Assembly: GCA_002269645.1 (NCBI GenBank)
Contig: NIVC01005216.1
Coordinates: 1-20,876 of the forward strand
Direction of reading: 5' to 3'
DNA length: 20,876 bases
Origin: Macrostomum lignano
Taxonomy: Eukaryota
The notes under the pieces were generated by a model. That model made no database searches. It was not told the origin of the DNA and saw only the letters and a list, made by a program, of their open reading frames with translations. The translations under genes were made by a program, and so were the position numbers. This document shows, piece by piece, positions 1-20,876 of this stretch. The number at the start of each line of letters is the position of its first letter. The stretch's first letter is position 1.

Positions 1-447
1 GTCACAGGATGTTCCGATTAATATGTCATCTTGATATGACGCTGTACATTCTATGTCTCTTAGTACGTCGTCCATGACCTCTTGGAAAATAAGAGGCGCT
101 GCAGAGATTCCGAATTGGAGGTTCCTGAATGCAAAATAACCCATATGAGTCGATATGCAGGTAAGTTCTTGACTCTCCGGAGACAGTGCAACTTGTAGAA
201 ATGCTTCTCTAAATCCAGGACAGAGTAGAACTTCGCATTGGGAATTTTAGAAAGAATTTCTTCTAACTTCGGAAACTTGTATCGATCAGCATCAATTATG
301 CGATTCAGAGTGAGTGAGTAGTCACCGCATAGCCTTATTGGTCTAGCTGAGCCTTGCTGCTTAAAACCGGAACTATTGGCGCTGACACTGTTGGATTTCA
401 ACTGGGTAAATTATTCCCGCACCCAGTAGTCTCTTGAGCTCGGTCTC
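1..447 (-). pseudogene. pol: Reverse transcriptase N-terminal fragment of gypsy pol
   Basis: ETELKRLLGAGII.PVE, RPIRLCGDYSLTLN, YKFPKLEEIL, KFYSVLDL match the conserved gypsy RT N-terminal blocks. Frameshifted. Confidence 0.85.
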
Positions 448-894
448 TTACATAGACTTCATTGAAAAAGGCAGAGATCTGGCAGGGTACCGCATACCTT
501 CCATTTTAGCATCCGAGCGAAGGCGGAAACTCGCAAGAAATCGGTCGTTTGCATCGCGCACAACTGGTAGGCAAAGGACGTCTTTAGAAATGCTACTATC
601 GAAGTGCAATAGGTTTAGGCGCGATAGGAAATCCATGCCGAGAATGGCCATCGAATCGTTTCCAACATAGACATGTCCAATAGCGTATCTTCTGTCAGAC
701 AGAGTAATGGTTGCATCCGGAATGACTGAATATATGGTGGGCTGAAAGCCACCGTAGGACCTGAGCATTTTCGAAATCGGTTTGGATGGTAGATTGGAAA
801 TATCGGCAACATTCTTGGGTATAATGGTAACTTGACTCCCAGTATCCACTAGCATCTTAACGCTCGATCTCCGATCTTGCAGGTAGCAAACCAC
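448..894 (-). pseudogene. pol: Retroviral-type aspartic protease region of gypsy gag-pol
   Basis: VKMLVDTGSQVTII catalytic motif and AILGMDFL flap-end motif. Confidence 0.88.
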
Positions 895-1004
895 TGATCC
901 GTTGGGTCTCCGATGCCAGCTGCTGTGTAGACTGCTCCCACATGCTCATGGCTAGCATCTTCTGATCTTACTACGTTTTGCACTGCATTCACAGTCTTCG
1001 AACG

Positions 1005-1772
1005 ACAAACTGCTGCAAGATGTCCAACTTTTCCACACTTTCGACATTGCGCGTCCCTAAAGCGGCACTTTGATCTGACGTGTCCTACCTTTCTGCAGGT
1101 GTGGCATTGTCCAGTTTCATGAGGCTTCGAATGCTCTTGCGATTGTCCGAATTGTAATGCTGTTTATTGTAAGCCGGGGCCTTCTTCTCTTGCTTAAAAA
1201 GTCCGGTATGGACTTTGTTCTGCACCGCAGCGATTGCGTTCGACGGATTCGTAGCCACATTAATTGATTCGGCCAGCAAGCCATCTTGAATTGCAGCGGC
1301 CAAAGCGAGATCCTCTTTCGAAAGGAGCTTCTGCTTCAGTGCTTGATTGCGTAGGCCGAATATGAACTGCGACGGAATGAGTTCTTCTTGGAGATCGCCG
1401 AACTGGCATTTATTGGCCTGACGCTTCAGAATTTCAACGAAGGTAGAAATCAACTCGCCCTCCTTCTGCACATTGAATGAAGCACATGCCTCTCGTAGTG
1501 AAGTAACGTTTTGGGCTTGAAGTGTGCCGTTAGCGATGTCTGAATATTTTCGTAAGTCACCTCATCCTTAGCGATGTCTTTTGGCTTTAAAAGCTCCTCT
1601 ATTAGAGTGAAAGCTGCGTCTCCGCACGTTGCCAAAAGTACAGCTTTGGATTGTTCCCGCTTGCCTGAAGTGAAGCCACCAGGTAAAACTGCAGTCTCTT
1701 GAAGTACTGCTCGATCTCAGGATAAGAAAGCGGTAGTTCTCCGAGTCGGAAATCTAGCGACGACTGAGCCAT
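1005..1772 (-). pseudogene. gag: Gypsy gag with two CCHC zinc knuckles
   Basis: ATG at 1772 (MAQSSLDFRLGEL...YFKRLQFYL), TCGDAAFTLIEELLKP, QKEGELISTFVEILKRQANKCQFG. Knuckles CHTCRKVGHVRSKC and CRKCGKVGHLAAVC were hand-translated at 1106-1005 (not in the ORF track). Several frameshifts. Confidence 0.85.
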
Positions 1773-1834
1773 TGAAATTGCTGGTCTGAAGTAGTCAGTT
1801 TTATACCACTTGCTCAAGACCTCCAGCGTGTTTA

Positions 1835-1845
1835 CCTCGTCGCCA
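1835..1845 (-). promoter_or_regulatory. Primer-binding site TGGCGACGAGG (complementary to the 3' end of tRNA-Ser(GCU))
   Basis: Minus strand reads ...GTAACA|TGGCGACGAGG directly upstream of gag. The tRNA identity comes from recall of the tRNA-Ser(GCU) 3' end ...CCUCGUCGCCA. Confidence 0.75.
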
Positions 1846-2075
1846 TGTTACGTTTTGAATACCGCGAAGGCGGTAAAACTTTTGGGAAGTTAGAAGTTGA
1901 AGTGTCTTAGCGGTAGCGTGCTTGTAGCTTGTTTATATTTAAACGAAAAGTATCGAGACTTGAAGCAAATAAATGTGTACAGTCGAACTTAATCCCTATG
2001 AACCATAGACTAATATCTAAATCAAAAGTCCGTCTATGAATGACCATAATTAGTTAGCAAAGCAAATACACAACA
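1846..2075 (-). repeat. Putative 5' LTR of the gypsy element
   Basis: The inner end AACA abuts the PBS. The outer end was chosen at TGTTG (plus strand caaca, 2071-2075) to give TGTT...AACA. The second LTR is outside the window, so the outer boundary is unverified. Confidence 0.45.
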
Positions 2076-2664
2076 GCACCCAAGCCAAGGACACATTCGT
2101 TCATTCATCTGTCATCAGTGCCATCACAAAACGAGATTAAAGTGATTGCTTGAATTGTTGAATCATCAAGAAACATATTTTACAACTAATAAAATTGAAT
2201 TAAGCCTATATGTTTAGTTGGGGTTAGTAGTACCATGCAAAAATATTATCCCAGCCCGTTTTGTTTCGGGCTTCTTTTTTACTTGTAAGAGTATTGTATC
2301 GAAAATAAATCAATAAAGCGTTGGTTAAGCGTTGTTTGAGGGTTGTCAAACACCGTTGGAATTCAGCCGATGAAGTATAGTATCACACGCGATAATAAAT
2401 CGTTCTATGGAAAATAAAGTCTGAGGATGCGTTTTTATCAAGCCAAGGCGAAGACGAGAGGCCTGAGAACAAGCAAAAAGGAGTTATATAAGTAGCATCT
2501 GGAGTGGTAGCGAAGAAATAAAAGTCAAAACTATTTTACCACATGAGGCCAATGTTTTAGATGAGCACAGCGGCTCTCCAAAGAAACATTTTTACTCAAG
2601 CTGTCATACATCTCAATGCGCCTGCATGCCGTACATGCAGATTAAATTTGGTGGAAATAGCTTA

Positions 2665-3417
2665 AGTAGAAGGCATGAGGGGGCTTCTGGGACAAAATTT
2701 TTCACCTCCTCCATAATCCACCTAAATCCATCCATATTATCCCCGACAGAATCAGAAAAAAAGGGGGGTCGCACTCGCTCACAAAACATCCTCCATAATC
2801 CCATTAAATCCATCCATATTATCCCTGACAGAATCAGAGCATAACAGGTGTCCTAGTTGCTCCGAAAACTTCGAACATAATCCCATTAAATCCATCCATA
2901 TTATCCCTGAATCAGAGCATAACAGGTGTCGCACTCGCTTACAAAACTTCGAACATAATCCTCCTAACCTATCCTCCTTCCTCCACGACAGAATCAGAGC
3001 ATAGCAGGTGTCCTACATAATCCACTGACATCCACCCATAGCATCTTCGAAACAATCAGAAAACAATCTGTATTCTTCTCCACACATTCAATTCGCAATT
3101 CGCTACGCATCCCAAAGACTTTGAATCCCCTAACCCAGGGTCCTTACCCTTTGAAAAAAAAATTAAATTTTCTCTAAAAATGTTTCCAGTTGTCTCTCCG
3201 GGTTCTTATTACAAAGCGCACGAGCCTAATTACAAGAGTAAGTACCGATGCAAGAAGGAATGCAGCGAGTACATGAGAAAATATTGGCCCAACGTTGATA
3301 TCAATGTCCCTAATATTAATCTAGCTCTCCAAAGACATTAGTTTCATAAGTATGGAGTAACCTATGTAAAAGATTACGATAGCTACTATAACTTTGCAGA
3401 AATCATTAGGCAATTGT
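2665..3417 (+). repeat. Left terminal inverted repeat (753 bp)
   Basis: Reverse complement of 19828-20522. Homology runs from AGTAGAAGG to ...AGGCAATTGT, with substitutions and indels. Confidence 0.93.
2711..3070 (+). repeat. ~80-bp modular minisatellite inside the left TIR (about 5 units)
   Basis: CATAATCC(CATTAAATCCATCCATATTATCCCTGACAGAATCAG) recurs at 2711, 2793, 2876, 2954 and 3016. The last two units are degenerate. Confidence 0.85.
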
Positions 3418-3419
3418 GA
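3180..3419 (+). CDS. TIR-embedded small protein (~79 aa), left copy, with internal TAG at 3339-3341
   Basis: MFPVVSPGSYYKAHEPNYKSKYRCKKECSEYMRKYWPNVDINVPNINLALQRH*FHKYGVTYVKDYDSYYNFAEIIRQL*. AAAA-ATG leader like the other viral genes. Differences from the right copy are enriched in synonymous changes. Confidence 0.6.
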
Positions 3420-3423
3420 TTTC

Positions 3424-4285
3424 TTACATTCTCTCAATGATCAACGTCAATACAAACTCTTCCCCATTAAAATCAACGCCCATCCCATCTTCAGTCTCAA
3501 ACTGTAGCACAATCTCGTGAATCTCCTTATTACTCAATACAACTCTTTTCACTGGATTTGGTTTCTCTACCACCATCTGTCCTCCAGCAACAGAGTTGGA
3601 GATGTTGTACAAAATATTCGTTCGCTTTCCCTTAAATACCCAATCAAGACTGAGATTGCTTCTGATTAGAATATTCAAACCCTTTACAATGTCTGCAATA
3701 TTGGGTGCTAAGAACAAACCGCTTACACTTTCCCGGACCATTCTAACAGTCCCCGATGCTTGAGTGGCGGTCTGCGCCGCGGATTCTGCCTTATAAACTT
3801 TCTTCTCGAATCCTAGTTCCCTATACCAAGTGTCATCTTTAAACTCAACCTCCGCATTTTGTGAACTTGCATGACCACTCTCATTACAGTGAGATCATAG
3901 GTTAGTTTGACAGGGAACAGTTTCTTCTCTGGCTTACTCGCATCAGGTGTCTCAAAATGGCCTCTCTTAGTAAAGACATTTTCTAGAAAGTTATTGTAGG
4001 TATCCACACTTTGCGTGCTCACATGGAATACCACAGGGTCTGCTGCTGCACCTTTCCATTTGTAATAAAACTTATTATTTGCTGCCATCACATTAGGAAC
4101 GTTTGACCAACCAGTGAAGTCGTTAAGATAGACATGGTAATTAGCACCTGGATCCAGGCGAATCGCCTGCTCTAATTTTTCAACAAACATCCCGTTTGAG
4201 TCATTAATTCGCCAGTTATTGTAATAGGAATGCTCTCCTTAGAGTGTGAAACAATGTTATTTAGTCTTTCGGCTATAGCTTCCAT
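3424..4285 (-). CDS. mCP: Minor capsid protein (penton-like), ~287 aa after repairing 2 apparent 1-nt deletions
   Basis: Joins AAAAAA-ATG at 4285 (MEAIAERLNN...) with ORFs 3813-4190 and 3424-3741. The C-terminus ETEDGMGVDFNGEEFVLTLII is Polinton penton-like. Adjacent to MCP. Confidence 0.8.
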
Positions 4286-4307
4286 TTTTTTCACACAAAA
4301 AAAATAT

Positions 4308-5593
4308 TTAAACTTTACTGGATGAATTGTTGATCATGTTAAGCTTCACCTTCCTCTCAAATGCATAGATAATGTACAGGTCCACGGGTGTTGCGACAGT
4401 CCTTTCAATGTTAGTCACGATATTCACAGGGCTGTTATCAGTAGGCATTTGTCTGGCAGACACATCAGCGCCAAACATCGGATATAGAGTTCCATATTGA
4501 AGAGCAGTGATAGCAATTCCATTGTTCTCTTTCACAGCCAAGTCGACCAACTCGCTGTAAAATTTGCTAATCTTGTTCTGACTGAAATCTCCATTTTGTG
4601 GCAGTGCAGGGTAAAGATTATCACTGATTTCATGCTGAATGGACCGCACGTCTCCATGCATGTAGCGTATAATGCTATTTGGGTTTCTCATATTAATAAT
4701 GATATACCTTGGATTGCTGCATGATCCCTCTTTAATGCAGATGTTTGTTCTAGTTTCGTTTCGCTCATCTCGACACATGTAGGCTGTGTATGCAACATCA
4801 ATGTCCTTCTCTATTGCCTTGAGATAATCCGCTTTTAGTGCAGTCTTTGGCTCAATGACTTCCAAATACAGCTCGATTCCGGTTAGCTTCACCTCCATCC
4901 TTGTGTGGTCCGCCCCAGTCCACAACACTCTACTGCGATCATCTCTAGTCATCTAAAGGTGTAGCTAAAGTTACTAGTCAGTCGATTAAATGTATTACAG
5001 AATCCACTCATGAATCTCAATGGTACAAATACATCAACAGACCGATACTGCGGGTTCTTAGCAGCATCATCAGCACCTTGCAATGCATAGTTGTATCTCT
5101 TCTTCCTCTTTTTATAGCCACTGTCATTGATGTCTCCTTCTTTTTCATCTGCAATAAAACCCGCACCACTTCCCAACTGAATAAAATCAGGATTCTCGAT
5201 CAAACAATGAGCGTCATAGACAATTCCAAAGTTGGCGATTCGCTCCAACTCTGTGCTCCCATTCGATACACTAAACTCCTTGAACATGTACGCCCAAAAG
5301 TTACTGATCAGAGCCACATCCGCATCATGCTTGTCAACGTTAGCACGAGCCGCATCCGCACCACCTTTTGTCTTGAATTGAAATGTCATATGGAAGCCGC
5401 TCTTAAGACTGTGCACACTAACCAGAGACGAACATCCATTGTATGTAAATGTCAGTGTTTGGCCAGGACCAAGATTAGTTTCATTCTGATTTTCCTGACT
5501 GGGAACTCTTACCTGAGTCGCTTTGATTGTGCTATCATCACTCAAAATAGGCTTGTTAATTTTGTAGAAAACTGGTGTCAGTGGGTCGTTCAT
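4308..5593 (-). CDS. MCP: Major capsid protein (double jelly-roll), ~428 aa after repairing one 1-nt deletion near 4952
   Basis: Two abutting 214-aa ORFs join at TTT AGA/ATG. Size, beta-rich sequence, VFVPLRFMSGFC and KLTGIELYL-type motifs, and position next to the penton gene. Confidence 0.82.
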
Positions 5594-5623
5594 TTTTTAA
5601 CTAAAAATAAAATAAAATAAGAA

Positions 5624-6853
5624 ATGAAGCGAAAAAGTACACAGCAGATATCTGAATTGGAGAAGCTAGCACAAGCAGAGAAACGAGTTACCGGGCTAAT
5701 AAATAAGGAGCAACAATCCTACAATGAGTTTGTCCAAGCAGCCACAGAGTTTCATAAGCCCGGGTATGGAGAAGCTAAGAAAAATATTGATCAGGTCAAA
5801 GAAACTATCGACGACATACAGGAAACCCAGTGCAAAAGGCTTTGGGCAAAATTCCAGAAGCACCACAGATACAGCCGCAACCACAGACACAACCGCAACC
5901 ACAACAATCACAACAACAATCACAACCACAACAGCAACTAAAAGTGACAGATAACATTTTTGGACCAGTAGAGCGTGTCGAACATGATGGGAAATATGTA
6001 TTTGGAATAAGTATGTGGAGAAAAACATTTATAATGAACCAGTGGAATATTATATCGACATAAATAAGGAAAATATTTCTGTTGTCAAAGGCTCAGAAAC
6101 TATGAAAATTCCTTTCACAGACACCTTACTGACTTTTATGACCAAGAACCAAGAGAAATCTCGAGAAGCAGCTAAAGAACTACAGAAATCTAGTGACTTT
6201 TCTCTTGTTAGAGATATAGAAATACTAAAGGTCCCAGAAGTTCTGAAACACATGTACGATAGCGGTGTCAACCTGACTAAATTCAAAAAGTACAAGCACT
6301 TTAAACAATGGTTCGATTTGCCAGATCAGGCGGAAGTCATAAAATATCTAGAACAACAACAACAGCAACAACAACAACCACAACCACAGCAACAACCACA
6401 ACCACAGCAACAACATTTTACAGAAGTACTCAGGCAACTGGAAAATGCAGATCCGACTCAAGTAGCTAAATATAAAAATGATCACCCAGATGCCTGGCAA
6501 CACTTAGAACAACACTCTCCAGATCGAATGAACAGAATCAAGCAAAGAGTTTTCACACCTCAACAAAGACAGGCACCACATGACAGTTCCATCTCTGAAA
6601 GTGAGCAGTCTTTTGCATCACCTCCCCAGCAGCTACAAGCCCAACCAACTCCACAACCCAAGACCAACCGCCCTCAACAGGAAAAGGAATTTCTGAAATC
6701 TACAAGCGAGTAGCGGTTCTTCTAGGAGCGGCAAAGACCGGAATGAAAGATGAAAATAGAAAAGAATTTGTCAACATCCTGGACAAAATGATGGAAAAGA
6801 AGTATATCGATAAGAGCGAAGAGCTTCTGCTTTCGCGGTTCAACAAAAAATAA
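5624..6853 (+). CDS. Gln/Pro-rich uncharacterised Polinton protein, ~410 aa after repairing 3 apparent deletions
   Basis: ORFs 5624, 5830 and 6015 plus a final frame (EIYKRVAVLLGAAKTGMKDENRKEFVNILDKMMEKKYI...*) each step by -1 at short A/C runs (~5825, ~6006, ~6685). The C-terminal helix pattern resembles a recurrent Polinton protein end (from recall). Two CAA/CAG/CCA tracts. Confidence 0.7.
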
Positions 6854-6867
6854 TTTCTATTTAAAAA

Positions 6868-7245
6868 ATGCCGATTATTTTTGAGAAAGACGTGACAAAT
6901 ACTATGACAAAGAGGAACTTAATCTCATTAAACGCGGATCTGGACTTTTCCCTGCAGGCCACTATCCAAGAAAAGAACGCTCAGGGAACGGTCTTGCCGA
7001 TTTGATCGCTCAGGGGGCCAAGATTTTTAAGGTCATTGGAGAGAACAAAGAGAACATCAAGAACGTTGCCGAAGCGGCTGGCAGTGTAGCCACAGCAGCC
7101 AAAAAGATAAAGGATACTGTAACACCTAAACAAGAGATTCAACCTCCACTGGCCCCGCTGGCCCCAAACCAGACAGTGTGGACCCTGCAGTCTATGAGAA
7201 GATGAGAGCAGCATTAAAAAAGGAAGTGGTTTCAAATTTGACTAA
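6868..7245 (+). CDS. Small putative virion protein with GxG motifs and an amphipathic helix (protein VI-/cupiennin-like, tentative)
   Basis: Repaired: MPIIFEKRRDKYYDKEELNLIKRGSGLFPAGHYPRKERSGNGLADLIAQGAKIFKVIGENKENIKNVAEAAGSVATAAKKIKD...ALKKGSGFKFD*. Needs 3 repairs; with 2 repairs it ends at 7282 instead. Confidence 0.6.
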
Positions 7246-7276
7246 AGGTACTTTCCGAGGGTACAAGACTAGTCTC

Positions 7277-7435
7277 AAATGACACATCTAAGTCCCAAAA
7301 TGACACATTAAGTCCAAAATGACACATCTAAGTCCCAAATGACACATCTAAGTCCCAAAATGACACATCTAAGTCCCAAAATGACACATCTAAGTCCCAA
7401 AATGACACATCTAAGTCCCGAAATGACACATCTAA
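7277..7435 (+). repeat. 21-bp tandem repeat AATGACACATCTAAGTCCCAA, ~8 copies
   Basis: ATGACACAT at 7279, 7300, 7319, 7339, 7360, 7381, 7402 and 7423. Confidence 0.95.
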
Positions 7436-7473
7436 ATTATTTATTATTTAATTTTTTTTTCATCATAGAAAAA

Positions 7474-8272
7474 ATGGACTTTTCAAACGACTTCAATCCT
7501 CACTGGACGCGTAATCAGATTAAGTTTTCTCATCATGAGTCAATCCCGAGTCACTTCAGATGCATTGTTGTTGGTTCATCAGGTTCAGGTAAAACATTCA
7601 GAGTCTTTAACATGCTTCTTAGACCTGGCTTTATCGACTATGACACTCTGCACATCTACTCTCCCACACTGTATCAAGATGAGTATAAAATGCTGATTTC
7701 TGGATTGCAAAACAAACTGAACAAAGAGGACATTATTCATGTTTTAATAACCAAAAATCCTTCCCAGTAACCCAGAAATTGTAGCTGCTGAATATGCAAA
7801 GCACCTCAAAGACAATGAAAAATGGCAGAACATTAAAGTGTTCACCTATGGAGATCCACAGGCTGATCCAAAGACCAAACTTCTACCCCAACCAGATGAG
7901 CTAGAAAAGGGGAGAAAGCATTTGATCGTCTTTGATGATTGTATGACAGGCCCACAGAAGCAGATAGAAAACTATTTTACAAGAGGGCGACATAACAATT
8001 GTAATGTAATTTACATTGCACAGAATTGGTTCGAGCTCCCGAACAAAACAATTCGTGGGAACTGCAATCTGATTCTCCTGTTTCCAACCATTCCACAGGA
8101 CAGGTTAAAAAGATTTTACAATGAGGTCATTGCGCCTGCCTATTTCATAAATCCAACAAAAAACTCAAGCAGAAAGATTTCACAAGAGGAATTCGTTAAT
8201 CTTTGCTATGACAAGTGGAATCAGCCTTACCAGTTTGTGATTATCAGCAAAGAAAAAAGAACTGTAATTTAA
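7474..8272 (+). CDS. ATPase: A32/FtsK-HerA-type DNA packaging ATPase, ~266 aa after 2 repairs near 7745-7775
   Basis: Walker A GSSGSGKT, Walker B HLIVFDD, FTRGRHNN motif, IRGN. Start at tagaaaaaATG 7474. Confidence 0.93.
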
Positions 8273-8288
8273 AATTTGCTATTAAAAG

Positions 8289-9107
8289 ATGTCGATAAAC
8301 TTTGCAGGTGAATCCATTTCTGGCAACAGCGCTCTTACATCAGCTCAGATATCCATCCTTGACAGGCGATATATCAACAGCGACGAAAAGATCCCAGAGA
8401 TCAAACTGAATAAAAACAGACTGAAAGCCCTAGAGCGCTCCATGCACCAGTTGCAAATAAACATGGAAGATCTCAGGCTTAAAGTAGCTAGGCAGAAGTT
8501 TGAAAGTGATAAGCTTTATGTGCCGTTGTTAAACGCAACTAATGAACTAAGGTCAGAAATAACTTCGATAGTCTCGCTAATCAACGGCTTGAGATCATCA
8601 GTTAATCTTCTGGGAAATTCCACTGATAGACGGATGCGTATTCTTGAAGGAGGAGTTTTCACAAACACAGCTAAAGTAAATAATTTAGAAGAGTTCATGA
8701 ACCAGTCAACAGCGTTGCATGATAGAATTAAAGAAAACGTCGCAACCAACACAGTTAAAGTCAATAATTTAGAAGAGTTCATGACTCAGTCAACATCGTT
8801 GCATGATCGAATCAAAGAAAGACTTGAAGCATTAAAGAGAAAGGATGTATCACACAGTAGCTATCTAAACGGAATGTATAGCTCTTGGGGTAAAATAATA
8901 AGGAGGCTTGATCGTCTGGAGAGAACACTCAATCTTCGTGATATTGCTATTGATGAAGCAGAATCTGCTGCTCGTCCGGTCATGTCTACAGATCGAGTAG
9001 AAGGAGCTCTGGACCCCGCCGGAGTAATCCGGCACGCTCTCAAACGTCAGCCGCCCAGCCGCTGCCTGCTGGACTCGCGATCCTCCGGCGTCACGAGAGC
9101 CGCCTAG
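8289..9107 (+). CDS. Coiled-coil, fibre-like hypothetical protein (272 aa) with an internal 28-aa duplication
   Basis: Uninterrupted ORF with heptad-like L/I spacing. TNTAKVNNLEEFMNQSTALHDRIKE and TNTVKVNNLEEFMTQSTSLHDRIKE are 84 nt apart. The fibre role is inference only. Confidence 0.75.
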   Translation: MSINFAGESISGNSALTSAQISILDRRYINSDEKIPEIKLNKNRLKALERSMHQLQINMEDLRLKVARQKFESDKLYVPLLNATNELRSEITSIVSLINGLRSSVNLLGNSTDRRMRILEGGVFTNTAKVNNLEEFMNQSTALHDRIKENVATNTVKVNNLEEFMTQSTSLHDRIKERLEALKRKDVSHSSYLNGMYSSWGKIIRRLDRLERTLNLRDIAIDEAESAARPVMSTDRVEGALDPAGVIRHALKRQPPSRCLLDSRSSGVTRAA

Positions 9108-9198
9108 ACAACCGGCGGTGCAGATGGAATTATCAAAAAGAAAACAGATCTTTCAACCGGATAGTTTTATAATTTTTTTATTTTTTCTAGAGAAAAAA

Positions 9199-9947
9199 AT
9201 GGCCCAACAAAATTCTCTATACGATCAGTCTCAATACGTTGAACCTAAAATACCGACAGCACCAAACTCAATGGCACCGAATTCGAACACACAAAACCTG
9301 GCACCGAATCTGAATGCACCCAATATGAGCAACAAAAACTCTACCCCGTCATTACTTGTAACTCTCAACAGTTTCGACTGGTGGAGATTCAAAAAATGCG
9401 CGATGATCTTGAAAAAAATATTTTCCACAACACAAAGAAAATTAAGCGCTATGACAACCACTGTAAATTTTTCGACTACAGCAATATGATTCTAGGATCT
9501 GTGTCTGTTCTATCTGGATCTGCTGCAGCTGTCTCAGTGTTGCCAGTCATCACAGCCCCAATCGCAATCCCGCTCGGCTCTGTGGGTGCTGCATGTGGAC
9601 TTATTTCAGCAATTACTGGAGCATTAGCGCGAAACAGGCGAAAAAAACTAAAGCAGCTACAGGAGAAGCAAGTAAAAGAGAAAGGGGTGCACACTTCAAT
9701 CATAGGGTACATTTCAAGGGCAATCGAGGATAAGTTCATTTCAGAGGATGAGTTCAAAACCATTCAGGATCTTTATGAACAATCAATTCGAATGAACTTG
9801 AACATGGTCGGTACTGATGACATGAGTCAGCTGAGAAATGAACTCGAGAAAGTTCTTCAACATTATGTGGAAAGAAGGACAACGAGAAGTACAACGAGAA
9901 TGCACAATGAACCCTATGAAACACAGCCAAGAATAATTTCCTTGTAG
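9199..9947 (+). CDS. Polinton-type protein with two hydrophobic (TM-like) segments, ~249 aa after one repair near 9373
   Basis: MAQQNSLY...NSFRLVEIQKMRDDLEKNI...MILGSVSVLSGSAAAVSVLPVITAPIAIPLGSVGAACGLISAITGAL-ARNRRKK...ISRAIEDKFISEDEF. Confidence 0.75.
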
Positions 9948-10314
9948 GTCTTTCGTGTTTTGGTCATTGCATACAAAACAGTCATGCACAGCTCACCGCA
10001 AATATCACTGCTAAGACCTTGGAGAATAAAGTCTGAGCGATAAATTTTTTTATTATTTTTTCCCTTCATATAATTTCTTAGCTCTTCTGGTACTGCCGTC
10101 CCATAGCTATCGAAGTAATAACACTTGTGCTTGCGATCGGGATCAATCACCCAGCAAACCCAATGAGATCCTGGCTTATCGGTGGTGTCAAAGTTCATGA
10201 TGCCGCATTCTTTCTTAGAGGAAAATCAGGCAGAGTGTCCCTCATAAATATTCCTCTAAAGTTTGGGATTTCCAGTTCGTTAGCCAAATCTTCAAGAAAG
10301 TTATTTGTCGTCAT
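9914..10314 (-). CDS. PRO: Adenain-like cysteine maturation protease, ~133 aa after one repair near 10210
   Basis: FRGIFMRDTLP, NFDTTDKPGSHWV (His), YFDSYG (Asp), LQGLSSDICG (Gln/Cys). Start taaaaaATG 10314. Confidence 0.92.
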
Positions 10315-10347
10315 TTTTTATGAGGTTTATTAAACTTTCTCTTAAAC

Positions 10348-13300
10348 CTAAACCCAATATCCACCTCCTAAACCTAATCTCCAATGCCCGAACGGTAGAC
10401 TGTTGATATTGTCATCAAAAATGAATCTCTTGTTATCTGCACCTGACAGTCCAATCTTCTTTTGCTGAATTGTGTGAATAATATGGTTTTTAGATTGTAG
10501 CTTTGAGAACTCATGTGATGTCTTTTTGTTGCAATTCAAGGCGTCTCTGTATTCAGCTTCATTAATTTCCTTCCTAACCACACGTTTCGGAATTCCCTTT
10601 GATTTTTTAATTGGGTCTGACGACTCACATTTTACAAAATAGGACTTTGCTCTCAACCCAATGAATTCAGTGATTATGTCACCAGCAATCTCGTCCTTCA
10701 TTTTCCCAATCACTTTCTTGTTAGTGGCGTCAAACACTTGATCGCCATTCTGTGTCCTGCAAGATTCATCATACTCAGACAAGTCAAACAAATCTTTTTG
10801 CTGCAGCATGTCCTGATAAATGTCTTCTGTTTGAATGTCCATAATAAAACTGTCTGTGTCAGTGTACAAGAGTTTCATTTTATCCTTGTACTGCTGCTTC
10901 ATGCCATAGAAGAACTGGTACATCAGACGTTTTGATTCGTCGAGAACAGTGACACCTGTATAGATCGGCTTGCGCAGCGTCACCTTGGTTTTGTAAAATA
11001 TGATCACACCTAAGTAGCTATTAAAGATATGGAGTTCTTTGAATGTTGGCTTTGACATATTTGCCTGAATAACAGCAGGCTCTGATGAGGTAACAAGTTT
11101 CAGGTTTGTTCTTTTCCGCTCATTCTCAAGAGTCTTGCCATAGACAGAGTTGTTGGCCAACTTAAAGAGGTTCTTGTCAAAGTCGTTGGTTGCTTTGGTC
11201 CTAAACTGGGTGTTCTTATCAATGTAGGGTTTCATCCACGCTTCCTCTGTAAATGTAAGAGCCCTGTGAACTTTGGTGACCCTGCAACCAAGTGAGATAA
11301 AATACTGAAGCAGTTTGTAATGGATTTTGTAACGTGTCTTGTTGTTTAGATTCTGTGTTAGTTTCTCTGTATGTTCTTTTTCTGTTCCTGACAGGTGCCA
11401 AGTTCCATTATTATCATTGGGAGTTTCGATTATTTTCGGGCACTTGATGTTCTCTGGGAAGGGTGGAAAGTCAGAGAAATAGTCGTGAAGCTCTGGTGGA
11501 ATGTAAACATCAACCTCATAAATGGCAGCCAATGAAAAGTCCCATTTGAATTCTGATGAGGGTAGCCATCGAAAATCTCTAACTGGAAGATCTTGACTCA
11601 TCGCCCACCCGTAGAGATTATTAGCGTCCAAGTAAGTAATGTAGTTTGAGGGCTGCTCCTTATTGTAAGATTCAATGTAGGGATTGTTTGCTTTTGCATA
11701 CCTGTTAACGCAAATTGAGATCCCCCTCGCTTTGACGATTCGACAAAATTGTACATGTCAATGTCTGTAAGAAGTTCAATGTACCAATCTGGATCTTGAT
11801 CCCATTTCATTTTAAGCAAAGATTCCCAGCTAGTGGCAGGCAGAGACACATAATGTGCTGGATCGAGGCCATATGCTGTGTACCAGGTGTATCTGAAGGT
11901 TTCAAACACATCGGCCAGCAGAAACACATCTGTGAAGAGGTAAAGCAGGTGATACTGGAAGAAGTTTTGACAATTAAAGTAATTATAGACATGCTTCGCG
12001 TGCTCATAGTCTTTGTCAGAGATTCCAGAGTCTGTTAGCTTTGAAAAGAACTTCTCCTGTGGTGGTAAACCTTCTTCAAATACGTGATACCCAGTAATAT
12101 TTTCATAGGGGTAGAAGCCTTTCTTTCTTAAGTTTAAATGATTCATCACTGTTGTTAATTTTACTTGCAAACATCTTTGTATATGTACATTGTTCATCTT
12201 TTAGATTCTTGCTTAGTTCGTCTAGACTGGCAGCTAGAAATTGATATGAATCCTTCAGTCTTATTTTACCTGTACCCGAATTATCCTGTTTAATATCAAC
12301 ACACTTAAACTTCTCCTTGTTCTCTGCGATGCAATCAAGGTGTATGTCTGGAATCATGCCGATTTTTTCAACTATTAAATGCATGTCATAGTTCTTTGCG
12401 TTGTGACAAAATATCGTTAGATCATGAATGTTCGATTTTAGCTTTAGATTACAGGTGTTATGCGCTGCACCTCTAAATTTCCCAGTAAAGTGGCAGTGGT
12501 CCCTAACGGTGGGGTTTTTAATATTAGTGCAAGTTAAATGTTTCCTGCAGATGTGGCAATGAGTTGCTGATAGGAAATTGCTTTCATCCTCCTCAGTCAT
12601 CATTATTGGAACAGGTTGAAGGGTGCTAATCACTTTTTGCAACTCTAACATTCTGGCAATAAACTGCTCCACACACTGCTCTCCAAAGAAATAATTATAC
12701 TCAACAAGTCCTTTTGTATTAATAAAGGCATATGCTACTGAATTGGGGACATGTTTTTGAGTTTGAGTTTGAGTTTTTGAGTTTTTGGCACGATTGAGCA
12801 TTCGAAATCAGCATATACAACAAATGGGAGCTTCTCCATCTTGTGATAGTTCTTAAACCGGAGATACTTCTCTTCAGCTGAAGGAAGAGAGCAGTTTGTC
12901 GGGTGATCCTCGCATGATAATTCATGCTCTGTAGTTTTTCAAAGCGTTCAGGTCCACTGTAATGCTTAAGGCACAAGCGGCAGATGGCAACAGCCTCGTG
13001 ATGATTATTCAACTGCTTGTGAATGAGTCTTGAAAGATCTTTAATCCAAACATAGTGAGCCTCCTCTAGTAAATTACCAATCACTAGAAGATCCACTTCA
13101 GTCCGCCTTTTCCCCTCAGGATCTAAAACGTCTTTGCTACATCTGACCGGTTGAACTTTCTCAGTTTTTTCACTCCACTCAAAGACTGTGATTCTAATTT
13201 TGTTATTAAACACTTCTTCTAGCTTTGGGATCTGAGAGATCGCCAAGCCTCCTTTGTCAAACCTGATTCCCTTCTTTTCGCATTCGATGAGATAGTAGTT

Positions 13301-14185
13301 GAAATAATTTTGATAATTTGAGGTTCTTTCGGGGTGGTGAGGGACACTAAAAAGTGCAGAAAGAACTGCCCATAGAGCACAGCAATTGTCTTTATTTTTA
13401 ACATTTATGCAAGCTTTTTTGCCGGCTAGCTTATGCGGGAGCTCTATATAAGAGGAGGCTTTAAGTGGGTCATATTTCATGACCATGACAGTCGCTCTTT
13501 GAATCCCTCCCACGACCCATCCGGAACCTCTGGATGTAAACGCTTCAATTTTCTTAGTGACATCTTGAAGGAAAGGATCCAGTGTGTCTGTAGGGGTGAA
13601 TGGCTTTGCCTTTGTTGTCATGTAATACTCGAGATGCTCAGTGGGTTTTGCAGGCATATAAAACGCAATCTTGAATGATATCTGTAGTTTAAAGGTCTTG
13701 CGTGTTTTGAGTGTGTGATCAACAACTGATTGGATGCTGTCTTTATAGTCGTAGATGTTTGCGGTGGTACCGTTGGTGTAATTGGGATTGTGTACTCTAT
13801 GTAATGTTCTGTAAACTTCCTCTGTGCAAAATTAATCTCTTCAATGGCAAGCTCCGACTCTTTTAAATGGATTAATTGCTCTAATTTCTCTTGTTCCTGC
13901 TTATTTTGTGGGTACTTTGCTTTTTCACCAGTGAGAGTTTCGTATTTGTTAACTAAGTTGCGACTCCTCTCTTGGTGTTCCTTTGCAGGATTTTTTATAG
14001 GCGCATACTGGTTGGATTCTAATTGATTGATGATTTCCAACTGTTTTTCATAGCTTCCCAGGTGACCAGGGTCGGTGTTAACTTTTGTTTGCATGCTTCT
14101 CTTAGTAATTACTTTTGTCTTGAAATGAGACGCCTTTTGAAAAATATTTGTTGACTAAATCTTTTGCTGGATTAGCTTTTGGCAT
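10348..14185 (-). CDS. pPolB: Protein-primed family B DNA polymerase, ~1280 aa after repairing 7 indel sites
   Basis: Exo motifs YADFE, HNAKNYD, YLFTDV. Pol motifs DANNLYGWAM, KLANNSVYGK, YTDTDS. KGFYPYE and an EndoVII-like Zn finger (CHIC...RDHCH...AHNTCN). Start 14185 is inferred; 14094 is the ORF-track start. Confidence 0.96.
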
Positions 14186-14307
14186 TTTTTTCTAAAAATA
14201 AAAAAAATTTTGAGGGTGACCACCCTGATAGAAAAGTTGAACTGTTTCTACATCCTATAAGTAGCGTTAGGTTTATGAAGCTGGATAAAGTGGGGTTTTA
14301 AACCTCA

Positions 14308-14752
14308 TCACATCCGCATTATTGTAAACCCAGCATTGTGCAGTGTCATGATGGCTTTGACAATGTCAGACTTGCTTACAGAATTTTCATGCTCACAATC
14401 ATCACGATCGGGCAGCCCTCTCCTGCCTTAATTGTTATACCTTTGTCTCTTGCAATCTTTTGCAATTCTAGCTGGTGGGCTCTATCATTCCCAGCTTTAA
14501 CAGCAGTTGCTACACCTCCAGCTACACCACCTGCGGCACTTACAGCGCCTGCAATGATCGGAATAAGAGCTGCTAATGGTAGGATTCCTCCTGACTTTTC
14601 ATCTGTGATGCTGTGTCTTTGCTCATTACACTGAACTATTTGCTGCGTGGATCGATTTTTACTTTGGCACCTTTAATTGATATAAGACCTGGTTTCTTTG
14701 ATTCAATGATTTTATTGAGTTTATTGATGGTTCTGGTTTCAATCTTTGTCAT
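14308..14752 (-). CDS. Adenovirus protein X (mu precursor)-like virion protein, ~148 aa after 2 repairs
   Basis: EKSGG|ILPLAALIPIIAGAVSAAGGVAGGVATAV closely resembles the adenovirus pX C-terminal MRGG|ILPLLIPLIAAAIGA. ataaaaaATG start. Missed by the ORF track. Confidence 0.8.
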
Positions 14753-14768
14753 TTTTTATTTTAATATT

Positions 14769-15787
14769 TTAATTAATTTCTGTGTCAGCTGGTATCACTA
14801 GGAGTTCAGCTCTAGTGAATGACCGCGTGGGGGATTTAGGGTTAAAGGCTGAGATAAAAAGTAATAGTCACCGAGTCGGAGGTAAAATGTCTGTCTATTT
14901 TATGTACATCAAGGCTGAAGTATGGATCTGTAGCTCTTCTTTTGGTGTCTTCTCTAGCTCTCCAGGTAGATATAAAAAGCGTAGAAACTCAGAGTTTGTC
15001 AGTATGTATGGTGATTCAACTCCTGGAAGCTTAGGGTAGTTCGAGGTGTGTTTTGTGTTGTGTGTGTTGTGTGGGGTTGTCGTGTTGTTGTCTGTTCTAT
15101 GAGATGCCTTAAGTTCGACAGTGTCTTGTTTAATTGCATGGGACGGTTTCAATCCAGTCATGCGTGTGACTTCATTGTTCAGTTGCTCTATAACAGTGGG
15201 GAGTCTTTCTGTCCACTTGGTATAGTACTGCCCGCACTCAGTTTGAGTTCTTGCGCTGTCTGCTTAGTGAATAGCCTCTTGGCTAGAGTTAGATTGAATC
15301 TTTCCACAAAAGCCTGGTCTCTGTGCAAGTTTGTTCTGCCATAGCGAATCTCTGTATTTTTCTTTTCCATAAGGGATTTCACTGCACCCATGAATTCCTT
15401 ACCCGGGTCGGTCATAAAGATTTCGGAGAGTTTTTATAAATATCTTGCAGTGCGCTGGCAACAACCTCTGACTTCTTCGTCTTGAGTGGGCGAGCTTCCT
15501 TATATCTGGAAGCAATGTCTGTAATTGTAGAGCATACTTGTAGCCTGAGTCATTGGGGAGAAACAAAAGATCTGCTTGGTGCGCTCATTAGGTTTATAAA
15601 TACTGAAATGGGGCCTTTCAAATTTTACTGGTGGGAAATAGACTTGAAAGACAGCCTGCTTAGAGAGCCATTTTTCTACTGTAGCTTTTGGTTCCTTACT
15701 CAGCTCCATGAGTTTACTAACGGCATTTTTGCCTACAAAGAATCCTTTGTCGCTGTAGTAGAGTTTTTTAAGTTTCTGATCTGTCAT
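14769..15787 (-). CDS. INT: Retroviral-like (rve) DDE integrase, about 6 apparent indels
   Basis: LKKLYYS, HQADLLFL (D), MTDPGKEF (D), QAFVERFNLTL (E), KRRATDPYFS, and C-terminal RSFTRAELLVIP. Confidence 0.92.
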
Positions 15788-15817
15788 TTATTTAAAAAGA
15801 AAATTTTAAATAAAATA

Positions 15818-16258
15818 ATGCAACGCTCTGGTGGTAAAATAGATTCACATGGACTGATAGAAAAGCTTCCTCATCCAAACAAAGGCTGGACACTTCCCGG
15901 CTATAAATATTGCGGGCCTTTGAATCCACTTGAAATACAGCTGGATGGAAAAACAACCAAATCCTGGGCATGAGCCTGTGAACGAGCTAGACTCTGTCTG
16001 CATGTGGCACGACGTTAAATATAGAGATTTTCCTGAGGAGAAGAATCGCTGGGACAAAGAAATGCTTAGGAGACTCGACAATATGGGGATTTCAAGCGGA
16101 TTTCGTGAGTCGATTGCTAGGAAATTAGTCAAGGCGTTATTTTTAGTAAGGCAAAGTTGGGATTAGGAATGGCGCTGAGGGTGGGTGCACGGGAGAGAGG
16201 GCGGACGCACTTTATTTTGTGTGCTCCAAACAATGAATTAGAAGACTGGGGCTGTTGA
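15818..16258 (+). CDS. Parvovirus VP1u-type phospholipase A2
   Basis: Ca-loop LPGYKYCGP, PVNELDSVCMWHDVKY (HD catalytic), WDKEML, VKAKLGLG after repair. Without the second repair it ends at 16166. Confidence 0.88.
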
Positions 16259-16598
16259 GAGAGGCGCTTGAGTCGGGAAAGATTATTCGCAGCCAAGCGC
16301 AACAGCTGCATTTCGAAAAGGGGTGGGGTAACTGCTATTTGCTGAGGGAGCGCAGCTTTTGCGAATGTACAAGTTCCACGCGTGCTTTCCTTTCCTTTCC
16401 TTTCTTTCCTTTGTATTGCGCACGCCAAATAACGAATTAGAAAGACTGCTGAACAGTTTACATTGATAAACAACTGAAAGACTGAAGCGACAGATTATAG
16501 TCGCTATATAGTTTATTAGTTTATTATAGTTTTTCATGTGGTAAGCAACGTGGCAACAACAGAGCATGCAGCAGAAGACAGAATGCCTATCTTAGGTA

Positions 16599-16904
16599 AA
16601 AATAATAATAATTGATTACACCTGCCCAATGGGCAGATGTGCAACCGACAGCTCAGCCGCAGCTATTGCGCGGCGCATCTGAAGGCTGCGTGCGGCTGTT
16701 CAGTCCAAGGACTGGGGGTCGCCACACACACCCTCAATTACTCCAGCTAATGCTGGTACCCATTTTACAGCTGGGTGAACTGAAGCAATGCGGAGTAAAG
16801 TGCCTTGCTCAAAGACACAGATTGTTGCAGGGGGATCGGGAATCGAACCCCCAACCTTCATTTAAGTCGTGAGTCCGACGCCCTAACCACTAGGCTACAA
16901 CCCC
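16599..16904 (-). mobile_element. tRNA-derived SINE with a CORE-like central domain, inserted inside the Polinton
   Basis: A box TAGCCTAGTGG (16897-16887), B box GGTTCGATTCC (16849-16839), then GTGTCTTTGAGCAAGGCACTT...CCCAGCTGTAAAATGGG (MIR/CORE-like) and an (ATT)n tail at ~16600-16613. No TSD found. Confidence 0.82.
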
Positions 16905-17046
16905 GTATGTGCAGGGTCTAAACTATGCAACAATATAAAAGGTTTCTGGGTGAGCGCCTGCTTTTTCTCCCCAGTCCCACCACACTGAACACCCCGCCCA
17001 GTTCTGCCTGTCTCTTTTTTTCTAGCCTCCGCAACTAGTCAAACAG

Positions 17047-18563
17047 CCACCTCAGAAAATGAAACCGCTGGTTTCAAATTTTGAGGTGGGTGATCCTCTA
17101 AAGACGCTTGTGTCTTTCTTTTTCTAGCCTCCCAACCCCCCAGAGAGGGTCGGGGGGTCTGGGTAGACCAACTCTCAGGCCAGCCCTTCTCTCACCCGTC
17201 TTGCCCCACCGCCTCTCATTCCAAGCCTGTCCTCTGGGTGCCTCTCTTCGCAACTAGCTCTCTCTAAGCCTCCTAGTCAAACAGCCACCTCAGAAAATGA
17301 AACCGCTGGTTTCAAATTTTGAGGTGGGTGATCTGAGTTCTGCACTGCTTCTCTAGCCTCCGCAACTAGCTCTACGCTCTCCCGAGCTCATTCTATTTTT
17401 AGTCAAACATAACACTAGCGATCTCGCGCTGGGGGTAGAGGGGCGCCTGGGAATTTTGAGTCTCCCGTTGTACTGAAATCTCCTTCCCTTGAGCTCCTCT
17501 CCCTTTCCCTTCCCCAGCAGTCCGTGCCAGAGCATTGGGCTCTCTTTGCACAGGGGCGCCACCTCAGAAAATGAAACCGCTGGTTTCAAATTTTGAGGTG
17601 GGTCTACACTGCTGCGCTATCCAGTTCTCACCCGCCCTGCCACTCACTGCATGCAGTCCGCGCATTCCGCCACAAGTCCCCCTTCTCTCTCACCCACCCT
17701 CCCTCTGCAATTCACTTCTGTGCAGTGCAGCGCCAAAGCCAAAAGAGAATTGCAGAGGGTTGAGGGTTGATCCGGGCGGGAGGGGGTCTTTCTTTTTCTA
17801 GCCTCCACAACTAGCCGCTCCGTTTTCTTCTGCGCTCTCCCGAGCTTAGTCAAACAGCCACCTCAGAAAATGAAACCGCTGGTTTCAAATTTTGAGGTGG
17901 GTCTACACTGCTGCGCTATCCAGTTCTCACCCGCCCTGCCACTCACTGCATGCAGTCCGCGCATTCCGCCACAAGTCCCCCTTCTCTCTCCACCCACCCT
18001 CCCTCTGCAATTCACTTCTGTGCAGTGCAGCGCCAAAGCCAAAAGAGAATTGCAGAGGGTTGAGGGTTGATCCGGGCGGGAGGGGTCTTTCTTTTTCTAG
18101 CCTCCACAACTAGCCGCTCCGTTTTCTTCTGCGCTCTCCCGAGCTTAGTCAAACAGCCACCTCAGAAAATGAAACCACTGGTTTCAAATTTTGAGGTGGG
18201 TGATCTCTTCTATGCTCTCCCAACGCATGGTATGGGTTTTATTTTTAGAACTTACGTCTACACTCTACAAGGTACAACCTTCTGGTGATCCCTCCGTTTT
18301 CTTCTACGCTCTCCTAGTCAAACAGCCACCTCAGAAAATGAAACCGTTGGTTTCAAATTTTGAGGTGGGTGATCTGAGTTCTGCACTGCTTCCAGCAGAA
18401 ACATTTTTCTACACTGTCCCAAGCAAATTTGCTATTTTAATCAGACACCCACCTCAGAAAATGAAACCAGTGGTTTCAAAATTTGAGGTGGGCAATCAAA
18501 ATGGCATACTTGTTAAACAACCACCCCAGAAAATGAAACCAGTGGTTTCAAAATTTGAGGTTG
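17047..18563 (+). repeat. Array of 8 imperfect 43-bp palindromes CCACCTCAGAAAATGAAACC-NNN-GGTTTCAAATTTTGAGGTGG with variable spacers
   Basis: Copies start at 17047, 17285, 17559, 17858, 18157, 18326, 18449 and 18521. 17 of 20 stem positions are Watson-Crick. Confidence 0.95.
17559..18156 (+). repeat. Near-perfect 299-bp tandem duplication within the array
   Basis: 17559-17857 and 17858-18156 differ, as far as I can see, only by a +C and a -G in homopolymers. Confidence 0.92.
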
Positions 18564-18616
18564 GTGTCAATATTAGTAATAAAAAACTATCCAAGGATAA
18601 CTTGCTATTATTATAG
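18191..18616 (+). CDS. Possible 3' part of a repeat protein with VKQPPQKMKP(L/V)VS(N/K)FEVG units
   Basis: Open frame holding 3 repeat copies in phase (spacings 123 and 72 nt), with mostly synonymous repeat variation. It stops 43 nt from the convergent gene's stop. True start unknown. Confidence 0.4.
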   Translation: MRWVISSMLSQRMVWVLFLELTSTLYKVQPSGDPSVFFYALLVKQPPQKMKPLVSNFEVGDLSSALLPAETFFYTVPSKFAILIRHPPQKMKPVVSKFEVGNQNGILVKQPPQKMKPVVSKFEVGVNISNKKLSKDNLLLL

Positions 18617-18659
18617 CTTCATGAGTTGCTAAATAAACAATACATTGCTAATTTAAAAG

Positions 18660-19283
18660 TCAAAACAACAAGCCTTCGTCCACTTCCTGTTGCAGCATCG
18701 CAAGGGCCTCTGGCAAGTATGCAATCATCGACTTCAGCTTGTGCAGGGACATTGCAGATCTTTGTAGCACCGGATATTTCTCAGCTTGGTCAGCCAATTT
18801 CATCAGAAAGTTGGTCCACTGGCTGGTGAACGGTGCACGTCTTTTCAGCTCGTTGAACTGTTCCTTACTGAGAACCCGCTCCATTCTCAGAAAGATCCTG
18901 CCGAGCTGTAGGCCGTTTGCAAAGCCATGCTTACCATGCCGTTCAACTAGCTTATGAAGGTTGGCAATCTGTACAAGCACTGCGTCGATCGTAAATGTTC
19001 CCTGCGTAAATTCTTCTAGAGAATGCACTGGCACAGGCTCACTGTTGGTTTTGTAGGCCGTGCGCAACTCGTCCAGAGCCTTGCCGATTTGTAATTGCTT
19101 GTCGGTAGTTTTCGCTAGCCGTCCATTGATAGTTGGCTTCACGATTGGTGACCGAGCAATTGCATTGTATTTATCGGCCCAAACATTCCAGTTGTCGAGA
19201 TCTTTACTATAAAATACAGCCTTTATGAAGTTATCCAGATTTTGGATGTAAACGTTGTTGCCTGCTTGCATTTCTTCATCCAT
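18660..19283 (-). CDS. Hypothetical protein (207 aa), mostly helical, possible DNA-binding regulator
   Basis: Intact ORF, GCCATGG Kozak context, TATA and HSE upstream. GLQLGRIFLRME...F..L...FTSQWTNFLMKLA is loosely DUF3102-like by eye only. Confidence 0.8.
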   Translation of the reverse strand: MDEEMQAGNNVYIQNLDNFIKAVFYSKDLDNWNVWADKYNAIARSPIVKPTINGRLAKTTDKQLQIGKALDELRTAYKTNSEPVPVHSLEEFTQGTFTIDAVLVQIANLHKLVERHGKHGFANGLQLGRIFLRMERVLSKEQFNELKRRAPFTSQWTNFLMKLADQAEKYPVLQRSAMSLHKLKSMIAYLPEALAMLQQEVDEGLLF

Positions 19284-19400
19284 GGCAAGATCCAGAGATT
19301 AAGCTAGTCAAAAATAAGAAGTTGCTGGCTCAGCGAGTTGAGGCGGGGCGAGGCGAGGCGGAGCAGGCTGGGTGAGGCGAGGGGCGATGTGAATCGGCTG

Positions 19401-19408
19401 TATATATA
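19401..19408 (-). promoter_or_regulatory. TATA box (TATATATA) for the 207-aa gene
   Basis: Isolated TATA run in a GC-rich context, ~118 nt upstream of ATG 19283 and 40 nt downstream of the HSE. The sequence is symmetric, so direction is inferred from context. Confidence 0.6.
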
Positions 19409-19447
19409 CCATTGGTGTGGGCTCGGGAATCCACGGATTCTCTTTTT

Positions 19448-19481
19448 GTTCTAGAATTTTCTAGAATTCGAATTCTAGAAG
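19448..19481. promoter_or_regulatory. Heat-shock element cluster
   Basis: gTTCtaGAAttTTCtaGAAt gives four contiguous perfect alternating nGAAn units (19448-19467), plus another TTCtaGAA at 19473-19480. Confidence 0.75.
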
Positions 19482-19825
19482 GGAAACCCGCAGATTTTCT
19501 ACTTATAGCCAGTATTTTCTATTAATGGTTGATTGGGGTTGCCTGGAAAGATCTAGGAAGACTGCTAAAAGAGCTGGGGGTTGAGAAGGCTGGGGGTTTA
19601 AACAAGGAACTAAATGGGCGTTTCTGAAGCTAGGCAAGGGATCTTCTGAGCTAGTTAAGGCTTGAGCTGGGCAAAAGCTTTTTCTCTATGCTGCACAGCC
19701 GCTCGCGCTATGACAAGAAACAGCTGCCATACCCATTCGCTATCACCCACCCACACAGCAAAATACATGCGTAAAAATATATATTAATGCAGTCTTAAAG
19801 TCTTAAAGCGTATTGTAACGACATT

Positions 19826-20063
19826 CTACAATTGCCTAATGATTTCTGCAAAGTTATAGTAGCTGTCGTAATCTTTTACGTAGGTTACTCCATACTTATG
19901 AACCAGTGTCTTTGGAGAGCTAGATTAATATTAGGGACATTGATATCAACGTTGGGCCAATATTTTCTCATGTACTCGCTGCATTCAAGTTTGCATTGGT
20001 ACTTGGATTTGTACAATGGATTAGGCTGAGTATAATAAGAACTGGAGAGACAACTGGAAACAT
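19826..20063 (-). CDS. TIR-embedded small protein, right copy (two apparent 1-nt deletions)
   Basis: 238 nt versus 240 in the left copy. Repaired: MFPVVSPGSYYTQPNPLYKSKYQCKLECSEYMRKYWPNVDINVPNINLALQRHWFHKYGVTYVKDYDSYYNFAEIIRQL*. Confidence 0.6.
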
Positions 20064-20522
20064 TTTTATTGAGAATTTAATTTTTTTCAAAGGGTAAGGA
20101 CCCTGGGTTAGGGGATTTAAAGTTTTAGGGATCTGGTTTCGCCGCTTCGGATTGAATGTGGGCCCCATGGGAGAAGAATGCAGATTTTTTTTCTGATTGT
20201 TTCGAAGATGCTATGGGTGGATGTTGGTGGATGATGTCAGTGTCAGTGAGCATAACAGGTGTCCACTGTCTGATTCTGTCGGGATAATATGGATGGATTT
20301 AATAGGATTATGTTCGAAGTTTTCAGAGCAAGTGCGGCCCCTCCCCTTTTTCATGATTCTGTCAGGGATAATATGGATGGATTTAATGGGATTATGGAGG
20401 ACGTTTTGTGAGCGAGTGCGACCCCCCTTTTTTTCTGATTCTGTCAGGGATAATATGGATGGATTTAATGGATTATGGAGGACGTGAAAAATTTTGTCCA
20501 AAAGCCCCTCATGCCTTCTACT
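19828..20522 (-). repeat. Right terminal inverted repeat (695 bp), with 3 clear minisatellite units at ~20270-20480
   Basis: Reverse complement of the left TIR. Shorter because it has fewer degenerate repeat units. Confidence 0.93.
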
Positions 20523-20613
20523 AAAGTCCTTACTTTCTTAATAGACTTGCCTAATATAGACTAGATTACAAAGTTCTACAAGTTTTTATAGAGCCCAAAT
20601 TAGGCATGAGAGA

Positions 20614-20775
20614 TTAAAAAGTTAACTTACGCTTTTTCATAAACTGTAGCATCGCTTGTCTCTCAAGACGACGTTTTTTTCTTAGATTGACCACGCTTCG
20701 TAGATCGTAGCGACCGCGTTGCTGCTGCTGCTTCTTCTTCTTCTTCATCTTCATCTGCTGCTGCTGTTGTTGCTT

Positions 20776-20808
<33 letters not shown>

Positions 20809-20835
20809 TTCCTCCTCCTCCTGCTGTTGTTGTTG

Positions 20836-20874
<39 letters not shown>
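20614..20874 (-). CDS. 3' end of a polyglutamine ORF running in from the window edge
   Basis: Frame reads Q(n)EEEEQ(n)KQ(n)MKMKKKKKQQQQRGRYDLRSVVNLRKKRRLERQAMLQFMKKRKLTF*. Mixed CAG/CAA/GAG/AAG codons stay in one frame. Not in the ORF track. Confidence 0.55.

Positions 20875-20876
<2 letters not shown>
20719..20876 (+). repeat. Compound (CTG/TTG/CTT/CTC)n trinucleotide repeat
   Basis: Directly visible; it encodes the polyQ/K/E tract on the minus strand. Confidence 0.95.

Follow-up and report, generated by a model that had tools for sequence, protein, structure and literature searches.

A 79-codon orphan reading frame, found once in each terminal inverted repeat (TIR) of a Polinton/Maverick-type element, behaves like a real, family-wide accessory gene of this element. 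Its two copies bear the mark of coding constraint, and each would be transcribed inward from its own end. The best overall explanation, to which a probability of about 55% was assigned, is that a real accessory gene was made diploid by end-to-end copying within the element and that the inner border of the repeat lies at the junction of two genes. Judged by its sequence, the orphan protein is of no known family.

The element and its ends

The window, i.e., the whole stretch of 20,876 nucleotides that was analysed, contains a Polinton/Maverick-type element of about 17.9 kb. One of each core gene was detected, as expected for a single element, and most of the core genes were split into several frame pieces. 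The features of the element outside the orphan frame are as follows:

2665..3417, + strand: left TIR, outer end placed by its AGTAGA start
2704..3050, + strand: repeats of about 82 nt occupying outer, non-coding sequence of the left TIR, indel-rich between the arms (13 gap runs)
3424..4285, - strand: penton-like (minor capsid) gene, convergent to the orphan, in three frame pieces
4308..5593, - strand: major capsid protein, in two pieces
7474..8272, + strand: packaging ATPase, in pieces (Pox_A32 at E 6.7e-4, which falls short of the curated cut-off)
9914..10314, - strand: adenovirus-type protease, in pieces (Peptidase_C5, E 0.0023), start inferred from its leader
10348..13657, - strand: protein-primed family B polymerase, in pieces (PF03175 on two of them)
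14895..15787, - strand: probable retroviral-type integrase, weak, in pieces (rve_3, E 0.2 on one piece)
15818..16166, + strand: phospholipase A2-like gene of the PLA2X type, split in two (PF08398 passes the cut-off with E 1.5e-6)
18660..19283, - strand: intact ORF of 207 aa, the next gene inward of the right orphan copy, 540 nt behind its stop
19828..20522, - strand: right TIR
20186..20471, - strand: matching repeats in the right TIR

The local alignment paired positions 2661-3417 with 20526-19828, and the resulting TIRs of about 750 bp (left) and about 700 bp (right) lie inside the 100-1500 bp range given for Polinton/Maverick elements (10.1101/2023.08.22.554363). Both ends of the element begin with AGTAGA; the motifs (AGT)2 and (AG)3 used for comparison have been described for the termini of vertebrate elements (PMC8097293). 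No target-site duplication of 5-8 bp was detected within 6 nt of either end, where two 4-mers only were found, and for this reason the copy was filed as Polinton-type and not as an intact insertion. Because of the missing duplication, the arms are perhaps not the two ends of one insertion: the flanks at 2665 and 20522 may belong to different insertions, and the arms themselves may be ends of different insertions or parts of a chimeric assembly.

The capsid module of Polintons (major capsid protein, penton, ATPase and protease) was present, with each match being modest and all of them together in agreement. The capsid piece scored 0.97-0.98 against Atlas clusters in which 10-13% of the members carry double jelly-roll families, its recognition value lying under the threshold of the tool. 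Two pieces of the polymerase matched PF03175 with E-values of 1.5e-4 and 2.3e-4, below the curated cut-off. For the integrase pieces, no match was found in the PDB, and the region 14895..15787 was tentatively assigned by its catalytic motifs, which we take to be those of a retroviral-type integrase. The PLA2-like gene, a hallmark of the Alpha-type adintovirus virion module (PMC8502044), was represented by the PF08398 match. For the 207-aa ORF, neither a Pfam family nor a homologue was found. This ORF is intact among broken genes and showed Atlas values of 0.90-0.93 to phage and bacterial hypothetical clusters, with DUF3102 at rank 30. No Rfam match was obtained anywhere in the window.

The element resembles the Polinton/Maverick elements (adintoviruses) of the PLA2X type in its length of about 18 kb, its TIRs of about 0.7 kb and the presence of polymerase, capsid, penton, ATPase, protease and PLA2-like genes (PMC8502044, PMC8097293). 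It differs from Polinton/Maverick elements in the absence of a target-site duplication and in the small orphan in the inner part of the TIR; its ends read AGTAGA, against (AGT)2 or (AG)3 in vertebrate elements.

The orphan frame in both arms

The orphan occupies the inner third of each TIR, with its reading direction inward from each end of the element. The two copies and their leaders are located as follows:

3140..3179, + strand: left leader, A+T-rich (0.78 over 40 nt), with AAAA before the ATG
3180..3419, + strand: left copy of the orphan gene, 79 codons, one internal stop at codon 54
19825..20063, - strand: right copy of the orphan gene, its register shifted twice by one base, at codons 8 and 55
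20064..20103, - strand: right leader of the same type, A+T 0.72

The initial annotation, made from the letters of the window, had reported a frame of about 79 codons behind an AAAA-ATG leader in both TIRs, an internal stop in the left copy and two single-base shifts in the right one. Alignment of the arms and a leader scan bore this out, the breaks being located at codon 54 (left) and at codons 8 and 55 (right). There are 19 AAAA-ATG sites in the window and ten of them have a leader with an A+T content of at least 72%, including both orphan copies and the starts of the penton, capsid and ATPase genes. An A+T content of 0.78 or more, as in the left leader, was reached by 1.5% of the 40-mers of the element.

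Within the frame, 27 of the 231 columns differ between the arms, and the differences are block-like. Nine codons differ synonymously between the copies, including a serine codon switched at all three bases, in line with the synonymous-type differences noted earlier. Seven amino-acid changes, which the initial annotation had not listed, were also found, five of them in codons 12-17; in codons 27-79, there was no replacement between the copies, breaks aside. The dN/dS ratio was 0.28 (one-sided Fisher p=0.003; pS 0.256, pN 0.082) on the 76 comparable codons that remained after exclusion of two codons with gaps and of both stops (internal and final), and it fell to 0.13 once the divergent codons 12-17 were removed; both values come from two close copies and hence from few sites. 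When changed codons were sorted into synonymous and other in all six frames, the orphan frame was the best with 9/8 (seven replacements and the stop), the remaining five giving 0/15, 4/11, 0/17, 2/13 and 5/10. The observed synonymous share was matched in 0 of 20,000 permutations preserving the substitution types, under a null that scatters changes which are actually clustered. The orphan frame was also the best of the six in its fit to the codon usage of the element's genes.

Sister copies were sought in sequencing reads. Part of the stretch was present in 20 of the 24 listed runs, which came from seven studies of one organism, and four runs (X1, X7, X13 and X14) were compared using read tables that listed 40 of the 109 substitution rows, 12 of the 26 indel rows and 32 of the 2,098 pieces. 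The letter that makes the internal stop of the left copy is replaced by one that gives a sense codon in X7, X13 and X14 throughout and, in X1, in 169,297 of the 169,553 depth units. The other 256.5 units in X1 correspond to the depth of a single contig with seven substitutions and a one-base gap. No contig matching the left copy at the internal stop was present among the pieces listed; as contigs drop rare variants, this does not prove an error in the left copy.

Among the 32 listed pieces, seven lay wholly in the frame, of which six were gap-free with 8-17 substitutions and one was gapped; of the nine pieces reaching the upstream DNA, seven were gapped. A 222-nt contig over codons 1-72 was free of gaps, and its nine substitutions all appear in the listed rows. 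The 12 listed indel rows (of 26) comprised seven upstream, two in the penton gene and three in the frame, the latter summing to 3 nt, and none of the 12 fell at the shift sites of the right copy. Random stops and indels in sister copies, named in the initial annotation as the pattern that would speak against a gene, were not seen, and the variation within the frame was mostly gap-free. Broken copies do exist in the host, as one X1 contig has a one-base gap inside the frame. If the orphan is a real gene, the breaks in the two copies of the window would be either damage private to these copies or errors of the assembly, as with the frameshifts of the core genes. The two arms have the same letter at codon 38, one that is absent from most of the read depth.

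Two runs presumed to be RNA covered the frame, but their cover also extended upstream of it and into the penton gene. The cover in X14 faded near 3600-3730, where the DNA runs continued, and no such fading was observed in X13. The summed depth of the frame relative to the DNA beyond it was 1.4x in X1 and 1.9x in X7, depth not being a measure of copy number. In summary of the coding evidence, the dN/dS ratio, the frame comparison, codon usage, the leader and the read variation all support a real gene at both ends, as had been proposed.

The inner border of the repeats

The homology between the arms ends at the first base of the orphan stop codon (3417/19828), as first noted from the letters: the last shared base is T, after which the left copy is completed to TGA and the right one to TAG. 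On the left, the stop codon of the convergent penton gene follows at 3424-3426, 4 nt past the orphan stop. In the next 300 nt past the stop, the similarity between the two sides scored 18 against a shuffle mean of 18.4, and 63% of 500 shuffles reached 18. The non-coding outer part of the TIR is still alignable, with 252 matches and 21 mismatches. For a repeat to include the complete orphan but no penton sequence, its end must fall between about 3416 and 3423, i.e., within about 7 nt. The coincidence of the border with a stop codon needs no special rule, because the sole harmless breakpoint lies there. The claim that coding constraint defines the TIR boundary was upheld in so far as the border lies at the orphan stop, but the penton stop 4 nt further on limits it equally. 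The border probably marks the junction of two gene modules and is held by both genes, the first of these points following from the geometry and the second presupposing selection on each gene.

The penton neighbour has ten relatives at 67-84% identity. A structural model of a penton relative gave capsid and penton chains as its best matches, with the mavirus penton at Z 6.3 (rmsd 3.9, 106 aligned). The penton relatives (P0003-P0015, 67-84% identity) come from ENA and Logan contigs and represent close relatives of the element in other samples. Scans with the polymerase and the penton relatives found no related element with its flanks.

Both continuations past the orphan stop occur in reads. The left junction into the penton gene was crossed by contigs of three runs (record 6 in X1, records 30 and 31 in X7 and record 12 in X13), and the right-type continuation was seen in X14. 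One contig each in X7 and X13 has a loose end of 8-10 nt, in which the penton stop is directly followed by an ATG (3420). These loose ends hint at other family copies with a different gene at the penton junction, and the gene content of the left end may be polymorphic.

In the proposed mechanism, one end of the element would have been copied onto the other, which would make the orphan diploid. The copying could proceed via a panhandle, in which the ends of the displaced strand pair during protein-primed replication. A breakpoint within the interval of about 7 nt would spare both the orphan and the penton gene, and the border would then be kept in place by selection on both of them and not on the orphan alone. 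Regeneration of TIRs after truncation has been reported for endogenous virophages (PMC8547959), and panhandle pairing is the usual model for restored homology of ends, for which direct evidence is lacking (PMC11886824). Against this explanation stand the absent target-site duplication and the 27 differing columns, which make diploidy within one intact element presumptive; nor did any homologue or fold match point to the proposed function of the protein, the structural model being poor (pLDDT 54).

Other explanations were weighed against this one. A chance open frame in the TIR was considered very improbable. It would agree with the broken state of both copies in the window and with the lack of homologues in the searches described below, and the openness of the frame alone is weak evidence for a gene: at most one stop in a given frame of such composition occurred in 2% of shuffles, and a reverse frame likewise has one stop only. 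The synonymous bias, the three-base serine switch, the leader, codon usage and the gap-free read variation, on the other hand, all favour one frame. Another account accepts the gene but places it at one end, with the window joining the ends of two subfamily copies, either by ectopic recombination or because a long-read assembly collapsed them; diploidy would then be rare or unreal. The missing target-site duplication, the block-like differences between the arms and the frameshifts throughout the core genes fit such a chimera, as do the loose ends in X7 and X13, read as copies with other ATG-starting DNA after the penton gene. This account was nevertheless regarded as rather improbable, since the left junction is bridged by contigs from three runs, X14 has the right-type continuation, the core genes form a single set and the minority letter at codon 38 is common to both arms.

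The model put forward with the initial annotation was that an ancestral repeat had been longer, that the sequence past the stop had eroded and that the orphan alone sets the border. It draws on the end of homology inside the stop codon, on the different stops of the two copies and on the synonymous bias, which is real; in addition, X1 has a third continuation whose stop appears to come one codon further on (consensus agreement of only 0.61, three contigs). Pure erosion fits less well because the outer non-coding repeat is alignable and no decayed similarity is left past the stop. Moreover, the left neighbour is penton coding DNA, so that an older and longer arm would have fitted there only if the left end had since been rebuilt. 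The erosion of a longer repeat was therefore rated unlikely, and end-to-end copying with a border at the gene junction was preferred.

The orphan protein and related systems

The orphan protein contains 12 Lys and Arg residues against 7 Asp and Glu residues. It had been described as rich in Cys, His and Tyr, of which the enrichment in Tyr was confirmed (11 against 3.1 expected, p=3e-4) and that in Cys (2 against 1.3) and His (3 against 2.0) was not; the composition gives no support to the suggested Cys/His metal-binding protein. Residues C24, C28, H53 and H56, kept in both copies, would by their spacing be the candidate ligands of a metal. A single-sequence model consisted of three helices with the pLDDT value given above.

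No homologue of the orphan was found among 5.8 billion proteins of 43-139 aa. A search of 1.84 billion representatives returned one match (E 2.5e-4), a 145-aa threefold repeat, which was judged spurious. Searches of viral contigs, JGI metagenomes and phage records gave no homologue either. The best Pfam match was RNase T2 with E 0.029, below the cut-off, and the best matches in PHROGs and among PDB sequences had E 0.2 and E 1.7, respectively. Fold searches with the weak three-helix model gave a best Z of 3.4 and no Foldseek match, a result that says nothing for a new fold. A suspected likeness to the winged-helix origin-binding domain of P4 alpha was rejected, as the comparison scored -0.1 bits, a value reached by 39% of 1,000 shuffles, and the hhalign probability was 0.3%. 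The profile used was built from P4 and 61 distinct relatives (71 loci, with six short ones dropped and duplicates merged); it is narrow, and other winged helices lie outside its reach.

A tentative role, wholly inferred, is that of a small, basic, Tyr-rich protein, helical for the most part, that would bind nucleic acids and assist replication or early transcription. This guess was made because of the origin-adjacent place of the gene, its basic and aromatic make-up and its two-copy dose. A role in interaction with the host follows close behind: the diploid gene might encode a protein directed against silencing or innate defence, as many poxvirus terminal genes do, which was regarded as possible and yet doubtful. 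The orphan is restricted to its lineage and has a fast N-terminal block with five replacements in six codons. Such roles have been described for poxvirus TIR genes, along with weaker purifying selection on TIR genes, but the TIR genes of megamimiviruses serve mostly DNA replication, recombination and repair (PMC13712841). Pfam and PHROGs gave no known host-interaction domain, and the absence of replacements in codons 27-79 also argues against this role. A narrower form of the helper reading appears improbable, namely that the Polinton has its own replication helper, which binds either the single strand displaced during replication or the origin at the terminus, that a need for it in bulk keeps both copies and that the border is reset at gene junctions. 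If true, the replication helper would be an accessory protein type of protein-primed replication that was not found described for Polintons in the literature searched. The protein-primed replication of PRD1 and of adenovirus uses such an accessory protein.

The single-strand binding proteins P12 and P19 of PRD1 are comparable by analogy only, as small accessory proteins of protein-primed replication (PMC11886824). PDB sequence and fold searches gave nothing significant for a similarity of the orphan to P12 or P19. Their genes are located in the terminal early region of PRD1 and are not known to be duplicated in its repeats.

Genes within TIRs are common in megamimiviruses and poxviruses, and they are likewise duplicated, fast-evolving and located in terminal repeats of linear DNA genomes, although these genomes are far larger (PMC13712841). 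In four of seven maps from this source, border genes occur at one end only, the opposite of the between-gene border observed here (PMC13712841). Butterfly polintons also carry genes in both TIRs, with two copies per insertion, but their 2-kb TIRs contain hexon and adenain genes, in contrast to the 0.75-kb TIR with a single orphan and an end at its stop; the section on TIR genes in that Pannagram preprint gives no account of the position of the TIR border (bioRxiv 10.1101/2025.02.07.637071). Genes inside Polinton TIRs are thus already in print, and the orphan protein is the new part. Neither a short orphan in Polinton TIRs nor a repeat border at a stop codon was found in the literature searched, which included PMC8363768, PMC11296320, PMC12220804 and 10.1101/2022.07.28.501842, with Repbase and most subscription journals outside the scope. 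A gene of 79 codons could be missed because surveys took ORFs over 100 aa (PMC8502044) or models of core genes (PMC8097293).

Polinton TIRs are usually taken as non-coding cis ends, and the short constrained gene described here means that comparable genes may lie hidden in other elements. Because the family has many copies, a repeat border set between stop codons just 4 nt apart offers a testable case for the rebuilding of repeats, and the impact is modest as long as the orphan protein has no function assigned.

Several further repeats and frames were recorded in the window. Eight imperfect palindrome copies of about 46 nt, partly in 299-nt tandem units, lie at 17032-18587 in the right arm of the element and could form a putative binding-site or origin array. 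At 7274-7438, just upstream of the ATPase gene, a 21-nt unit occurs in seven to eight tandem copies. An internal in-frame duplication of 84 nt (28 codons) was found at 8661-8820 within a coiled-coil-like ORF of 272 aa. About 800 nt outside the left end, a piece of an LTR retrotransposon (1-1850, - strand) was identified by an aspartyl protease match, and this piece presumably also includes a gag-like region and a primer site. Outside the right end, at 20614-20876 (- strand), there is a poly-Gln frame with a Lys/Arg-rich tail at its end, which may be a host repeat or part of another element.

Follow-up and report, generated by a model that had tools for sequence, protein, structure and literature searches.

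The window, by which we mean the whole stretch of Macrostomum lignano DNA that was analysed (20,876 nt, contig NIVC01005216.1), contains a 17.9-kb virus-like element bounded by inverted repeats. Within this element, at a single locus about 1.3 kb from the terminal inverted repeat, lies an array of eight 43-bp imperfect palindromes, and directly beside the array lies an intact gene. The features that frame the locus are as follows.

2665 to 3417, plus strand: left terminal inverted repeat
17047 to 18563, no strand assigned: array of eight 43-bp imperfect palindromes
18660 to 19283, minus strand: intact ORF for an all-alpha protein of 207 aa, with 96 nt between its end and copy 8 of the array
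19828 to 20522, minus strand: right terminal inverted repeat, which aligns with gaps to the left one at 80-89% identity

Terminal inverted repeats are described as a feature of Polinton/Maverick elements (PMC11296320). The preliminary description of this DNA had placed the array inside a virus of the Polinton type; it does sit between the inverted repeats of such an element, and the Polinton setting is upheld by these repeats together with a protein-primed family B polymerase, an A32-like ATPase and an adenain-like protease. The polymerase matched PF03175 on two pieces (E ~2e-4, under the cut-off) and has 372 relatives at E<=1e-20, the best being 42-47% identical, with the named relatives coming from animals such as sea anemone, coral and spider. 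The matches of the ATPase (E 7e-4) and the protease (E 2e-3) were also under their cut-offs, and a PLA2-like domain in the element was above its cut-off. No capsid family was hit in the element, and the four fragments at 14895-15787, which we take to be integrase-like from their motifs judged by eye, gave no Pfam hit to the RVE integrase. The polB (frameshifted), ATPase, integrase-like and PLA2-like genes are all in pieces. Just left of the array, at ~16580-16904, lies a tRNA-headed insert that is presumably SINE-like (Rfam tRNA 27.5 bits, under the cut-off); an ARAGORN run returned 0 genes and was uninformative. Polinton/Maverick insertions carry a target-site duplication of 6 bp. None was seen at the flanks of this element, which differ from each other, and its lack points to an old or chimeric copy. 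No close sister element was found in the collections searched, which do not include the host genome. Judged by its sequence, the element is a decayed animal Polinton.

The eight claimed copies of the palindrome were recovered, starting at 17047, 17285, 17559, 17858, 18157, 18326, 18449 and 18521, and no ninth copy was found in the window on either strand with up to 14 mismatches allowed. Their mismatches against copy 1 are, in order, 0, 0, 0, 0, 1, 1, 3 and 5. Each unit consists of two 20-nt arms about a 3-nt loop, as described earlier, with the loops GCT (four copies), ACT (one), GTT (one) and AGT (two), and 17 of the 20 arm positions are complementary about this centre; outside the array, no pair of 20-nt arms in the window is complementary at 15 or more of 20 positions (loops of 0-8 nt). 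Folded as DNA, copy 1 has a z of -6.5, which 0 of 200 shuffles equal, and copy 8 folds no better than its own shuffles. The one G-U pair previously noted in the plus-strand stem is present, but the accompanying A/A feature is a 2x2 internal loop rather than a bulge, and it is widened to 3x3 in copies 7 and 8. The left arm is identical in seven of the eight copies, and the loop is variable. Each arm contains TCA-N5-TGA, giving two sub-dyads per unit that lie 22 bp apart, and all three arm mismatches, as well as the change common to copies 7 and 8, fall in the N5; this pairing of sub-dyads suggests an operator-like layout. A 32-letter pattern of the unit had 0 matches in GTDB genomes, and blastn of the unit found nothing in phages or plasmids. 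The left part of the array is richer in GC than the element (53% vs 40%) and also in pyrimidines; the right end, at 36% GC, has the element's composition.

Spacers 1 to 7 are 195, 231, 256, 256, 126, 80 and 29 nt long, and common modules recur in them, so that both the reported range of 29-256 nt and the recurrence of the three modules named at the time stand. The spacers had also been called unlike and said to shorten toward the right end. They are indeed built of shuffled modules, but spacers 3 and 4 are the product of one duplication, which makes the first statement only partly true; the second applies to the last three spacers only, since the lengths first rise and then fall. Three segments describe how the array is built.

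16905 to 17046, plus strand: pre-array segment of array modules, homologous to spacer 5
17035 to 17046, plus strand: 12-nt flank of the unit, common to copies 1, 2, 4, 5 and 6
17558 to 18201, plus strand: 299-bp tandem duplication (2.2 copies, 99% identical) that creates spacers 3 and 4

Two 1-nt homopolymer indels are the only differences between spacers 3 and 4. The pre-array segment and spacer 5 are identical at 37 of 48 aligned columns (z 5.9), and thus the repeated unit extends left of copy 1. Homologous spacer pairs agree at 37/48 and 31/42 positions (74-77%), with a third pair at 33/34, and the modules resemble microhomology-bounded duplications. The 12-nt flank is diverged in copies 7 and 8 and absent from copy 3; together with the 43-mer it forms a 55-nt block that shows 0-2 differences among copies 1, 2, 4, 5 and 6.

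The three mismatched arm positions are invariant in all eight copies, and the substitutions at paired positions break the pair in three cases out of three, with none compensated. This pattern does not show selection on pairing. It is what one would expect of a DNA site read by its sequence, of a mature small RNA, or of conversion among the copies, and the preservation of the 55-nt block beside diverged homologous spacers points to probable constraint on the sequence itself, or again to conversion. The near identity of copies 1-6 could also be a matter of recent duplication or conversion without function.

In one plus-strand frame, every copy yields the same short peptide. Fourteen distinct substitutions were counted in a 57-nt block, leaving out the non-homologous flank of copy 3, and nine of them are synonymous where 4.1 would be expected (P 0.006). 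Outside the loop the count is 7/11 (P 0.009), and with the invariant core removed from the null the expectation rises to 4.7 (P 0.016); among the other five frames the nearest is the antisense frame that shares third positions (P 0.05). Split by group, the signal is 3/3 in copies 1-6 (P 0.07) and 6/11 in copies 7-8 (P 0.08), neither being significant alone, and all statistics given here are post hoc and come from one copy of the element. Every loop variant is compatible with the codons; the loop's final base never varies and falls on a second codon position, and the two changes that break the stem in copy 8 alone leave the peptide unaltered. The preliminary description had seen a polar decay of the repeats toward the right. 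This was not confirmed: the changes at the right end are largely synonymous in the plus-strand frame, and hence need not be loss of function. Two features lie at this end of the array.

18212 to 18616, plus strand: 134-aa ORF with copies 6, 7 and 8 in frame, copy 6 reading LVKQPPQKMKPLVSNFEVG
18632 to 18637, plus strand: AATAAA, 15 nt past the stop of the 134-aa ORF; another AATAAA, at 18578, lies inside the ORF

The spacings among copies 6-8 are in frame, the codon-position GC of the 134-aa ORF resembles that of the element's genes, and the probability that its 89 non-repeat codons would be open by chance is 0.004 before correction for frames and windows. With three copies in one ORF, in-frame spacings, an AATAAA and gene-like codon GC, the right end looks like the older, coding end of the array rather than a dying tail. 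For this ORF, 27 candidates of 73-235 aa were compared and none was homologous; the PDB and phages yielded no homologue either. Copies 1-6 are mutually out of frame (spacings mod 3 of 1, 1, 2, 2, 1) and yet the 55-nt block is near invariant in them, so coding alone is insufficient. Nor can coding explain the dyad, which is far beyond chance. A single decayed ORF running through all copies was rejected on the frame count: polB shows ~5 breaks over 3.8 kb, and at this rate the chance of four independent shifts within 0.8 kb is, by hand calculation, ~0.003. A -1 frameshift at an A-AAT-TTT heptamer was also rejected, as it meets a stop at once. The earlier suggestion of an in-frame palindromic element was in the right direction insofar as the unit is in register with a peptide repeat. 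RPE-like palindromic elements, however, are inserted in frame into unrelated genes; here the copies form a single cluster and the other ORFs of the element have none, and this part of the suggestion was dropped.

The 207-aa protein encoded next to the array drew five hits among 1.84 billion representatives, and four of these are true homologues; P0123 was dropped as a homologue, its match being a 12-fold repeat match in a 2890-aa protein. The protein fits no Pfam, PHROG (E under 0.09) or NCBIfam family, a PDB sequence search gave noise only, and no relatives of the family were found in GTDB (16 pattern hits, 0 confirmed), in phages, or in a word-index search. The full-length model had no Foldseek match in the PDB or the viral library. 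For the model of the C-terminal domain (pLDDT 80), seven of the 50 PDB rows listed cover at least 90 of its 122 residues: Spo0J 1vz0 (Z 6.3, rmsd 5.6, 100 aligned), ParB-parS 6s6h (Z 5.7, rmsd 5.3, 93 aligned), KorB-operator 1r71 (Z 5.7, rmsd 4.2, 95 aligned), two Raf1 chains and two unrelated proteins (USP8 and a designed protein). All of these matches have a Z below 8, which the tool reads as a possibly common arrangement, and Foldseek E values are above 0.6; the fold search of the viral library listed DUF3102 proteins in places 2, 5 and 40, at E values exceeding 0.9.

The DUF3102 proteins were followed up with a profile of eight sequences, consisting of seven of the 25 plasmid hits of a phage LE1 gene, chosen for spread, plus the LE1 gene itself. 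With this profile the homologue P0125 scored 24.3 bits against a decoy maximum of 7.5, P0122 scored 6.7 bits (decoy maximum 4.6), and the window's own protein 6.2 bits, equal to its decoy maximum of 6.2. In the reverse direction, a profile of the 207-aa family gave five of the eight DUF3102 proteins 13-19 bits, and hhalign of the two families reported a probability of 31% (E 5e-4). Only the eight-sequence profile makes this link; a comparison with the LE1 protein on its own gave nothing significant. No ParB_N hit was obtained in five family members at E<=10, where a phage ParB control does hit, and no ParA-like gene was found among the 20 ORFs scanned. The DUF3102 gene lies directly after a ParA/AAA gene in six of seven Leptospira plasmid loci and in phage LE1; the second gene of lcp1, which is in this slot, has been named parB (PMC4338851). 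The modelled likeness to the DUF3102/ParB/KorB helix-turn-helix is moderate for the family and weak for this particular protein. The surroundings of the gene include the following signals.

18238 to 18441, minus strand: poly(A)-like hexamers, ATTAAA at 18441 and AATAAA at 18243
19401 to 19408, on the strand of the 207-aa gene (minus): TATATATA
19448 to 19467, no strand assigned: four perfect alternating GAA/TTC pentamers, 39 nt upstream of TATATATA; 0 of 100 shuffles reach four

The pentamers are presumably heat-shock-element-like. Transcripts of the 207-aa gene that end at the hexamers would carry copies 8 and 7, and possibly 6, in their 3' UTR. No TGAAAC half-site occurs upstream of the gene (19284-19827), and secondary half-sites outside the array are at chance level only.

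Our data lead us to favour, tentatively and at somewhat less than an even chance, the reading that the array acts in cis as a cluster of DNA sites with dyad symmetry, bound by the adjoining ParB/DUF3102-like protein and grown from a repeat-coding gene. The array would have begun inside a small gene whose product contained internal peptide repeats; copies 6-8, still in the frame of that gene, would be the older and more diverged end of the array. Copies 1-5 would then have been added leftward by frame-blind duplication and kept alike through selection on the site or inter-copy conversion. Heat-shock-type induction of the 207-aa gene could load the array under stress, and the loaded array might switch expression as an operator or enhancer, or might tether the linear genome after its excision. 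In this it would resemble an hr or a parS cluster in its mode of action, although it is neither of them. We infer from the sequence that the 207-aa protein is a DNA-binding dimer, that it binds the 43-mer, and that the array serves such a purpose. Several observations weigh against this: every fold match stays below Z 8, the window's protein only equals the decoy maximum on the DUF3102 profile and has no Pfam or NCBIfam hit, the 43-mer is not parS, and neither a ParA-like gene in the 20 ORFs nor a TGAAAC in 19284-19827 accompanies it. Moreover, recent duplication or conversion might make copies 1-6 alike with no function involved, and the phase of the acceptor-like sites in the spacers (below) is left unexplained. 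The preliminary description mentions neither the synonymous pattern nor the ParB/DUF3102-like neighbour with its heat-shock-like promoter, nor these acceptor phases.

A more far-reaching version, which we consider improbable in its entirety, is that the Polinton carries a bacterial-style partition/operator module in which a heat-shock-induced protein of the ParB/DUF3102 type acts on the eight palindromes, and the 43-mer also serves as spliced mini-exons. If true, stress would trigger a switch with three uses, as DNA site, as RNA hairpin and as peptide, by which an endogenous virus is woken or tethered. The locus bears on how animal Polintons switch on and how free genomes are kept, and since the protein, the site and the inducer can each be named here, the question is testable. 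Should the ParB-like link hold, a prokaryotic partition-type domain would be at work on sites of its own within a virus-like element of an animal. Two further sets of features matter for the alternatives.

17277 to 18368 (17277-17327, 17518-17601, 17802-17900, 18101-18199 and from 18318), plus strand: candidate mini-exons of 51, 84, 99 and 99 nt and a last one from 18318, each divisible by 3 in length as far as the end of the hairpin, with the peptide frame as the only open one
17685 to 17775, minus strand: second, pre-miRNA-sized hairpin, in spacer 3, with a copy near 17985-18075 in spacer 4

As the main alternative, the array could be a spliced plus-strand gene, in which symmetric mini-exons, each a peptide repeat, end at the foot of the hairpin, the introns are 187, 190, 200, 200 and 118 nt long, copies 6-8 form the last exon, and the hairpin would hide a stronger, out-of-phase donor. 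We regard this as unlikely, although several patterns speak for it. Between copies 1 and 6 there are five spacers, and in every one of them the top-scoring acceptor-like site is in phase 1 and stop-free to the next copy (P 0.015, 3000 shuffles; a post hoc test with a crude pyrimidine count, on sites at least 50 nt from the hairpin, in which the five spacers are four distinct ones), and the minus strand of the same spacers has one acceptor-like site, which is closed. The density of acceptor-like sites on the plus strand is 9.1 per kb; the element's genes have 2.8 and shuffled sequences 4.8 (P 0.02). Of five occurrences of AAAATG with a strong acceptor-like site just upstream, four probably mark the start of one of the element's genes, and a spliced gene would also agree with the synonymous bias and with a terminal ORF that has an AATAAA behind it. 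A GT is present after copies 1-6 in the matching phase, but this phase-1 donor is weak against the donor consensus (four matches plus three wobbles, and only three plus two after copies 3 and 4), whereas the strong donor (six plus two) is in phase 0, inside the stem. Furthermore, two of the acceptors are one module and so are not independent events, no homologue of the peptide was found, and at most two third-position differences in the block among copies 1, 2, 4, 5 and 6 are too few for protein-level selection alone. A precedent is EBV IR1, whose repeat units are each described as having exons and a hairpin (PMC5686732), and if the spliced gene were real it would be a compact parallel to EBV's repeated-exon leader protein. 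On a neutral origin, which we think decidedly unlikely, slippage and unequal exchange in a decaying copy would have multiplied either part of a defunct accessory gene that can form a hairpin or a host repeat that had inserted there, and the 299-bp duplication may on this account be an assembly artefact. The broken genes, the divergence of the terminal repeats (80-89% alike), the lack of a target-site duplication and the SINE-like insert just left of the array all suit such an origin, as do the GC- and pyrimidine-rich left part and the microhomology-bounded look of the modules. It would not predict a 55-nt block kept beside diverged homologous flanks, invariant unpaired bases, the synonymous bias or the acceptor-phase pattern, nor a right end with the composition of the element and gene-like codon-position GC.

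Rather than as DNA, the array may act as RNA, with read-through from the heat-shock-type promoter giving a minus-strand transcript that folds into ten hairpins (eight short, two long) and yields small RNAs or dsRNA-sensor decoys; this seems to us quite improbable. The constancy of the left arm beside a varying loop is what such a role would leave, the minus strand gives the hairpin of spacers 3 and 4 its stronger fold (z -5.2, vs -3.3 on the plus strand), and the minus-strand poly(A) hexamers would put copies 6-8 in a 3' UTR. Yet the lower stem beats shuffled flanks in only one of eight copies per strand, compensation is absent from all three stem changes, the loop variation is also codon-allowed while the loop's last base does not vary, none of 26 weak Rfam matches is at gathering score, and only two of the six distinct spacer segments scanned have a strong hairpin. 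The unit, a 20-bp stem closed by a 3-nt loop, falls short of the usual size of Drosha/Dicer substrates. The stem of a miRNA precursor, lower stem included, measures ~30-35 bp. With such a stem in the 43-mer, support from the lower stem in a single copy per strand and no Rfam match at gathering score, the earlier proposal of a small-RNA precursor cluster is not sustained in its canonical form. Very improbable, in our view, is that the array serves a host transcription factor of the IRF/Blimp type, as its enhancer or decoy, instead of the viral neighbour. The motif GAAANNGAAA, which we take to be IRF-element-like, occurs 11 times in the window, always within the array (eight left arms and three in a second module), and the bases that break the dyad are those that create it. 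However, the motif was chosen after the fact and its absence outside the array says little, since only ~1 occurrence would be expected there by chance (hand estimate); pyrimidine tracts easily yield it, and the right arm, which lacks it, is equally conserved.

Some features of the array are reminiscent of known systems. CRISPR spacers are unique, of even length, and match their targets; here the spacers are 29-256 nt long and mutually homologous, their longest match elsewhere in the window is 14 nt and they have none in phages, and a CRISPR-like array was rejected. The hr regions of baculoviruses are described as clusters of 2-8 imperfect palindromes with variable sequence between them and a viral protein that binds or mediates them, the palindromes being AT-rich, 24-28 bp long and present at several genome loci (PMC4535591). 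The analogy to hr, drawn in the preliminary description with hr palindromes as origins or enhancers, extends to eight clustered imperfect palindromes with variable spacers in a virus-like element, and it fails on AT-richness and on the several loci: the unit of the Polinton array is 43 bp, it is in register with a peptide, and its 53% GC and single locus rule out an hr proper. No fold-match row of the 207-aa protein is named for the hr partner IE1; its matches include folds of the ParB/DUF3102 type. The site of ParB, parS, is a 16-bp palindrome that is often multicopy (PMC7383237). A gene of apparently similar fold beside multiple palindromes, with 6/8 half-site bases in common, would liken our locus to ParB, KorB and DUF3102 systems, but it has no parS consensus or ParB N-terminal domain, shows no ParA among the ORFs scanned, and combines a eukaryotic promoter with a linear integrating element. 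parS itself was rejected, as its best match in the window (12/16) is outside the array and the arms carry the 6/8 half-site bases in the opposite arrangement.

The repeat units of EBV IR1 are reported to contain exons for the repeat protein EBNA-LP and a hairpin without covariation, and to be homogenised by conversion; they are 3 kb long and near identical, with the hairpin outside the exons (PMC5686732), whereas the units of the Polinton array are 72-299 bp with unlike spacers and the hairpin is itself a putative exon. Helitron 3' ends are described as a 16-20-bp hairpin, CTRR and the end of homology (PMC6544945). On the minus strand, the array likewise has a hairpin followed, after 8 nt, by CTRR in five of eight copies; a Helitron terminus was discarded, given that the hairpin is 43 nt, T follows in only one of the five CTRR copies, and homology runs past the junction. 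None of the works found on DUF3102 concerned viruses, by title, and the literature we found contained no report combining Polintons, heat shock and reactivation. Likewise, no internal peptide-coding palindrome array, nor a ParB-like gene beside one, was found for an animal Polinton, though preprint figures and supplements may hold something similar. Palindromic repeats and small repeat arrays are mentioned in Polinton-like viruses and virophages (10.64898/2026.07.28.741278; PMC11296320; 10.64898/2026.10.13.758929), and non-coding RNAs in related viruses (PMC12220804). Those repeats lie at or within terminal repeats, as far as the sources give their position (10.64898/2026.10.13.758929 does not state it), and ours are internal, eight-fold and peptide-coding. 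Thus, terminal palindromes and small arrays are already known in related viruses, and what appears to be new, with respect to these sources, is an internal, peptide-coding palindrome array in an animal Polinton.

The two terminal inverted repeats (TIRs) that bound the decayed Polinton (2665-3417 and 19828-20522) are only 80-89% identical, with 82-84-bp subrepeats that differ between them, and no target-site duplication is present at these TIRs. The element's two ends may have originated in different copies. Outside them, the left host flank carries an aspartyl protease of retrotransposon type (448-855, minus strand) and the right flank a CTG-type microsatellite (20709-20876).

Four probable gene starts of the element share a T-rich run followed by TAG, a run of A and an ATG, which would represent a splice-acceptor-like or promoter signature of the element:

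7474, plus strand, probable gene start with the signature
9199, plus strand, probable gene start with the signature
14185, minus strand, probable gene start with the signature
5593, minus strand, probable gene start with the signature

Upstream of the intact 207-aa gene beside the palindrome array, we observed a TATA-like box and a four-unit heat-shock-like element (19401-19467), with GC-box-like runs on the other side, at about 19340-19390.

Ahead of the start of the packaging ATPase, and in frame with it, are 7.7 tandem copies of a 21-bp unit, each containing an ATG (7277-7435), and a 272-aa coiled-coil-like ORF contains an in-frame 84-bp duplication (8661-8820). The polymerase region holds an Endonuclease VII-like stretch above the Pfam cut-off (12439-12567 region, in the minus-strand ORF 12103-12801). 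A parvovirus-type PLA2-like gene (15818-16166, plus strand) is broken and spread over two frames; it is separated from the array by a tRNA-headed, ATT-tailed SINE-like insert (16580-16904, minus strand), around which no flanking direct repeat of at least 7 nt was found.

At the start of spacer 1, between copies 1 and 2 of the array's 43-bp palindrome, a diverged in-frame echo of part of the peptide encoded by each copy (17102-17125) is followed by a stop. The palindrome's right arm has a 13-nt exact match at 7227-7239, with an E-value of 0.009 for the window. These 13 nt fall in a different gene region and code there for a short stretch of similar peptide; this match may be due to chance.

Phage LE1, whose DUF3102 gene was compared with the 207-aa family, contains a 38-bp imperfect palindrome (L001:1534-1571) with 19-nt arms that are 84% complementary. 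The palindrome and the end of the DUF3102 gene overlap, which may parallel the layout seen here, in which the array lies beside the 207-aa gene.

Follow-up and report, generated by a model that had tools for sequence, protein, structure and literature searches.

Sequence comparison showed that a Polinton of Macrostomum lignano carries, in front of an accessory gene, a copy of roughly 118 nt taken from the core promoter of a cytosolic hsp90 gene of its host. The first-pass annotation had proposed a heat-shock promoter on an outermost viral gene; the promoter is genuine, and the element that carries it is a Polinton/Maverick. One such element lies between terminal inverted repeats (TIRs) in the window, that is, the whole 20,876-nt stretch analyzed, which is an entire contig of a 764-Mb genome, and the region of interest forms the outer end of the variable accessory slot in this Polinton family. 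M. lignano was taken as the host, since NCBI proteins bearing its name are identical to one sister-copy cargo protein and likewise to a more distant homolog.

The captured promoter and its host source

The hsp90-homologous tract (19391..19508, minus strand) contains an A/T-rich upstream motif, a heat-shock element (HSE), a 40-nt spacer, a TATA box, and a start region. An ungapped alignment of window positions 19508-19391 with the host cytosolic hsp90 promoter had 101 identities in 118 nt (E 5e-35; L143, L157, L158), and the colinear similarity reached beyond the HSE into the spacer, the TATA flanks, and the upstream motif. The HSE is a perfect four-unit array (19449..19466, minus strand), and an identical array lies at -193 in the donor hsp90. 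The TATA box TATATATA (19401..19408, minus strand), separated by 40 nt from the TTC/GAA tract, aligned with the hsp90 TATA box. A two-unit TTC/GAA pair 5' of the main array (19473..19480, minus strand), also present in hsp90, lies 14 nt off the array (19480, 19475) and is therefore out of register; in some copies it is gone through an 11-nt deletion. The upstream motif is a copy of CTAAAAATAG (19499..19508, minus strand) with one non-consensus base, and we take this motif to be MEF2-like. Downstream of the tract, a GC-rich leader with GCCTC-type repeats (19284..19390, minus strand) forms the junction of the module with differing cargo genes and ends at the start of the 207-aa ORF, for which the context is GCCATGG.

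The motif coordinates of the first-pass annotation were all right (CCAAT, 19536-19532; TTC/GAA tract, 19480-19449; TATATATA, 19408-19401; GCCATGG, 19286-19280), and its four contiguous in-register units were confirmed: they occurred once in the window (19466-19449) and in 0 of 100 dinucleotide shuffles. Three-unit matches numbered two in the window, both at the promoter site, and 5 of 100 dinucleotide shuffles reached two. At least three in-register nGAAn units near a TATA box, the definition used for an HSF promoter, were thus found, in the layout of host hsp90. The CCAAT motif (19532..19536, minus strand) lies beyond the captured tract. The weak distal HSE-like triplet proposed farther upstream (19546..19558, minus strand) was rejected as an HSE: read as 19558-19546 it has two mismatches, it lies outside the hsp90-derived tract, it is part of a duplicated antisense piece from the 3' end of the element's phospholipase-like gene, and it is missing in 11 copies (L069-L079) that retain the module.

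An exact 18-mer search of the genome gave 61 forward and 57 reverse matches versus 0 for a reversed control, and at 3 of 27 retrieved, previously unplaced sites a host cytosolic Hsp90 ORF lay 193 nt downstream of the 18-mer. Four copies of the donor hsp90 gene carry the promoter (L143, L157, L158, L159), and the module had no match among 30 hsp70 loci and 7 other hsp90 loci. Apart from the promoter tract, no Polinton-like sequence was found in the 4.4-kb hsp90 locus. Farther upstream, host hsp90 has a GC box and a second A/T-rich motif, both absent from the captured tract. Cargo K (L115, L123, L146, L169) is preceded by a second version of the hsp90 promoter, which sits inverted at the opposite end of the slot. 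In a three-way comparison, hsp90 shared 12 positions with the K version and as many with the window version, and at 0 positions did both viral versions agree against hsp90, which is therefore central. Furthermore, 55 of 73 nt of the donor promoter aligned with the promoter of the other cytosolic hsp90 paralog, and CTAAAAATAG recurs in host hsp70 promoters. These three findings indicate that host hsp90 was the source, and two separate captures are likely.

In hsp70 genes of either class and in the two cytosolic hsp90 paralogs (L031-L048, L143, L159-L161), CTAAAAATAG lies a few tens of bases 5' of an HSE, which makes it a possible co-element of flatworm heat-shock promoters. In addition, an unrelated host locus (L144:2213-2289, L168, L170) holds 68-78 nt of the hsp90 promoter core, including the upstream motif and the HSE, head to head with an ORF that is presumably TMEM17/216-like; the array is degraded in two of the three copies.

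In the available portion of PMC12801592, the heat-shock table gives log2FC of 13.1 and 13.9 for some cytosolic Hsp90 clusters and 1.2-1.4 for others, with Pfam scores of 56.2 versus 52.7 and 40.3 versus 41.1. The paralogs here scored 36.5 versus 33.2 for PF02518 and 38.6 versus 39.4 for PF13589. These offsets match those of the table when the donor is equated with the paralog of high expression and mild induction, and this indirect mapping tells against a tight switch. Pfam score offsets, compared across different Pfam versions, thus point to the mildly inducible paralog (log2FC 1.2-1.4) as the apparent donor; the other cytosolic paralog has four three-unit HSEs. Without the donor's GC box and its second A/T-rich motif, the viral copy could be more HSF dependent.

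The accessory slot, its cargo genes, and their palindromes

The right TIR (19826..20522), with terminus AGTAG, and the left TIR (2665..3417), which begins AGTAG, are only 80-90% identical, and a 6-bp target-site duplication was absent from the flanks (AGCTTA and AAAGTC); the copy looks recombined or old, which concerns this copy and not the family. Its core genes included the following: presumed major and minor capsid genes (3424..5593, minus strand), each in two ORF pieces and assigned by position; an A32-like packaging ATPase in two pieces (7339..8272, plus strand; PF04665, E 0.0015, below cut-off); an adenovirus-type cysteine protease piece (9914..10198, minus strand; PF00770, E 0.0023, below cut-off); four ORF pieces of a protein-primed DNA polymerase B that includes an endonuclease VII-like domain (10348..13657, minus strand), with PF03175 at E 1.5e-4 and 2.3e-4 in two pieces, both below cut-off, and PF02945 above cut-off; and an integrase gene in pieces (15200..15787, minus strand; inner limit approximate). 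A broken phospholipase A2-like (PLA2-like) gene (15818..16284, plus strand; PF08398, E 0.003, below cut-off) forms the inner border of the slot. The window integrase piece alone gave no Pfam hit, and a sister-copy ORF (L146) matched rve (E 1.6e-8). The window capsid pieces gave no Pfam hit, and PF21738 (double jelly-roll, DJR-like) hits were found at matching distance on contigs of module-bearing sister copies. The splitting of the core genes left most Pfam scores below cut-off; public contigs have extra bases in several homopolymer runs, and some of the breaks may be assembly errors. The slots are mosaics in which fragments of the TIR, the spacer, and gene ends have been rearranged.

Other features of the window were a retrotransposon aspartic protease ORF in the left flank (448-855), seven 21-bp tandem repeats 5' of the ATPase gene (7274-7438), a tRNA-like SINE-type insertion in the slot (16641-16899), which also occurs outside the element in L067 and in which ARAGORN found no tRNA, and a CAG/CAA repeat in the right flank (20614-20876).

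Among close copies of the 207-aa gene (77-100% identity), the array was retained at 18 of 23 loci, two of the 23 being duplicates of others, and the five loci without it have different upstream sequence. Sister copies with the same TIR and module but different genes beyond retained the array at 18 of 19 loci. No HSE was found at seven distant homolog loci or in eight H-type copies in the same slot, so the gene family can do without it; the expectation that an HSE is kept upstream of related genes thus held for the close-copy and sister loci but failed for the distant homologs and the H-type copies. Six further cargo types stood behind the module in the sister copies, and four of these contain introns. 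Cargos A, B, and G had no blastn match to one another or to the remaining cargos, and silent sites in cargos C, D, and E were saturated, which implies that the module moved between cargos; it is joined to at least seven divergent cargo genes. In a sample picked through the neighboring PLA2-like gene (the best 40 of 278 candidate slots, biased towards the window copy), 12 slots had the window module (one assigned across a 6.6-kb gap), 2 had the K version, 6 had an unrelated four-unit HSE (5 of them before cargo M), and 20 had no four-unit HSE, about ten of which were short and cargo-less. Within these best 40, an HSE was present in 19 and absent from 5 of the 24 slots with recognizable cargo. 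The promoters used by cargos H, N, O, and Q lacked one.

Conservation was assessed by column variability in 26 related haplotypes from 41 of 68 loci. The core triplet columns were variable at 1 of 18 positions versus 42 of 148 elsewhere (P = 0.026), and the 12 bases of the four-unit array alone at 1 of 12 versus 42 of 154 (P = 0.13, not significant). The test gives modest support for retention of the HSE, the copies being related. Deletions within the module removed the out-of-register pair or the spacer and never the array. They were repeatedly 11 nt long, about one helical turn (L011, L064-L067, L138, and K copies), and short direct repeats could be their cause.

HSEs were also seen in other settings. 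Cargo M (Mlig026570 in the NCBI annotation; L114, L117, L128-L130; L125) carries a separate four-unit HSE, roughly 15 nt ahead of a TATA-like box, with 15 exact sites genome-wide. In cargo D (L070), the 3' repeat unit after the stop codon includes a perfect three-unit HSE beside the palindrome. The perfect four-unit HSE of the window was found inside a repeated element (L133, L134, L136, L140, L149, L150, L155) with TATA-like boxes on both sides; helicase-like and OB-fold-like ORFs are adjacent at four loci, and we take this element to be Helitron-like.

The 207-aa cargo ORF, type A (18660..19283, minus strand), lies 540 nt inward of the right TIR and is under purifying selection, as judged from comparisons with L097 (dN 0.10, dS 0.33) and L010 (dN 0.026, dS 0.099). 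Its product is predicted to be all helical with an acidic-hydrophobic C terminus, and its C-terminal domain (residues 93-204; 18672..19007, minus strand) is a predicted helix-turn-helix (HTH) domain, weakly ParB/KorB-like, with a model pLDDT of 91.5. The ParB/Spo0J/KorB domain aligned over 90-96 of 112 residues, with scores within the chance range for helical matches. Foldseek gave nothing at E ≤ 0.001 and Pfam gave 0 families for the 207-aa protein; among 18 cargo members, HTH_23 (E 0.027) and HTH_25 (E 0.13) were each matched weakly in 1. HTH_3, DUF3102, and ParB HTH were Atlas leads only. A ParABS partition system was rejected as the identity, since no Pfam hit to a ParB CTPase domain or ParA partner was found in the 207-aa protein and 18 other window ORFs.

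Eight copies of a 43-bp nested dyad with the 17-bp core TGAAACC-N3-GGTTTCA (17046..18564), candidate sites for the cargo protein, separate the cargo gene from the integrase-polymerase unit. In most cargo types the stop codon is soon followed by a 16-18-bp palindrome, frequently as a repeat, whose sequence tracks the protein clade: TGAAA...TTTCA or ATACTGCAGTAT for the A group, AACGCGTT-centered in cargos B, M, and Q, and TCCTG/TTCTG...CAGGA/CAGAA in cargos C-G. No clear palindrome was found for cargo N. The palindromes lie 3' of the cargo stop codon and not on the cargo promoter. The 3' regions of types A and I, which are 38% identical, were still alignable (z about 11). That the association of palindrome and clade outlasts silent-site saturation suggests binding, although linkage alone could produce such covariation. 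The cargo protein looks like a sequence-specific DNA binder with cognate palindromes. The earlier reading of the gene as a regulator is plausible.

Cargo J, from a distant Polinton family (L083-L085, L098), and cargo H, from the family of the window (L086-L089), are 67% identical and have a common 3' repeat, which indicates that gene and array move together between families; the polymerases of the two families are about 34% identical. One cargo-less slot (L120) has three repeats of an imperfect palindrome similar to that of cargo K.

Proposed circuit and competing readings

The best explanation as a whole, to which we give an even chance, is that a captured hsp90 promoter drives a cargo regulator that adjusts the element. 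Host HSF would quite probably bind the array and raise cargo transcription on heat or proteotoxic stress, above some basal activity. The cargo would, somewhat less surely, be an HTH protein that binds its own downstream 16-18-bp palindromes. Since these lie between the cargo and the integrase-polymerase unit, the protein would most likely adjust transcription or replication of the element, and activation is slightly favored over repression by the acidic-hydrophobic tails and the enhancer-like array position. As to strength, the response may be a switch or a modest boost. Two HSE-bearing LTR families were not heat induced in the available part of PMC12801592, which counts against the stress reading.

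Alternatively, the hsp90 promoter may have been taken as a strong, broadly active one, the HSE coming along and adding a two- to three-fold boost rather than a stress switch. The donor paralog, which maps indirectly to high-baseMean clusters with log2FC of 1.2-1.4, is consistent with this, as are the HSE-less promoters before cargos H, N, O, and Q and the contigs of run X14 (guessed to be RNA, with conditions not given) covering 18582-18909 and 19048-19354, that is, ORF and leader. Such an origin is nevertheless rather unlikely, because the GC box and second A/T-rich motif were left out of the capture, both captures have the full array, which module deletions spared, and cargo M gained an unrelated four-unit HSE. 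On a further reading the module would be a passenger with no selected role, picked up by chance and multiplied through recombination because it sits beside the TIR. Two captures of one gene and a third HSE promoter, each with its TATA box on the proper side of the ORF, together with purifying selection on the cargos, make this very unlikely, even though the slots are mosaic, the same core (68-78 nt) occurs at an unrelated host locus, and the conservation test was modest. Transfer in the opposite direction, with the Polinton supplying the promoter of this hsp90 gene, would have a precedent in Helitron1_CE, cited in the available text of PMC12801592 as a transposon donating HSEs to host genes, but it is highly improbable given the hsp90 locus free of other Polinton sequence, the central position of hsp90, and the alignment with the other hsp90 paralog.

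The cargo might also be a repressor or immunity factor, so that heat would raise the cargo and hold the element quiet as host silencing weakens, the cargo types being specificity groups as in phage immunity modules. The fold matches include KorB, a repressor; the one slot accommodates a dozen or more divergent types, most with their own palindrome; and the roughly ten short cargo-less slots in the best 40 of 278 imply that the gene is dispensable for being copied. Palindromes placed behind the cargo gene rather than at its promoter, and tails that would better suit an activator, leave this reading quite unlikely. The cargo-regulator reading in its fullest form is a phage-like circuit of host parts, in which HSF would act through the captured hsp90 promoter to produce an HTH activator, and the activator, bound to its own array of palindromes upstream of the integrase-polymerase unit, would turn the element on, with exchangeable protein-palindrome cassettes and heat control gained at least three times; this full circuit, like the reactivation switch suggested in the first-pass annotation, is unlikely.

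Significance and relation to known systems

No switch for animal Polintons/Mavericks is known, and the present finding names a candidate input, host HSF, whose promoter can be traced to two captures from hsp90, and a candidate output, a predicted HTH protein with cognate palindromes. The captured promoter points to a route, open to testing, by which dormant elements may sense stress of the host, and the cargo types suggest that Polinton accessory slots hold exchangeable regulator-operator cassettes. If the induction circuit is true, an animal Polinton would for the first time have an identified trigger. According to the available text of PMC12801592, M. lignano is open to transgenesis, an HSE reporter assay has been validated in it, and heat-shock RNA-seq data are public (E-MTAB-14939; 3'-end reads, 20 C versus 37 C). 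In the literature covered, from which most subscription journals were absent, no report was found of an HSE, a captured hsp90 promoter, or such cassettes in a Polinton.

HSE use by mobile elements is already known in M. lignano: PMC12801592, in its available passages, describes HSEs in LTR retrotransposons of this species and finds the HSE necessary for induction. The two cases share their host, the presence of canonical HSEs close to a TATA box within a mobile element, and several gains, but the window holds a Polinton, its promoter stands before one accessory gene and not the whole genome, and it is traced to a specific host gene; the paper contains 0 occurrences of Polinton or Maverick. ONSEN of Arabidopsis and Helitron1_CE of Caenorhabditis elegans, as described there, are likewise mobile elements with HSEs that use host HSF, as is proposed here, but they belong to different element classes, and the passages on them include no exchangeable regulator gene with palindromes. 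Polinton/Maverick accessory regions in the available passages of PMC8097293 similarly have variable ORFs between core modules and TIRs, and AG-type termini; these passages describe no promoters, contain 0 occurrences of helix-turn-helix and palindromes, and state that animal Polinton/Maverick particles have not been observed. ParB/Spo0J/KorB proteins with parS or operator palindromes, as far as the accessible sources describe them, have a helical domain to which that of the cargo aligned weakly, and the window palindromes are 16-18 bp versus the 16-bp parS.

The closest models for how the cargo and its array may work, with no homology tested or expected, are viral proteins acting through their own repeats. 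Baculovirus IE1 is paired with the hr palindromes. Epstein-Barr virus EBNA1 is paired with the family of repeats, as described in the accessible part of PMC2654434. Such pairs, as here, combine a viral protein with a palindromic array, which acts as an enhancer, origin, or tether; unlike them, the protein and array in this Polinton family form an exchangeable cassette of many types.
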